Source: Polyangiaceae bacterium
GTDB lineage: Bacteria > Myxococcota_A > Polyangia > Polyangiales > Polyangiaceae
Reading direction: 5' to 3'
Assembly: GCA_033763455.1 (NCBI GenBank)
Contig: JANRKO010000062.1
Location: forward strand, 64,001 to 128,000
Length of the DNA stretch: 64,000 bases
This document shows positions 1-64,000 of this stretch, one piece after another; the first letter of the stretch is position 1; each line of letters starts with the position of its first letter. The notes beneath the pieces are model-generated. The model was not told where the DNA came from. It made no database searches and saw only the letters and a program-made list of their open reading frames with translations. The translations under genes were made by a program, and so were the position numbers.

Positions 1-373
1 TCGCGAGCTTTCTGTCTTGGGCTAACACCACCAATAAAAGTCCGTCGTCGAGCTTTTTGCGGCCCAGTTGCCAGCTCGCAAAAGTCTTTACCGCGAAGTC
101 CCGCACCGGCAAGATGCCTGTGGTGGCCCCGATCCAAACCACCACCTGATGGCCAGTCTGATGCTCATAATCTGCCAACCGTTGGTTGAGTGTTTGCTCT
201 ACTTCAGGGGGCAAAAGGTCAACGCTGTCGGTTAGCCATTGTGTGGGCGGAGGGGGAATTGGTGGCGCCCCCGCTTGGGCGACTACGGTCGACCCGAACA
301 GCCCAAGCGCCAGAATGACCGCGATGAAACCGACCGCACGGACCCACCACGAGCGATCGCGCTTAGAAAGCAA
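1..373 (-). CDS. TPM domain-containing protein (runs off the left window edge)
   Basis: Not in the ORF track; translated by hand from TTG at 373, overlapping the lemA stop. Reads MLSKRDRSWWVRAVGFIAVILALGLFGSTVVAQA...WLTDSVDLL...LADYEHQTGHQVVV...FASWQLGRKKLDDGLLLVVLAQDRKLA. This is a signal peptide plus a typical TPM domain, the usual LemA partner. Confidence 0.85.
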   Translation of the reverse strand, partial: MLSKRDRSWWVRAVGFIAVILALGLFGSTVVAQAGAPPIPPPPTQWLTDSVDLLPPEVEQTLNQRLADYEHQTGHQVVVWIGATTGILPVRDFAVKTFASWQLGRKKLDDGLLLVVLAQDRKLA

Positions 374-974
374 CTTTGGGTGCTCGTGCAGCGCCGGCAT
401 CCGCATGGAAGTAGCCCTTCTCCTGAAAGCGGCTCCCAAAGAATGAGGCGATAAGTGCCGTGGGGAAGGTGTTGCGGGTGGTATTGAAGGCCCGGGTAGC
501 TTCATTGAAGCGCATTCGTTCAACGGCAATACGGTTCTCGGTGCCTTCCAGCTGTGCTTGTAGGTCACGGAAATTCTGAGTCGCCTTCAGATCTGGATAC
601 TTTTCGACAACCACCAATAAGCGAGCGAGCGACGACGAAAGCTGATTCTGCGCGTCTTCGAACTTTCGCAGTTCATTCGCATCCGCGGGCGCTCGGCCGG
701 AGCCACTGCTTGAAACTGATGCGGCCCGGCTACGAGCTTCAGTGACCTCGGTGAACGTGCTCTTCTCGAATGCTGCGGCTCCCTTCACCGTCTCCACCAG
801 GTTCGGCACCAGATCTAGGCGACGCTGATAAACGTTTTCCACCTGGGCCCACTGTGCCTGCACGCCCTGATCGAGCCCCACGAGGTTGTTGTAACTGGAA
901 ACGGAACAGCCGGCAGGCAGGATTACGCACGCCGCCACCACCGCCAAAACAATCCATAGGGTTTTTGTCAACAC
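363..974 (-). CDS. lemA: LemA family protein
   Basis: Motifs YQRRLDLVPNLVETVKG, YPDLKA and LEGTENRIAVER. Start placed at GTG 974 behind an AAGGAG RBS; the ORF track extends to 1037. Confidence 0.93.
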   Translation of the reverse strand: MLTKTLWIVLAVVAACVILPAGCSVSSYNNLVGLDQGVQAQWAQVENVYQRRLDLVPNLVETVKGAAAFEKSTFTEVTEARSRAASVSSSGSGRAPADANELRKFEDAQNQLSSSLARLLVVVEKYPDLKATQNFRDLQAQLEGTENRIAVERMRFNEATRAFNTTRNTFPTALIASFFGSRFQEKGYFHADAGAARAPKVAF

Positions 975-1121
975 TCGCTCCTTAAGCCCTGAAAAATGCT
1001 TGGTTCGAAACGTAAGGCGTGCCTTCGGGTCCGGCAAGGGCCGGGCGAGTTGATGCTGTAGAAACCGAAGTTCGCAGCGGTTGAAACAACGAGTTCATAT
1101 CGCGCGCGTAGCCTCGGGGGC

Positions 1122-3647
1122 ATGCTCGCCGTGCCAAATGTCTCGCCAAAGCCACCTGAAATCTTGCCATTCGACGGGTCGGACACCTCTGACTTCCAGC
1201 GGAGTGTTCTGAACCATGTGGTCTTCACGTGCGGCAAGGATGTGAAGGACGCCACACCTCGCGACTTCTATCGGGCTATGGCTCATTCGGTGAGGGACCG
1301 GCTGATTGGGCGCTGGCTGGCCACTCAGCGCGCTTATGACGTCGGGGACCACAAGCAAGTGCATTACTTCTCGTCGGAGTTCTTGACGGGGCGCAGCCTT
1401 GGCCTCTGTTTGCTGAACTTGGGCCTGTATGACGCGGCTGAGAGCTTCGCGCGGGAACGCGGTCTAGATCTCAATGCCGTGTTGGAGGCGGAAGGGGATC
1501 CGGGCCTTGGCAACGGGGGCCTGGGCCGACTCGCCGCGTGTTTCATGGATTCTTTGGCAACTCTGCAAATGCCCGCTGTAGGCTACGGAATTCGCTACGA
1601 TTTTGGGATATTTGAGCAGCACATTGTGGGGGGCGAACAGGTGGAAAAAAGGGATGGCTGGCTGGAGATGGAAAATCCCTGGGAATTGGCGCGCCACGAA
1701 GACGCGCAGCTCGTGAGGTTCTATGGCCGCACTCAACGCCATACGGATGAAAACGGGGAGACGCGCGTGGAATGGGTAGATGCCCGTCAGGTCATCGGCA
1801 TCCCGTTCGATTCTTTCATCACGGGGCACAAGACCCAGACGGTAAATACGCTCCGGCTGTGGGCGGCACGCGCCACGCAAGAGTTCAACTTGAACCTCTT
1901 TAACTCTGGTGATCACTGGCGAGCCGTCGAGGAAAAAGTGGATTCGGAGAATATCTCCAAGGTGCTTTACCCGGCTGACCAAACGGAACACGGTCGAGAG
2001 TTACGCCTAAAGCAGCAGTACTTTTTTGTCGCGTGCTCCGTCGCAGACATCGTAAAGCGCTACAAGCGCCGCCACAAAACCTTCAAGCACTTTCCGGATC
2101 GTGTGGCAGTGCAGATGAACGACACCCATCCGGCGATAACCGTGGCCGAGCTCATGCGTGTGCTGGTGGACGAGGAGCGTTTGCCGTGGGCTCAGGCCTG
2201 GGAAATTACGGTGAAAACGCTAGGTTATACCAACCACACCCTGATGCCTGAAGCTCTCGAAACGTGGCCGGTTGCCGTATTCGAGCGGCTTTTGCCGCGG
2301 CACCTAGAGCTCATTTACGAGATCAATCACCGCTTCTTGCGCGAGGTGCAGACACGCTGGCCACACGATGCCGCCCGTTTAGGCGAGCTTTCCATTGTGG
2401 ACGAAGGTGGTGGGCGGCGCATACGCATGGCTCACCTGGCCACCGTGGGTTCCCACAGCATCAATGGTGTCGCACGCCTGCATAGCGATCTTATCAAGAC
2501 GTCGCTATTCCCGGGCTTCCACGAACTTTGGCCCGAACGATTTAACAACAAAACCAACGGCATTACGCCCCGGCGCTGGCTTCTCTACGCTAACCCGGGG
2601 CTCTCACAGTTGATCACGGAGCTCATCGGAAGCACCTGGTGCGACAAAGATCTGATGGAGCTCGAACGCTTGCGTGAATTTCAAGGTGATGCGCACGTAC
2701 TCCAGAGGCTTTCAGCTATCAAACAGGAAAACAAGCGGGAGTTGGCACAGCTCATTAAGAAGACCCAAGGAATTTCACTTCGCGAAGACGCCATGTACGT
2801 GGTGCAGGTGAAGCGGATCCATGAATACAAGCGGCAATTGATGAATTGCCTGGAGATCATCGACTTGTACCTGCGGGCTAAGGAAGATCTCAGCGTGTTA
2901 AATGTGCCTCGGGTGTACATTTTTGCGGGAAAAGCTGCCCCGGCGTATTTTGTAGCCAAGCATCACATCAAGTTAATCTGTGACGTAGCCGACGTCATCA
3001 ACAGTGACCCAAGCCTGCAGGGGCGGCTAAAAGTAGTCTTTATTCCGAACTACGGGGTGAGCCTGGCGCAGCGCATTATCCCGGCGGCTGACGTCTCGAT
3101 TCAGATTTCTCTGGCTGGCAAGGAAGCGTCTGGCACAAGCAACATGAAATTCGCGCTCAACGGGGCACTTACTGTGGGCACTTTGGACGGTGCCAATGTG
3201 GAAATACGCGAAGAGGTTGGCGTCGAGAATTTCTTCCTTTTTGGGATGACCGCCGACGAAGTTTCAGACGCTTCGGCGCGGGGATATTCCCCGAGTGTTT
3301 GCATCGCGCGAAGTGATCGCTTGCGCGCAGTCGTCGAATTTTTGGAATCAGGATTCTTTAGTTTTGGGGATGCGGAAAGATTCAAATCAATCACTGAGTA
3401 TCTGCGCCACCACGATCCATTCATGGTATGTGCGGACTTCGATGCCTACCTTGAAGCCCAACGTGCGGTGGGTGAGTTGTTTGCCAAACCGTTGGCGTTC
3501 AGCAAGAAAGCCCTCCTGAATATTGCTGGAGCGGGTAAGTTCTCAAGCGACGCTACGATTCAGAACTACGTGGATGACATCTGGAAGCTCAAGCCGGTGC
3601 CGATCCCCGCAGCATCGGCAGGGGCAAGTATCTTGCCGGGTCGATAG
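1122..3647 (+). CDS. glgP: Glycogen/maltodextrin phosphorylase (GT35)
   Basis: GLGNGGLGRLAACF, NDTHP, KRIHEYKRQ and the PLP-lysine motif EASGTSNMKF; 841 aa. Confidence 0.97.
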   Translation: MLAVPNVSPKPPEILPFDGSDTSDFQRSVLNHVVFTCGKDVKDATPRDFYRAMAHSVRDRLIGRWLATQRAYDVGDHKQVHYFSSEFLTGRSLGLCLLNLGLYDAAESFARERGLDLNAVLEAEGDPGLGNGGLGRLAACFMDSLATLQMPAVGYGIRYDFGIFEQHIVGGEQVEKRDGWLEMENPWELARHEDAQLVRFYGRTQRHTDENGETRVEWVDARQVIGIPFDSFITGHKTQTVNTLRLWAARATQEFNLNLFNSGDHWRAVEEKVDSENISKVLYPADQTEHGRELRLKQQYFFVACSVADIVKRYKRRHKTFKHFPDRVAVQMNDTHPAITVAELMRVLVDEERLPWAQAWEITVKTLGYTNHTLMPEALETWPVAVFERLLPRHLELIYEINHRFLREVQTRWPHDAARLGELSIVDEGGGRRIRMAHLATVGSHSINGVARLHSDLIKTSLFPGFHELWPERFNNKTNGITPRRWLLYANPGLSQLITELIGSTWCDKDLMELERLREFQGDAHVLQRLSAIKQENKRELAQLIKKTQGISLREDAMYVVQVKRIHEYKRQLMNCLEIIDLYLRAKEDLSVLNVPRVYIFAGKAAPAYFVAKHHIKLICDVADVINSDPSLQGRLKVVFIPNYGVSLAQRIIPAADVSIQISLAGKEASGTSNMKFALNGALTVGTLDGANVEIREEVGVENFFLFGMTADEVSDASARGYSPSVCIARSDRLRAVVEFLESGFFSFGDAERFKSITEYLRHHDPFMVCADFDAYLEAQRAVGELFAKPLAFSKKALLNIAGAGKFSSDATIQNYVDDIWKLKPVPIPAASAGASILPGR

Positions 3648-3702
3648 AGGGCTAAAGTTACCGCCCCTTCACGCAGTCAAAGTGCGTGGTAGCCTTCTCG
3701 GG

Positions 3703-4776
3703 ATGCGAATTCTGTACGGCGTGGTGGGTGAGGGCATGGGCCACGCGATGCGATCGCGTGTCATTCTGGAGCACTTGTTTGAGGCCGGGCATGAGGTTGA
3801 AATCATGGCCTCGGGGCGTGCTGCGGAGTTCCTACGCAAACGCTTCGCTGAGCGAGGTTGGGTACACCGTATTCATGGGATGCACATTGTGTACGACGAT
3901 AACCGCGTGCGAAAAGGGTCGACTCTTTGGTCGAACGTTGTAAGCGGGGTGGCGGCGTTGCCACGTCAGATAGCGGCCTACTTTGAGCTCATTGCCGATT
4001 TTAAGGCGGAGCTTGTAATCAGCGACTTTGAATCTTGGACCTACCATTACGCCAAAGTGCATCGGCTTCCGATCTTGAGCATCGATAACATGCAGGTGAT
4101 CCACCGCTGTAACCTGGATCCAGAGGTTATATCGGGTCACAAGAACGAATTCGAGCTCACCAAGGCATTCGTAAAAACCAAACTGCCCTTCTGCGACGAA
4201 TACTTGATCACCTCATTCTTTCGGCCTCCCGTACGCAAGCCTCACACTGAGCTTTTTCCTCCAATTCTGCGCCCGGAGATTTTAGCCACACACGTTTCAG
4301 AAGGTGAACATCTGCTGGTCTATCAGACCGCTGAAGGTGGGCATGAGCTCCTAGATACCCTCCAAAAAAGCGGTCTTGAATGTCGCGTGTACGGAGTGCG
4401 CCGGAACCTAACGGAGGAAGTGGTCGAGGGAAACTTGCGTTTTCGCCTATTTAGCGAAGCTGGGTTCGTGAGCGATCTGGCACAAGCGCGTGGCGTCATT
4501 GCGGGTGGTGGGTTCACGCTAATGGGGGAAGCGGTGTTTCTCAGGAAGCCGATGCTGGCGGTGCCGGTGCGGGGGCAGTTTGAACAGGTACTAAATGCTC
4601 GGTACTTGCACCTGCTGGGATATGGGCGTTACGCGGAGTCCCTGGCGGATCCGAGGCACGTAGCTGAGTTCATTGCCGCTATCCCGCGCTGTGCGGAGGC
4701 CCTTTCAGGTTATTCGCAACTAGGGAACTCAGAGATCTTAGCTGCGTTAGACGGCCACCTGGCGCGCCTAGGGTAA
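3703..4776 (+). CDS. MJ1255/VC2487-family GT-B glycosyltransferase
   Basis: MRILYGVVGEGMGHAMRS, ISDFE, GGGFTLMGEA and GQFEQ motifs; ATG at 3703. Confidence 0.85.
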   Translation: MRILYGVVGEGMGHAMRSRVILEHLFEAGHEVEIMASGRAAEFLRKRFAERGWVHRIHGMHIVYDDNRVRKGSTLWSNVVSGVAALPRQIAAYFELIADFKAELVISDFESWTYHYAKVHRLPILSIDNMQVIHRCNLDPEVISGHKNEFELTKAFVKTKLPFCDEYLITSFFRPPVRKPHTELFPPILRPEILATHVSEGEHLLVYQTAEGGHELLDTLQKSGLECRVYGVRRNLTEEVVEGNLRFRLFSEAGFVSDLAQARGVIAGGGFTLMGEAVFLRKPMLAVPVRGQFEQVLNARYLHLLGYGRYAESLADPRHVAEFIAAIPRCAEALSGYSQLGNSEILAALDGHLARLG

Positions 4777-4845
4777 GCCAACGAGCCCGGAGTTTAACCC
4801 ACGGCGGAGGGTGCTGATGCGCTCACGCCAGGCATTGAGTGCCCG

Positions 4846-7395
4846 CTAATTGCCCAGGTGGATAAGGCTTAGAAGGGGTCGCCCGGCAGTCCGGGAAGCG
4901 ACTAAATCGACGCGCACTGTGAAACGCCAGTCGTTGGTCTCTTCGGGATCGCAGAGAATTTGCTCGATTTGCCATGCGCCGTCGAGCTTCTGGATGCGAG
5001 TGTTGAGAGGATGGCGCGCGCTCGGATCCGTGCGCAAAGTGCCGTGTTCGGCCCAAAACGCTTGCAAAGCCGCTTCCAACTTTGCGGGGGAAAAGCTCCC
5101 TTCTCCGGGTTCAAGCAGGGCAGCGGCGCCCGCGTAATCTTGACGCGCCAGGGCTCGCACGACCGAAAATACCGCGTTCCGGACTAGAACCGTGAAAGCC
5201 TTCGGATCTCGCGTAACATCAGCCGTGTCGATGGGTTGCTCGAGGCGCTCTTCGACGGTTTGAATTTTGCCCTCGCGCTGGCGCTCCCATTCGTCCAGCA
5301 AGCTGGAGTCAACCGCGCGCACCATAATGCCAAAGTAGGTCACGATGTCGTCAACAGCTTCGTTGCGAGCATTGAGTGGCACGCTGCGTACCAGTGCCTT
5401 GTACACCTCCGAGAGGTAACGAAGCAACAGGCCCTCGGCGCGCTCCATGCCGTACTCTTTGATATAGTCGGAGAATGAGAGGAGGTTTTCGTACATCTCT
5501 CGGGCCACTGATTTGGGGCGCACATTCTCCGAGCCTATCCACGGGTGTTCCTTCGCAAATGCGTTGAAGGTGTCGTAGATGAAGTCGCGATTGGGCTTTG
5601 GGTACTCTACCTCCTCAAGCCTGGCGATGCGCTCTTCGTATTCCACGCCCTGTGCTTTGAGCTCGGCCATCAGTGCCGTCTTCAGTTTATCCACCTGCCG
5701 CATGAGCACAAAATCAGGATTTTCGAGGATGGATTCCACGAGGCTGAGCACATCCAAACCGTAGCCGGGATCTTCTGGATCCAGCAGCTTGAGAGCGGTC
5801 ATCAAGTACAAACCTAGCGTTTGATTCAGCGAAAAATCGTCCTGAAGATCCAGGTTGACGATGATCTGCTTTTCTTCGGTAACCTCGAGCACCTGCGCCT
5901 GAAGTAAGGAATCGAGTAAAACCTTTGCGGTCTTAGCGGCGCTGCGTTTCTCGACACGGCGCCCGTGGGAACGATGAATTAGTCGCGCAAGCGCGCGGCA
6001 CCCGCCTTCCTGCGACAGGACATTGATCAACATGCCGTGGGTCACGGAAAACCGAGAGGTAAGTGGCTCGGGTGGCGAAGATACAAGCCGATCAAACGTG
6101 GCACGGTCCCAGTGCACGTAGCCGCGCTCGGGGGGCTTCTTCTTGACGACCTTCTTCTTCTTGCCTTCGCCGCTATTTTTTGCGTCTAGACGCAAGTTCT
6201 CAATAACGTGTTCGGGGGCCTGCACCACAACGCTACCGTGATCATCAAAACCCTTTCTGCCGGCACGCCCACTGATCTGTTGAAAATCCCGCACGCTCAA
6301 AATAGCGGTTTTCTCGCCATCGAACTTGCAAAGGCCGGTAAATAGCACCGTTCGGATCGGGATGTTCACGCCAACGCCCAGCGTGTCCGTCCCACAAATA
6401 ACCTTCAATAGCCCCGTCTGCGCGAGGCGTTCCACGATCAATCGATACTTTGGCAGCAAGCCCGCATGGTGAACACCGATGCCGTGGCGCAAGAACTTCT
6501 GGAACTCTTTGCCGTAGGGGCTCGCCCAGCGGACACCCAAAAGAGCGTCATGAATTTTGCGTTTGTCTTCCTTGGAAGAAAAATCGCTGCTCATCAGGTT
6601 CTGCGCGAATTCCGCGCAAGCGCGCTGCGTGAACGCCACGAGGTAAATGGGGTACCGCGACGTCTGAACCAACTCCTGGATCGTCTCGTGGAGCGGGGTC
6701 TGGCGGTAATCGTAATCGAGCGGAACAGGGCGCACCGAGGAATGGATCGCGGCGGTCTCCCGCCCGTTCCGACGGGTGAGCTCAGCCTGGAAAAACTCCG
6801 TGGGCCCAAGCGTGGCGGACATGAGCAGGAAGGTGGCTTGCGGCAAGCTAAGGAGCGGCACCTGCCACGCGGTGCCTCGGTCGCGATCGGAGTAGTAGTG
6901 AAATTCATCCATCACCACGGCTCCCACATCGGCACGGCCTCCCTCTCGAAGCGCGATATTAGCCAGGATCTCAGCCGTACAACAAATGATGGGGGCGCTT
7001 GGATTTACGCTCGCATCCCCCGTCATCAGCCCAACATTCTCGGAGCCGAACGCTTTGGAGAGTGCAAAAAACTTCTCGTTCACCAGTGCCTTGATCGGGC
7101 ATGTATAAAATGAACGTTGATCGAGGGCCATCGCGCGAAAGTGCAGCGCGGTGGCCACCAAGGATTTACCCGAACCCGTGGGTGTCGAAAGGATCAGATT
7201 CTTACCGGCAAAGATCTCAAGAATTGCTTCTTCTTGGGCTGGGTAAAGTTCGAGGCCAATGCCCTTCACGTACTCAAGGAATGGCTCAAGCAAGGCGTCG
7301 CCTGGTGGATCCGGGTTCTCGGGATCTGCGAACCCCGGATACTCCGCTGCCAGTTGATCGAGGTGTAGTTCTAAGGGTGCGCGTTCAGAGGTCAT
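4846..7395 (-). CDS. Ski2/HelY-like DEAD/DEAH RNA helicase with DUF3516 C-terminus
   Basis: [31 protein letters not shown] and QISGRAGR; long C-terminal region typical of DUF3516 helicases. Confidence 0.9.
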
Positions 7396-7520
7396 GCACA
7401 AATTGGCTTTCGGGCGCGAGCGCGGACCGTTGCTCACAACATCGAGAGGTGCAAGTGGCCGAGCAGCCGTCGCTCACCTCGGGCCGTGGCGGCGCAAGGC
7501 ATTGCGAGCTCTAAGTGAGA

Positions 7521-7538
7521 TACTTAGCATGCTAAGTA
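7521..7538. promoter_or_regulatory. Perfect 18-bp palindrome TACTTAGCATGCTAAGTA, candidate repressor operator
   Basis: Exact self-reverse-complement in AT-rich intergenic DNA about 125 bp upstream of the helicase start; a third CTAAGT half-site lies at 7511. Confidence 0.45.
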
Positions 7539-7602
7539 CTCCTGCGTCCGAGAAGAAGGCTCGTGCGGTGCTAATCCCTCATGTAAGGAACAGTTCAAAT
7601 GT

Positions 7603-8613
7603 TTACACTTGCCAGGCGCCGTTTTGGAACACAATACGTTGATCAAGCCTTACCGTGTTTGCAGCCGCGAAAACGTCCACGTGGTGTTTTCCCGCGCGCC
7701 GACCAAAGCCGGGCTTCACGTAGATAGCGTGTTTGGCCCCCAGCGAAAGGTGGATACCGCACATGCGTTCATAGGTTCCAACGTCGGAAACTAGCCGCTC
7801 AGGAGTGAACGCTCTGTTCATTCCGAAGCCAAGCTCTCGGAGCCACACTTCGCCTTCATCTGCTCGAATGCGTGCCAGGACTTCTTCGAATTCCGGGGTG
7901 GAGTGCTCGGCCGCAGTTACTCTACCTGCTTCAACAATGAGGGTGATCGGTGTCGGCGGCTTATTGACCTGAAACGCAACGTCGGCAAAAGCAAACGTGC
8001 GCACGCGACCATTCACACGTTCGAGATCTTTGGATTCCGTGAAGACCTCCCCGATAGGGAATTGGCCGCCGATATTGGCCATCCCCGTGTAATCCCCCAC
8101 ATTCAATTTGGCAGGCTCGAAGCCGGCTGGAAAGATCAGCTCTTCACCGCCGCTTTCCACCACGCACACTTCCGCGCTGTCGATATGCGCTTTAAGCTTT
8201 CTGCCGACTCCACGATAGTATTGCGGATCATAGGCTAGCGACTCGATATACGTGAGGGCCGCTTCTCCCGTCATACGGTAAAGATGCGGATGCTCAATCA
8301 CCTTGAGTTTGCGCTTAAAGAGCTCAACCCGCACCCGATAGGCATCTAGTCGAAAGCTCGTGGATTGGATTAAGATCGCAAGATCGAGAGGGGCGAGCTG
8401 GTTAAAAACCTCCAGAATGAACTCGGGGGTTGCCTGGTCGAAGTCGATAAGCCGCGCCTGCGGTAACGCTTGGCGGTACGCATCGTAGAGGATGATGGAG
8501 AGCTCGGACCGTAGGTCGTAGACGATGACAGCTTCGTGAGCGGGGGAATGCTCAAAGGCAATCGCCAGAATGTCTTCGATGTGCTTTTGGGCGCTTTTTG
8601 TTCTTGCGGTCAA
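7603..8613 (-). CDS. Putative M29 (aminopeptidase T-like) metallopeptidase-related protein
   Basis: C-terminal GQFPIGEVFT, ELGFGMN, YERMCGIHLSLG and HVD resemble the metal-ligand pattern of M29/aminopeptidase T-like proteins. Confidence 0.55.
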   Translation of the reverse strand: MTARTKSAQKHIEDILAIAFEHSPAHEAVIVYDLRSELSIILYDAYRQALPQARLIDFDQATPEFILEVFNQLAPLDLAILIQSTSFRLDAYRVRVELFKRKLKVIEHPHLYRMTGEAALTYIESLAYDPQYYRGVGRKLKAHIDSAEVCVVESGGEELIFPAGFEPAKLNVGDYTGMANIGGQFPIGEVFTESKDLERVNGRVRTFAFADVAFQVNKPPTPITLIVEAGRVTAAEHSTPEFEEVLARIRADEGEVWLRELGFGMNRAFTPERLVSDVGTYERMCGIHLSLGAKHAIYVKPGFGRRAGKHHVDVFAAANTVRLDQRIVFQNGAWQV

Positions 8614-8889
8614 TGGTCTGGCTCTTTGGCACTTCGGCGTGTTTCATACTCCGAGCGGCAGGTGCGCTGGGGTAGAGCGCAGGGTGCTAGGCGCGTGAGC
8701 GACGCGCAAGAGCCCATGTGGGCGGGGGCATGAACCAGGCGTAAACACTTGTTGCGCCAGAGGTGGTAGGGAACCATCCATGGGCTAGGTGGGGCTTTTC
8801 TGCTGTCCGAGCGCTAGTGCACGGCAGCGCCGCGCGCGTCCTGGCCTCGTGGGCGCCCCAAGGGACCCGTTTCGACGACACACACCGTT

Positions 8890-9063
8890 TTACGCGATCA
8901 AGTTAACGTTGCGACCCAAGTGCTGCTGAACCGGAAGAGCGGGCTTGGCTGATTGGATCAACTCAAGCTGTTGCTGCCCTTCAGTCCGGATCGCATTCAA
9001 CGTACGGGCCGCCATGATGGCGCCGATCTCTGTACTAGCGGTGAGGTTATTATTCACGGGCAT
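8890..9063 (-). CDS. Small protein resembling the YjfB (putative motility protein) family
   Basis: 57 aa, MPVNNNLTAS...QQQLELIQSA...HLGRNVNLIA; the C-terminal HLGxNxxxxA pattern resembles YjfB. GAAGGT upstream of the ATG. Confidence 0.5.
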   Translation of the reverse strand: MPVNNNLTASTEIGAIMAARTLNAIRTEGQQQLELIQSAKPALPVQQHLGRNVNLIA

Positions 9064-9318
9064 AGGGTGTACCTTCGGCGGCACTTGTTTGGCCAAGCAC
9101 CGTCCTCCTCCACGAACGGCCAGCGGTCCGGGAGTCTTGAACGGAAATGCTCCCAAGCGGTGACGCGAGCGCCGCGTTCGCCTCAGGTAGGTGCTCACAG
9201 GCCGAAATCTCAGGCCTTTGCTTGGTGTTCCGTGGGAAGCCTGGTAAGTCTGCCGAGCGCTGCGGTGAGAGTGCCCCGCGTGTCAAATTGGGACTGGCGC
9301 TCAGAGTTCTTGGTACGC

Positions 9319-9936
9319 ATGCGAAATTTAATCCGAAACGCCACTATCCGAACTCTTACAGCCACACTTTCACTGGTTCTTTTCGCGGGGTGCGAAGAGG
9401 AGAAACCAGCCGCCCAGGCGCCTGCTGCCGCCGCCACGCCCTCTGCGGCACCGACTCCTACACCCACGCCCACTGAGGAACCGGCGCCGGCCAAGCCCGC
9501 TCGCCCCGAAAAAATCGATCAAACCCTCACTGATGAACGCCGTGCAGCGATCGAAAGCAAATATCCTGACGCCAAAGGCTTTCTGTCAGCCGCTGAAGTG
9601 GAAGGAAAGCTTCAGAAGAACAAAGCTCTGAAGGACGAGAAAACGGCGCGGGCGGCGTTTGACAAGTTGGTTAAGGGCAAGTGGATCTTGTTTTCTGGCA
9701 ATGCCGTGAACCTGACCGCGCAAGGATTTGATATGGGGATCGTCTACACTCCACTTATTCCTGGGGACACGATCGGGATCAGCAAGCAATGGTTCCCCGT
9801 CACGTTGAGCGCCGTAGAAGGCTACAAAGAAGACGCCTTCAAGGTCGGCGACGTGTCGGTGGTGCTCGTGAAGTACACCGGGGCCGGCAAGGCTAGCCCT
9901 GGCTATGAACTCGTTGCGACGGGCGCCTGGAAGTAA
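9319..9936 (+). CDS. Hypothetical lipoprotein (Pro/Ala-rich linker, possible OB-fold domain)
   Basis: Lipobox LFAGC after a basic/hydrophobic leader, then a PTPTP linker and a globular domain. Confidence 0.7.
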   Translation: MRNLIRNATIRTLTATLSLVLFAGCEEEKPAAQAPAAAATPSAAPTPTPTPTEEPAPAKPARPEKIDQTLTDERRAAIESKYPDAKGFLSAAEVEGKLQKNKALKDEKTARAAFDKLVKGKWILFSGNAVNLTAQGFDMGIVYTPLIPGDTIGISKQWFPVTLSAVEGYKEDAFKVGDVSVVLVKYTGAGKASPGYELVATGAWK

Positions 9937-9942
9937 GCCGCC

Positions 9943-9990
9943 TCAAAGCCAGCCCAATATTGCCACTCAAAGCCAGCCCAATATTCCCAC
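9943..9990. repeat. 24-bp tandem duplication (1 mismatch) of a gene 3' end
   Basis: TCAAAGCCAGCCCAATATTGCCAC (9943-9966) then TCAAAGCCAGCCCAATATTCCCAC (9967-9990). On the minus strand both copies read V(A/G)ILGWL-stop. Confidence 0.9.
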
Positions 9991-10608
9991 CTGAATGAGA
10001 CCAATCGTCTGGTAGTGGCGCATGACGCGATTCGGGCCGGAGTCTACCGCGCCTGAGAAATCGACGTCCAGAGTCGGACCGAACACAATGCCGAAGTGCT
10101 CCGCGGGCGTGAGAACGAAGGTGGGCTCAGCCGTGAGCCCAAGGCCGTTCTCATTTCCCGGATCGGTTGAGTGGTACGTGAAGCCCCCGCGTAACCAGAA
10201 GCTAAACGCAGTGCTAATGGGCCAAAGGTAGCCGACTCTTGGCGCGAAGACGATACTCTCGGTGCTACTGCTGCGCCGTCCGTCGTTGTCGTCCATAGAG
10301 ACATTCGCAAACCCCAGTGATCCGCCGAGGCTAAGCTGCTCGGTGACAAACACATCAACCGCCGCACGTGGCACTTCGTACGGCGAGATATTGGTTCGAC
10401 CGCTCCAGCCGAATCCAATACGTGTCGAGTCGAACACATCATCGGGTTGCCCCGGGCGCCCGGTGATTTGCTTGGAGAATGAAACTCCAAACAGGCGATC
10501 GCCCGAGAACACAACATCCAGCGGTTTTCCGAGGGTCTGCGCACGTGCTTCAGGGGCAGCCGCAAAGCCAATGAGTCCACATGCCGCCGCGACGAGTGTG
10601 TTTTTCAT
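9967..10608 (-). CDS. Hypothetical secreted outer-membrane beta-barrel-like protein
   Basis: Signal peptide (MKNTLVAAACG...ARA), alternating beta-strand pattern (APRVGYLWP, FWLRGGFTY), aromatic C-terminus GWL. Alternative start at 10659. Confidence 0.65.
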   Translation of the reverse strand: MKNTLVAAACGLIGFAAAPEARAQTLGKPLDVVFSGDRLFGVSFSKQITGRPGQPDDVFDSTRIGFGWSGRTNISPYEVPRAAVDVFVTEQLSLGGSLGFANVSMDDNDGRRSSSTESIVFAPRVGYLWPISTAFSFWLRGGFTYHSTDPGNENGLGLTAEPTFVLTPAEHFGIVFGPTLDVDFSGAVDSGPNRVMRHYQTIGLIQVGILGWL

Positions 10609-10655
10609 AAGCTGGATCTTCCGCACTTCGACTCCAGACGCAAGGCTAAGCTGCT

Positions 10656-10826
10656 TCATGGTGGGGGGGCTTTGCCGCCTTCATCCTCGGCTTCGGCTTC
10701 GGCTAGCTTTTGCTCCACCTCGGCCACGTGTGCCGGAGGGAGGGCAGCGCGCATTTCGCCGAGTGCACGGCGGGCCTCACGGAGCTTGAGAGCGCCGCGA
10801 TCGAAGTCGATACAAATCAGGCACAT
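10656..10826 (-). CDS. Small hypothetical protein with N-terminal CxxC (56 aa, below ORF-track cutoff)
   Basis: Hand translation MCLICIDFDRGALKLREARRALGEMRAALPPAHVAEVEQKLAEAEAEDEGGKAPPP*. Its TGA overlaps the in-frame ATG at 10659 of the downstream ORF (ATGA). Confidence 0.6.
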   Translation of the reverse strand: MCLICIDFDRGALKLREARRALGEMRAALPPAHVAEVEQKLAEAEAEDEGGKAPPP

Positions 10827-10847
10827 GAAGGCAGGCTAGCAGGTATT

Positions 10848-12488
10848 GTGGCGCACGTGGAACCCCGCCAACGTTCCGAGCTCACGCTCCGCCCGTATCA
10901 AAAAGAAGCGCTGAGCGCTGTTTTGGCGGCCCGCCGGAGTGGGGTGCGGCGCATGCTCGTGTGTTTGCCCACGGGTTCGGGCAAAACTGTGATTTTCTCA
11001 GAACTGGCTAAGCTTGCCCAGCGTCAGGTTTTGGTCCTTGCCCACCGTGAGGAGCTCCTTGAGCAGGCCCGCGAGAAGCTCGAACGCGCGTTGGATGGGG
11101 CGGGCATCGTCGCGATCGAACGGGGGGAGCAACGGGCAGGCAAGAACGCCAAGGTGCTCGTTTGCTCGATTCGCTCGCTGCACGAGGCTCGGCTTGCGCA
11201 GGTGCTGGAAGGCAGGGATTTTGGCCTCGTGATTTACGACGAGTGCCATCACGCCGCTGCGGCCGACAATCGGCGCGTGTTGCAACAGCTCGGCGCGTTC
11301 GACTCACAATGGACAGGAACGCTACTTGGTTTTACGGCAACCACTTCGCGCGGCGATGGACAAGGCCTGGATGAGATTTTTGAGCGCATTGTCTACTCGC
11401 GTTCTTTGCCCGAAATGATCGAAGATGGCTTCCTGACGCCCCTCCGAGGCTATCGGATTTCCACTTCGGCAGATCTTAGGCGGCTCAGCGGGAGCGGTCT
11501 GGATTTCGGTGAGGATGAGCTCGCGGAGGCGGTTGATATTGAGGAGCGGAATGCGCTTGTGGCGCGGTCCATTCAGGAGCTTGCGCGCGACCGCAGGACG
11601 ATTGTTTTCTGCGTAACCGTCCAGCACGCGATGCACTTGGCCCAGGCCATGAACGCGGTGGGTGTACGTACCGGCATCGTGCATGGTGCTATGCCGCGTG
11701 ATCTAAGAAAAGAAACGCTGGCTCAGTTTAGAAGTGGGTTCTTTCAGGCCATCACCAATGTCGGAGTTTTGACCGAAGGTTTTGATGATCCGGAAGTTTC
11801 ATGCGTTGCGATGGCGCGCCCAACGCGGTCAGCGGGCCTCTATGCCCAGTGCGTTGGGCGAGGGACCCGCCCCTATCCGGGCAAGGCCAACTGTTTGATT
11901 TTGGATTTTGTGGACCTTTCGACCCTGAGCCTGTGCACGTTGCCCTCTCTGTTCGGTACGCCCTACGAGCTCGACCTTCGTGGTGGGGATGCCAACGAAG
12001 CTCGCAAGGTGTGGCTTCAGATCCAGATGGATCATCCGGGTTTTGAACTAGAAGCGGGGGCCCTCACGCTTTCGGAGATAAAGGCGCGAGCGGCAAGCTT
12101 TGATCCGCTAACCCTCGCCGTGAACGATGAAGTGTTGGCTATCTCTGGCAACGCTTGGTTTTCCTTGGGGCGCTACGGGGTAGGTCTCCACTTTGAGCGC
12201 CAACCTGGCCGCGCAAGCGAGGCTTTGGTCTTGAAGCGCGGGCATCGAGGCAAGGCTTGGGAAGTTACGCTCGATGGCCGAGTCATGAGTCGGTTTTCTC
12301 GCTTGGAAGAGGCCGTGGAAGCTGTAGATTACGAACTCGGGCGCATGGGGAGGCACGCTTTGGTGTCAGCGCGGCCGGGAGCAGCCTGGCGTAGCGGCAA
12401 AGCCGATGATGTGCTTGTTCTTCGCGCCTGGCAGAGAATTAACGGTGGCGCACCAGTGAAGGGTCCGAGGGCGGGGGCGGGCACGTGA
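10848..12488 (+). CDS. SF2 DEAD/DEAH-box helicase (ResIII/IRC3-like)
   Basis: LRPYQ, PTGSGKT, AHREEL, DECHH, TAT, LTEGFD and QCVGRGTR; start GTG uncertain. Confidence 0.88.
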   Translation: MAHVEPRQRSELTLRPYQKEALSAVLAARRSGVRRMLVCLPTGSGKTVIFSELAKLAQRQVLVLAHREELLEQAREKLERALDGAGIVAIERGEQRAGKNAKVLVCSIRSLHEARLAQVLEGRDFGLVIYDECHHAAAADNRRVLQQLGAFDSQWTGTLLGFTATTSRGDGQGLDEIFERIVYSRSLPEMIEDGFLTPLRGYRISTSADLRRLSGSGLDFGEDELAEAVDIEERNALVARSIQELARDRRTIVFCVTVQHAMHLAQAMNAVGVRTGIVHGAMPRDLRKETLAQFRSGFFQAITNVGVLTEGFDDPEVSCVAMARPTRSAGLYAQCVGRGTRPYPGKANCLILDFVDLSTLSLCTLPSLFGTPYELDLRGGDANEARKVWLQIQMDHPGFELEAGALTLSEIKARAASFDPLTLAVNDEVLAISGNAWFSLGRYGVGLHFERQPGRASEALVLKRGHRGKAWEVTLDGRVMSRFSRLEEAVEAVDYELGRMGRHALVSARPGAAWRSGKADDVLVLRAWQRINGGAPVKGPRAGAGT

Positions 12489-13252
12489 GCCTCGGGAGGC
12501 GCAAGGCGCAACTTCTGGACCCCCAAGCGTGGGTGTTCAATCGCATGGCAGATGTCTACGGTGCGCGCCCCGAATATCCAATGGATCTGCTGGAGGCGGT
12601 CGGCGCACTGGCAGGGGAAGAGGGCGCTCGGGTCATCGATCTTGGTGCGGGGATTGGGCACGTGGCCTTGCCGCTTGCGGAGCAAGGCCTCGACGTTGTC
12701 GCGGTGGAGCCAGCCGAAGCGATGCTGGAACGATTAAAAACGCGGGCTGTCGCACGGGGGATTTCTATCAAGGCACTTCACGCGACAGCTGAAGCTCTGC
12801 CGCTTCCGAGCGGCTCCGCCGATTTGATCGTGATCGCGGACGCTCTGCACTTTCTGGATGTGACACTCTCGGCCGGAGAAGTGGCACGTGTGCTCGCTCC
12901 GCGGGGCGCTCTGGCCATCATTACTAGCGAATTTAGCGACACCGCCTGGATGCGGGGGCTCACCCAACTGATGGAGGAAGCAGCACCGCGCCGTCCGCGA
13001 CAGGTGAGCTCGGCGATCACGCAGATGTTCAGAATGTCACGAATTTCAGCCGTCAATGTGCGAGAATATGCAGACGAGACGCCGGTGGATTCGAGCACGT
13101 TGGAGGAAATTTTGCGTTCAATTTCCTTCATTGGCCCGGCGATGAATCCCGAACGCTTCGAACGTTTTCGCACGCGCGTGCACGCTCTCGTGGAGGAGCC
13201 AGTCTGGGCTCGCCGGTTCACGCTGTATTCTGGGCGGCAGACGAGGGCGTAA
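12485..13252 (+). CDS. Class I SAM-dependent methyltransferase
   Basis: RPEYP, VIDLGAGIG, VAVEP and AEALPL; GTGA overlap with the helicase stop. Confidence 0.85.
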   Translation: MSLGRRKAQLLDPQAWVFNRMADVYGARPEYPMDLLEAVGALAGEEGARVIDLGAGIGHVALPLAEQGLDVVAVEPAEAMLERLKTRAVARGISIKALHATAEALPLPSGSADLIVIADALHFLDVTLSAGEVARVLAPRGALAIITSEFSDTAWMRGLTQLMEEAAPRRPRQVSSAITQMFRMSRISAVNVREYADETPVDSSTLEEILRSISFIGPAMNPERFERFRTRVHALVEEPVWARRFTLYSGRQTRA

Positions 13253-13269
13253 GCTTCCTATTCGCCCGC

Positions 13270-13812
13270 TTAACGTGGCGGCCGGCGCGCAAACTGGAGT
13301 TCATCGCGCGGGATTTCGTCGATCCAACCAGCTTTCGCGTCTGGAAAAGCATCTGCGTAGGGAATGTACGGTTTGATATCCAGGATGGGTGTTCCGTTCA
13401 GTAAATCGATGCCGAGCACACGCAGGTTACAACCATCGACGCTCAGTAATTGAACCGCCGAGAGGCCGAGCGGATTCGGTCTGTCCGGAGAACGCGTGGC
13501 GAACACGCCTCTTGGGGTGCGTTTGCCGCGTGGCGGTCGAACCTGTGGCGCCCAGCTGCCGCCACGATCGAGCCAGCTTAAGATCCAGATGCGCTCAATG
13601 CCATTCAGATCAGCAAGGGCTTCGGGTGGGATGCGAGTTGGATCGAGTTCGAGTGTCGCTTCGGAGTGCGAATCGATGGCGCTAGCTTGCTGAGGTGTGC
13701 CAAAGCGTCGAACATAGGGAGAGCGGACCCAGCCCACAGGTTCGAGATGAAATGGCCCAAGTTGGCGGGGGACCTCTGGGGGCATGCACCGTGCCATAGC
13801 CGATCCGGCCAC
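13270..13812 (-). CDS. trmO: tRNA (N6-threonylcarbamoyladenosine(37)-N6)-methyltransferase TrmO
   Basis: GVFATRSPDRPNPLGLS and GTPILDIKPY signatures; the exact start may be a few codons downstream. Confidence 0.9.
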   Translation of the reverse strand: MAGSAMARCMPPEVPRQLGPFHLEPVGWVRSPYVRRFGTPQQASAIDSHSEATLELDPTRIPPEALADLNGIERIWILSWLDRGGSWAPQVRPPRGKRTPRGVFATRSPDRPNPLGLSAVQLLSVDGCNLRVLGIDLLNGTPILDIKPYIPYADAFPDAKAGWIDEIPRDELQFARRPPR

Positions 13813-13896
13813 TTCGCGAGAAGGCCTTGCCGATCTGCTCGACGCTTCCTGCCGCGGAAGCTAGGGTCCAAAGGTGCCTACACACCGGAGCCCCCA

Positions 13897-14562
13897 ATGA
13901 AACCTTGGATCGAACTCGATCGAGCCACGGTTCCAGGTGGTGGCATTTTATCCCTACATCAACACGACACCGAGCTCACCATTCGCATTGATGGCCATGA
14001 GCTGATGGGCACACGGCGCCACGCTTCAGAAGAGCGGCTAGCTGAGGCGGCGCTCAACGAGAAGACACCGAAAGACGCTCGCGTGCTGATCGGTGGTTTG
14101 GGTATTGGGTACACAATCCGGGCGACGCTCGATAGGGTTGGTCCACGCGCTCGGGTGGACGTGGCGGAGCTCGTGCCCGCGGTTGTGCGATGGAATCGGG
14201 GAATTTTGGCACCATTTGCGGGGAGGCCATTGGAAGACCGACGCGTGCACGTGATCGAGCGTGATGTCGCCGACATTTTGCGTGAATCGAAGGCCCTCTA
14301 CGACGCGATCTTGCTCGATACCGACAACGGCCCCGCCGCTCTAACGGTGGCGTCGAACAAGAGCCTGTACAATGCAGGGGGGCTTGCGGTTGCTGTCAAA
14401 GCTTTGCGTCCGAAGGGCGTCTTGGCGGTCTGGTCCGCTTCGGATGAGCCAAGTTTCACTGCACGGCTCCAGCGTTGCGGATTCAACGTTACTATTGAGC
14501 GCCCTGCCGCTCACGGCACGCGCGGTTTGCGGCACTTTTTGTGGTTAGCTCAGCGCCGCTAG
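13897..14562 (+). CDS. Spermidine synthase-like SAM-binding protein
   Basis: ELM...SEERLA, VLIGGLGIGYT, DAILLDTDNGP and GVLAVWSA. Confidence 0.8.
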   Translation: MKPWIELDRATVPGGGILSLHQHDTELTIRIDGHELMGTRRHASEERLAEAALNEKTPKDARVLIGGLGIGYTIRATLDRVGPRARVDVAELVPAVVRWNRGILAPFAGRPLEDRRVHVIERDVADILRESKALYDAILLDTDNGPAALTVASNKSLYNAGGLAVAVKALRPKGVLAVWSASDEPSFTARLQRCGFNVTIERPAAHGTRGLRHFLWLAQRR

Positions 14563-14579
14563 GGTGCTTTAGATGCTAC

Positions 14580-14595
14580 GCCTTCAGCTGAGGGC
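14580..14595. terminator. Short hairpin between convergent genes (possible terminator)
   Basis: GCCTTCAGCTGAGGGC near-palindrome in a 34-bp convergent gap; no U-tract. Confidence 0.25.
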
Positions 14596-14596
14596 A

Positions 14597-17500
14597 TTAC
14601 CTGAGTGCTGCAACAGCCAGGGCAGCGCTCGCAAGCGGGATAGGGGCTCGCGGTTTCAATTCTGGCGCGAAGATGGAGACGCGTAACTCTTCGAGTTGGA
14701 AACGGACCTCTCTCACAGCTTTTTGATCTTGGGCGGTGGCTTGTTTGGCGAGAAAATCACGAAAAACAGGCGCAAACGGCGCCGCCTTGCTAGCGTCTTT
14801 GCGTGGGTCGGTGGTCGCGCGCGCCAGGCGGGCTTGAACCGCTCGCAAATAGCGCGGGAACTGATCAAGTTGTTGAAGCTCCACGTGGGCGATTAGATCG
14901 CGAGGGAAGAGTTGATCGAGCTGACTGCGTACGTCGTTCACGGCGGCGGTACCGCTCGGCTGCTGAGCCGCGATATCGAGCGCCCGCACCGTGCGTTCGA
15001 GTTCGGTGGTCACCGCGTGTATGGAGCGTGCCCATGCTTCGAAGACTGGCACTAGGCGCGCACTGCCTGAAGCCACGAGAGCAGTGAACGCAAGCTTGGT
15101 GCGTGGTAAATCTTGTCCCAGTTGGAAGGCCTCCTCCACTACACGTAACAACAGTGTGTCTCGAAAGGCGTCCGCGTCGGCTTTGCTATGGAGCAGGCCT
15201 TTGCGATGCGTGAAAGGTGGAGGCGCTCGTTTGGCGAGCGCGCTGAGTTGGGTGCGAGTCGAAAGGGCGAGCAGACGTCGGAGCCCTGCGAAGTGGGCAG
15301 CTCGAGCGGCGGCAGGGGATTCGAGCAAGGTGAGCGAAACCGTTTTCTGTTGATCGACAAGGGTGGGAAAGGCACGGAGGGGTGTGCCCTGAACCGTGCG
15401 GATAACGTGTTCCGGCAAGTCCGGAAAATCCCATGAAGTGAGGCCGGAGTGTTCCCACGACTCTGTGTCCACGGCTTCTCGAAAGGCTTCGCGCGCACGG
15501 GGCCCAAACTTACGCAGCAGCCACGCCGCGTCGCGGCTTTGCGCAAGAACCATCCCCGCTTCATCCACCACTCGGAAATTAAAGCGCAGGTAGCCAGCAA
15601 TAGCGTCTGGGCAAAATACTTCTTCTGGCACCTTCACACCAGTGAGCGACAGCACCGCACGAGAGAGCTCACTCAGCATGGAGCCTTTGAACGGGGTTAA
15701 ACGCGCCGCCACTTGGGGCGCAAGCTCGGCCAGCACTCCGAGCTCCCGCCGAACCGTGCGAGGTAGCTCCTCCAGCAGCTGGGCGACCTTTTGTTCATGC
15801 CATCCCGAGATTATCCATTCCAATTCACCGGTGGTTAACTGGGGCAAACAGGCGAGCGGCAGCGTGAGCGTGATGCCGTCATCGTCAGCGCCTGGTTCGA
15901 AGCGGTAGGTGGCAGGCAGCTCGACGCCGTGAAAGTTGAGCGTGTCCGGAAAATCCTCGGGCCGCAGACGGTGATCGTTGGAGAGCACATCTGCAAGGGA
16001 TAGGTAGAGAATGCGAGGATCAGATCTTTCCGCAGCTTCTCGCCAGTCTTCGAAGGTCTTGCCGTTCACCACTTCTTGGCCGACTCGTCGCTCGAAGAAG
16101 TCGAACAGGGCCTCGTCGTCCGCCAGCATGTCGCTCTGCCTCGCTTTGTCGCGCAGGCGGGCAACTTCAGCCAAAAGCTGCCGGTTCTTCTCTTGAAAAG
16201 CACCCCGGCTCCTGTATTCGCCGCGGACCAGTGCGTGTTCCAAGAACATCTGGCGCGCGCGTGCCGGGGCAACGCTCGCGTAATCCACACTCTTGTCCCG
16301 TAGGACGGGCAACCCGAAAAGAGTAGCGTGTTCTTTTATCGACGCGCGGGCGGATTTCTCCGACCAATGGGGCTGAGAGTAGCTCCGCTTCAGAAGGTGC
16401 GCGCCCACCTCCGCTAACCACTCCGGCTCTACTTTGGCGCAGGTGCGCGCAAACAGTTGAGTGGTTTCTACCAGCTCAAACGTCATCACCCACGCTGGTG
16501 GCTTCTTGGCCAAGGTGGAAGCAGGATGCAGCGCAAAACGAGTTTGGCGCGCGCCAAAATAGTTGCGGTGTTCGGGATCCCAGTGGCCGATCCTCGAAAG
16601 CAAGCCGCTCAACAGGGCACGGTGCAAGGCCGCAGTGAGATCGTTCGATTGGTTGCGTTTGGCTTGCTTGCCTTGTGTGTGCCGGGCTCCTGTTGGCAAT
16701 CTGAGTTCTTGGACGGTACTTGTGAGTTGTTGGTGCACCTCGCTCCATTCGCGCATCCGGAGGAACGAGAGGAAGTTTTCCTTGCAGGCCTTTCGCAGCT
16801 GCGAAGTGCTGCGCTGTTCCTGAGCAAAGCTCCACAGGCGCAAGAGCCCGGAAAAATCGGAATCTTCATCCCGAAAACGTCGATGTAGCTGGTCGGCTTT
16901 TTGCTCAAGGCCGCGTGGCCTTTCGCGCGGATCTTGGATGTTCAGAGCAGCGGTGATGATCAAGATTTCTGCAAGGCAGCCATATTCAGCGCCAGCCAAA
17001 ATCATCCGCCCCACTCGTGGATCTACTGGAAAACGTGCGAGCGTTTTGCCCAGAGGCGTGAGCTCGCGTGCATCGTCGAGGGCGCCGAGTTCTTGCAGCA
17101 CCCGGTAACCTTCAGCAATCGCCCGAGTGCTTGGAGGATCCAAGAAAGGAAAGTCTTCCACGTCTCCCAACCCGAGTGACTTCATGCGCAGAATGACGCC
17201 AGAAAGCCCCGTGCGCTTCATTTCTGGATCAGTGAACCGAGGGCGCGCCAGGTAACTCTGTTCGTCGTATAAGCGAACACAAATTCCATCGCGGATCCGG
17301 CCACAACGCCCCTTCCTCTGATCCGCACTAGCCTGAGAAATTCCCTCGACTTGCAGGCGCGTGATGCCGGTGCGTGGTTCGTAGCGTGAAAGCCGAGCGA
17401 CGCCCGTATCCACCACATACACGATGCCCGGAATCGTGAGTGAGGTCTCGGCCACATTGGTGGCCAAAATGATGCGACGGCCCGCGATATTTTCGAACAC

Positions 17501-18325
17501 ACGCCGCTGCTCGGCTGCAGATAGCCTTGAATATAGGGGTTGGACGGTGGTGTGGCGGAGCCGTTTGGCGAGGAGGGCCTGCTCGGTTTCTCGGATTTCG
17601 CGTTCGCCCGGGAGAAAAACCAAGATGTCACCGCGTGGATCCAGCGATGTGAGATTCTCAACGGAGGCGGCCACTTGGTCCGGCATATCCAGCTCATTTG
17701 AAGGGGGCTCATAGAGCACCTCCACAGGGAAGGTTCGCCCCTCGACCTGCACTACCGGAGCTTGGTTGAAAAACTGGGAGAAGCGCTCCGTCTCGATGGT
17801 TGCCGAGCTAACAATTACCTTTAGATCCGGGCGTTGTGGCAAAATGCGCTTGAGCCAACCCAGCAGAAAATCGATCGTGAGGCTGCGTTCGTGAGCTTCA
17901 TCGATGATGAGCGTATCGTAGCGACGAAGCAGCGGATCACCCTGAGTTTCCGCGAGCAAGATGCCGTCGGTCATGAACTTCACCCATGTGTCGGGGCCAG
18001 TTCGGTCTTCGAAGCGGATCTGGTAACCCACCTCCGCCCCGAGCGTGCACTTAAGTTCGCTTGCGACCCGGGTTGCGACGCTCGTGGCTGCAATGCGGCG
18101 AGGTTGTGTGACGCCGATCAGTTGGTTGCTCCCGCGCCCCATCTTGAGCGCCACTTTAGGTAGCTGTGTGGTCTTGCCCGAACCCGTGGCTCCCACAACA
18201 ATCACTACCTGGTGTTGGTCGAGCGCCGCGATGATGTCGTTGACGCGTGCTGAGATCGGTAGCTCTGAAGGAAACCGAATGGGGGCACGCCCCGTGGACG
18301 GCTGATCTTCTGAGGGGCCTGACAT
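14597..18325 (-). CDS. hrpA: ATP-dependent RNA helicase HrpA
   Basis: GATGSGKTTQLP, TQPRRIAA, DEAHERS, SAT, TNVAETSLT, QRKGRCGR and an HrpA-type C-terminus (LEELRVSIFAPEL); about 1240 aa. Confidence 0.95.
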   Translation of the reverse strand: MSGPSEDQPSTGRAPIRFPSELPISARVNDIIAALDQHQVVIVVGATGSGKTTQLPKVALKMGRGSNQLIGVTQPRRIAATSVATRVASELKCTLGAEVGYQIRFEDRTGPDTWVKFMTDGILLAETQGDPLLRRYDTLIIDEAHERSLTIDFLLGWLKRILPQRPDLKVIVSSATIETERFSQFFNQAPVVQVEGRTFPVEVLYEPPSNELDMPDQVAASVENLTSLDPRGDILVFLPGEREIRETEQALLAKRLRHTTVQPLYSRLSAAEQRRVFENIAGRRIILATNVAETSLTIPGIVYVVDTGVARLSRYEPRTGITRLQVEGISQASADQRKGRCGRIRDGICVRLYDEQSYLARPRFTDPEMKRTGLSGVILRMKSLGLGDVEDFPFLDPPSTRAIAEGYRVLQELGALDDARELTPLGKTLARFPVDPRVGRMILAGAEYGCLAEILIITAALNIQDPRERPRGLEQKADQLHRRFRDEDSDFSGLLRLWSFAQEQRSTSQLRKACKENFLSFLRMREWSEVHQQLTSTVQELRLPTGARHTQGKQAKRNQSNDLTAALHRALLSGLLSRIGHWDPEHRNYFGARQTRFALHPASTLAKKPPAWVMTFELVETTQLFARTCAKVEPEWLAEVGAHLLKRSYSQPHWSEKSARASIKEHATLFGLPVLRDKSVDYASVAPARARQMFLEHALVRGEYRSRGAFQEKNRQLLAEVARLRDKARQSDMLADDEALFDFFERRVGQEVVNGKTFEDWREAAERSDPRILYLSLADVLSNDHRLRPEDFPDTLNFHGVELPATYRFEPGADDDGITLTLPLACLPQLTTGELEWIISGWHEQKVAQLLEELPRTVRRELGVLAELAPQVAARLTPFKGSMLSELSRAVLSLTGVKVPEEVFCPDAIAGYLRFNFRVVDEAGMVLAQSRDAAWLLRKFGPRAREAFREAVDTESWEHSGLTSWDFPDLPEHVIRTVQGTPLRAFPTLVDQQKTVSLTLLESPAAARAAHFAGLRRLLALSTRTQLSALAKRAPPPFTHRKGLLHSKADADAFRDTLLLRVVEEAFQLGQDLPRTKLAFTALVASGSARLVPVFEAWARSIHAVTTELERTVRALDIAAQQPSGTAAVNDVRSQLDQLFPRDLIAHVELQQLDQFPRYLRAVQARLARATTDPRKDASKAAPFAPVFRDFLAKQATAQDQKAVREVRFQLEELRVSIFAPELKPRAPIPLASAALAVAALR

Positions 18326-18362
18326 GCGGGGGCTGCTTAGCACGGGATGAATTGGCGAGAAG

Positions 18363-20015
18363 CTACTTCACGCACCACGCCGCCCAGATCGATCGGTACG
18401 CGGCCTCGAGCTCGCGGGCGAAGCCAGCCTTATCGCACAGGGGAGAGTTCAACATGCGTCCGCGTAGATCGCCGCGCAGCCTCGCGAGGGCCTCCCTCTT
18501 TGTGCTGAGCTCTACAGCGCATTTCACGTACGCGTCGCGGTCTGCTGCCGCAAGCTCGGCCAAGCCTAGCCGCGTTAGAAGATCTAAGCCAACGCGCGAT
18601 GCGTGCCTTTCTCCTACCAAAGATACAACGGGAACCCCCATCCAGAAAGCCTCGCAGGTCGTGGTGGTGCCACAATACGGAAACGGATCGAGCCCGATGT
18701 CGACCTCTCTGTAGCGCGCCAGGTGTTCGTCGATGGTGGGCGCCTCTGCAAGGAGCTTGAGGCGACGCGGAGGAATGCCGTGCGCTTTGAACTTCGCCTC
18801 GAACAGTCTGCGCACTCCCGGGTCCGCGAAGGGTGCAGCCTTTAGCATGAGCTTTGAGCCCTGTACCTCCTTGATGATCCGACTCCACGTTTCGATAACC
18901 TGGGGGCCCACCTTGGCGAGATTGCTGAAGGAGCCAAACGTGATGTTCCCATGGGCGAAAGCTGGAAGCTCTGACACTTCGGGCGCCGTGGCCCAGGGCT
19001 CGTAACACAGAAAGCCGTGGGGCAAGCGGCAGAGCTTCTCCGTGTAAGTTGCGTCCTGGGGCCCTTCCGGATCCGCGATGGCGTCAGTGATGCGATAACC
19101 CACCGTTGAAAGACCCGTGGTGTTGGGGTAGCCGAGCCAAGTAACTTGTACGGGCGCGGGAGCACGCGCGAACACGCCGAGGCGGTTTCCGGCTGAATGC
19201 CCCGAAAGATCGACGAGCACATCTATCCGATCTTGACGCACACGGGCTGCGACCTCTTCGTCCGAAAGCCCAAAAATCTCCACCCATTCGTCCGAAAGGC
19301 CCCGTAGCCGTTCGGTGGTTTCGTCGACGCGCACGTTAGCCTGGTAGCACACTGTTTCTACGCGCGAGCGATCATGAGCCGATAGCAGGGGTGCGAAAAA
19401 GAAAGCAACTGAATGCGTCCTCAAGTCTGCAGATACATACCCCACGCGCAGCTTCCGTGTTGGGTCGCGGTCGTTGGTGTGGGTTGCATGAGGCGAAAGG
19501 GCGGGATGAGCTTCGCCCCATGCTCGGTGTTCGCGCGCAATCTCAGAGGTAGTGGTTTGTTCGAGTAGATTCAGCGTAAGTAGCAGGTTCGAGTGAGAGT
19601 CACTGTCTTTGGCTACGGCAATTGCTCGCGCAAGGTGCTTCAGCGTCCCCGTGGCGTCGCCTGTGAGTTGTAGCACATTTGCGAGGTTCTTGTGGGCGTC
19701 GTGGGAGTTTGGCTCAAGCTTGAGTGCGGCCCGGTATTGCTCCTGCGCAAGGCTGAGTTGCCCGACGGCTTTGTAAGCCGCCCCCAGGTTAACGCGCACA
19801 TAGGCCGCTCGGCAGCCGTTTTTAATCGCACGCTCCATGAGGTCGATAGCGCGTGCGTAGTCCCCGCGTTGATAACAAATTAGGCCAGTGAGTTGGAGAG
19901 CATCGTAGTCTCGCGGGTTCTTTGCGAGCACCTCGGCGTAGGTTGCCTCAGCTTCTTCCAAGCGGCCTTGGCGATGCAAAGCCGTGGCAAGAGTCAACAG
20001 TTGCACTCGATCCAT
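18363..20015 (-). CDS. TPR-containing O-GlcNAc transferase/SPINDLY-like glycosyltransferase (GT41)
   Basis: N-terminal TPRs; RVGYVSADLRTHSV, DLSGHS, APVQVTWLGYPNTTG, FGSFSNLAK and LDPFPYCGTTTTCEAFWMGVPVV. Confidence 0.92.
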   Translation of the reverse strand: MDRVQLLTLATALHRQGRLEEAEATYAEVLAKNPRDYDALQLTGLICYQRGDYARAIDLMERAIKNGCRAAYVRVNLGAAYKAVGQLSLAQEQYRAALKLEPNSHDAHKNLANVLQLTGDATGTLKHLARAIAVAKDSDSHSNLLLTLNLLEQTTTSEIAREHRAWGEAHPALSPHATHTNDRDPTRKLRVGYVSADLRTHSVAFFFAPLLSAHDRSRVETVCYQANVRVDETTERLRGLSDEWVEIFGLSDEEVAARVRQDRIDVLVDLSGHSAGNRLGVFARAPAPVQVTWLGYPNTTGLSTVGYRITDAIADPEGPQDATYTEKLCRLPHGFLCYEPWATAPEVSELPAFAHGNITFGSFSNLAKVGPQVIETWSRIIKEVQGSKLMLKAAPFADPGVRRLFEAKFKAHGIPPRRLKLLAEAPTIDEHLARYREVDIGLDPFPYCGTTTTCEAFWMGVPVVSLVGERHASRVGLDLLTRLGLAELAAADRDAYVKCAVELSTKREALARLRGDLRGRMLNSPLCDKAGFARELEAAYRSIWAAWCVK

Positions 20016-20115
20016 CGAGAAAAAGGTTAACAGTTTTCCAGGCTAGGCCTAGCCGCACGGAGCCCCTTCTTTGACGCTGGCCTCGGAAGCTCGGCTCCCT
20101 CTACACTTTACGATC

Positions 20116-21516
20116 ATGGGTGCTACCGATCATGAGTTCGTGCCGCTCTACCCGGGCTTGCGGGTAGCGGTGCCTGCCACACTGGAGCTCATCACGCACT
20201 ATGTTCTAAAGGAGCAGGAAGACTGGTTTGAAGATGAGATAGAGTTCGTTCGCGGATTTATTCGGCCGGGAATGAACGCACTCGACATCGGGGCGAACTA
20301 CGGGGTTTACACGCTCACCTTGGGCGGCCTGGTCGCGCCCACAGGCCGAGTTTGGGCGTTTGAGCCGACACACAGTACCGCTGAGCTTCTGCGTGTGAGC
20401 GTGGCCGCCAATGCCCTCACCACCATTGAAGTTATCGAAGCCGGCTTATCGAATCGAGAGGGCGAAGCCAAGCTTTTCGTGCACGAGAATGCTGAGCTCA
20501 ATACGCTGAACCCAGAGCCCGGAGGTCAAGCAAGGTCCGAGATAATTCGGCTCCGCACGCTGGATAGCTGCTCAGCCGAATTGGGTTGGAAAGATGTTGT
20601 ATTCGTCAAGCTGGATGCAGAAGGCGAAGAGCTCCGCATTCTGGAAGGCGGGCGCCAGTTCTTCGCGGAGCACGATCCCCTGTGCATGTTCGAACTCAAA
20701 CACGGCTCCATACTCAATCTTCCGCTGGTTCAAGCTCTCAAGGAGCGGGGGTTCGGTCTCTATCGCCTGGTTCCCGGGCTCAACCTTCTGGTTCCCTTCT
20801 CGGAAACGGTCGCGCCGGACGCTTTTCTGCTGAACCTTTTTGCTTGTTCGCCAGCACGAGCAGCTGCGTGCTCGGCGTTGGGACGGTTAGCTACGGTACC
20901 AGCGCTTGCCGCAGAAATCCCCCAGTTTGCTTCGGATCCGGTCAGTACTTTGTCGAGCGCTTTCCCTTACGCGCGGGATTCGGCTGAACATTGGTCTGCC
21001 TCAAGGGCTCACGGGGAACCCGGCCGTGACATTGTGGAGCGCGCTTTAGGTCGTTACCTGGTTGCGCACGACACCAACCTTGATCCTGAAGTGCGCGCAG
21101 GCGCGCTTGCGGCGGCGTTCGACGATTGCGCCCAACTCATGCAAGGCAGCCCGCGCATTTCGCGCTTACTCACGACGGCTCGCGTTGCCTCGGAAATGGG
21201 CTACCGAATGTTAGCGATTCATACGTTGGATGCTGTGTTAAGCTCGCTGGATAGGGGTACCAGGCTTGATCTAGAAGAGCCTTTCCTTTCCCCGAATCCT
21301 CGCTTTGACGCGATCGAACCCGGTGGCTCCCTCCAGAAATGGTGCCTAGCAGGCATCCTTGAGCAGCTGGAGCGCTTGTCCCACTACTCGTCTTTCTACA
21401 CCGGCGACGCTAGCTTGCCGCGGCTCCGAGCTTTTCAGGAGCTGGGATTCGAGGGGCCTGAGATGTCGCGGCGGTTACACTTGGTGGAAACGCGGGTTCG
21501 ATCTTCTTCCGGTTAG
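20116..21516 (+). CDS. FkbM family methyltransferase with helical C-terminal extension
   Basis: LDIGANYG, WAFEP, RTLD and KLDAEGEE motifs. Confidence 0.88.
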   Translation: MGATDHEFVPLYPGLRVAVPATLELITHYVLKEQEDWFEDEIEFVRGFIRPGMNALDIGANYGVYTLTLGGLVAPTGRVWAFEPTHSTAELLRVSVAANALTTIEVIEAGLSNREGEAKLFVHENAELNTLNPEPGGQARSEIIRLRTLDSCSAELGWKDVVFVKLDAEGEELRILEGGRQFFAEHDPLCMFELKHGSILNLPLVQALKERGFGLYRLVPGLNLLVPFSETVAPDAFLLNLFACSPARAAACSALGRLATVPALAAEIPQFASDPVSTLSSAFPYARDSAEHWSASRAHGEPGRDIVERALGRYLVAHDTNLDPEVRAGALAAAFDDCAQLMQGSPRISRLLTTARVASEMGYRMLAIHTLDAVLSSLDRGTRLDLEEPFLSPNPRFDAIEPGGSLQKWCLAGILEQLERLSHYSSFYTGDASLPRLRAFQELGFEGPEMSRRLHLVETRVRSSSG

Positions 21517-21542
21517 TGTTCGCGTGAGGTATTCCGGGAGGT

Positions 21543-22259
21543 TCAACGCAGCGGCGAGAACTCAACGGACCGCACCGAAACGCCACCACTTAGCACTCGC
21601 ACTTCGAGCGATGCCCATTCGAGCCCCGGCGGCATCATGATGCCCGTTAGGTGACCTGCGTCCCCTTCGCTGAGCCGCCATGTTTGGCGGGCGCCGGGTT
21701 GCAGTGGGTTAAACACTTCGATTTCTGCCGAAGAGGGCAGGGCGGGGATCGGGGAGGGCTCGAGCTCTACGAGAATGTCGAACATAATCGCTTGACCGGC
21801 CTTGCTTGGACGAACGCGCAGCTTCAGCGCTTGGTTGTGAGCTTGCTCGCACGGTGGTTTGGGTAGCTGGGGGACGGGAAGGTTGAACGACGGAGTATTC
21901 TTATAGATGGCTGGCGAAATGATGTTGGCAACAGGATCGAATCGGGTAGCACAGGTAACGCTAAGATCGGCTCGGCCTTCTTCGTAGGGATGGCGTGCAC
22001 TCAACTGGAGGGGGGCTTCGAGCCCGCTCGGCATTGCTAACTTAAGGCGGCCTGCGAGCTCCTTGGCCAAGCTAAGCTTTGCGGGGCCCGTGAGGGAGCT
22101 CTTGGTCTTCAGTGCTCCCGAGAGCTTCAATGGCGCGGGTGCAGCATTCGGAATTGCCGGTTGGATCGGAGCCACCTTGGCGGGGCCGGGCTCGCCCTGA
22201 GCCGTAAATGTCCAAGTGGCGATCAGGGATAGTGCGATAATGGGTGACGATTGCTTCAT
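21543..22259 (-). CDS. Hypothetical secreted protein
   Basis: GAGGTG RBS before ATG 22259, signal-peptide-like MKQSSPIIALSLIATWTFTAQG; no family recognised. Confidence 0.6.
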   Translation of the reverse strand: MKQSSPIIALSLIATWTFTAQGEPGPAKVAPIQPAIPNAAPAPLKLSGALKTKSSLTGPAKLSLAKELAGRLKLAMPSGLEAPLQLSARHPYEEGRADLSVTCATRFDPVANIISPAIYKNTPSFNLPVPQLPKPPCEQAHNQALKLRVRPSKAGQAIMFDILVELEPSPIPALPSSAEIEVFNPLQPGARQTWRLSEGDAGHLTGIMMPPGLEWASLEVRVLSGGVSVRSVEFSPLR

Positions 22260-22571
22260 TTTACACCTCGGGGAGTGGCGGATGGGCGTCAGGCTAGATG
22301 GCTTACGTTGAGACGGCCTTTGTGGCTTCCCCAGCATAGCCTGCGACCAAGCGGTTCGGCCCACTAGCTCCTTGAAGCGCCAAGATGAGAACGCTCGTCC
22401 CACGGGCGGGCTTGGGGCGAAGCGCCTCGTTCCAGGACCGTGGATTTTTGCACATGACACGCTCGTGACAAACCTTCCCCCTCCGGTCGGTCCATGATCC
22501 TTTACCTAGGCTAGCCCCAAGCGGCCGCCGTTTTCCACCCCCCCGCCTCACACATAACGAAAGACAGACCG

Positions 22572-23432
22572 TTGAACCAGGATCTTAAGGAACTCGATTG
22601 GACCAATATTCTGTTTCTGGCGTTTGCACACCTCCTGGCGTGCGTAGGCGTTTGGTGGATGGTGGTTCACTTCAATCCTTGGACACTCGGTTTGGGTGTG
22701 GTGTGGCTGATTCTATGCAGCCTCAGCATAACTGCTGGGTACCATCGTTTGCTGGCGCACCGCACGTATCAGGCGGCGGGCTGGGTGCGATTTCTGGTGA
22801 TGTGTTTGGGTGCAGCTTCTGTGCAGAATTCGGCGCTGCAATGGGTGAACAATCACCGCGTGCACCACTCCAAAGTGGATCGCACCGAAGATCCCTACAA
22901 CATCAAACGCGGCTTCCTCTGGGCCCACATTGGCTGGGTGTTGTTCAAAGATCGTGAACCTGTTGTGAAGCGAGTGCGCGATCTTCAGGCCGATCCACTC
23001 GTGACCTGGCAAGACCGCTATTATGTTCCCTTGGCGATTGCAGTGGGTGCGCTCGTGCCGATGGCGATCGGCACATTGTGGGGTGACGCCGTGGGTGCGC
23101 TACTCATCGCAGGGTTTTTGCGCCTCGTGGCCCAATATCACGCAACTTTCGCCACCAACTCGCTTGCCCACACCCTCGGGCATCGGCCGTATGATAGGTC
23201 CACATCTGCCCGCGACCATTTCCTGACGGCAGTGTTCACCTTCGGCGAGGGTTACCACAACTTCCACCACCGTTTTGAGAACGACTACCGCAACGGCGTG
23301 AAACCGTGGCAATTCGATCCCACTAAGTGGCTGATCTTTAGCCTTTCGTTGGTCGGGGCCGCAAAGGATCTGAAACGCGCCCCCAAGGAAAAGATTCTGC
23401 AGGCCCAGGCTCAGGCGCGAGCCCTCGGGTAG
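22572..23432 (+). CDS. Delta-9 acyl-CoA/acyl-lipid desaturase
   Basis: Three His boxes HRLLAH, HRVHH and HNFHH, plus GFLWAHIGW and DPTKW. Confidence 0.93.
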   Translation: MNQDLKELDWTNILFLAFAHLLACVGVWWMVVHFNPWTLGLGVVWLILCSLSITAGYHRLLAHRTYQAAGWVRFLVMCLGAASVQNSALQWVNNHRVHHSKVDRTEDPYNIKRGFLWAHIGWVLFKDREPVVKRVRDLQADPLVTWQDRYYVPLAIAVGALVPMAIGTLWGDAVGALLIAGFLRLVAQYHATFATNSLAHTLGHRPYDRSTSARDHFLTAVFTFGEGYHNFHHRFENDYRNGVKPWQFDPTKWLIFSLSLVGAAKDLKRAPKEKILQAQAQARALG

Positions 23433-23434
23433 CG

Positions 23435-24310
23435 TTAGCTCTGTTCGTCCCGCCACTCACTCGGGCTTAGCCCGTGACGCTCCCGAAACACGCGTGCAAA
23501 GACGGTGGCGTTCGGGTAGCCAACTTGCGCGCCGATGTCTCCAATTGGAAGCGTTGTGTTTCGCAGCAATCTTTCGGCTTCATTCAGCCGCAGATCTCTC
23601 AGGGCTTTGCCCGGGCTGATCCCCCGGAGCTCCGTGTACGTGCGCGTGAAATGGGCGCGTTTGAGGCCGGCGGCTTTGGCAAAGTCGTTCACGTCGAACG
23701 GGTAGGCAAGGTTCGTACGGGCGGCGGCATCGGCACGGCGGAGGCGTGTTTCTGGATCTATTAAGCCCGGACCTCGACGCTCGCGCGGCGCCTGATAGGC
23801 CAACCAGATCTGCAAGAGGCCCTGGAGTTCATGATTTGCAGACAAAATGTCCAAGGGATCGGCCGTTAGCCAGCGGTGTATGATAGGGCCAAGGCTCGCC
23901 GCAAATAGCGGCTCGAGCTTTTTGGGGACCTGAACGGGGAGGTCTAGTCCGAAGGCCTCGAGCAACGTCGGCTGGAGCAAGTGCTGCCGTTCCGTGAGAT
24001 CGGAATCATACGAGTAGGCGTTTTTATATTCACCGCGCCGTTCGTTGAAGATCAGATCGAAGTGCACGAACATCGTCCGACTGCCCTTGAGAGATCCCAA
24101 GCGCTGAGTGAGCACTCCGGGTTGGATGAGGTACGAAGCTTTGGGAGGGATCTCGATCGCTTGCTTTTCAACGACGATCTGTTCTGTGCCTTCGTAATTG
24201 AGCACCAGGAGATAATGGGGGAGCCTACGTTCAAGGATCTCCCACGGTGGGCGCTTGAAATCCAGAGCGTCGAGGATCCAAACGGCGTAGGGGCGTTCCA
24301 GCGCAAGCAT
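23435..24310 (-). CDS. AraC family transcriptional regulator
   Basis: N-terminal cupin-like region and C-terminal double HTH (IGAQVGYPNATVFARVFRERHGLSPSEWR). Confidence 0.9.
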   Translation of the reverse strand: MLALERPYAVWILDALDFKRPPWEILERRLPHYLLVLNYEGTEQIVVEKQAIEIPPKASYLIQPGVLTQRLGSLKGSRTMFVHFDLIFNERRGEYKNAYSYDSDLTERQHLLQPTLLEAFGLDLPVQVPKKLEPLFAASLGPIIHRWLTADPLDILSANHELQGLLQIWLAYQAPRERRGPGLIDPETRLRRADAAARTNLAYPFDVNDFAKAAGLKRAHFTRTYTELRGISPGKALRDLRLNEAERLLRNTTLPIGDIGAQVGYPNATVFARVFRERHGLSPSEWRDEQS

Positions 24311-24607
24311 CGTCTACTTCGCGTTCAGAGCAGGCATGAGCTTAGCAGTTACCAGCCCGCGGTGGACCAAAAAGGCGCACGAGGCCCTCAGATTATTGTG
24401 CGAAAAGGCCTGCTTCCGGTGGCGCAATGATTCAAAAAGTGGAGTGTCAGACAAAGTGTCTACTGGCCACATCATGCCACGAACGCCCTTGCTCTTTTCT
24501 ACGTACAGTCCCTCGTAGTTGGCGAGCGCATCCGGTGCGTATCGGCCAGCGTAGGAAGCGTGGGCTTGCTGGGAGCTTTGCCAGGTGAGCCAACCAAGCG
24601 CCGCGGA

Positions 24608-25771
24608 TCACAATGGGACGCGGAACGAGGGTACAGCGTTGCGCCGAAAGTGAGAAGGCGTTTGCTTCAGGACCCTGCGAAACGCCACCTGCAATTGGCG
24701 AACTTTTCCAAAACCACTTCGGTAGGCTACATTCTCCATACCGAGCTCGCTTTCGGCCAGCAGGCGCTCGGCCTCTTCGAGGCGAAAGCGGAGCCAGGCC
24801 TGGGCCGGCGAGATGCCGATCGATTCTCTGAACTTTCGCTCCAGAGTTCGGCGTGAGCAGCCAATGGTGTCGAAAAGCTCGCGTAGGCAGTTTTCGTCCG
24901 TGGCGTTTGCTTGCAAGTGGATCAGAGCTCGCGCAACCGACGGGTCACCTGCAGCAATGGCCTCCGTTGAGCGCCGGGTAACGACTCGAATGGGGGGCAA
25001 CCGAATGTGCTCGGCCGGGGCTCCCTCAAGGGCCATCCGCTCAAGGAGGTTCGCAGCCACGTAGCCGCTGCGTTCACCAGCTATTTGCACGCTACTCAAC
25101 GAAGGAGCCGCCAACGCGCAGACGGGGACGTCGTTGTCGACACCTAGGAGCGCAATCTGCTCTGGGACGGAAATCCCCAGCTCTCTGCACAATTCCGTTG
25201 CGGACAGCGCCGCATTGTCCGAGGCGCACAGGACGGCGGCTGGTTGGGGCAGGCTCAGAAGCCAACTTCTTAGCTCCTCCAGCTCACGGGTGAGCGAGCC
25301 GGTGCTGGCATAGGACGGATGGCTTGGTGTTGCCGACGTGACAGCCACCTGACACTCATGCCCGAGCTTGCGAAGCGCTGTCTGAAATTCACGGCAGCGA
25401 GCGTCGACCGCGCCTTCAACAGTGGCATAGTACCCGAAGTGTCGGTAGCCGCGCCCCATGAAGTAACCTGCCGCCATCTTGCCGATTGCCGATTCGTCGT
25501 TATCGACGGATCCCACGCCGGGGGACGTAGGCGCTTCGCCGAAACACACAAGAGGGATTTGGGCGCGTTGGATCAGACCTAGACATTTCGCATCTAGATG
25601 TTTGCCTAAGATGCCATCAGGAGTTACCTGCAACAGCCGTTCAATACCTGACACGCTCGGGCTTTCCCAAGTAAATACCCACGGTTTGCTCGGTCGCGCA
25701 TAGGCCGCGATCCCCCGCAGAAACATCTCGCTTGGGCCGCCCCGGCGGTCCATCGCCAAACCTACGTGCAT
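24608..25771 (-). CDS. XylR-type regulator (LacI-like sensor plus AraC HTH)
   Basis: LRGIAAY, VDNDESAIG, VPEQIALLGVDND and SLSSV; C-terminal SRRTLERKF...VAYRSGF. Confidence 0.88.
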   Translation of the reverse strand: MHVGLAMDRRGGPSEMFLRGIAAYARPSKPWVFTWESPSVSGIERLLQVTPDGILGKHLDAKCLGLIQRAQIPLVCFGEAPTSPGVGSVDNDESAIGKMAAGYFMGRGYRHFGYYATVEGAVDARCREFQTALRKLGHECQVAVTSATPSHPSYASTGSLTRELEELRSWLLSLPQPAAVLCASDNAALSATELCRELGISVPEQIALLGVDNDVPVCALAAPSLSSVQIAGERSGYVAANLLERMALEGAPAEHIRLPPIRVVTRRSTEAIAAGDPSVARALIHLQANATDENCLRELFDTIGCSRRTLERKFRESIGISPAQAWLRFRLEEAERLLAESELGMENVAYRSGFGKVRQLQVAFRRVLKQTPSHFRRNAVPSFRVPL

Positions 25772-25790
25772 CGTAGCTCGCAATCGGTTG

Positions 25791-25936
25791 TGTCGCGAAC
25801 AGCCGCATTCCTCACAAACACTGGCGCAAGTATGAAGGCCCGCCGCCGGTTGCGCCAGCAGCGCAGAAGTTCTCGCACAGAAGTAGAAAAACACTGGCAC
25901 TTTCTCGAGCCACCCGACGCTACGGCGTGTCGCAAA
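25791..25936. promoter_or_regulatory. Repeated TG(T/G)CGC(A/G)A motifs in a divergent promoter, candidate XylR-type sites
   Basis: TGTCGCGA at 25791; CTGGCGCAA (25821) and TTGCGCCAG (25850) form a 9-bp inverted repeat; TGTCGCAA at 25928. Confidence 0.3.
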
Positions 25937-26071
25937 TGCACGCACGAAAGTCGGCAACCGGGCTTGTTTGGCATTAGTTGGCCCCGTAGATTGCCTATTA
26001 TCGACACGAACCTGTCGGCCTTTTGGCGCCGAATAACGGGCGTCCAACTGTCTATTTGGAGAACCGCACCC

Positions 26072-27829
26072 ATGCGCTACGCGTACCGCGACTACACGAG
26101 CAGCTCGACCCTGCCGGGAGCCAAAGGCTCGCATGCATTGCTCCCCTCATTGCTAGGTTGCTGTCTTCTGCTGGCCGCGGGCTGCGCCAACGAGGCAGAG
26201 AGGGGGCCGGGCCGAAGTCCTTTAGGTCCGGCTACGCCAGCGGTGGGCGACCCAACTTCGATGCCCGGCGGCATGCCAAGTGGAACTCCAGGCCCAGGCC
26301 CAGGTCCAGGGGTTGTCGCTCCCGGCATGGTGCCGGTACCCGCCGGCGCGGTGGTGGGACCTGCGCTCGCGCGTCGGCTCACCAATGTGGAGTTCCTGAA
26401 CACGATCCAGGATCTTCTTCACCCGCAGGCTCCTCCCTCCGCCAGCCTCACGCCCGACACGCTGACGCGCGGGTTCGATAACCTGAGCGGATCCTTGCTG
26501 GTGCCTCCGTCAACTGCGTTTGCGTACGCGGAGTTTGCCGCCGAACAGGCGAAGTCGTTTCAGGTACCCGCGTGCGCCGCGCCCGCAGCGGAGGCGGACT
26601 GTGCGCAATCGTTCATTGCAAGCTTCGGCAAGTTGGCGTTTCGTCGTCCCCTCACCGCTGAGCAGTCGGCGCAGTACCTAGCTCTCTATACTGACCAAAA
26701 GGGTCGGAGCGATCACGCGGGGGGCATTCGGCAGGTGGTGCAGACGATGCTGCAGTCACCGTACTTCTTGTATCGTTACGAGAACGGCACCGAGGGCGCC
26801 CAGCGGACGCTCACGCAGCATGAGATTGCGAGCCAACTCTCGTACTTCTTGACGGCCACCATGCCCGATTCAGATCTGTTCCAAGCAGCGGATAACGGCC
26901 AGCTCTCCAGCGTAGAGCAGATCACCGCACAGGCGCAGCGCCTCTTGGGCAGCGAGAAGGCAAAGCCGGCAATACGTCGGTTCGTACTGGGGTTTTCGGA
27001 GCTCCTTGCCTTCGATCGAGTGGTCAAAGACAACGCCACCTATCCTGAGTTCACGGCCAAGCTTTCCGGAGCAATGCTGGAAGAGACCAGTCGCTTCATC
27101 GATGAGGTGCTGTGGCAAGGCGACGGCACTTACTCCACCCTCTTCTCGGCGCCCTATTCGTTCATCAATAGCGATCTCGCACCGTTCTACGGAGTGGCGG
27201 ATCCCGGGCAGGGCGGCACGTTCGTCAAGACCAATCTCCCGGGCACAGAGCGTCTCGGTCTCTTGACGCAGGCATCGGTCCTTGCGAGTCACGCAAAGCC
27301 GGGTGAATCCTCGCCCATTCATCGAGGGAAGTTCGTGCGCGTCGCGCTGCTTTGCCAGAACCTGCCAGCACCGCCCGCAGTTGTGCCAAAGCTCCCACCA
27401 CCTTCCCCGAATCTGACCACTCGTGAGCGCATCACGCAGCATTCAGCAGATCCCGCGTGTTCAGGCTGCCACCAACTGATCGATCCCATTGGGTTCGGAC
27501 TCGAAAACTACGACGGCATTGGTAAGTTCCGTACAGTTGAAAGCGGCATGCCCGTCAATGCGGCGGGCGCGTTCACCAGCACTTCGGACCTCAATGGCGC
27601 ATTCGTGGGGGGAACTGAGCTCGCCGCCAAGCTGGCGGCCAGTCGAGAGGCTCAGCAGTGCTTGGCCCAACGCGCTTACGGCTGGGCTTTCGGGCGCTCG
27701 GTGCTCGACCAAGAACTTCCCAAGCTCGCGGAGTTGCTCGGCCCGTTGTCGCAGTCTGGTTTGAATATCAAAGAGGTCATGTTGGCCATCACACGCGCCG
27801 ATAATTTCAGGTTTCGGTCATTCGAATGA
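26072..27829 (+). CDS. DUF1592/DUF1588 (PSD-domain) lipoprotein with one CxxCH heme motif
   Basis: Lipobox LAAGC; RRLTNVEF, AFRRPL, SPYFLYRYE, IASQLSYFL, SPIHRGKFV, CSGCH and DPIGFGLENYDGIG. Confidence 0.9.
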   Translation: MRYAYRDYTSSSTLPGAKGSHALLPSLLGCCLLLAAGCANEAERGPGRSPLGPATPAVGDPTSMPGGMPSGTPGPGPGPGVVAPGMVPVPAGAVVGPALARRLTNVEFLNTIQDLLHPQAPPSASLTPDTLTRGFDNLSGSLLVPPSTAFAYAEFAAEQAKSFQVPACAAPAAEADCAQSFIASFGKLAFRRPLTAEQSAQYLALYTDQKGRSDHAGGIRQVVQTMLQSPYFLYRYENGTEGAQRTLTQHEIASQLSYFLTATMPDSDLFQAADNGQLSSVEQITAQAQRLLGSEKAKPAIRRFVLGFSELLAFDRVVKDNATYPEFTAKLSGAMLEETSRFIDEVLWQGDGTYSTLFSAPYSFINSDLAPFYGVADPGQGGTFVKTNLPGTERLGLLTQASVLASHAKPGESSPIHRGKFVRVALLCQNLPAPPAVVPKLPPPSPNLTTRERITQHSADPACSGCHQLIDPIGFGLENYDGIGKFRTVESGMPVNAAGAFTSTSDLNGAFVGGTELAAKLAASREAQQCLAQRAYGWAFGRSVLDQELPKLAELLGPLSQSGLNIKEVMLAITRADNFRFRSFE

Positions 27830-27866
27830 TCACGCCGCGCAAGCTTCCCCGTAGAAAGGAAACCAC

Positions 27867-29279
27867 ATGATTTCTCGCGCAGTCCTGAAACGACGCTCAC
27901 TCTTGAAGCAGCTAGGTGCCTCGGCATTCCTTGCGATTCCAGTGTTCCGCTCGGTCATCGCTGAGGCTCAGGCAACCGCGCCTAAGCGATTGGTCTTGTT
28001 TCACTTTCCAAGCGGAGTGAGCACGAAGCAACTAGGAATGGAGGAGACGGTCAAGAACTCAACTTGGGACTATGACTACGTTCTCCAGGGTCTCAAAGAG
28101 ATCCAGTCTGACGTCATTGTTTTTCAGAACATGACGCATCCCACGGGTGATATTGTAAGCTCGTTCAACGAACTCGAAGGTCACGGGGGTGGCATGCGGA
28201 CAATGTTCACTGGCAGCACCGACCATGCTTCTACCGAAATTGTCCCAGTATCCCAGGCCTACGGAAAAACATCCTCGATCGATCAGCTAGTGGCCAATGC
28301 GCTCCAGCCGACGACGCAGTTTGGCTCACTGCAGCTGGGGGTGATCACTACCGCCAACGGTACCGCAGAAGGTCGGCGTTGTATCTTCAACAACGGGACT
28401 CACCTGGAGCCTGTGGAGGATCCCCAAGCCGTATTCTCTCGGCTATTCCCTAGTGGAGCGGCAGCGCCAGCCCCTTCCAGCACCATGGCGCCCGATCCTA
28501 ATGCGACAGCAGAGCTTCTGGCTGTTTACCAGCAGGGCAAGAGCCGTTTGGATCAGTTGAAAGCTGAGTTAGAAGCCGTTCGCAGTATCGTTTCCACCGA
28601 GGAGCGAGCCAAGTTCGACCTGCACCTGACGTCACTGCGCGAGCTTGAAAATGCCCTACCTCGGGTTGGGGGCTCTGGGGGCATTTCTCAAGGCGTGACC
28701 TGCCAAGCACCCAACATCGGCGGCATCCAAGGAACCCAGAAGAACGCGCCTGAATATTACAGTGTGGACTTCATTCAGCAGTTGGGGCCAGTCATGCAGG
28801 AGCTGGCCTATCAGGCCATCAACTGCGATTTGAGCCGCATCGTGAGCTTCCAATGGCTCTCCACGGGAGACAACAGCATCTTCCCTTTCCTCGGCATCAA
28901 AGACACTCATCACCACCTAGAGCACGGGTGGGGTGGGGGCGCGGGGATCAAAGGGGATTACGACAAGATCCAGACATGGCTCATGGATCAGATCTCTATG
29001 TTCATCAAACGCCTGCGCATGACACCTGAGAGCAACGGCAACATGCTGGACAACAGCGTGGTTCTCGTAGCCTCTGAGATGTGGGGTGGTCACGGCCACC
29101 AGGAGTACATCGGGCTGGTGGCTGGCAAGGGCGGTGGTGCCATCCGCCCAGGGCGTGTGTTGGACGCCGGAGGTCGGTCGAACAATGATCTGCTGGTTAC
29201 CATCGCCAACGCGATGGGCGTTAACGTGAACAGCGTGGGCGACCCGATGTACTGCGCCGGGCCAATCGATCTAAGTTGA
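27867..29279 (+). CDS. DUF1552 (HXXSHH) Tat-exported protein
   Basis: Tat leader KRRSLL; PKRLV, SIDQ, HLTSLRELE, CDLSRIVS, THHHLEH and MLDNSVV. Confidence 0.9.
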   Translation: MISRAVLKRRSLLKQLGASAFLAIPVFRSVIAEAQATAPKRLVLFHFPSGVSTKQLGMEETVKNSTWDYDYVLQGLKEIQSDVIVFQNMTHPTGDIVSSFNELEGHGGGMRTMFTGSTDHASTEIVPVSQAYGKTSSIDQLVANALQPTTQFGSLQLGVITTANGTAEGRRCIFNNGTHLEPVEDPQAVFSRLFPSGAAAPAPSSTMAPDPNATAELLAVYQQGKSRLDQLKAELEAVRSIVSTEERAKFDLHLTSLRELENALPRVGGSGGISQGVTCQAPNIGGIQGTQKNAPEYYSVDFIQQLGPVMQELAYQAINCDLSRIVSFQWLSTGDNSIFPFLGIKDTHHHLEHGWGGGAGIKGDYDKIQTWLMDQISMFIKRLRMTPESNGNMLDNSVVLVASEMWGGHGHQEYIGLVAGKGGGAIRPGRVLDAGGRSNNDLLVTIANAMGVNVNSVGDPMYCAGPIDLS

Positions 29280-29354
29280 GGACAGTCGAGCTTGCTGCAA
29301 CAACCACGACCCGTGGCAACGCCGCTCACGGTATCTGACGTGGGGCCCTCGTAC

Positions 29355-30611
29355 CTACGGGTTCCGTGATTCAAGCCCGTTCGAGATAGCGCTGTGAAGG
29401 GCGGTGAGGCTGCGAGCGCAGTCGTGGGTGAGCGGATTATCTGTGCGGCGCACATACCCACCCAACAATGACGTGAGTTGTGCTTTGGTGCGTACGAGCT
29501 TCTGTTGGCTGAAGAAAATGTCCGGGAGCATTCCCGAGTACCAACCTTCCACCAGGCCGCGGAAGACGGATACGGCCTGCCCCATGGGCACTGTGTACTC
29601 GGCATCCCAATCTACGGGCTGCCCCGAGAGTGCTCGGTGAATAAGCTCCGCTGAGATGGTTGCCGATTCGAGCGCCAGAGTAACGCCCGAGGAAAAAACA
29701 GGATCGAGGAAGTCCCCCGCGTTTCCAGCTACCGCCCAGCGGTCCCCATGCAAGCGGTGGTTCTTTGTGGAATATTCGCGCAGGATCTGCGGCGGCAGCA
29801 CAGGAACTGCCTGAGATAGCCGCAACTGGGCGTTTGGATCGCGGCGGAGCTGGCTGAGCAGGCGCTCAAGCGGGGTACCCGGCAAGCTTTCCCAATATTC
29901 CGGGTCACACACCATGCCGACGGACGTACGCCCGTTGGAAAATGGGATGAGCCACAGCCAACCGTTGTTGGGGTGACAGCAAACCCAAATGTCCCCCTCA
30001 TCGGAGCTCGGGCGGGCGTCCCCCTCGAAGTGCGTAAAACATGCCACCCGGTGAGGAAGCCCTGTAGCCACGTCTAGCTTAAGGAGGCGAGCCAAGACGC
30101 GCCCGTAGCCGCTGCAATCCAAGACCCAACGCGCACGAAGGTTGGAGCTTCGGTTCCTCCAAGTGTCTTCGACCACAGCCGTAACCCCATCGTGATCGAA
30201 AGCTACCTCCTTCACCTCCTGCCCAAAACGCAGATCCACGCCTTGCCGTCGTGCTTCACTGGCTAACGTCTGATCGAAATCATCTCGCGGTACCTGGTAG
30301 GTGGTAGGGAGGTCCCCCGCGAGTCCGTCGGCGAAGGCAAAACGCTCGCGCTCTTGACCACGCAGAAAGTATGCAGCCTTCTTAACCATGTAGCCGCGCC
30401 GCTCGACAGCGCCGAGGAGGCCCAGCTGCCCGAGCAACGCGTTCGCTCGCGGGAGTAGAGATTCCCCCACCACTTGTCGCGGAAAATGCCCCCGTTCCAA
30501 GCAAACGACACGGTGCCCTTTAGCCACGAGGGCGACAGATGCCGCTGATCCCGCAGGCCCCGCCCCGATCACGATCACGTCCGCCCTGTCTTCCTCTACG
30601 GTGTTCGTCAC
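29355..30611 (-). CDS. FAD-dependent oxidoreductase, flavin-dependent halogenase family (APE-cluster associated)
   Basis: GAGPAG, FPRQVVGESLLP, QVPRDDFD, GWLWLIP (WxWxIP) and FLDPVFSSG; start uncertain. Confidence 0.85.
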   Translation of the reverse strand: MTNTVEEDRADVIVIGAGPAGSAASVALVAKGHRVVCLERGHFPRQVVGESLLPRANALLGQLGLLGAVERRGYMVKKAAYFLRGQERERFAFADGLAGDLPTTYQVPRDDFDQTLASEARRQGVDLRFGQEVKEVAFDHDGVTAVVEDTWRNRSSNLRARWVLDCSGYGRVLARLLKLDVATGLPHRVACFTHFEGDARPSSDEGDIWVCCHPNNGWLWLIPFSNGRTSVGMVCDPEYWESLPGTPLERLLSQLRRDPNAQLRLSQAVPVLPPQILREYSTKNHRLHGDRWAVAGNAGDFLDPVFSSGVTLALESATISAELIHRALSGQPVDWDAEYTVPMGQAVSVFRGLVEGWYSGMLPDIFFSQQKLVRTKAQLTSLLGGYVRRTDNPLTHDCARSLTALHSAISNGLESRNP

Positions 30612-30706
30612 AGGTTGAGTGGTTAGGCTCCGAATTGAGTTAGAGGCAAGCGATTTTCGCTTGCGGGGGTAGGGCTCCATCGGCACACTCGTTGGCTGAG
30701 ATCGCA

Positions 30707-31591
30707 ATGGTGACGCTTCGTGGGTGGTTTGGGCGTACGCTGCAATTGCTGAGGATCTTGCTGTGTGGGCTGGCGTTTGTTGGGTTTGGGGTCGGCGGGG
30801 TTCTCTTGGCATGGTGTGTGTTGCCGCTAGTGGCTTTGTGGCCAGGCGGAGCTTTTGAGCGCCGTCAGCTCTGCCAGCGTCTGGTTCGCGGCGCTTGGAT
30901 CGTGTTTCACGACTATATGAGGCTTACCGGTCTGGTGGCGTTCAACCATCGGCAGGTGGAGCTGCATGTAGAGCATCCGTCGGTGATTATCGCCAACCAT
31001 CCAACATTGGTTGATATTACGGCGCTGGGTTCGGCACTTGGTGCGGTGTGTTTTGTTGCAAAGCGGCCACTCTTCAAAAACCCCGTTTTTGGCCCCCTGT
31101 TGAGGGTGTGCGGACACATTTGTGGTGCCGAGCGTGACGTCGCGGAGGCAGACGGCGCTTTTGCCCAAGCTCTCCTGCGGCTCAGCGAAGGGCACAGCGT
31201 CTTGTTGTTTCCAGAGGGCACTCGGTCGCCCGTCCATGGCCTCAGGCGCTTTCGCATCGGAGCCTTTGAGCTCGCTCGCCGGGCACGCGTGCCCCTCGTG
31301 GTCATCGGGATCAGCGCCGAGCCGCGCGCCCTCAGCAAAGGTACCCCATGGTACAGAATCCCCAAGGTAGCCATGCGGCTTCAGCTTTGGCCGCTGCTCA
31401 CGTTCGACAACTGGGACGCCGTGCCAGGCCTGGAGTCGCTTTCTGAGCTAAGAACGCGCGTGCGGGAGCTCTTGTGGGAGCGCACGGTTATGCCGGTAAA
31501 AGCTGGGAGCAACGAGCCGGGGCCGGGATCCGGAGCTGCAAATTTTCAACACACGGAGGCCATTTTGGATATAGAGAAAGCCATCCCGTGA
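30707..31591 (+). CDS. Lysophospholipid (PlsC-type) acyltransferase, ApeD-like
   Basis: NHPTLVD (HX4D) and FPEGTRS motifs. Confidence 0.88.
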   Translation: MVTLRGWFGRTLQLLRILLCGLAFVGFGVGGVLLAWCVLPLVALWPGGAFERRQLCQRLVRGAWIVFHDYMRLTGLVAFNHRQVELHVEHPSVIIANHPTLVDITALGSALGAVCFVAKRPLFKNPVFGPLLRVCGHICGAERDVAEADGAFAQALLRLSEGHSVLLFPEGTRSPVHGLRRFRIGAFELARRARVPLVVIGISAEPRALSKGTPWYRIPKVAMRLQLWPLLTFDNWDAVPGLESLSELRTRVRELLWERTVMPVKAGSNEPGPGSGAANFQHTEAILDIEKAIP

Positions 31592-31893
31592 CCCTAGAAG
31601 AACTAGAATCAGAGCTTCGAACGCTCATCGTTGAGGCGCTCATGTTGAAAGATACCACGCCCGAGGAAATCGAGCCGACGGCGCCACTTTTCTTTCAAGG
31701 CCTAGGCCTGGATTCCATTGATGCGCTGGAGCTCTCGATTGCGATTGAAGGGCGCTGGGGCTTCAAAATAGAAACGGACGACGCTGAAGCTCGAAAGTCC
31801 TTCGCCTCGGTGCGCACCCTGGCCGCCTTCATTTGGGCAAACATCCAAGCCAACGCGGGTTCCGAACCTTTGACCACCACGCACCGCTCATGA
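31588..31893 (+). CDS. Acyl carrier protein, ApeE-like
   Basis: PLFFQGLGLDSIDALEL phosphopantetheine motif; GTGA overlap. Confidence 0.92.
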   Translation: MTLEELESELRTLIVEALMLKDTTPEEIEPTAPLFFQGLGLDSIDALELSIAIEGRWGFKIETDDAEARKSFASVRTLAAFIWANIQANAGSEPLTTTHRS

Positions 31894-32153
31894 CCCAGCC
31901 TGAAATCCTCGCCCACGTACAAAAGTTGATGGTTGAACTGTTTGAACTCTCACCCGCGCAAGTCACGCCTGAGGCGCACCTCGTCAACGATTTGGACTTG
32001 GACAGCCTTGATGCCGTCGATATGGCGGTGAAGCTTGAAGAGCTAACGGGGCACCGGGTTGATGAGGCCGCGTTGCGATCGGTTCGAACCGTGGGGGACG
32101 TGGTGGCATTGGTGGACACAATTTTGAATCCTCGGGCTCCTGAGCCAAGCTGA
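31890..32153 (+). CDS. Acyl carrier protein, ApeF-like
   Basis: DLDLDSLDAVD and VRTVGDVV; ATGA overlap. Confidence 0.92.
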   Translation: MTQPEILAHVQKLMVELFELSPAQVTPEAHLVNDLDLDSLDAVDMAVKLEELTGHRVDEAALRSVRTVGDVVALVDTILNPRAPEPS

Positions 32154-32169
32154 GTGCCTCACGGGGTCT

Positions 32170-32793
32170 ATGCGGAAGGTGGTAGTCGGTATCAGCGCGA
32201 CCCTTCTAGCTGTGGCTTACCCGGTCGTTGTGAGCGTGGGGCTGAAGCATTGGGCGGTGTCGCGGCTGGCGTTATTGATTGCAGCGGCTGCCGTGTTCGG
32301 TGCGGCTCTGCGTTGGCTTGCCGGCTCTAAGGGGTTGGGTTCGCTCTTAGTGCCTCCCACCCTTGTCGCCGTTCTTGCTTCAATGGCCTCGTGGCAGGGC
32401 GACGCCCGCTGGCTGCTGGCGCTGCCCAGTCTGGTCAATATTGGGCTTCTCATCAGCTTTGGGCAGTCTTTGTGGCTGTCGCCGCCTTTGGTGGAACGCT
32501 TTGCTCGCCTCGTCGAGCGGGAGCTGTCAACTGCGCAAGTCGCGTATTGTCGCCAGGTAACCCGCGTGTGGTGCGGGTTCTTCATCGTGAATGCTGGCAT
32601 CTCGGGGCTATTGGCCTGGCGTGGCCCGATGAATTGGTGGGTTGCCTATACGGGTCTTATTTCCTACGTGTTGGTGGGTTCTTTGATGGCGGGAGAATAC
32701 GTCTTTAGAAAGTGGCGCTTCCAGAAGTTTGGAGCTGGCCTCCACGATCGTTTTCTGGCGTTTTTCCTCGCACCCCGTGCTCCGAGGCCATGA
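32170..32793 (+). CDS. APE-cluster membrane protein (COG4648/ApeG-like)
   Basis: Multiple TM segments; PPLVERFAR, YCRQVTRVW and YTGLISY...GEY. Confidence 0.82.
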   Translation: MRKVVVGISATLLAVAYPVVVSVGLKHWAVSRLALLIAAAAVFGAALRWLAGSKGLGSLLVPPTLVAVLASMASWQGDARWLLALPSLVNIGLLISFGQSLWLSPPLVERFARLVERELSTAQVAYCRQVTRVWCGFFIVNAGISGLLAWRGPMNWWVAYTGLISYVLVGSLMAGEYVFRKWRFQKFGAGLHDRFLAFFLAPRAPRP

Positions 32794-34511
32794 CGAACCT
32801 CAGTGTTGTTGATGTTCGGCGGAGGCTTCCTGTTGCGGTGGGGAGTGCGGGCGAAAAAACAGCCTCAGATCTCCTGCGGTTGGCGCATAACCTCGCTTCG
32901 CAATTGCCGAGCTCGCCGAACGCTCAGCAAGTGGCGGTGCTGTGCCTCGACCGCTACTACTTTGCGGCGGCCGTGCTGGGGGTCTGGTTGGCAGGTCATA
33001 CCGTGGCGCTCCCGCCTAACGACAAGCCAGCCATGTTGGCCAGTATTCAGGCAACCCAATCCCTTTTGGCCGTCTGGGGCGATGGCCAGAATAGCGCGGA
33101 CGTGGACGTCCGAAATTGCGCCGAATTACGCGCAGATGCGCCCCCTTTCGCGGCTTTCCCCGCTGCTCGGCTAGCGGCTCGCGTCTATTCATCGGGCACC
33201 ACGGGTTCTCCCGTTGCGTACGAGAAGACGTTCGCTCAATTGCTGGGCGAGGCCGAGGTGTTGGCAAATTTGTTGGGGCTCCTCGGGGCCACCGTGCTCC
33301 CCACCGTAGCGGCCCAGCACATCTACGGGTTTCTTGTAGGGGTGTTAGCGCCGTTGATAAGCGGTGGTGCATTTGTGCGGGAAACACCGCTCTACCCCGG
33401 GCACATACTCGAGGCCGCAGCGGCAGTGAAGGCAACGGTGTTGGTGAGTGTTCCTGCGCACCTCAAGGGGCTAGCCGTGCGGGCCGCCGAGGCGCCGCTT
33501 TCGGAGTTTTCAGTTCGTCGCATTGTTTCATCCGGTGCTCCACTGCCGAGGGAAACGGGAGAAAGTCTGAAGCAGCAATTGGGCGTACAAGTGGTGGAGC
33601 TGTTTGGCTCAACGGAGACCGGAGGCATCGCTCAGCGCTCACCCGGAGCCCTAGATTGGGCGCCGCTACCCGGAGTGCAAATCACCACCGCGCGCGCTTT
33701 GGGGCGCTCGGATTTTTTCGAAGATCAACTGTTCGTGCAGTCCGTGTTTACCGGTCACACGGGTTGGTTCGCCACGGGGGATCGCGTTGAGCTCTCGAAG
33801 GGGGGCACGTTCTTGCACAAGAGCAGAAGCGATAGAGTCGGCAAGGTGGGGGGAAAGCGTGTTGATTTGGGTGCGCTCGAACATCTGCTTGCGGCGGTAC
33901 CTGGTGTTGAGGAGGTGGCGGTGCTGGGCCTCAGGGCACCACCACCGCGTGATGTGGAGCTCGTTTCGGTGCTTGTGGCGCCCGGTGTGAGCATAGAATC
34001 GCTCCGGGAGGCGCTCTTGCAAGTATTCGATCCGGTAGCGGTGCCTAGGCGGTGGCGGTTCGTTCAACAGTTACCGCGCCAGGCTCTCGGCAAGGTGGCT
34101 CGCGCCGAGCTTGAAGCACTTTTTGATCCGAACACGGAAGCCCCCGTACTGGGCGTTACGTGCGAAACGCGTACGTGTTTGGCCAGCAAAGAAGGCAGCG
34201 CTTTCACATTTTCCATCTTCGCTCCCAAACAAGCTTGGTTTTTTCGGGGGCACTTTGAGGGGGACCCACTCATGCCTGCCGTGGTGCAGATAAATGATGT
34301 GGTGCTGCCCCACATAGCGCGTTCCTTTGGGAACCTAGGCTCGCTCCGTCACGCGCAGCGCTTGAAGTTTAAGCGCCCAATCCGCCCGGGGGAGCTCTTG
34401 ACGCTGGAGCTCCAGCGTCCAAACGCGGAAATGATGGTGCATTTTGAGTTGCTGGCGGGCGAGCACAAGTGCAGCAGCGGCACGCTTCTGTTTGGAGATT
34501 TGGGCGTATGA
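32790..34511 (+). CDS. Acyl-ACP synthetase (AMP-binding) fused to a FabZ-like dehydratase, ApeH-ApeI-like
   Basis: YSSGTTGSP, HIYG, FGSTETGG, TGD and LPRQALGK; C-terminal FRGHFEGDPLMPAVVQ...LKFKRPIRPG. Confidence 0.88.
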   Translation: MTNLSVVDVRRRLPVAVGSAGEKTASDLLRLAHNLASQLPSSPNAQQVAVLCLDRYYFAAAVLGVWLAGHTVALPPNDKPAMLASIQATQSLLAVWGDGQNSADVDVRNCAELRADAPPFAAFPAARLAARVYSSGTTGSPVAYEKTFAQLLGEAEVLANLLGLLGATVLPTVAAQHIYGFLVGVLAPLISGGAFVRETPLYPGHILEAAAAVKATVLVSVPAHLKGLAVRAAEAPLSEFSVRRIVSSGAPLPRETGESLKQQLGVQVVELFGSTETGGIAQRSPGALDWAPLPGVQITTARALGRSDFFEDQLFVQSVFTGHTGWFATGDRVELSKGGTFLHKSRSDRVGKVGGKRVDLGALEHLLAAVPGVEEVAVLGLRAPPPRDVELVSVLVAPGVSIESLREALLQVFDPVAVPRRWRFVQQLPRQALGKVARAELEALFDPNTEAPVLGVTCETRTCLASKEGSAFTFSIFAPKQAWFFRGHFEGDPLMPAVVQINDVVLPHIARSFGNLGSLRHAQRLKFKRPIRPGELLTLELQRPNAEMMVHFELLAGEHKCSSGTLLFGDLGV

Positions 34512-35263
34512 GCTTTCGCCCGTGTCTTGTTATCCCCACTTACAACAATCCGGCCACCATCGGCGCCGTGGTGAAGGCAGCGCGCGAACATCTGCAAGAT
34601 ATCCTGGTGGTAGACGACGGCAGCGATGCGGCCGGCCGGGATGCTGTTGCGGAGCTCGGAGCGACTGGCTTGGCCGTCGTACATCATCGCCCTCAAAATG
34701 GCGGAAAAGGGGCGGCGGTAAAAACGGGGATTCGCTTGGCTCGGGAGCTGGGCTTTTCGCATGTGCTGCAGATTGACGGCGATGGTCAACACACGCTCGG
34801 CGATATTCCGCGGTTTCTTGAGCAAGCGCGCCTAAACCCCGATGCCTTGATCTTGGGCCAGCCGAGGTTTGACAGCTCTGCGCCAAGAGCTCGGCTTTGG
34901 GGGCGTAAGCTCACGCACTTGTGGGTCCACATCGAAACCGGCGGGAAAGTGATTGCCGAACCGATGTGTGGCTATCGTGTCTATCCTGTAGCGGCGGCTT
35001 TGGCCGTGATGCCTGCGTCGAACCGTATGGATTTTGACCCTGAAATTGCAGTGCGAATGGTGTGGCATGGGGTAAAGGTGGTGAATCTTGAGACGGACGT
35101 GCGCTACCTTACGGCTGAAGAAGGTGGCGTTTCGCACTTTCAAATGGGTTGGGACAACGTGCGCATTACGTGGATGCACATTCGTTTGGTGGTGGGCGCC
35201 ATCTTGCTTTTGATCACGGGCCATACCTTGAGAGGCAAAACGTGGCGCACGCGAATTGGTTGA
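34508..35263 (+). CDS. Glycosyltransferase family 2 (ApeJ N-terminal-like)
   Basis: IPTYN, VVDDGS, NGGKGAA, QIDGDGQH and MCGYRVYP. Confidence 0.9.
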   Translation: MSFRPCLVIPTYNNPATIGAVVKAAREHLQDILVVDDGSDAAGRDAVAELGATGLAVVHHRPQNGGKGAAVKTGIRLARELGFSHVLQIDGDGQHTLGDIPRFLEQARLNPDALILGQPRFDSSAPRARLWGRKLTHLWVHIETGGKVIAEPMCGYRVYPVAAALAVMPASNRMDFDPEIAVRMVWHGVKVVNLETDVRYLTAEEGGVSHFQMGWDNVRITWMHIRLVVGAILLLITGHTLRGKTWRTRIG

Positions 35264-36147
35264 GCATTCGCGAGACCGGCAGCGTGTGGGGCATGCGCGT
35301 GCTTCTTTTTCTGAGCACCGCCTTCGGCCGTTGGCCCGCGCGCATGGTGTTGAAGCCGGTGGCGCTGTATTACGCCGTTTTTTATCGAACTGCGCGGCGC
35401 GCATCGAAGCAATACCTTGCATACTCGGGCATTCGGCCCACCTTTTCGCACGTGTTTACCCATGTGCTGCATTTTGCTGAATGCAGCCTGGATCGGTTGT
35501 TCTTTCTTCGTGGCAACTTCAAGCCATTCGTGATCCGGACGGTGGGCTCTCTGCACATTGAAAAGCTGGCGGCCACCAAGCGCGGTGCGATCTTGCTTGG
35601 GGCACACCTCGGGAGCTTCGAAGCGATGCGCGCCGTTGGAGAGGCTACTCAGGCTAACATCAATGTTGTGGGTTACTTTGGTAACGCACGAGCGATCAAT
35701 CGGCTGCTCGATCGGGGAAGTGGTGGCAAGGTGGGAACACGTCTGCTTGAAGTCACGCCCAATTCGCTCGAATTCATTTTCAAGGCCAAAGATCTTTTGG
35801 AGCAGGGCGAGATGCTGGGGATTTTGGGGGATAGGGTGATGTCCAATCAGGTCACCGAGGTCACTTTCTTTGGAAAAAAGGCGGCCTTTCCGTCGGGGCC
35901 GTGGGTGCTCGCGGCAAGCCTGAAGTGCCCCGTGTACCTCACCTTCGGGCTGTATTTTGCTCCGAATACCTACGAGCTTCATTGCGAGCCGTTTGCGGAA
36001 GTTGTTACCCTCCCTCGCGGCACACGGGAGGCGGCTCTCCGCTCCTACGTGCAGGACTTCGCGACCCGTCTGGAGTATTACGCCCGGCTGGCACCCTACA
36101 ATTGGTTCAACTTTTTTCCCTTCTGGAGTGACGAAGATGCCGGCTAG
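35242..36147 (+). CDS. LpxL/HtrB-like lipid acyltransferase (ApeJ C-terminal-like)
   Basis: AHLGSFE, GDR, FFGKKAAFPSGP and APYNWFNFFPFW. Confidence 0.87.
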   Translation: MAHANWLSIRETGSVWGMRVLLFLSTAFGRWPARMVLKPVALYYAVFYRTARRASKQYLAYSGIRPTFSHVFTHVLHFAECSLDRLFFLRGNFKPFVIRTVGSLHIEKLAATKRGAILLGAHLGSFEAMRAVGEATQANINVVGYFGNARAINRLLDRGSGGKVGTRLLEVTPNSLEFIFKAKDLLEQGEMLGILGDRVMSNQVTEVTFFGKKAAFPSGPWVLAASLKCPVYLTFGLYFAPNTYELHCEPFAEVVTLPRGTREAALRSYVQDFATRLEYYARLAPYNWFNFFPFWSDEDAG

Positions 36148-37663
36148 CGCGATGGTGGTGGTGGGTGAAGAACCGTTGAGCATTGAAGATATTGTGGCGC
36201 TTGCACGGGGTAATGCTGAAGCCATGCTCGCAAGTGGGGGCGAATATCACGCACGAGTGGAGGCGAGCCACGACATCTTGGTGCAGGCCACACGTAGCGG
36301 GCGCCCCATCTACGGAGTAAATACTGGTTTTGGCGTCTCGTGCGGGGTGGGTGTTGATGCGGAGTGGCTGCAACGGATGCCCGCGAATTTAGTACGGTTC
36401 CATGGTTGTGGGGTGGGGGCCTGCTTGAGCGTAGAAGACAGCGCCGGAGTGGTTGCCGTGCGCTTGGCGAGCCTCGCGCGCGGCTATTCTGGAGTTCGCC
36501 CAAGGCTTTTGGAGCACCTGGCGGCCTTGCTCAATCAGCGCATTATCCCTCGCATTCCGAGCCAGGGCTCAGTGGGCGCCAGTGGCGATCTTACGCCGCT
36601 CTCCTACGTGGCGGCCGTGGTGATGGGGGAGCGCGAAGTGCACTATCGCGGCGCCGTTGTCCCCGCAGCACAGGCGTTAGCAGAAGCCGGGCTGGAGCCT
36701 TTGGTGTTTGAGCCCAAGGAAAGCTTGGCGATTATGAACGGCACAAGCGTGATGACGGCGCTTGCCTGTTCCGCGTTCGTTGCGGCCGAGCGTTTGTGTC
36801 GCGTAGCTGCGGCGTGGACGGCCATGCTGTGCGACGCGGTGGGCGGCAACGCTTCGCACTTTCACGAGCGCATCTTCGCGCTCAAGCCACACCCCGGGCA
36901 GATGCAGGCGGCACGTTGGATTCGCGAGGGGTTAGAGGCCCAGGTCGAGCAGAATAGCTCGGGGCAGCGGTTACAGGATCGATATTCCTTACGTTGCGCG
37001 CCGCATGTCATAGGCGTGGCGCTCGACACGCTCACCTTCGTGCGGCAATGGCTGGAAACCGAAATCAACGGCGTGAACGATAACCCAATTGTGGATCCGC
37101 TCACTGGCGAGGTTTTCATGGGCGGTAATTTTTACGGCGGGCACGTGGCCCAAGCGATGGACTCCCTGAAAACAGCCATCGCCAGTATTGCTGATCTCAT
37201 GGATCGCCAGCTCCTGCTCTTGTGTGATCCGGCGGCTAACGGCGGGCTCCCGCGGGATCTCGTTGCCCCGAGTGGAGCTGCCGCGACTGCCAATTTTGGC
37301 TTTAAAGCCATACAAATCCTCACCTCCGCGCTAGCCGCTGAAGCACTCAAGCTCACCATGCCCGCCACAGCGTTTAGCCGCAGCACTGAAGGTCACAACC
37401 AAGACAAAGTGAGCATGGGCACCATCGCCGCTCGGGATTGCCAAACCATTATCGAGTTCACGGAGACTACCGCGGCCGCAACCCTTCTGGCCCTATGCCA
37501 GGCCATCGACCTCGGTGGGCCCGAGCGTGCTCATCAGCGAGCAAGGGAGCTACACGCATTCGTTCGCCAACACATCCCCATGGTTACCGAGGATCGGAGG
37601 ATGGACGAAGACATCGGCCTCGTGCTCCAGTGGCTCCGTCGAAGCGAGCTTCCCCTTGGATAA
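36137..37663 (+). CDS. MIO-dependent aromatic amino acid ammonia-lyase (HAL/PAL/TAL family)
   Basis: IYGVNTGFG, GSVGASGDL (MIO Ala-Ser-Gly), QDRYSLRC, NDNP and HNQDKVSMG. Confidence 0.93.
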   Translation: MPASAMVVVGEEPLSIEDIVALARGNAEAMLASGGEYHARVEASHDILVQATRSGRPIYGVNTGFGVSCGVGVDAEWLQRMPANLVRFHGCGVGACLSVEDSAGVVAVRLASLARGYSGVRPRLLEHLAALLNQRIIPRIPSQGSVGASGDLTPLSYVAAVVMGEREVHYRGAVVPAAQALAEAGLEPLVFEPKESLAIMNGTSVMTALACSAFVAAERLCRVAAAWTAMLCDAVGGNASHFHERIFALKPHPGQMQAARWIREGLEAQVEQNSSGQRLQDRYSLRCAPHVIGVALDTLTFVRQWLETEINGVNDNPIVDPLTGEVFMGGNFYGGHVAQAMDSLKTAIASIADLMDRQLLLLCDPAANGGLPRDLVAPSGAAATANFGFKAIQILTSALAAEALKLTMPATAFSRSTEGHNQDKVSMGTIAARDCQTIIEFTETTAAATLLALCQAIDLGGPERAHQRARELHAFVRQHIPMVTEDRRMDEDIGLVLQWLRRSELPLG

Positions 37664-37666
37664 ATC

Positions 37667-38332
37667 ATGAAGCAGCTGAGTCGACGCCTTTGCTTGAGCG
37701 CAGCGGTTCTAGGTCCGTTGGGGAGCTTTTTGCCCGGTCCAGCCGCCGCTGGCCCTACGCCTTGCGCGGGTGGGCTTTCTGGCATTCTCAAGCCTTTTGC
37801 CAAGCTGAAGGGGTTCTCCGTAGACTTCGTTGAAGAAAAACGGATCGCGTTGCTCCGAAAGCCGCTCGTAAACACGGGCAGCATTGTGTTCAAGGCGCCG
37901 CACCAACTGGTTCGCCGCGTTGACGCCCCTCAGCCGTCTGCGATTTGGATCAAACCCGGGCAGGTTCGTATTCGCGACGCATCGGGCGAGCGCAATTTGG
38001 ATGTCACGCGTTGGGGTCCTGCGAATGTGCTAATTCAGAGTTTTCTGTACGTCCTTAGCGGGGATGCCGAGAGCCTGCGAAAGCACTACCGAATCGAAGA
38101 TAGCTGTGAGGGCGGCGTGTGGAAGCTGAAGCTCACGCCTCGTGCCCCGGAGTTGGCCAAGATCCTCCGGCATTTGGTCATTGTAGGTCACGGCGCCACG
38201 CCCGAAAGCCTGGAGCTTCTGGATGGCTCGGGCGATCTTTCTGTCACGCGCTTCACTGGGCTTAATACTCAAGCGCGCTTTAACGAAGCTCAGCTAAAGA
38301 AGTTCTTCAAGGCTACGCGGGCCAAGCCGTGA
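37667..38332 (+). CDS. LolA-like outer-membrane lipoprotein carrier (ApeL-like)
   Basis: Signal peptide, FVEEKRIALLRKPL...G, WKLKLTP and GD; lies between the lyase and MMPL genes. Confidence 0.8.
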   Translation: MKQLSRRLCLSAAVLGPLGSFLPGPAAAGPTPCAGGLSGILKPFAKLKGFSVDFVEEKRIALLRKPLVNTGSIVFKAPHQLVRRVDAPQPSAIWIKPGQVRIRDASGERNLDVTRWGPANVLIQSFLYVLSGDAESLRKHYRIEDSCEGGVWKLKLTPRAPELAKILRHLVIVGHGATPESLELLDGSGDLSVTRFTGLNTQARFNEAQLKKFFKATRAKP

Positions 38333-40683
38333 ATAAGCTTCGGTTCCTCAGTGTGCTTTTTTTGCTCTTGGCGAGCGTCTATGCCCTCCGCTTCCTCAAG
38401 CTCACGACAGATCTAGAATATTTTCTGCCTGAAGGGTCCGGTGAGAGCCAGATCGATAGTGAGGTGCTGCACGCACTGTCACAGTCCGAGTTATCTCGAC
38501 GGATTGTGTTGATGGTCTCAGCGGTGGAGCAGCGTCGCGCAATAGCTGTCGCCAAGGATCTGAAATCCGAGCTCGCGAGCTTGCCTGTGCGGCTCTCATC
38601 CGGGGCGGAGGTGGCTGAACCTTTGGTGGCGGCGCTGGTGCATCACCGCTACCAATTCATTTCGAATAATCCCGAAACGGAACTGCCTCGGCTCTTTTCC
38701 GCCCAAGGTCTCAGCAGAGCGGTCGGAGAGCTCAAGGCGGCCCTGGCTTCCCCCGCGGCTCCCCTGGTGCGAGCCGGCGCAGTGCAAGATCCCCTCTTGC
38801 TCTCACGCCGCGCCCTGGAGCGATTTGCCAACCTGAATACGTCCCAACTTCAGCTGGTGGACGGAGTGCTCGTAACAGCCGATGGCACCCAAGCTGTGTT
38901 GTTTGCGACAAGTGATGCTCAAGCCTTTGATGGTCACGCGCAAACCGAGCTTTGGTCTGGCCTTGAGGCGGCTTTCGCTAAGGTTCGACGCCGAGCTTCG
39001 GGTCCGGTGATGATCGAGGCTTCAGCGCTCTCCCGCTTTGCGGTGGCCGCTGAAAAAAGCATGCGAGCAGACGTAACTCGAGTGGGAAGCATCTCTTCGA
39101 TTGCCATTCTGTTGCTCCTCTGGCTGGTGTTTGTGCGGTTGCGGTATCTGCCGATCCTTATGTTGCCTCTTGGCGTGGGGTTTCTCGTTGGTACCTGCGC
39201 TTGCCAATTGGCATTCGGCCATATTCACGCCATGACGTTCGCGTTTGGTTCATCGCTCATTGGCGTCTGCATTGATTACCCTATTCACCTGGTGAATCAC
39301 CTGGTGCTCCGCGACGGTGCGAAAGGCGAGGGGTCCCAATCCGTGCTGGTGGCGTTGCTGTTGGGTTGCGTCACCACTGTGTTCGGGCTCGGAGCTATGG
39401 GCTGGGGAGGGTTGCCCGGGTTGCGAGAAATTGCGGTTTTTGGGGCCTCCGGGGTCTTTGCCGCATTTCTGGCTACCGTGCTCTGGTTGCCCTTGGCGGT
39501 AAACGACAAGGATGAAGCTCCCCCGCGGCACCGCAAGTTGGCGGCTGTATTCGGGCAAGGCTTGGAGGTCCTGCTCCGTCGGAGGGTGCCTGCCTACGTG
39601 TGCCTCGCGTTGGCCGCAGGCCTATGCCTCGTTGGTCTGCCATACGTGCGGTGGGAAGATGATCCAAGCAAGCTTTCCGTGCTCGATCCTTATATCGAGG
39701 CCGAAGATGCGCGAGTGCGCCGGGCCGCCCTAGGCCAAGAGGGATCAGAGTTTATCGTACTCATTTCACACGCCTCCGAGCAGGGGAGCCTTGTAGCGAA
39801 TGATGCGCTTGCCGCGAAGTTGGACCGGCTCGTTTCGGTGGGGGCGTTGCGCGGATACAACTCCTTGCACAACGTTATCTGGTCTGAAGAGTTGCAAACA
39901 CGAAACCTAACAAGCGTGAAAGAGTATCTCACGCTCGAACGGCTGCGTGCCGCGTTGGAACACGAGGGCTTTGCAAGCGAGGCTTTTGAGCCTTTTGGTG
40001 AAAATAATGTTGATTTGGCGCTGCCCCCGCTGCGTTTGGCGGACCTCAGCAAAGACGCCCATTCCGCGTTGGTGGCTCCGTGGTTCATCTCGCTTTCGGG
40101 GGGGCGGCGAGGTTTGCTCACTCGGCTATCGGGAGTAAAAGACGAGGCGGCGTTGAAGGCGCTGGTGGCGGGCATGCCCGGCGCCCGCTACGTGAACGTG
40201 GCTGAGTTTCGAGCTAACGCCTACTCTCTTTTTCGGAGCCGGATGCTGCTCCTGTTGGCGGTAGGCATGGTGGCGGTGGGCGCACTGCTCGCGGCTCACT
40301 ATCGCCGTTGGCGCTTGGTGGTGTGCTCGTTCGTGCCTGCCGTGCTCGCAGCGTTATCGACAGTGGGCCTTTTGGCGTTGTCCGGGCAGCCCCTGAATCT
40401 CATGCACGTGTTGGGTCTGTTGTTGGTTTTGGGCATGGGGGTAGATTACGGGATTTTCTTGGTGGAGAGCTTGAAGGGCCGTGCGTGGCTGGGCGGGCCC
40501 GCGTTGAGCATCAGCATGGCCTGTGCTTCCACGGTGCTGTCATTCGGCCTTTTGGCTCTGTCTGCTTCGCCAGCACTGAGCGCTGTAGGTCAGATGATTG
40601 GCTGGGGTGTGGTGTTATCGATGGTATTCGCGGTGGCCTCGGCCGCGGTATTTTTTCGCCACCCAGAAGGTACACCAACATGA
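38329..40683 (+). CDS. MMPL/RND-family exporter (ApeM-like)
   Basis: Two TM bundles with IGVCIDYPIH and LGMGVDYGIF. Confidence 0.88.
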   Translation: MNKLRFLSVLFLLLASVYALRFLKLTTDLEYFLPEGSGESQIDSEVLHALSQSELSRRIVLMVSAVEQRRAIAVAKDLKSELASLPVRLSSGAEVAEPLVAALVHHRYQFISNNPETELPRLFSAQGLSRAVGELKAALASPAAPLVRAGAVQDPLLLSRRALERFANLNTSQLQLVDGVLVTADGTQAVLFATSDAQAFDGHAQTELWSGLEAAFAKVRRRASGPVMIEASALSRFAVAAEKSMRADVTRVGSISSIAILLLLWLVFVRLRYLPILMLPLGVGFLVGTCACQLAFGHIHAMTFAFGSSLIGVCIDYPIHLVNHLVLRDGAKGEGSQSVLVALLLGCVTTVFGLGAMGWGGLPGLREIAVFGASGVFAAFLATVLWLPLAVNDKDEAPPRHRKLAAVFGQGLEVLLRRRVPAYVCLALAAGLCLVGLPYVRWEDDPSKLSVLDPYIEAEDARVRRAALGQEGSEFIVLISHASEQGSLVANDALAAKLDRLVSVGALRGYNSLHNVIWSEELQTRNLTSVKEYLTLERLRAALEHEGFASEAFEPFGENNVDLALPPLRLADLSKDAHSALVAPWFISLSGGRRGLLTRLSGVKDEAALKALVAGMPGARYVNVAEFRANAYSLFRSRMLLLLAVGMVAVGALLAAHYRRWRLVVCSFVPAVLAALSTVGLLALSGQPLNLMHVLGLLLVLGMGVDYGIFLVESLKGRAWLGGPALSISMACASTVLSFGLLALSASPALSAVGQMIGWGVVLSMVFAVASAAVFFRHPEGTPT

Positions 40684-41312
40684 GGCCCTCGTGGTTGCTG
40701 GCTTTATCTCTGCTATGCGCCTGCGGGCCTGCGCCTCGCGCCACAAGGCCTGCGTTATCACCCGCAAGCTTTGCAGATCTGGCACAGGTGGATTGGGATT
40801 TTTCCTGGCGGCAGAGCATTGTCGCAACGTACGTGCGCCCGGATCACGGCGGCCGAACTGAGTCCGCTTCCTTCGAGGCGGTGTTGCAGAAGGAGGGAAG
40901 TATTCTAACCCTGGTGGGGTTAACGCCGTTTGGTTCCCGCGCGTTCGTTATTCGCCAGGTGGGGGTCGCCGTGAGTGTGATTGAAGGAAGGCGCGCCGAT
41001 CTCCCGTTTGAAGCGAGCTACATTCTGTTGGATGTAAATCGCTGCTTCTTCTTGGGGCTAACCTCTAAAACGTTAGCTGATGGGTGGACCCAGCAAGAAG
41101 TGAACGGGGAGGTAATTCGAGACTTTTGGCAAGGCGGCCAGTTGAAAGAGCGGATTTTTTTAACCAAAGGTGAGCCCACGGGGTCTCGAGTTTTGATTCG
41201 CTATACGCCGGGGTTTACTCGTTCCACGGCGCCCAAGAGTTTAGAGCTCGTGAACGAACGTTTTCGCTACCGTCTGAACATCACTCTGCTGGAAGCTGAA
41301 CCGCCCCTCTAG
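40680..41312 (+). CDS. DUF3261 lipoprotein (ApeN-like)
   Basis: Lipobox LCAC; LTLVGLTPFGSRAF and YRLNI; ATGA overlap. Confidence 0.75.
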   Translation: MRPSWLLALSLLCACGPAPRATRPALSPASFADLAQVDWDFSWRQSIVATYVRPDHGGRTESASFEAVLQKEGSILTLVGLTPFGSRAFVIRQVGVAVSVIEGRRADLPFEASYILLDVNRCFFLGLTSKTLADGWTQQEVNGEVIRDFWQGGQLKERIFLTKGEPTGSRVLIRYTPGFTRSTAPKSLELVNERFRYRLNITLLEAEPPL

Positions 41313-42532
41313 ATCCTTTGGAAAATGAGGGAGGTGTTGATCCCGCCGAACGCGAAGTTGTTGCTCATGACGACCTTAACGGGCTGTTGGCGGGGTGCCG
41401 CCTTGATATAGTTGAGCTTGGCGCAGAGCGGGTCTGTTTCCACTAAGTTGCGCGTTTCGGGGACAAAAGCGTTTTGGATCGCCGAAATGCTGAAAATTGC
41501 CTCGATGGCGCCACAGGCTCCTAGCGTGTGCCCCGTGTGCCCCTTGGTGGAGCTGAACGCGACCTTTTCGCCAAGTATGCTCTGCGCCGCTAGGCTTTCG
41601 GCGCGGTCCCCAGCCTCAGTGCCGGTGCCGTGGGCGTTGACGTAGTCCAACTGTGAGGCATTCATGCCAGCGCTTTCCAAGGCCAGGCGGATAACCCCGG
41701 CCATGCCCTCAGCAGAAGGCGCCGTAACGTGCGTACCGTCACAATTGGTGCCGTAGCCCATGAGCTCGGCGTGAATGTGCGCACCCCGCCGGCGAGCGTG
41801 TTCGTACTCTTCAAGCACCAGCGTGCCTGCTCCTTCACCCACCACCAGCCCGTCGCGCTGGCTGTCAAATGGGCGAGGGCTGAGGTCGGGGCGGGTGTTG
41901 AACTTGGTGGAGGTCGCGAACAAGATGTCGAAGATCCCGGCGTGAACGAAGTGCATCTCTTCTGCGCCGCCACACAACATCGCATCTTGCCAGCCCGCGC
42001 GAATCGCCTCAAAGGCGTATCCGATGCCCATGCTTGCGCTCGCGCACGCGGCCACCGTGGGCTGCACTCGCCCCCGAATGCCGTAATGTTGTGCCAGGTT
42101 TGCCGCGCAGGTGTGCCCCATGAACTTCAGGTAAGAAGTGGCTGGAATGCCGCGGAAGCCCTCGTTGGCAAAGAGCGTACGCGTGAATGTTTCCAATTCC
42201 GCAGAGGACCCGTGAGTTGAGCCATAGGCCAAGCCTAAGCGCCCACTAGCTAATGAATCCGCAGGTAACCCGCTGTCAGCGAGCGCGCTGTCCGTGGCCG
42301 CGAGCGCCAATACGCCCACCCGCCCCATGGTGCGAGCGATCTTGCGCCCATAATCCAGCGGAGCGCCGACTACGGGTGCCCCAAGACGCGTGTTTAGGCT
42401 ACCGATACTCTCCCACTCCGGCATGGTCCGGATGCCGTGCTGGGAGCCAAGGAGAGCTTCGGTGACCGCTGGGAGACTGTGCCCAATGGGCGAAACGAGG
42501 CCAACGCCGGTTACTACCACTCTGCGGTTCAT
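41309..42532 (-). CDS. Beta-ketoacyl-ACP synthase (ApeR-like)
   Basis: Cys-His-His: AACAS, NAHGTGT and TGHTLGA; NNFAFGGIN. Confidence 0.93.
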   Translation of the reverse strand: MNRRVVVTGVGLVSPIGHSLPAVTEALLGSQHGIRTMPEWESIGSLNTRLGAPVVGAPLDYGRKIARTMGRVGVLALAATDSALADSGLPADSLASGRLGLAYGSTHGSSAELETFTRTLFANEGFRGIPATSYLKFMGHTCAANLAQHYGIRGRVQPTVAACASASMGIGYAFEAIRAGWQDAMLCGGAEEMHFVHAGIFDILFATSTKFNTRPDLSPRPFDSQRDGLVVGEGAGTLVLEEYEHARRRGAHIHAELMGYGTNCDGTHVTAPSAEGMAGVIRLALESAGMNASQLDYVNAHGTGTEAGDRAESLAAQSILGEKVAFSSTKGHTGHTLGACGAIEAIFSISAIQNAFVPETRNLVETDPLCAKLNYIKAAPRQQPVKVVMSNNFAFGGINTSLIFQRI

Positions 42533-43254
42533 GCCAAGCCACCATTGATCGAGATGACCTGTCCGGTAATATAAGCAGCATCATCGCTTACGAGGAAGCG
42601 CACGAGCTTGGCAACTTCAACGGCACGACCCACGCGGCGCAGGGGGATCTGCTTGGTGATTTCCTCCACGGGGGTGTCCACGAGCATATCCGTATCAATC
42701 AAGCCGGGAGCCACCGCATTGACCGTTATTTGGCGTTTACCAAGCTCCTTGGATAGTGATTTTACAGCGCCAATCAGGCCTGCTTTGGCTGCCGCGTAGT
42801 TCACCTGGCCGCGGTTTCCGATGATCCCGGAGATAGAAGAGATGCTAACAATGCGGCCCCACCGACGCCGCACCATCGGCATCACGAGTGGTTGGGTAAC
42901 GTTGAAAAAACCATCCAGGCTCGTGCGGAGCACGGAACTCCAGTCGTCCTGTGTGAGTACTGGGAATGACGCATCTCGGGTAATTCCCGCATTGTTGATC
43001 ACAACGCCGATTTCGCGGCCTTCTGTCAGCCATATATCAATGGCGGCACGGGTGGCTTCGGCGTCAGCTACGTCAAAACAGGCGAGCTCAGCTTCACCGC
43101 CGGCTGCAACAATCTCGCTCTGAACCAACAACGCCGCGGCCTCGTTACTCCGGAAATTGAGCAAGACGGGGTGGCCGGCTGCCGCCAACTCACGTGCAAC
43201 CGCGGCACCAATGCCTCGGCTCGCGCCAGTGACCAAGGCCCAGGGGCGGATCAT
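42529..43254 (-). CDS. fabG: 3-oxoacyl-ACP reductase (FabG/ApeQ-like)
   Basis: TGASRGIG, NNAG, YAAAK and GQVISINGG. Confidence 0.9.
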   Translation of the reverse strand: MIRPWALVTGASRGIGAAVARELAAAGHPVLLNFRSNEAAALLVQSEIVAAGGEAELACFDVADAEATRAAIDIWLTEGREIGVVINNAGITRDASFPVLTQDDWSSVLRTSLDGFFNVTQPLVMPMVRRRWGRIVSISSISGIIGNRGQVNYAAAKAGLIGAVKSLSKELGKRQITVNAVAPGLIDTDMLVDTPVEEITKQIPLRRVGRAVEVAKLVRFLVSDDAAYITGQVISINGGLA

Positions 43255-43727
43255 GCCTCACCTAGCGGGCGCTGATTCGGTGCGAACACGGTCAAGGTTG
43301 CCTTGGCAACCACGAGCTCGTTGTGCTCCACCTTGCCCAGAAACTGCGACCCCTCCGCTCCTCCCCAGACGTGGCTCACGGTTACTAGAAGCTCTTGCCC
43401 CACCTCAAAATGATCCACAAAAAGATCCAGTTGCCTCACTCCCACGAGGTATCCGATGCGCGGTCGGGGCAAGGCGCCCGCCCCTGCCGCTTCGAGCGAT
43501 GAAGTATTCGCCGTATCTCCCGGATGCAGCGTTGCGTGGGCCGCGACGCACTGGGCCATGTACTCAAGTGCAACAACAGCCGCGACACGTCCGTGCCGCA
43601 TGAACGGAGACGTTTCCGTGAGCCGCACGAACGAAGAGGTGCTCTGGGCGTCGTAACGGCAGAGTCTATCCAAGAGCCGCATAGGCGGTTGGTGGGGGAG
43701 CAGCGCGTCGATCAGGGGGAGGCTCAC
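43251..43727 (-). CDS. Hotdog-fold dehydratase (ApeP-like)
   Basis: LLPHQPPMRLLD, EYMAQ and GYLVGVR; GTG overlaps the upstream stop. Confidence 0.87.
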   Translation of the reverse strand: MSLPLIDALLPHQPPMRLLDRLCRYDAQSTSSFVRLTETSPFMRHGRVAAVVALEYMAQCVAAHATLHPGDTANTSSLEAAGAGALPRPRIGYLVGVRQLDLFVDHFEVGQELLVTVSHVWGGAEGSQFLGKVEHNELVVAKATLTVFAPNQRPLGEA

Positions 43728-44461
43728 TGGGGCACGAGACAGTACTCGGTTGGGCCCGCTTCGTTCAGCGAAAAAGCATCCCTTGGCGCACGCCCGAGCC
43801 ACCCCACCAGATCGCGTAGGGGTTCGCAGGGATTCGCATCGAGGGGTCTATGTTCGGAGAGCCCCATAGCGGCCCGCGGTGAGCGCTCCACCGTGAACCG
43901 AAGTGCTTCGGGGGGAGCACTCCTGGCGGGCGAAAATGCGAAAGCCGCCGCGAGGGGAGGGGAGCTCGGGCCAGAGTGAACCCTCGGCGGCGAGCCCTCA
44001 TCCCCCAGCACAAGCAGCAGTTCCGCGTCGTAACAAGCCATCCACGCGGCTGCCTCCACAAACCCCATCGCCACGGTTTCTCTGCCGGCGGCCAAAGATG
44101 TTGAGAATCTGGGATTGTGATTGGCAATCGAGAGCTGGCCAGCTGAGGCATTGTGCACGCTCGTTTGGAAACGTAGCGGTGAAACCTCGCTTTTAGGAGC
44201 CCCCAGCCCCTCCAGGAGCTGGATGAGCCGCTCCATCTCGCCAAAGGCTGAACCGTAAATAGTGGCGACCTCGCTCAAGGAGAAACGCGCAGAGCGTGCG
44301 GCTTTTTCGACAACCTCCGCGAACATCAACGTGAGCAGGCTTGCGCGGCCTCGTGCCCTCGCACCCAAGAGTGCCGCTCCTGGCCCGACACTCGCGTCGG
44401 CGCTCGGCTCCCAGAATCCAACGCCGACCAAACACAGAGCCTGGCCGATAACGTCAGCCAT
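43724..44461 (-). CDS. Beta-ketoacyl synthase chain-length factor (ApeC-like)
   Basis: Short KS-like protein with SPLRFQTSVHNA and no catalytic Cys-His-His. Confidence 0.85.
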   Translation of the reverse strand: MADVIGQALCLVGVGFWEPSADASVGPGAALLGARARGRASLLTLMFAEVVEKAARSARFSLSEVATIYGSAFGEMERLIQLLEGLGAPKSEVSPLRFQTSVHNASAGQLSIANHNPRFSTSLAAGRETVAMGFVEAAAWMACYDAELLLVLGDEGSPPRVHSGPSSPPLAAAFAFSPARSAPPEALRFTVERSPRAAMGLSEHRPLDANPCEPLRDLVGWLGRAPRDAFSLNEAGPTEYCLVPQ

Positions 44462-45647
44462 TTTGGACCCTCTCGAAAACCAGACTGATGTTGCTGCCGC
44501 CGAAGGCAAAGGAGTTACTCAGTGCATAGCGTGAAAGAAACGGCGTCGCGCCATGGCTCACGCGGATATTGAGCTCGCTTTGGCCCGGCATGCTACCGAG
44601 GCTAGCCGGCGTTGAGCCTTGCTCCAGCGCTGCAACGCAAAAAGCAGCCTCGGTGGCGCCAGCGGCTCCCAGTAGGTGCCCAGTGTAGCCTTTGGTGGAG
44701 GCAACCCATGGCTCTTTGCCGAACACACGTGCAATCGCGAGAGCCTCGGCCGCATCGTTCAAGGGTGTTCCGGTGCCGTGCGCGTTGATGTAACCAATCG
44801 CAGCCGGGGTGAGCCCAGCCTGTAGCAGGGCCGCCCGCATGGCTTGCTCAGCGCCTCGCCCTTCTGGTTCCGGGGCGGAGAGGTGAAAAGCGTCGCTCGT
44901 TTCGCCACTGCCCACTAGTGCAACGGCTGCGTCTCCGGTGCGCTCCAGCAACAACAAGGCACCACCTTCACCCAGGCTGGTGCCATCGCGGGTATCGGCA
45001 AATGGCCGGCAATTGGTTTCGGAAAGGATACCCAAGCCGTGAAACCCAAATAGCGTCAGTTCACTCAAAACATCTACTCCCCCAGTAAGCACTGCGTCTA
45101 CCACTCCTGCATGCAGGAGGCGTTGCGCGCTGGCCAACGCCTTGGCGCTGGAAGAACACGCTGTGGAGACCATCCAAGCGGGCCCTCTCAGACCCAAAGC
45201 CTCCTTTAGCAACTCCGCTGTTGCCGATAAGCTGTGAGTGTTGAGAAGAGAGTAGCCCCGCGGTAGCGGTTTTTCTGCCGAAGCAGAGCGGTAGGCTTGT
45301 TCCGTTTCCAAGAGCCCACCTGTGGAGGTTCCTAGCACCACCGCTACTCGATCGGCCCCCCAGCGTTGTGTGGCGCGGGCGATTCCGGGGCGGATAGATT
45401 CAGCTAACATCAGGGCGAGCCGGGCTATGCGTGATTCCCAGCGTTCCATGCCTTGAGGCAACGGCGGCAGCAGTTCTTGTAATTCACCTACGCGGGTTTC
45501 AAACGGAAGCGCGAACCGCGTGGGAGCGCCAAGACCGCTTTGACCGAGAGCAAGCTTCGACAGCACTTCTGTGCGCGTGGTGCCAAGGGCATTGCAAAGC
45601 GCGTAGTCGGTGCAAAACGCGGGCGCGATGGACCTTGCTAACGGCAT
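44454..45647 (-). CDS. Beta-ketoacyl-ACP synthase (ApeO-like)
   Basis: LGTSTGG, STACSSSAKA, NAHGTGT, TGHLLGA and NSFAFGGSN. Confidence 0.93.
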   Translation of the reverse strand: MPLARSIAPAFCTDYALCNALGTTRTEVLSKLALGQSGLGAPTRFALPFETRVGELQELLPPLPQGMERWESRIARLALMLAESIRPGIARATQRWGADRVAVVLGTSTGGLLETEQAYRSASAEKPLPRGYSLLNTHSLSATAELLKEALGLRGPAWMVSTACSSSAKALASAQRLLHAGVVDAVLTGGVDVLSELTLFGFHGLGILSETNCRPFADTRDGTSLGEGGALLLLERTGDAAVALVGSGETSDAFHLSAPEPEGRGAEQAMRAALLQAGLTPAAIGYINAHGTGTPLNDAAEALAIARVFGKEPWVASTKGYTGHLLGAAGATEAAFCVAALEQGSTPASLGSMPGQSELNIRVSHGATPFLSRYALSNSFAFGGSNISLVFERVQNG

Positions 45648-45672
45648 AGCGCCCGGAGGCGTACCACAAATG

Positions 45673-46704
45673 CTACCAGCCGACGCCGACCTCCAGGGCA
45701 AATTCAGTGGGGTAGTTCGCTTTGGGTTTAGGCCGACTCGGTGAGAGCCCTGTTACGGGATCGGGAAGCTCCGGGTAGTAGTAGTCTTGATCGTCCCGCC
45801 ATGCGAGCACGTTCTGGGCGAGTCGAAAATCGACATATAATCGGCTAGAAGACTGCCGGAAGAACATCAAGCCCGCCTGCCCGTAGAGAGCCAGCGCTAC
45901 GGGCCCGTCCATATGCGACCTCAACACGATTTGGGGCATCACCCCAGCGCCGACGTACGGTGAAACGTCGTTATTTCGAAGGTAGTAGCTCCCGCCCAGC
46001 TCGCTATACAGGCCGCCCACGCTGCCGGCGCTGCTGCCGGAGTCCGATGAGCCGCCGCCGCTCGGAAGTATGATACCGGCGCCGACTTCGAGAAAGTAGG
46101 TTTCCCCCTCAAGGCGCGCGTCGAAACCACCGCTCAAGGTGGGGTTGTAGTCTGGCGAAGAACCGAAGTTCTTAAGATATGTGTAACGCGTCTTTACGCC
46201 GATCACTTTTTCAACGAACAGGCGATTGCGCTTCTGGCCTTCGCGTTCTGTGATCGAATCCAGAGTACGGGTTGTCTCCGGGGATCGTTGTTGATAGACG
46301 GCGGTGCTGAGGCGTGTGGCGACGGGCTCGAGATCATCGAAGGATGCGGCGGTCATGCGGGCGTGGAAGATTTGCTTGCCGTCCCATGAAAAGCGCGTGG
46401 CGCTGATAATGATTCGACTCGACAAACGTGTGGCTTTTACCACTAGGTACTCGGCAGCCCGCTTGGACCGCGCCAAGTCTGAGTAGCTTTCAGGGGTACC
46501 ATCCGCCTTTGGCGCAGGCGTTGCGCGCAGCACCTGTTGATGGCTCGCCTCAGCGTACGCATCGGCAAACACAGCGCCGACGGCTTCGCCCTCTTCAGGA
46601 GTTATGTTGGCGCGCTCCACGGGCACTAACAGGACTTCCGCCTGCGCTGCTGGGGCTAACACGACTCCCAACACCACCAACCACCAACCTAACCAAGATT
46701 TCAT
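45673..46704 (-). CDS. Hypothetical secreted protein with probable C-terminal outer-membrane beta-barrel
   Basis: Signal peptide ending AQA; beta-strand pattern (SPYVGAG, LYGQAGLMF); terminal aromatic ALEVGVGW. Confidence 0.65.
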   Translation of the reverse strand: MKSWLGWWLVVLGVVLAPAAQAEVLLVPVERANITPEEGEAVGAVFADAYAEASHQQVLRATPAPKADGTPESYSDLARSKRAAEYLVVKATRLSSRIIISATRFSWDGKQIFHARMTAASFDDLEPVATRLSTAVYQQRSPETTRTLDSITEREGQKRNRLFVEKVIGVKTRYTYLKNFGSSPDYNPTLSGGFDARLEGETYFLEVGAGIILPSGGGSSDSGSSAGSVGGLYSELGGSYYLRNNDVSPYVGAGVMPQIVLRSHMDGPVALALYGQAGLMFFRQSSSRLYVDFRLAQNVLAWRDDQDYYYPELPDPVTGLSPSRPKPKANYPTEFALEVGVGW

Positions 46705-46749
46705 AAGCCGCTATCTCCCGCCTCTTTTGAGAGGCTTACAGCTTAGCGC

Positions 46750-46766
46750 AGCACATTCTGTGCCAG
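46750..46766 (-). promoter_or_regulatory. Putative sigma-54 promoter
   Basis: Minus strand CTGGCACAGAATGTGCT has exact GG-N10-GC spacing, about 46 bp before ATG 46704, with a GGGAGA RBS in between. Confidence 0.45.
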
Positions 46767-46909
46767 CTAGAGGCCTCCGTTTTCTCTGCAGATACACCGC
46801 GTTTTTGAGCCGCGCGCGCAGAGGCAAGGGTGGGCTCTCCGCGAGCAGGCACGACTCGAATGTCGTGGGAAGTAGCAAGTCGAACGGGTTTACAGGATGC
46901 AACGGCGGG

Positions 46910-47965
46910 TTATGGGGGCAAACAACCAACGCGCTGGTTGTTCAACACTATGTCATCCAGATAGAGATCGGTGGCGTGGTCGACTGAGCTGAAGAGATAG
47001 AGTCCGAAAGCAATTTCCTTAAAACCATCGGTCCAGTCGTTCTCTGTACGAGTTTTGGAGCCTCGGCTTACGCCGTCGACCCAAACCTCGATTTCGCCAG
47101 GACGATCGTTAAAGTGCCATTCGATACAGGACCATTGGTTCACTGGGTATTTCGCGGTTCCGACCCCGATATCTTCACCCTTGTTGGGGCTCCAGAACGT
47201 CAGCTGCCAGCCACCGTCGTAGTTTCCCAGTTCGAGGTGTGCGGTGCCGTCCATGATCCCCCCTGAAACGAAGACGGTGTGCGACGGCGGGCCAGCTGGC
47301 TCGAGGCGGAAGTACATGCGACCATAGGCCTCGCGATCCAGCGCTGGGTAGGTTTTGCTTTCACTGATGTAAGCATGGGCTTTACCCGGGTCCATATGAA
47401 AATGCGCCGCGTGCTGCCCATGAGCCACCTTGGAGCTTTGCAGTGCAACCGATCCATTGTTTGAATGTTGGGTCCACACCGTTGGGTCTAGTGTTCCGCT
47501 TTCAAAGTCTTCGCAGAGGATCGCCGAGCACGCTATCGAGCCTCCGTCCGTGCCACCAGTACTAGCGCCGCCGGTCATGTTGGACTGCCCGCCGGGTGGC
47601 TCGTTGTTAACTCCGCCTCCTGACGAGGGTGCGCCGCCGGCGCCGAAGCCCCCGCTCGAGCGCCCGCTCAGCCCAGCGTTGTTGACACCACCCGATGCAG
47701 CGCGGCCGCCGGTGCCACCCGAACCTAAAGAGCGGGCCGATGGCGCGCCACCGCTGTTCCCCGTAGCTGTAGCCATTCCCGCGGATGCCACGCGGACGAC
47801 CCGTGGCGTCCGTGAATTGGTGACGTCACTCGCCGAGCACGCTCCCGTGGCTCCCGAGCATGTACCAACAAGGAATAGCGACGTGAGGGCGCGAGGCACG
47901 TGCCTGGTGGCGCGTGCGATCCTTGGGATCGCATGGGCGGAGCTCGCTGTGTTGATGGTTACCAT
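46910..47965 (-). CDS. Secreted Gly/Ser-rich-linker protein with a Cip1/polysaccharide-lyase-like jelly-roll domain
   Basis: Long G/S linker, then ILCEDFESG...YGRMYF...WSCIEWHF...IEVWVDG...LYLDDIVL...RVGC; start uncertain. Confidence 0.6.
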   Translation of the reverse strand: MVTINTASSAHAIPRIARATRHVPRALTSLFLVGTCSGATGACSASDVTNSRTPRVVRVASAGMATATGNSGGAPSARSLGSGGTGGRAASGGVNNAGLSGRSSGGFGAGGAPSSGGGVNNEPPGGQSNMTGGASTGGTDGGSIACSAILCEDFESGTLDPTVWTQHSNNGSVALQSSKVAHGQHAAHFHMDPGKAHAYISESKTYPALDREAYGRMYFRLEPAGPPSHTVFVSGGIMDGTAHLELGNYDGGWQLTFWSPNKGEDIGVGTAKYPVNQWSCIEWHFNDRPGEIEVWVDGVSRGSKTRTENDWTDGFKEIAFGLYLFSSVDHATDLYLDDIVLNNQRVGCLPP

Positions 47966-48139
47966 GGGTGGCTGGTGGCGCGAGTAGTACACAGGGGGTC
48001 AACGAAGGCCGCGGCCATCAGCTTGTCAGCTGTAGCGTATACAGATTAACCTCATGATAAGCGGGAAGCTTCCCGGATCTCTCTTCCAGGGTGAGGCGCA
48101 GGGTCAAAAAAACGCGAGAACGCCTGTTCCGGAACAAAA

Positions 48140-49957
48140 GTGAACCACCCTGCGAGGGTCGGGCTACTAACTCCCGTGCGCCATTGTTCCCCCCTTCTTG
48201 AGAAGCCGTTCTGGTGTTCGGCGCCGCTAGCAGTTGCCTGCGGCGTCGTAATTTTCGTCATTGGCTGCACCGGCCAGATCCCTGACAGAGCCGGTCCGAC
48301 CGAGGTCGGCGTCGGTGCTACCCCGCCGGGGTCCGGTTCAGGTGGCAACCCACCAGGCACCGTGCCTTCGGGCTCCGTAGGCATGCCTGGTGCCGCGGGG
48401 GCCACGGGTGGTGGGGCGAACATGGCCCCATGCGCGCCCGGTGCTGTGGTGCCCCTCCGTAGAATCACAGCTAAGCAATATGCGGGGAGTGTCAGGGACT
48501 TGTTTCGCGATAAAATTGCCCCCAGCGCAGCGTTTCCTGCGAGCGCCGTTTCGATCTCGCTGAGTGGCTTCAGTACAGATCCAGAATCCAACACTGTCAC
48601 CCAGCTCGCTGCCGAAGATATCTTGAAGGCTGCCGAAGACACCGCGGTCGAGGTGGCAACCAAGCTCACGGATCTTTTGCCCTGCGCCGCCAGCACGCCG
48701 GATATCGCGTGTGCCGGTCAATTCCTCGACGATTACGGTGCGCGGGCACTAAGACGCGGGTTAACGTCTGAGGAACGCTCCAGTTTGCTCAAAGTGCATA
48801 CTGGTTTTTCCGCGAACGGGTTCGACGTGGGCATTGCGGCAATGACCGAAACCTTGCTGCAGTTGCCGCAGTTTCTATACCTGGTCGAAATCGGACCGAG
48901 CGACGCTCCCTCAGGAGCTGTGCAGCTCACGCCGGACGAAATTGCAACACGCTTGTCGTACTTGCTCTGGGAAACACTGCCCGACGACAAGCTGACCTTG
49001 GCGGCGCGTTCCGGCGAATTAGGCACGCCCATGGGTATTCGCGCACAAGCTCTACGATTGCTCTCGGACGCTCGAGCCACGGGGACGATCCAGCGTTTCT
49101 TTCGTGAATGGACGAACTTCAAACAATTCCCCGCGAGCTCCAGGACGCCGCTTTATCCGGGCTTTTCTGAGATGCTTGAGGCTTCTATTCAGGCGCAGTT
49201 TGATGAATTTGCGAGTGAAAGCGTCCTTGGGCCCGATCCTTCCCTGGAGCATCTCTTCACAAGCAGCTCATTCCCCGTAGATGCGGAGCTCGCGAAGTTC
49301 TACGGGGTTGCTCAGCCTTCCGCGCCGGGGTTCTCAAACATGTCTCTCGGTGCCCCCCATGCGGCGGGTGTATTGGCGCTTCCGGCGCTCCTGGGCGGCT
49401 TGTCGCATGAGACGGTCACAAGTATCATTTTTCGCGGAAAATTCGGGTTAACTAAGCTGCTCTGCACTGATTTGCCGAGTCCGCCCGCAGGAGCTGCGAG
49501 CCAGGTACCCATGTTGCCCGCTGATGCGACTACACGACAGAAATCCGAAGCACTTCGTGCCAATCCTACGTGCGCGGCTTGCCACCATTTGATCGACAAC
49601 GTGGGGCTCGGGTTTGAAGATTTTGACGCCATCGGCCGGCACCGCACACAGGATGCCCTTGGCGGGCCTGTGGATTCCCTCGGTCAGTTGCCGAACGGGG
49701 TGGCTTTCAACGGAGTCGCCGAGCTCGGTGCGCTATTGGCAAAAGATCCTGCAGTTGAGCAGTGTTTGGCCAAGCAGTGGTTTCGATTCACGTTCAGTCG
49801 GCGCGAAGCTGAAGCCGATTCTTGCACGCTTACAAGCCTACAGAGTGCCTTGGGTGCGCCTGGGCACTCTCTGAAGGAGCTCATGCTGGCGATGGTCTCG
49901 CAGCCTGCGTTCTCCAACCGTTTCGTGCGAGATACTGCTACCGGAGGTACCCCGTGA
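48140..49957 (+). CDS. DUF1592/DUF1588 (PSD-domain) lipoprotein with one CxxCH heme motif
   Basis: Lipobox-like VIGC; LRRIT, PQFLYLVE, IATRLSYLLW, FRGKF, CAACH and GLGFEDFDAIG; start uncertain. Confidence 0.88.
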   Translation: MNHPARVGLLTPVRHCSPLLEKPFWCSAPLAVACGVVIFVIGCTGQIPDRAGPTEVGVGATPPGSGSGGNPPGTVPSGSVGMPGAAGATGGGANMAPCAPGAVVPLRRITAKQYAGSVRDLFRDKIAPSAAFPASAVSISLSGFSTDPESNTVTQLAAEDILKAAEDTAVEVATKLTDLLPCAASTPDIACAGQFLDDYGARALRRGLTSEERSSLLKVHTGFSANGFDVGIAAMTETLLQLPQFLYLVEIGPSDAPSGAVQLTPDEIATRLSYLLWETLPDDKLTLAARSGELGTPMGIRAQALRLLSDARATGTIQRFFREWTNFKQFPASSRTPLYPGFSEMLEASIQAQFDEFASESVLGPDPSLEHLFTSSSFPVDAELAKFYGVAQPSAPGFSNMSLGAPHAAGVLALPALLGGLSHETVTSIIFRGKFGLTKLLCTDLPSPPAGAASQVPMLPADATTRQKSEALRANPTCAACHHLIDNVGLGFEDFDAIGRHRTQDALGGPVDSLGQLPNGVAFNGVAELGALLAKDPAVEQCLAKQWFRFTFSRREAEADSCTLTSLQSALGAPGHSLKELMLAMVSQPAFSNRFVRDTATGGTP

Positions 49958-51348
49958 GCCAACGTTCCTCAATTCTTCGGCGTGAATTTCTACGTGGCGC
50001 AGGCGGCGTTGCCATTGGTCTGCCGTTCCTTTCGCAGACTCAACGTTCGGTTCAAGCAGCTCCAGGGTCTCATCCTCAGCGGCTGGTGGTAGTTTTTCAC
50101 GGCGAGGGCACCATGCTTGATCGCTTCACACCCACCTCTGTGGGCTCCAACTTCGAGCTTTCGCCGCTGCTACAACCCCTAACCACCCACAAGCAGAAGC
50201 TCACGGTCATAAGTGGGCTGGATAACAAGGTTGCCTCAGCCATGGGCGGCAATGGTCACAACAAGGCTGGCCGCTCCATCGTTACCGCTCAAACGTTTTC
50301 CAACGCACCCAATGGCGGCGGGGATAACGGGGATGCCAATGGCCCTTCCATTGATCAAGTAATTGCTAGCCGTATTCAAGAGGCTACAAGGCTAAAATCT
50401 GTTGGCCTCGGTATTTCATGCTCTGGGGTTGGCGAGTATCAGATCTTCTACGCGGGCAAAGACGATCCTGTTTCACTCCAAAACAATCCACTCACGGCAT
50501 TCGACAGCCTTTTTTCGAGCTTACCCATGGGTGGCGCGCCGGCCCCCGCTCCCACGCTCACGCTTCGCGACCGCTTGCGGGCAGGGCGTGGCAGCATTTT
50601 GGACACTGTGGCCCAGAATTTTGATGCTCTGGTGAAGCGCGTCGGCAAAGAAGATAGAGACCGCCTAGTGCTACACGCCGAAAAGATCCGCGAGCTCGAG
50701 CGCCTTTCGAGCAGCGTGAGCATGCCACCTTCACCGGGTGCTGCGTGTGGCCGGCCTGACCTCGGGTTGGCGCAGGGGTTCAACGTGTGCGATGCCGATC
50801 AGGAGCCGCTAGTTGCCAAGGCACAAATGAAGAACGCCGCAATGGCACTTGCCTGTGATGTCACACGGGTCGCGACCGTACAATTCACCGATTACGATAG
50901 CCCTCGCTTTAGTTTTCTCGGCAAAGGGATCCCTGGGGATTATTCGAACTGGCACGCGATGATCCATCGTGACGGTGGCCTGAAGCCCGGCCGTGACGAC
51001 ATGGTGTTTGCAGGCATGAGCTACTATTCATCGCAAGTTGCCCTGCTTCTGGATGAGCTAGCAGCCATCGACGACGGTGACGGCCAGACGTTGCTCGACA
51101 ATACTTTGGTGCTGTGGATTAGTGAGTTTGGAGAAGGTGGGAGCCACGATACCAGTCAAATTCCGGTAGTGTTAGCCGGCGGCGCGGGAGGCAAATTGAA
51201 AACAGGGCAGCACCTGAGCTTCGCCAACCAAAACCGAACCACCAATGATCTTTTCGTAACTATGCTCAACATATTCGGCGGCACCGATACGAGTTTTGGA
51301 TTTGGCGGTAGTGATCTGAACAAAGGGCCGCTGCCCGGAATCGCCTAG
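49954..51348 (+). CDS. DUF1552 (HXXSHH) Tat-exported protein
   Basis: Tat leader RREFLRGAGGVAIGLPFL; SIDQ, ALACDVTRVA, WHAMIH, LLDNTLVLW and IPVVLAGGAGG; GTGA overlap. Confidence 0.92.
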   Translation: MSQRSSILRREFLRGAGGVAIGLPFLSQTQRSVQAAPGSHPQRLVVVFHGEGTMLDRFTPTSVGSNFELSPLLQPLTTHKQKLTVISGLDNKVASAMGGNGHNKAGRSIVTAQTFSNAPNGGGDNGDANGPSIDQVIASRIQEATRLKSVGLGISCSGVGEYQIFYAGKDDPVSLQNNPLTAFDSLFSSLPMGGAPAPAPTLTLRDRLRAGRGSILDTVAQNFDALVKRVGKEDRDRLVLHAEKIRELERLSSSVSMPPSPGAACGRPDLGLAQGFNVCDADQEPLVAKAQMKNAAMALACDVTRVATVQFTDYDSPRFSFLGKGIPGDYSNWHAMIHRDGGLKPGRDDMVFAGMSYYSSQVALLLDELAAIDDGDGQTLLDNTLVLWISEFGEGGSHDTSQIPVVLAGGAGGKLKTGQHLSFANQNRTTNDLFVTMLNIFGGTDTSFGFGGSDLNKGPLPGIA

Positions 51349-51350
51349 AG

Positions 51351-51716
51351 CTAACCTTTAGGCTTCAGCACTGACGCGTAAGCCTTCTCGTCGAAGCCCA
51401 CGAGAACTTCGCGGCCGGTGTCCAATATGGGGCGTTTGATGAGCTTGCCGTCTTTGGCCAGCTCGGAAAATGCCTCCGCCTCACTCATGGTCTTCAGGCG
51501 TTCCTTGAAGTTGCCCGCTCGGTAGCTTTCTCCAGAGGTGTTGAAGAACTTCGCGATCGGAAGAAGGCTTCTCCGCTTCAGATCTTTGAGTACCGAGACG
51601 GACGGCGGCGTGAGCACCAGATCGGTAGCGTCGGCAGCAATCTGCCTGTCCGAAAGCCATCTCGCGGCTTTTCGGCAGGTGCTGCACTTCGGATATTGGT
51701 AGAGCTTGAGAGCCAT
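51351..51716 (-). CDS. ArsC/Spx family thioredoxin-fold protein
   Basis: YPKCSTCRKA, FFNTSG, LIKRPIL and VGF. Confidence 0.9.
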   Translation of the reverse strand: MALKLYQYPKCSTCRKAARWLSDRQIAADATDLVLTPPSVSVLKDLKRRSLLPIAKFFNTSGESYRAGNFKERLKTMSEAEAFSELAKDGKLIKRPILDTGREVLVGFDEKAYASVLKPKG

Positions 51717-51755
51717 AGCTGGAGCAGGGCGACCTTTCGGTGTGGAGTAGTAGCA

Positions 51756-52838
51756 CTATTTCTTCGGGCGCTCCAACCAACCGCGCAGATAGAAAAACCC
51801 TGTAAGCAACAGCGCCACGACAGCCATTAGACCCAGCGAGAACGGATAGCCGTAGCGCCAGCGCAACTCGGGCATATTCCAGGGGGAGCTTGCTGGGTCA
51901 AAGTTCATTCCGTACACACCTGCAACGAAGGTGAGGGGAATGAAGATAGTGGAGATGAGCGTGAGAAATCGCATCACGGAGTTGGTGCGATCCGCCGCGA
52001 GCGAAAGGTAAAGATCCAGAAGGGAAGCGGCTAAATCGCGCTGGCTTTCTACGGTGTCGAGGAGGCGATTAGCGTGATCGTAGCAATCTCGCAGGTAAGG
52101 CAACGTTTCGGTATCGAAGAGCTGAAGGTCATTGCGCTGAAGGGAACTCACGACGTCGCGTGTTGGCCGCAAAATGCGCTTTAGTAGCAGCACCTGCTGT
52201 TTGGTTGCAAGCACGCGCTCGGGAGCGTCTTTGGTGAGGCGCTTGACGATTTGTGTCTCCAGGGAATCAAGCCGTTCGTCGAGCCAATCGCATATTGGAA
52301 AGTAGTGGTCGATCACGGTGTCTACCAGGGCATACGCCAAATAATCTGCCTTCTTTTGCCTCAATACGCCGCGATTGCTCCGCAGCCTCTCGCGCAGAGC
52401 TTCCAGGCAATCGCCCGGACGATCTCCCTGAAAGCTGATCAAAAATCCGCGCCCCAGGAAAAGCGACAACTGCTCGGTAGCCAGGCTGCCAGAGGCTTCA
52501 TGTAGCATGCGCATGACCACGAATAAATGATCGTCGTAAGCTTCCACTTTAGGGCGTTGACCTAAGTTTACTACATCCTCCAGTGCCAAAGGGTGCAAGC
52601 CCAGTTGGTCGCGAAAAAACTCCAGCGTTTTGATGTCGCCGGGGCCGTCTAAGTTGAGCCACACCACCGGCCACTGTTTGAGCAAGTCTGGAATTTCCTG
52701 CACGTCTTCGAGCACGCATTCGAGAAGGTCCGTTTCCGAATAGGCAAATGCCGTGATCTTCGAAGGGGTGTTGCCCACACAAGCATGAAAATCTCCAGCC
52801 GGGCGTGATTCACGAGCTTTGGTCTGGATGCGTTGCAT
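51756..52838 (-). CDS. corA: Magnesium/cobalt transporter CorA
   Basis: LHPLALED, QRPKVE, YLRDCYDH, YGMNF and MPEL signatures. Confidence 0.95.
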   Translation of the reverse strand: MQRIQTKARESRPAGDFHACVGNTPSKITAFAYSETDLLECVLEDVQEIPDLLKQWPVVWLNLDGPGDIKTLEFFRDQLGLHPLALEDVVNLGQRPKVEAYDDHLFVVMRMLHEASGSLATEQLSLFLGRGFLISFQGDRPGDCLEALRERLRSNRGVLRQKKADYLAYALVDTVIDHYFPICDWLDERLDSLETQIVKRLTKDAPERVLATKQQVLLLKRILRPTRDVVSSLQRNDLQLFDTETLPYLRDCYDHANRLLDTVESQRDLAASLLDLYLSLAADRTNSVMRFLTLISTIFIPLTFVAGVYGMNFDPASSPWNMPELRWRYGYPFSLGLMAVVALLLTGFFYLRGWLERPKK

Positions 52839-53109
52839 TCGAAGGTCCTAACCGATAATTTCTCTGCAGCTCAATTCGTCGCGTGTTCAGGCTAAGAGGG
52901 GCGCGGCCGCCGTTCAACCATGCCCGTCGATGATGGTGCAAAGCTTGAGCCGATCCGCTGTTTTTGCCAAAATGTCCTGTATGCACAAAGTGGGTGTTGC
53001 TCTCGGCTCGGTGCTTGTCCCTGCTGCTCGTGAGACAGCCACGGCTCAAGTTGTGAACCGTGTTAGCTACGTGAAGCCGGGTGCCGGTTGCTCGTGAACG
53101 CGAGGTCGC

Positions 53110-53844
53110 TCAATCTCCCTTGTACTTGAGCCATTGCGCCCTCTCCTCAGCCGATAGATGTTCTGTGGCATAACGCAGTGCCGTTCGAGGCATTTTGTTC
53201 GCGTGCTTTTTCAAGAAGGCGCGCAAGTGCTGAACCCCCACGTTCTTGCCAGCCTCCCGCAACATCCAGCCAACCGCCTTATGAATGAGATCTTCTTTGT
53301 CGGAAAGGAGCAGCTCAGAGATAGCAAAGGTTTCTCGGTGCTGGCCGTGTCGCAGAAATTCAAAGGTGGCGATGATGGCAATGCGGCGTTCCCACAATGA
53401 GCGCGAACGCGCTAGTTTGAGCAGGAGCTTTCGGTCTTTGTTTAATAGCCAGTGGCCAAGAATGTGAGGCGCGCTCGAATCCACGAGGTCCCAATTGTTG
53501 ATGCGTGAGGTGTTCGCGAGGTAAAGCTTGGCAATTTCGGCTTGCTGCTCGGCTGAGCCCCGTTCGAATTGATGAACGAGGATCAATAGCGCCGTGAGGC
53601 GTGCTTCGTGCAGTTTGGAATGCAGGAGCTTCAGCGTTTCCCGTGGAGGCAGCTCTGCGAATTTTCGTGCAACGCTGCGCTGGTTGGGCACGGTGACGCC
53701 CATGAATACGTCCCCTTCACCGTATTGGCCCTTGCCTGTCTTGAAGAACCACTGGGAATTAGCCGCGCGTTTCGGCTCCGCAAAGTGGCTCAGGTGTGAG
53801 AGCACGGTGGCAGCATTGAGCTTTGCAGAAGCGGTTTTGGGCAC
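53110..53844 (-). CDS. DNA alkylation repair protein (AlkD-like HEAT-repeat glycosylase family)
   Basis: FFKTGKGQYGEGD, NNWDLVDSSA, DLIHKAVGWMLRE and MPRTALRYA. Confidence 0.9.
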   Translation of the reverse strand: MPKTASAKLNAATVLSHLSHFAEPKRAANSQWFFKTGKGQYGEGDVFMGVTVPNQRSVARKFAELPPRETLKLLHSKLHEARLTALLILVHQFERGSAEQQAEIAKLYLANTSRINNWDLVDSSAPHILGHWLLNKDRKLLLKLARSRSLWERRIAIIATFEFLRHGQHRETFAISELLLSDKEDLIHKAVGWMLREAGKNVGVQHLRAFLKKHANKMPRTALRYATEHLSAEERAQWLKYKGD

Positions 53845-54112
53845 GTCGGAGTTCTTTTTTCGGTGGTTGGCCGTTGTGCACGAGCTGCTTTATGGAGCGC
53901 AGCGGCGAGCGTAGGCTAGGGCGGTCATGAGGCGTAGCCAAGGTGTGCTCGGCGGGTAGCTCGGCGCACGGCGCTAATTTTGCGCGCTCTTGCCGCGATG
54001 CGAACGTTTGCGCGGTGAGGCTCCGCGCCTTGCGTGGGCCGTAGATATTGTGTTCATGTGGAGGCCGGTTGAGAGCTGCCACGTGGTTTGCGGTTGTGTC
54101 GGTTGGTGGGGC

Positions 54113-54643
54113 ATGAGTCAGTGGCGAAAGAAGTGGGCCCTCGCGCTCGCTCTTGCCATTGGCATCGGCACCGGTATTGGGGCCTACACGTTTAGGTATG
54201 CGGAGGGGCTTTCCTATTTCAGCAAAGATCCTAGAGCGTGCGCCAATTGCCACATCATGCAGCAGTCCTATTCATCGTGGCAGATGGCGGGGCACCACAC
54301 CGTGGCCGCTTGCGCGGATTGCCACCTGCCGCATGAGACCATTGCCAAATACCTAGCGAAGGCAGACAACGGCTGGCGGCACTCCCGCGCTTTTACCACG
54401 GGGAACTTTCCGGAACCGCTAGAGATGATACCTAGAAGTCGCGCGATTCTGGAGAAGACCTGCCAAGGCTGCCACGAGGGTTTGGTGCAGGGAATGCTCA
54501 GCCAGGGCAACGAGGCGCCTGCGTGTTTGCACTGCCATAGCGATGTTGGCCACGGGGAACGCCTTGGCCTTGGGGGGCCTTTTGGTTCGACCGCTCTTGA
54601 AGCGCGGCAAATGCCTGCGCACGGCGTGAAACGGAAACCATGA
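54113..54643 (+). CDS. nrfH: Cytochrome c nitrite reductase small subunit (tetraheme)
   Basis: N-terminal TM helix and four heme motifs CANCHIM, CADCH, CQGCH and CLHCH; coupled to nrfA. Confidence 0.92.
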
Positions 54644-56115
54644 CGACGGACAATAAAAGCCCAAGCTCAATCGCTCCAACCAGGCGCTGGTTGCTACCTT
54701 TGGCGACCCTTTCGGCAGCGGTTGTGGCTGCGCTCGTGACCGCCCTGCTCACCAATATTTTCGAGCACAAGGTGGAGCAGCAACAGGCTTGGGTCCGCGT
54801 GGTAAACGTCACGGAAAACGATACTGACCCGCTAAAGTGGGCTCCCAATTGGCCCGCCGAATACGACGGCTACAAACGCACGGCTTTGCCTACCAAGACT
54901 CGTTTTGGGGGGCACGGTGGTAGCGAAGCCTTGCCAGAAGAAAAGCTCACGCGTGATCCTTGGCTCAAACGCATGTTTCTCGGCTACGCTTTCTCGCTGG
55001 ATTATCGCGATCGGCGAGGCCATGCCTACATGCTGAGCGACCAAGAAGCTTCGCTTCGGCTAACCAAACCACAATCCGGCTCCTGCTTACACTGCCACGC
55101 GTCTATCATGCCGCTCTATCGCGAGCTTGGTAATGGCGACGCCATGCTGGGCTTGGAGAGGAGCTCTGCGTTCTCTTACGAGGAGTTAAATCAGAAGTTG
55201 CGCGCTTCGGGCCACGCCCATCCGGTAAGCTGCGTTGATTGCCACGACCCGAAATCCATGTCGTTGCGGGTTACGCGGCCGGGCTTCTTGCGGGCAATTT
55301 CCGAGTTTGCGAATTCTGACGGCGAAGCTCAGGCCTTCCCTTCAATACAAGAGTGGCGCGTCGGAAAACGAGAAAAACCCTACGATCCGAACACCGACGC
55401 ACGCCGTTCGGAAATGCGCTCTTTTGTGTGCGGGCAGTGCCACGTTGAATATTACTGCGGCAAAAAAATGCCCCTCACATTCCCCTGGCAGAAAGGCTTA
55501 ACCGCTGACGCCATCGAAGCGGTGTGGAACGAGACGACATTCAAAGACGGTACGCCGTTTTCTGATTTCGAGCACGCTGAGACGGGAGCCAAAGTGCTGA
55601 AAGCGCAGCACCCTGAGTTCGAGCTCTGGAGCCAAGGTATCCACGCACAAAGCGGAGTTTCCTGTGCCGATTGCCATATGCCCTACCAGCGCGAAGGCGC
55701 CACCAAAACGAGCGACCACTGGGTGCGCAGCCCCCTGCTCAATGTGAACCGCGCCTGTCAAACTTGTCATCGCGCATCGGAGACGGAAATGCTTCGCCGT
55801 GTAGATGTGATCCAGCAGCGGACATATGAGCTTCTGCAACGCGGGGGTAGGGCAATGGTGGACCTTTTGGACGCGATCATGCTTGCGAAGAAGGCTGGCG
55901 TCCCTGAGGCGGAGCTTGCCCAAGCTCTGCTTCTTCAGCGCCAAGCCCAGTGGCGCCTCGATTACGTGGCTGCAGAAAATAGCATGGGTTTTCATGCCCC
56001 ACAGGAGGCCGCGCGCCTGTTGGCGGTGGCAATCGATCAGGCTCGCCAGGGGCAACTCAGTGCGCTCTCAGCTCGGGCCGCTCACGAACTTACCGGCAAA
56101 CCGGAGGTGCCGTAG
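54640..56115 (+). CDS. nrfA: Ammonia-forming cytochrome c nitrite reductase catalytic subunit (CXXCH-type)
   Basis: RGHAY; five heme motifs CLHCH, CVDCH, CGQCH, CADCH and [13 protein letters not shown] and ENSMGFHAP. Confidence 0.93.
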
Positions 56116-56128
56116 ATGAAACTCGCTA

Positions 56129-56150
56129 TGCATCCTCTGTTGAGGGTGCA
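56129..56150 (+). terminator. Stem-loop after nrfA
   Basis: TGCATCCTC-TGTT-GAGGGTGCA forms a 9-bp stem with one G-U pair, 13 nt after the stop; no U-tract. Confidence 0.35.
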
Positions 56151-56304
56151 GCTAGGGCCCGTACGGAAGTCGGGTTCGACGTATAAGAAGGTGCGATGCT
56201 GCGTGTCGCAGTTCATCTAAAATCGCGAGGAATTTGTGGGTGTGTGAGAGTGCGAACTAACGCATCATCTGGTGGCGATCATGGCAAAGTGGCAACCAGT
56301 GAGC

Positions 56305-57531
56305 ATGAGAAACAGCTCCGCCCCGAGTGTTGTGATACTGATAAGTTTGTCAGGCTTTATGGTCGTGGCCTCTTGCAGCTCCGGGGGGCCGAACGTTCCT
56401 TATGCTCCGGACCTCAGTTCAGCGACGAGCGTCGGGGGGGCCGTTGCAGGTCTGCCGTTAGGTCCTGTGCAGAAGGTAACCGGGGGGGGTGCTGGCGTAA
56501 ACACGGTTCCAACTTCCACGCTTGGAACGGGCGGTGCTCCGAGGCAACCTTCCAGCGGCGGTGCGCCAGCCGTGAACCCGAATACCTCACAGACTGGTGG
56601 GAAATCCCCGGGGAGCGGTGGAACGAACCAAAATGTTGGCTCTGGCGGAGCGTCGAGTACCTGCGTGGATACCCCGCCTCCCAACGGTGACACCTGCGCG
56701 CATGCGTTGGAATACGGTTGGTGTGGCTTGCCATGGATGAATGGCGCGTGTGCTGCCTCCTGTGGCATCTGCACCGGAGGTGGTGACGCTGGTACGGGCG
56801 GCGCACCTACCACGGGCGGCTCCTCCAACTCCGGCAATCCGGAGCTGCCGCCTCCCATCGAAGGAGGTACGCCTGCGTGGGCCTCACGCTATTGGGATTG
56901 CTGTAAGCCTGCGTGTGGCTGGAGCGACAACGTTGCCAGCAAGACCGCGATGAAGAGTTGCAACTTCCAAAATCAGAGCATCGGTGCCACTAACGCGGCC
57001 AGTGCGTGTCAAGGCGGCGGGGCTTACATGTGCTGGGATGGCGTGCCTTGGGCCGCGAGCGACAAGTTGGCTTACGGTTATGCCGCCGCTTCGGGGAGCA
57101 ACTACAGCTGCGGACGCTGCTATCAGCTTCAGTTTACTGGAACGGGTAAACACGGAAACACCCCCGGCACCGCGTCTTTGAGCGGCAAGACCATGATCGT
57201 GCAGGTCGTGAACAATGGCGGCGTGGCCGCGGATCAATTCGATATCTTGATCCCTGGGGGCGGCGTTGGAGACTTCAACGCCTGCTCGGCTCAGTGGGGC
57301 ACCTCTGATTTGGGTGCCCAATACGGAGGCTTCCTGACCGCTTGCGGCGGACAGAGCTCATGCGTTGCCGCGAAGTGCCAGAGTGTCTTCGCCGGCAAAC
57401 CCGAACTCCTGGCGGGTTGCCAGTGGTTCCTCGGATGGTATGGGGCGGCCGACAATCCCAACCTCGTGTACAAGCAGGTCGCGTGCCCGAGCGCTATACT
57501 ACAGAGATCTGGATTGCCGGACCCTGGCTGA
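56305..57531 (+). CDS. GH45 endoglucanase, lipoprotein with Gly-rich linker and small Cys-rich module
   Basis: SRYWDCCKPACGW, CGRCYQLQFT, GKTMIVQ, FDILIPGGGVG and GCQW; lipobox-like VASC; start uncertain. Confidence 0.9.
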   Translation: MRNSSAPSVVILISLSGFMVVASCSSGGPNVPYAPDLSSATSVGGAVAGLPLGPVQKVTGGGAGVNTVPTSTLGTGGAPRQPSSGGAPAVNPNTSQTGGKSPGSGGTNQNVGSGGASSTCVDTPPPNGDTCAHALEYGWCGLPWMNGACAASCGICTGGGDAGTGGAPTTGGSSNSGNPELPPPIEGGTPAWASRYWDCCKPACGWSDNVASKTAMKSCNFQNQSIGATNAASACQGGGAYMCWDGVPWAASDKLAYGYAAASGSNYSCGRCYQLQFTGTGKHGNTPGTASLSGKTMIVQVVNNGGVAADQFDILIPGGGVGDFNACSAQWGTSDLGAQYGGFLTACGGQSSCVAAKCQSVFAGKPELLAGCQWFLGWYGAADNPNLVYKQVACPSAILQRSGLPDPG

Positions 57532-57556
57532 GGCGTTTGAGTGCGGGGGACCGCTC

Positions 57557-57736
57557 TTATTGGAAAATGGAGGGCTGCGGCTCTGGCGCAGGTGCCGGAG
57601 CGGGCTCTTCGCCTTTCTTCTTTTTCTTGCCGCCGTCGCAAAGGGTATCCGCGACTGGGGAAGGGGTTGCGGCTTGAGCCAAACCGGAGATCGAAAGCAT
57701 AAGGGCGCTGAGGCCGAGGACAGAGAGTTTCTTCAT
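57557..57736 (-). CDS. Small secreted protein, 59 aa (below ORF-track cutoff)
   Basis: Hand translation MKKLSVLGLSALMLSISGLAQAATPSPVADTLCDGGKKKKKGEEPAPAPAPEPQPSIFQ*. It has a classic Sec signal ending AQA, and TTGACA lies at 57775-57770 upstream on the minus strand. Confidence 0.7.
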   Translation of the reverse strand: MKKLSVLGLSALMLSISGLAQAATPSPVADTLCDGGKKKKKGEEPAPAPAPEPQPSIFQ

Positions 57737-57950
57737 GGTGGTCTAATGTGTGGGGTGGGAAGGGGAGGGTGTCAAGGGGGCCCGTCGCGCCTGTGGACGG
57801 CTGGCTTTAGTTCGTGCCGAGGTTTGTGGCCACGGCTTCGATAGGCCTGGGTCGAAAGGCCGACTGTCTGCGGGAGGCGTTCTGAAGGTGCCACCGTCAC
57901 CGGTTAGCTAGCTGTGCTGGCCCGAGTGCTGATCTATCGTTGCCGGTCGA

Positions 57951-59855
57951 ATGAGCAGCCCCTCAGTCGCAGTACGAGGTCGAGGCCGCCGGCGTTCCAA
58001 GGCGCTCGGGCCTGTGCAAGATTACGCAGCACACGTTGAGCCAGATTGGTGGCGCCACGTCTTTGGTGCTTTGTACCTCAAGACGGATGGAGATGTTGTC
58101 GACGACGCCGCAATCACGCGTCGCGAAGTGGATGCGTTGCTTGGTATCGTCGACCTTTCACCGACAGATCGAGTGCTTGATCTATGTTGTGGGCAAGGGC
58201 GCCACACACTTGAGTTAGCGCGTCGTGGGTTCGTTGGAGTGGAGGGCGTTGATCAATCGCGTTACCTCTTACGCCGAGCTCGCGAAACGGCCCGCAGTGA
58301 GGGGCTAGTGGTGCGCTTTCGTGAGGGTGATGCGCGAGAGGTGGGGAGCCTGCCCGGGGGACTCGATGCCGTGCTCATTATGGGCAACAGCTTCGGCTAC
58401 TTCGATGCGGCTGAGGACGATTTGCGTGTGCTTGGCGGGGTGCGCAGCATCTTGAAGCCTGGCGGGAAGCTTTTCCTTGATATTACCGACGGAGAGTGGC
58501 TGCGCGAGGCATTTGAGCCGCGATCGTGGGAGTGGATCGACGCGAGCATGTTTGTATGCCGGGAGCGTTGGCTGTCGCCCGACGGTCGCATGGTATCGCG
58601 CGAGGTGATCACCGATACCGGCAAAGGCGTCATCAAGGATCAATTTTACGCGGAGCGCCTGTACACGAGAGCAGAGCTAGCAGCGCTCCTGGCGCAGGCC
58701 GGTTTCGTCGATTTTACGGTCCATCAAGAATTCGCGGGCAGCTCGGAGCGCAACCAAGATCTCGGGATGATGGCGCACCGCTTGTTCATTACGGCGATTG
58801 CAGGTGAGGTGCAGGCTCCGCGGCAAGCAGTTCCGCGTGAGCTTGTGGTGGTGCTCGGAGATCCGGGAAAGCCTGATCCTGTCAAGCCCGATGGTGCCTT
58901 CGGCGGGGACGATCTGGATGCCATCGGACGCATGAAGGCCGCTCTTGAGCGGCCCGGCCGGCGGGTGCGCTACCTCTCCAACCACGACGCTCTCCTCGAT
59001 CAGCTGAAGCAACTCGCTGGTGGCTCTGCGTTAGTGGTCAACCTGTGCGACGAAGGCTATCGAAACCTACCGTTTTGCGAGCTCCACGTGCCGGCTTTGC
59101 TGGAAGCACTCGATCTTCGCTACACGGGCGCCGGCCCCCAGTGTTTGGCCCGGTGTTTCGACAAAGGGCTCGTGCGTGGCCTCGCGCGCGACCTTGGCAT
59201 TCCGGTAGCCTCCGCAACGCTAATCGGCCAAAGTGATCCCATCCCAGCCTTCACCACCCCGGTGATCGTAAAGCCCAATCACGGCGACGGCAGCTTCGCG
59301 ATCGATGAGAAATCAGTGGCGTTCAATGCCCAAGAGCTTGCTGCTGCAGTCGCCAACGTTCGCCGCCTTGCCGGGGCTAACGCGTTGATACTCGTTGAGG
59401 AGCTGCTCACCGGGGCCGAGCTCGGAGTTGGAATTTTGGGCAATCCCCCAGGGCCCCACCAGGTGTTGCCCATCATTCAAGAGGATTATTCGAGCTTGCC
59501 ACCCGGGTTGCCCCAGATTTGCGGGTATCCCTCCAAGTGGGACCCTTCCTCGCCGTATTGGAACCTGCGTTCGATCCCGGCGGTGCTTCCCGAAGAAACA
59601 GCGCGCTTGATCACTGACTTTAGTGTGCGGCTTTTTGAGCGCCTGGAGTGTCGCGACTACGCGCGCTTCGACTGGCGGCTCGATACAAATGGGCGTCCGC
59701 ATCTTCTAGAGGTGAATCCGAATCCGGGCTGGTGCTGGGATGGGCACCTGGCCAAGATGGCGGCCCTTGCGGGGATGTCGTACCCCGAGCTGCTCGACGC
59801 GGTACTTCAGGCCGCCGAAGAGCGCCTGAAGGTCGAAGTTCGCGGTGCTGCGTGA
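57951..59855 (+). CDS. Class I methyltransferase fused to a D-Ala-D-Ala-ligase-like ATP-grasp domain
   Basis: N-terminal VLDLCCGQGRH, GDAR and GNSFGYF; C-terminal NLCDEG, YTGAG...DK, VKPNHGDGS, RDYARFDWR and LEVNPNPG. Confidence 0.88.
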   Translation: MSSPSVAVRGRGRRRSKALGPVQDYAAHVEPDWWRHVFGALYLKTDGDVVDDAAITRREVDALLGIVDLSPTDRVLDLCCGQGRHTLELARRGFVGVEGVDQSRYLLRRARETARSEGLVVRFREGDAREVGSLPGGLDAVLIMGNSFGYFDAAEDDLRVLGGVRSILKPGGKLFLDITDGEWLREAFEPRSWEWIDASMFVCRERWLSPDGRMVSREVITDTGKGVIKDQFYAERLYTRAELAALLAQAGFVDFTVHQEFAGSSERNQDLGMMAHRLFITAIAGEVQAPRQAVPRELVVVLGDPGKPDPVKPDGAFGGDDLDAIGRMKAALERPGRRVRYLSNHDALLDQLKQLAGGSALVVNLCDEGYRNLPFCELHVPALLEALDLRYTGAGPQCLARCFDKGLVRGLARDLGIPVASATLIGQSDPIPAFTTPVIVKPNHGDGSFAIDEKSVAFNAQELAAAVANVRRLAGANALILVEELLTGAELGVGILGNPPGPHQVLPIIQEDYSSLPPGLPQICGYPSKWDPSSPYWNLRSIPAVLPEETARLITDFSVRLFERLECRDYARFDWRLDTNGRPHLLEVNPNPGWCWDGHLAKMAALAGMSYPELLDAVLQAAEERLKVEVRGAA

Positions 59856-60226
59856 TCGCTATTGGCCGAGGGATCCATGGGCGCGGGGTGTTTGCGCAAC
59901 GCCCGTTTGTAGCCGGTGAACTGATCGAACGCGCCCCGGTGCTCGTGATTCCGGCAGCCGAGATCGAGTGGCTGGATCGCACGATGCTCTACGATTATTA
60001 CTTCGCTTGGGGCCAAGATCCGGAAAACGCGGCGATAGCTATGGGCTTAGGCTCGTTCTACAACCACGCGGTGCAGCCCAATGCCGAACACGTTTGCCAC
60101 ATCAGTGAGCTTTCAATCGACTTTATCGCACTTGTGGATATCGCCGCTGGCGAGGAGATCACCATTCACTACAACGCGTCGCCGGGCGATGCCTCGCCGG
60201 TATGGTTCGAGGTACCCCGTCCATGA
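59852..60226 (+). CDS. SET domain protein
   Basis: HGRGVFA, FYNHAVQPNA and DIAAGEEITIHY; GTGA overlap with the upstream gene. Confidence 0.9.
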   Translation: MIAIGRGIHGRGVFAQRPFVAGELIERAPVLVIPAAEIEWLDRTMLYDYYFAWGQDPENAAIAMGLGSFYNHAVQPNAEHVCHISELSIDFIALVDIAAGEEITIHYNASPGDASPVWFEVPRP

Positions 60227-61215
60227 GGCTCACCGTTCTGCTTGGTGACAGGGAACGCGCAGCAGCTGTGGTGCCGGGAATGTCGCTCGGCGAGGTCGAC
60301 AGAGTGAGCTTTGAGGCACTCGATGCCGCTTTGGCTGATTTGCCCTACGCTGTTACCACGATCGCTAGCCACGCACATTTGATTGACGATCTGCGCGCGC
60401 TTGTGGGTCATACTGATTTGGTCCTCAACCTTTGCGATGAGGGCTACCGCAACGATCTTCGGCTGGAGCTCCACGTGCCCGCGCTCTTAGAAATGTTGGA
60501 GCTGCCGTACACCGGGGGCGCACCGCGTTGCCTTGCGTATTGCTACGACAAATCGCTCGTACGCGGCATTGCCCAGGAGTTAGGCGTTCCGGTCGCCCGA
60601 GGCGTGCTTCATGCTCCCGGCGCGCCCATCGGTGAGCCTTCCTTCGGTTTCCCGGCCATCGTGAAACCAAACTTTGGGGACGGCAGCTTCGGCATCACCA
60701 CTCGCAGTGTGGCCCGCGACGCCGCGGAATTCACGCGCGCGATTCTGGAGCTGCGGGAGCTCTATCGCGGCGCGATCCTTGTGGAGGAATACCTGCCCGG
60801 GCAGGATGTGGATGTCGGTGCTGTGGGCAACACGGGGGCTTGGACGATCTTCCCGCTCTCTACCGTCGACTATTCAAACGTTGCTCCCGGGGTTCCCCAC
60901 ATTGCGAGTCACGAATTCAAGTGGGAAGAGGTGTCGCCGTACGAAACGACGACGATTGGACCGGCCACGCTACCCGCTGAGGTTGAGGCCGGGATCTCGG
61001 CCTGGTCGATTCAATTGCTCGATCGTCTTGAATGTCGCGATTACGCGCGCGTCGATTGGCGGCTCGCCGCCGACGGTTCACCGCGGCTCCTCGAAGTCAA
61101 TCCCAACACCGGTTGGGGAGCGGCGGGCCGCCTGGCAGACATGGCGGCCCTCGCGGGGCTTTCGTATAGAGACCTGCTTCGCACGATTATCGAAGCAGCA
61201 CTCGCGCGGGGTTGA
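60223..61215 (+). CDS. D-Ala-D-Ala-ligase-like ATP-grasp enzyme
   Basis: NLCDEGYRN, YTGG...DK, VKPNFGDGSFGI, VEEYLPG, RDYARVDWR and LEVNPNTG; ATGA overlap. Confidence 0.88.
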   Translation: MRLTVLLGDRERAAAVVPGMSLGEVDRVSFEALDAALADLPYAVTTIASHAHLIDDLRALVGHTDLVLNLCDEGYRNDLRLELHVPALLEMLELPYTGGAPRCLAYCYDKSLVRGIAQELGVPVARGVLHAPGAPIGEPSFGFPAIVKPNFGDGSFGITTRSVARDAAEFTRAILELRELYRGAILVEEYLPGQDVDVGAVGNTGAWTIFPLSTVDYSNVAPGVPHIASHEFKWEEVSPYETTTIGPATLPAEVEAGISAWSIQLLDRLECRDYARVDWRLAADGSPRLLEVNPNTGWGAAGRLADMAALAGLSYRDLLRTIIEAALARG

Positions 61216-61269
61216 AGCGGCGCACACGGCCAATTGGGTGCCCAAGTGGTAATTCAGGCTGTAAACAGC

Positions 61270-62586
61270 CTACTTGGCAACCTTTTTCACGGAGTGTTCG
61301 CCCTGCGACGTGTAATAAACAGCGCTCGCATCGAGCGCGATGCCGGCGAGATCTACCTCGCCGGTCGCAAGCGCAACGGGAAGTGAGGCGCCCTTCTGTA
61401 GAGCCATTACCTTGCCGGAACGGTTGACCCAGTAAATACCCGATGCGTCGACAGCGAGATCTGCGGGCTCGGATGGGTCGATAGCTAGAAGTTGCGGAGT
61501 GCCGCCTGCAAGCGGAACCGTGGATACTTCGCCTGTGGCCGAATCCACCCAGTAGAGCGAATTGTTGAATAAACGGAGACCGACGGGTCGAACCAAGCCA
61601 CCCACCAAAATGCTGGAGGAGCCCGGTGCCGAGACTTTGTAAATGCCCTTTGCGGCACTGAAATAGACGACACCATCTTTTGCGATGACGTCGAGTGGGC
61701 GATCGATTTTCTCAGCGAGCTTCTGCTGGCTTGTTCCGTCGAGTTTCACGGACATCACGGCGCCTTCAAGTGCACCGCTTGCACCCTCGGCGGCCCAGTA
61801 AATCGTGCCGCCTTCGACAGCGATACCTCGGGCACCATCGACGCCACCACTGATATACCGCGCAGACGTGAGGAGTGCCTTATCCCTCACCCAAGCCCCC
61901 TTGGTACCGCCGTCGTTGCAGGTCCAATAGATGCTGGTGTCGTCCGCCGTGATGCCCCATGTGTTGCCGGGGTAGCCGGCCACTTCCATTGGCATCGCAC
62001 CCCCGGGCGCAGCTAGCTGGCGGACTGCGGGCGTTTGGTAGGCTCCGTTGGAGGTCCAATACACGAGGCCACCTGTGACCATTAGGTGCTTGGGCTGGTC
62101 CTGGCCGGCAGCGAGCAAGATAGAGCCGCACGCGCCAGAATTGCACGAGGCGCCCAAGCAATCGCGGCCGCAGGCTCCACAGTTCTTCGCATCGACCTGC
62201 AAATCTATCTCGCAACCGTCACTTCCGGTCTGGTTACAGTCTGCAAACGAGCCCCTGCATTGGATCCCGCACTCTCCCGCTTCGCAGACGGGAAAGCTCG
62301 CCGGGCCCGAGCCGCACACTTTTGCGGTGCTGCCACAGGCGCGCGGATCGCCGAAACGGCTGGGGGTACTCATGAACCCTGCCGTGCCGGCCTGTGCGTT
62401 GCCGTGAAGCTTCGCCCCACCAAAAGAACCCGCACCTCCGCTGCCAGCCCCTGAACCGATGCCCGTGCCCGCGGCGGCACCCGCACCCATACTTTCAACC
62501 GCGGCCGTGGGTGCACAGCTTGCTGCTCCTGTCGCCGCACACAGAACTACGCTCAGAAAACGTGATGGCACGCTTAGGCCCTCCAT
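61270..62586 (-). CDS. Hypothetical lipoprotein with Cys-rich (Stig1-like) repeat and beta-propeller
   Basis: AASC lipobox-like site, Gly linker, DCN...DGCE...KNCGACGRDC, and repeated IA-D...YW(T/V) blades. Confidence 0.75.
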   Translation of the reverse strand: MEGLSVPSRFLSVVLCAATGAASCAPTAAVESMGAGAAAGTGIGSGAGSGGAGSFGGAKLHGNAQAGTAGFMSTPSRFGDPRACGSTAKVCGSGPASFPVCEAGECGIQCRGSFADCNQTGSDGCEIDLQVDAKNCGACGRDCLGASCNSGACGSILLAAGQDQPKHLMVTGGLVYWTSNGAYQTPAVRQLAAPGGAMPMEVAGYPGNTWGITADDTSIYWTCNDGGTKGAWVRDKALLTSARYISGGVDGARGIAVEGGTIYWAAEGASGALEGAVMSVKLDGTSQQKLAEKIDRPLDVIAKDGVVYFSAAKGIYKVSAPGSSSILVGGLVRPVGLRLFNNSLYWVDSATGEVSTVPLAGGTPQLLAIDPSEPADLAVDASGIYWVNRSGKVMALQKGASLPVALATGEVDLAGIALDASAVYYTSQGEHSVKKVAK

Positions 62587-62636
62587 TGTGGGGGACGAGC
62601 GACACCGAGAACACCAGAAGGCACGCTTAGGCCCTC
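62567..62636. repeat. 17-bp perfect direct repeat at a gene junction
   Basis: GGCACGCTTAGGCCCTC at 62567-62583 and 62620-62636; the second copy spans the DUF1552 stop codon. Confidence 0.85.
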
Positions 62637-64000
62637 AATGCTGGAAGATCGACAAAGTATTGTGGATCCCCAAAGCGATCCACGTTCACGCCCATGGCCT
62701 GGCAAAGCGCAGTTAAAAGACCAGTGTTCGAAACGTTCTCGTCCGCTTTTCCGCCCACCCAACGCAAAAATTGCCCAGTTTTGAAATAGCCACCACAGCT
62801 TCCAGCTAACACCCAAGGTAAATCTGTAATGCGGTGGGAGGCGCCCTCGGCAAATACGTTAGCGCAGAGCACTGCACTTTGGTCGAGGAGGGTCGTGCCA
62901 TCCGGCTCGTGGTACTGCTTCATTCGCTCAATAATGTAAGCAAATTGGCTGATAAACCACTGATCAACCAGGTTTTTACGTCGAGTGTGTGCTGCGTCTG
63001 TATACGCGTGGTGCGCTATCTCGTGATGCTGCCGCAGTGGCCCACCGCTTCCTGCGTTATCAGCATCACGCCCGGTAATAAATTCATCCCCCAACCAAAA
63101 GAAGGAATACCCCCAGTTGCTGGAATTCGACCACAAGAGCGAGGCCACGCGAACCAAATCACAAGCCAGAGCCGTGACTACCATGTCAGCCTGAAGCTTG
63201 TGCACGGTAGGGATGAGGGGCGTGTACTGGGAATTGACGTAATCCAAGCTGGCGTCTGGCCGCGTCGGCGCGCTGCAGGTGGCAGTGAAAGCCTGCAATT
63301 CCTGCTCTAGCTGGCGAACGGATGCGAGGTGCTGGTCGATCTGTTGGCGATCTTCGGTGCCCATGTTCTTGCCAAAAGCTTCCAGATCTCTACCCAAATA
63401 GTCGAAAACGCTCTTTCGGGCGGCCCGTATCCGCGCCAAGCGGTCAGAGGTCAGCGCGGCACCACCGAAGAGGCGATCGAAAAGCCGCACCGGATCCGTC
63501 TCGGGCTCCGGAGCATTGGGCTGACCGCCGAGCGCGCTGCCGTGAAAAGATATGAAGCGGTCGTTGCCGTTTTGCTTAATGCACTGCAGCTGAAGGGAAT
63601 GGATCGGCGTCTTTGAAGCTTTTGCGAACTCATCCGCGATGAACATATCGACAGAGGGGCCACCGGCCGAGAGAGGCACACCGTCGCTGATGGTGCCGTT
63701 GATGGCCGCGCCGTCCACGCCGGTAAACATAAACGGCATTGAAGCATGCCCTCCGCCCTGCTTCTGGTTCGGGTACGTCATGCCGCCCACGATGAGAATG
63801 TCGTTTTGGTGGGGGATGAGGGGCTTCAAGACAGACTGCTCGTCCGTTGAAATCGTAAACGAAGCTGGGTCAGCCATCGGAAAGCCACCCGCGGGCCAGA
63901 ATGCATCACCGATGACTCCATTGGGCCAAGCCATCAAAACGAGGCGTTTGGGGAGGGTTGAATTGGCGCTCACGCCCACCCGCGCTTGGAGCAGTGGTAA
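62627..64000 (-). CDS. DUF1552 (HXXSHH) protein, 5' end beyond the window edge
   Basis: PKRLVL, GPSVD, HLASVRQLE, ALACDLVRVA, QHHEIAHH, LLDQSAV and LPWVLAGSCGG. Confidence 0.9.
   Translation of the reverse strand, partial: LPLLQARVGVSANSTLPKRLVLMAWPNGVIGDAFWPAGGFPMADPASFTISTDEQSVLKPLIPHQNDILIVGGMTYPNQKQGGGHASMPFMFTGVDGAAINGTISDGVPLSAGGPSVDMFIADEFAKASKTPIHSLQLQCIKQNGNDRFISFHGSALGGQPNAPEPETDPVRLFDRLFGGAALTSDRLARIRAARKSVFDYLGRDLEAFGKNMGTEDRQQIDQHLASVRQLEQELQAFTATCSAPTRPDASLDYVNSQYTPLIPTVHKLQADMVVTALACDLVRVASLLWSNSSNWGYSFFWLGDEFITGRDADNAGSGGPLRQHHEIAHHAYTDAAHTRRKNLVDQWFISQFAYIIERMKQYHEPDGTTLLDQSAVLCANVFAEGASHRITDLPWVLAGSCGGYFKTGQFLRWVGGKADENVSNTGLLTALCQAMGVNVDRFGDPQYFVDLPALRA

What the first reader, a model, noticed from the sequence alone, without database searches (positions are those of the whole stretch)
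57951..61215. Coupled methyltransferase-ATP-grasp / SET / ATP-grasp operon: candidate undescribed methylated-peptide or protein-modification system
Seen: three genes joined by GTGA and ATGA overlaps (59852-59855, 60223-60226). Together they encode two unrelated SAM methyltransferase folds (Rossmann class I and SET) and two Ddl-like ATP-grasp domains. Both ligases lack the N-terminal GGxSxE motif of housekeeping D-Ala-D-Ala ligases, and no mur/fts genes are nearby. Established: Ddl-like ATP-grasp enzymes form amide bonds, and SET domains N-methylate lysine or other amines. Inference: the operon makes a non-ribosomal N-methylated di/tripeptide or osmolyte, or ligates and methylates a protein substrate. 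I know of no characterised pathway with this architecture.
Basis: partly seen in the sequence, partly recalled or inferred. Interest (0 to 1): 0.8.

Follow-up and report, generated by a model that had tools for sequence, protein, structure and literature searches.

The report
Methyltransferase-ligase operon with SET gene
Three overlapping genes encode two related amide-bond ligases and two unrelated methyl-adding enzymes that probably build a small N-methylated compound nobody has yet identified, and they are not cell-wall enzymes.

Summary
Three overlapping + strand genes encode a class I methyltransferase fused to a Ddl-like ATP-grasp ligase (57951-59855), a minimal SET protein (59852-60226) and a solo Ddl-like ligase (60223-61215). 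Neither ligase is a cell-wall Ddl: both score about 100 bits against cut-offs of 243 or more, both lack GGxSxE, and the genome has two genuine Ddl genes elsewhere. The two ligases are paralogues (48% identity) that differ in the acceptor loops.

The fusion belongs to a large, uncharacterised family found in bacteria, archaea and some fungi. This scan has met it before on other DNA. It normally stands alone: 0 of 80 related loci carry a SET gene, and none of 40 relatives has the trio.

From the SET side the link is real but occurs in a minority. Nine of 80 SET loci carry a ligase of this kind, in several arrangements and at least three fusion clades. One protein joins ligase and SET. One operon adds an AblA-like aminomutase and a GNAT.

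My best reading (about 0.5) is a cytoplasmic pathway that makes an N-methylated aminoacyl-amide or dipeptide, possibly from lysine or a diamine. I found no published characterisation. The product is unknown.

The parts
57951..59855 (+). P0001, 634 aa. An NmbA-like class I SAM N-methyltransferase (about residues 35-265) is fused to a Ddl-fold ATP-grasp ligase (about residues 298-625).
   Evidence: Pfam. PDB sequence search: 9ri2 (NmbA) E 3.3e-25 over residues 35-265, and VanA (1e4e) E 3.5e-21. It belongs to a family of more than 5500 proteins. The motif NPNPGWCWDGH is present in 119 of 119 listed members.
59852..60226 (+). P0002, 124 aa, a minimal SET-domain methyltransferase. Its GTG start overlaps the stop codon of P0001 (GTGA).
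   Evidence: Pfam SET, 57.6 bits. Closest solved structures are vSET 1n3j (E 3.4e-11) and 5h6z. The GxG, NH and Y motifs are invariant in 24 homologues.
60223..61215 (+). P0003, 330 aa, a solo Ddl-fold ATP-grasp ligase and paralogue of the C-terminal half of P0001. Its ATG overlaps the SET stop codon (ATGA). An alternative ATG lies at 60202.
   Evidence: Pfam. 48% identity to P0001 residues 298-625. AlphaFold2 model with pLDDT 88.5. Best Foldseek matches are all Ddl, with TM about 0.75. The RVD and EVN catalytic motifs are kept, but the acceptor loops differ from those of the fusions.

Best explanation
This is a self-contained, horizontally acquired three-gene operon for a cytoplasmic small-molecule pathway.

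Proposed mechanism (all steps inferred):
1. The ATP-grasp domain of P0001 activates a carboxylate as an acyl phosphate and joins it to an amine.
2. The fused NmbA-like methyltransferase N-methylates a free amine of that aminoacyl-amide or dipeptide.
3. The paralogous ligase P0003 has different acceptor loops. It adds a second building block or makes a variant amide.
4. The SET enzyme methylates a lysine-like terminal amine of the product, for example the side chain of lysine, beta-lysine, ornithine or an amide-linked diamine.

The likely product class is a small N-methylated, possibly betaine-like, amide that serves as a compatible solute or protective metabolite.

Shown here: the domain content, intact catalytic motifs, non-membership of Ddl, the paralogy of the two ligases, and a recurrent SET-ligase linkage. 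Inferred: the substrates, the order of steps and the physiological role.
For: 1. Both ligases keep the ATP-grasp core. RxD and ExN align to VanA R290/D292 and E305/N307 (the VanA residue numbers are counted on that alignment). The P0003 model has the Ddl fold.
2. Both lack what defines Ddl. They score 103 and 98 bits against a cut-off of 243. GGxSxE is absent, and absent in 0 of 119 listed fusions. Two genuine Ddl genes exist elsewhere in the genome, at 357.7 and 284.8 bits.
3. The methyltransferase domain matches NmbA over almost its whole length. NmbA N-methylates the cysteine amine of the small molecule bacillithiol and has a narrow substrate basket (PMC12719100, abstract and section 2.1 read).
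4. The acceptor-side loops are invariant in fusions (NPNPGWCWDGH in 119 of 119) but differ in P0003. This fits two different ligation steps.
5. SET-ligase linkage. Nine of 80 metagenomic SET loci carry a Ddl-like ligase:
   - A SET gene directly precedes the fusion in L111, L112 and L156.
   - SET and fusion are divergent in L122, L155 and L169.
   - SET is followed by a solo ligase in L114.
   - Ligase, GNAT and SET lie in a row in L116.
   - L160 is described under point 7.
   The ligase is the top specific neighbour cluster of this SET clade. The SET-linked fusions fall in at least three clades (quick tree).
6. Domain-fusion network in the same ligase family:
   - P0296 joins a fusion-type ligase to a SET domain.
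   - P0375, P0412 and P0421 join a ligase to a GNAT.
   - SET-GNAT fusions also exist.
   All these partners are enzymes that cap amines.
7. L160 places a SET of the same clade in a tight operon with an AblA-like amino-acid 2,3-aminomutase (498.8 bits, just under the 525.4 cut-off), two ligases, a GNAT and a channel. This points to lysine or beta-lysine chemistry.
8. A SET enzyme, Rubisco LSMT, is reported to methylate free lysine as a side reaction (PMC8085414 citing Trievel 2003; passages read).
9. I saw no obvious signal peptide or membrane segment in the three translations (read by eye).
Against: - No substrate or product is shown.
- The fusion stands alone in 80 of 80 related genome loci and has no conserved neighbour. 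SET and the second ligase are therefore dispensable for its core role.
- Most SET loci of this clade (71 of 80, many on short contigs) show no ligase.
- All characterised SET enzymes I know of are protein lysine methyltransferases (recalled).
- The L160 ligases are only 25-30% identical to P0003, and its methyltransferase is a different class I type. That operon is therefore an indirect clue.
- The fusion is 52-59% identical between bacteria and archaea in most listed relatives. This would also fit a conserved macromolecular target.
Confidence: 0.5

Rival explanations
1. This is a protein or peptide modification system. The ATP-grasp ligases add amino acids to carboxylates of a protein, as RimK and tubulin-tyrosine-ligase-type enzymes do. 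The SET and class I enzymes methylate lysines or the N-terminus of the same target.
For: - Known SET enzymes act on protein lysines (recalled).
- The closest solved SET relatives are histone methyltransferases.
- Eukaryotic TTLL12 combines SET-like and ATP-grasp (TTL) domains (PMC3520985, search listing and abstract only).
- GNAT partners hit RimI-type models weakly, at 43-50 bits and below the cut-off.
- SET and fusion genes are mostly unlinked, as expected if each can act alone on a shared target.
- The fusion is highly conserved across domains of life.
Against: - The ligases have the closed Ddl fold, not the RimK or TTL type. The RimK and TTL Pfam models do not hit P0001 or P0003, and the best structural matches are all Ddl.
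- The nearest characterised relative of the methyltransferase acts on a small molecule.
- No candidate substrate gene travels with the operon. The only small ORF nearby (57557-57736, minus strand) also occurs in two relatives that lack the trio.
Confidence: 0.22
2. The product is a low-molecular-weight thiol or a polyamine conjugate. The ligase joins cysteine or glutamate to an amine scaffold or polyamine, and the NmbA-like domain N-methylates it, by analogy with N-methyl-bacillithiol and glutathionylspermidine. This is a specific sub-case of the small-molecule reading.
For: - The methyltransferase resembles NmbA along its full length.
- The fusions have several invariant cysteines and an acidic FDDDD patch.
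- MtnA of methionine salvage lies beside the fusion in L111.
- Earlier scan notes suggested a polyamine-like substrate (unchecked).
- Ddl-like domains act in glutathione synthesis in GshF (recalled).
Against: There is no direct evidence. The paper's own network analysis treats outliers as likely to have other acceptors (PMC12719100, section 2.1). I did not search for bacillithiol pathway genes. The acidic patch is weak in P0001 and absent in P0003.
Confidence: 0.13
3. The genes are functionally unrelated neighbours. The SET gene and the extra ligase landed beside the fusion by chance and work on different targets.
For: The trio was found nowhere else with DNA in hand. 0 of 80 fusion loci have a SET gene, and no relative has the trio. 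The surrounding region is not syntenic in same-genus genomes.
Against: - The stop and start codons overlap by 4 bases at both junctions.
- Nine of 80 SET loci carry such a ligase, although the fusion is rare (0 of 40 relatives).
- The P0296 ligase-SET fusion exists.
- The closest fusion homologue (P0004, 68% identity) and a 67%-identical SET (P0127) each sit on a single ENA contig of the same length, 3269 bases. That they share one contig is inferred, not seen.
Confidence: 0.1
4. These are cell-wall D-Ala-D-Ala or Van-type depsipeptide ligases.
For: The best-scoring named families and structures are Ddl and VanA.
Against: - The scores are less than half of every curated cut-off.
- There is no GGxSxE, and the EVNTLPG acceptor loop is replaced.
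- Two genuine Ddl genes lie elsewhere in the genome.
- No vanH, vanX, mur or fts gene is nearby.
Confidence: 0.02

Closest known systems
D-alanine-D-alanine ligase / VanA family (Pfam Dala_Dala_lig_C, NCBIfam NF002378, TIGR01205)
   Same: It shares the three-domain ATP-grasp fold (TM about 0.75), the RxD and ExN catalytic and Mg-binding motifs, and therefore acyl-phosphate amide-forming chemistry.
   Different: Scores are about 100 bits against cut-offs of 243 or more. The N-terminal GGxSxE is absent and the acceptor loop differs. One copy is fused to a methyltransferase. It is not the genome's Ddl.
NmbA, bacillithiol N-methyltransferase (PDB 9ri2; PMC12719100)
   Same: It is the best solved relative of the methyltransferase domain, aligned over residues 35-265 against 18-246 of 266 and including the cap region. 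It is a class I enzyme that N-methylates the free amine of an amide-linked amino acid in a small molecule.
   Different: The overall E-value is only 3.3e-25. Here the domain is fused to a ligase. I did not check for bacillithiol pathway genes. The family occurs in archaea, where the paper found no bacillithiol pathway.
Minimal viral/fungal SET enzymes (vSET of PBCV-1, PDB 1n3j; SET domain-containing protein 7, PDB 5h6z)
   Same: The size is similar (124 aa against 119), and the GxG, NH and C-terminal Tyr motifs align.
   Different: It has a clade-specific C-terminal PVWF motif. It is a bacterial cytoplasmic protein in an operon with ligases, and its substrate is unknown.
Ngg, the GNAT plus ATP-grasp enzyme of N-acetylglutaminylglutamine amide synthesis (recalled; my search found no paper describing it)
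   Same: The logic is the same: an amide ligase joined to an amine-capping enzyme that makes a small osmolyte. Ligase-GNAT fusions exist in this ligase family.
   Different: I ran no sequence comparison.
TTLL12, eukaryotic SET-like plus tubulin-tyrosine-ligase-like protein (PMC3520985, abstract only)
   Same: It combines a SET-like domain with an ATP-grasp amino-acid ligase domain.
   Different: It is eukaryotic, the ligase is of the TTL type, its context is protein substrates, and per its abstract it was inactive in both assays.

Membership tests
D-Ala-D-Ala ligase / Van ligases | Score at or above the curated NCBIfam cut-off (NF002378 243 bits; TIGR01205 245.65 bits) | tested here: not met
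   P0001 scores 103 and 94.1 bits, and P0003 98.4 and 93.5 bits. The genome's own Ddl genes score 357.7 and 284.8 bits.
D-Ala-D-Ala ligase / Van ligases | N-terminal GGxSxE motif of the first D-Ala site (motif recalled) | tested here: not met
   It is absent in P0001, in P0003 and in 119 of 119 listed fusions. It is present in both genuine Ddl genes of the genome.
D-Ala-D-Ala ligase / Van ligases | ATP-grasp catalytic RxD and ExN motifs and the Ddl fold | tested here: met
   Alignment to VanA; Foldseek top hits are all Ddl, with E about 1e-24.
D-Ala-D-Ala ligase / Van ligases | EVNTLPG acceptor loop with Ser/Leu binding the second D-Ala (residue roles recalled) | tested here: not met
   P0001 has EVNPNPGWCWDGH and P0003 has EVNPNTGWGAAGR. 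The genome's own Ddl genes have EVNTLPG.
SET-domain methyltransferases (PF00856) | Pfam score over the cut-off, with the SAM-binding GxG, NH and catalytic Tyr motifs | tested here: met
   57.6 bits against 22.4. The motifs align to vSET. G10, G12, N71, H72 and Y107 are invariant in 24 homologues.
SET-domain methyltransferases (PF00856) | Protein lysine as substrate | not testable with these tools
   This needs biochemistry. The genomic context points towards small-molecule enzymes.
NmbA-type N-methyltransferases | Full-length similarity including the cap domain | tested here: met
   E 3.3e-25, residues 35-265 against 18-246 of 266.
NmbA-type N-methyltransferases | Co-occurrence with the bacillithiol genes bshA, bshB and bshC | not tested
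   I did not search the genome for these genes.
Graspetide / RiPP ATP-grasp systems | Adjacent precursor peptide gene that travels with the ligase | tested here: not met
   The only small ORF nearby (57557-57736, minus strand) is conserved in two same-genus genomes that lack the trio. No neighbour is conserved around the fusions.
Mycosporine-like amino acid pathway (MysD, a Ddl-like ligase) | Neighbouring sugar-phosphate cyclase and O-methyltransferase genes (recalled) | tested here: not met
   None of the seven neighbouring genes scanned between 51756 and 63979 is of these kinds.

The most novel reading that the evidence does not exclude
The SET protein is a dedicated small-molecule methyltransferase, which would be the first of its kind. 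It trimethylates the terminal amine of a lysine-, beta-lysine- or diamine-containing amide made by the two ATP-grasp ligases. Together with the fused N-methyltransferase it yields a new betaine-like compatible solute. A shuffled toolkit of Ddl-like ligases with SET, GNAT and class I methyltransferase caps would then make a family of such metabolites across bacteria and archaea.
Probability: 0.25. Interest if true: 0.8.

Novelty: new variant of a known kind. Interest (0 to 1): 0.55.

Why it matters
The fused methyltransferase-ligase is one of the more widespread enzymes without a known reaction. It has thousands of sequences in bacteria, archaea and some fungi, so identifying its product would annotate many genomes at once.

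This operon and the related loci found here give a handle that the stand-alone gene lacks. They link the ligase to SET, GNAT and an aminomutase, which narrows the likely substrates to lysine-like amines. If the SET enzyme acts on a metabolite, that would widen the known chemistry of a domain so far treated as a protein, mostly histone, methyltransferase. It would also bear on what free-living bacteria use SET proteins for.

Tried and rejected
- Complex prediction of SET with P0003 (collected) gave no verdict (score 0.00). It says nothing either way.
- The search for RNA evidence listed no RNA holder. Only low-depth DNA contigs could be laid.
- The 'longer' search with SET found 42 longer forms: tandem SET, SET with SAF and SET with GNAT. 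None was a SET-ligase fusion. The one ligase-SET fusion, P0296, came from the ligase side. It is a single sequence from one contig, and its SET is of another subtype, so it could be a gene-call artefact.
- The tree is only the quick version. Seven rows (L014, L017, L030, L032, L061, L073, L082) have branch lengths of 6.6 to 10. They are most likely wrong ORFs that my script cut by position.
- My crude longest-ORF gene caller mis-called strands in GC-rich loci. I replaced it with six-frame profile searches and Pfam scans on chosen frames.
- Synteny with same-genus genomes could not define an insertion site. The flanking genes lie on different contigs there.
- Iyer et al. 2009 on amidoligases (PMC3268129) is not held, so I could not check whether it mentions this neighbourhood.
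- Promoter and terminator scans gave nothing above chance.
Full report
**Observation.** The stated coordinates hold three + strand ORFs: 57951-59855 (634 aa, P0001), 59852-60226 (124 aa, P0002, GTG start) and 60223-61215 (330 aa, P0003). The sequence shows GTGA at 59852-59855 and ATGA at 60223-60226, so each start overlaps the preceding stop by four bases.

Pfam finds the following:
- P0001 has Methyltransf_25 (residues 75-172, E 7.6e-17) and Dala_Dala_lig_C (residues 433-619, E 1.5e-21).
- P0002 has SET (57.6 bits, cut-off 22.4).
- P0003 has Dala_Dala_lig_C (residues 140-324, E 1.4e-21).

The operon is bounded upstream by a 420-base gap after a GH45 gene and downstream by a convergent gene at 61270-62586. 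P0003 could alternatively start at the ATG at 60202. The gene junctions are not an assembly artefact. A 491-base contig of a run from a different study bridges 59852 with no differences, and contigs of two further runs of one study bridge 60223.

**Not cell-wall ligases.** Every Ddl or Van model of NCBIfam hits both ligases far below its cut-off, for example NF002378 at 103 and 98.4 bits against 243. The genome has two proteins that pass these cut-offs, on contigs C19 and C50 (357.7 and 284.8 bits). Both carry GGxSxE and EVNTLPG. P0001, P0003 and 119 of 119 listed fusion homologues lack GGxSxE.

The catalytic core is kept. In the alignment to VanA, RVD and EVN of P0003 match R290/D292 and E305/N307. 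An AlphaFold2 model of P0003 (pLDDT 88.5) finds only Ddl structures at the top (TM about 0.75). These are therefore competent acyl-phosphate-forming amide ligases with different substrate sites.

**The two ligases are paralogues.** P0003 is 48% identical to residues 298-625 of P0001 (E 8e-95). Fusions are invariant in NPNPGWCWDGH (119 of 119) and conserve ICGYEAKW..SPYW in the loop that corresponds to the Ddl omega loop. P0003 has NPNTGWGAAGR and IASHEFKWEEVSPYE there. The difference lies where Ddl binds its second substrate (residue roles recalled). I take this to mean that the two ligases join different partners.

**The fusion family.** P0001 has more than 5500 relatives among the candidates scored. 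The best 120 all carry both domains and are 54-68% identical. Source names span Thermotoga, Anaerolineae, Nitrospinae, Calditrichaeota, Planctomycetes, Asgard archaea and Methanophagales. The ESM Atlas adds clusters from chytrid and ascomycete fungi.

The fusion normally stands alone:
- In the 80 loci kept, no ORF matched SET, either with P0002 or with a SET profile (0 of 80).
- The largest neighbour cluster covers 11 of 80 loci.
- None of 40 relatives of this genome has the fusion. Only ATP-grasp hits of 32-35% identity appeared, in 4 genomes.
- 4 of the 40 relatives have a SET homologue, none in the same genus.
- The flanks are not syntenic in the three same-genus genomes.

The trio therefore looks like a horizontally acquired cassette. 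Earlier notes of this scan describe the same fusion on other DNA as uncharacterised. My results agree.

**The SET link.** I aligned 24 SET homologues and scanned metagenome contigs with the alignment. Of 562 relatives found, 80 loci were kept, and 27 of these are shorter than 3.1 kb. Nine of the 80 carry a Ddl-like ligase or the start of the fusion:

| Locus | Arrangement |
|---|---|
| L111, L112 | tandem-SET protein directly followed by the fusion |
| L156 | two SET ORFs, then the start of the fusion |
| L155, L169, L122 | fusion and SET divergent, 0.8-3 kb apart |
| L114 | SET, then the N-terminus of a solo ligase at the contig end |
| L116 | ligase end, then a GNAT, then SET |
| L160 | see below |

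The ligase cluster is the top specific neighbour of this SET clade. In a quick tree the SET-linked fusions form three supported groups. P0001 groups with P0004. L111 groups with L112. L122, L155 and L169 form a third group nested among unlinked fusions (see the caveats under Tried and rejected). Given how rare the fusion is (0 of 40 relatives), 6 fusions in 80 SET neighbourhoods is far above chance. This is a rough argument, not a formal test.

From the ligase side, a search of 1.84 billion representatives found 328 proteins at E up to 1e-30, including many solo forms of 340-370 aa. Other architectures appear in the same family:
- P0296: the tail of the methyltransferase, a fusion-type ligase and a SET domain with post-SET cysteines
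- ligase-GNAT fusions (P0375, P0412, P0421)
- tandem ligases

SET-GNAT fusions also exist. The closest fusion (P0004, 68% identity) and a 67%-identical SET (P0127) each lie on a single ENA contig of 3269 bases. That length would fit the whole trio, but I could not fetch the contig.

**Clues to the substrate.** The methyltransferase domain aligns to NmbA (9ri2) over nearly all of that protein (E 3.3e-25). NmbA N-methylates the free amine of the amide-linked cysteine of bacillithiol and has a narrow basket for that small molecule (PMC12719100, abstract and section 2.1 read).

L160 is a tight operon with these genes in order:
1. a class I methyltransferase
2. an amino-acid 2,3-aminomutase that is closest to AblA (498.8 bits, cut-off 525.4; glutamate 2,3-aminomutase comes second)
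3. a SET 53% identical to P0002
4. a Ddl-like ligase
5. a ligase-GNAT fusion
6. a bestrophin-type channel

AblA with a GNAT makes the osmolyte N-epsilon-acetyl-beta-lysine in methanogens (recalled; the papers listed deal with it). A SET enzyme, Rubisco LSMT, is reported to methylate free lysine as a side reaction (PMC8085414, passages read). These points suggest lysine-like amines, but the L160 ligases are only 25-30% identical to P0003.

**Mechanism proposed.** ATP-dependent amide formation by P0001 is followed by N-methylation by its fused domain. P0003 carries out a second or alternative ligation. SET methylates a lysine-like terminal amine. All of these steps are inferred.

The main rival is a protein-modification system. 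It fits the known SET substrates and the mostly unlinked distribution of the genes. It fits less well with the Ddl fold of the ligases and the NmbA-like methyltransferase. I put the small-molecule reading at about 0.5, or about 0.63 counting the thiol or polyamine sub-case that I list separately. The protein reading is at about 0.22, chance neighbours at about 0.1 and cell-wall Ddl at about 0.02.

**Literature.** Nine searches found no paper that describes this fusion, a SET-ligase operon or a SET enzyme dedicated to a metabolite. The library lacks most subscription journals. Iyer et al. 2009 on amidoligases could not be read, so a prior computational mention cannot be excluded.

**Verdict.** This is an uncharacterised variant built from known enzyme families, and its product is unknown.

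Noticed in passing
window 57557-57736 (- strand): A 59-aa ORF has a canonical signal peptide followed by a KKKKK run and a PAPAPAPEP stretch. It lies divergent from the operon. It is conserved at 63% identity in 2 of 3 same-genus genomes that lack the trio, in other contexts. It is therefore a real small gene and not part of the system.
   Followed up: partly
window 53990-56115 (+): A NrfH (154.6 bits, over the cut-off) and NrfA-like cytochrome c552 pair, an ammonia-forming nitrite reductase operon.
   Followed up: no
window 56272-57531 (+): A glycosyl hydrolase family 45 domain (E 1.6e-37) follows a long Gly/Ser/Thr-rich N-terminal region with a signal-like start. GH45 is uncommon in bacteria (recalled). 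It is conserved at about 72% DNA identity in same-genus genomes.
   Followed up: no
L160:1-7044: A metagenomic operon: class I methyltransferase, AblA-like 2,3-aminomutase, SET, Ddl-like ligase, ligase-GNAT fusion and bestrophin channel. It is a candidate pathway for a modified beta-amino-acid metabolite.
   Followed up: partly
P0296 (590 aa), P0287 (1210 aa): P0296 joins a fusion-type ligase to a SET domain with post-SET cysteines. It is a single ENA sequence on a 33919-base contig, the same length as the contig that holds the minimal SET P0146. P0287 joins leucine-rich repeats to the same ligase type.
   Followed up: partly
L111:166-1074, L112:177-1022: Proteins with two SET stretches (302 and 281 aa) sit directly upstream of methyltransferase-ligase fusions. 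Tandem-SET forms of 255-265 aa are also common in the 'longer' search.
   Followed up: no
L155:1093-2004 (-): A NifB-like radical SAM protein (372 bits, over the cut-off of 343.65) lies directly next to a methyltransferase-ligase fusion.
   Followed up: no
ESM Atlas cluster, rank 19: A separate cluster of 375 members (559 aa, Thermodesulfobacteriota) joins a PrmA/MTS-type methyltransferase to a Ddl-like ligase. This is another methyltransferase type fused to this kind of ligase.
   Followed up: no
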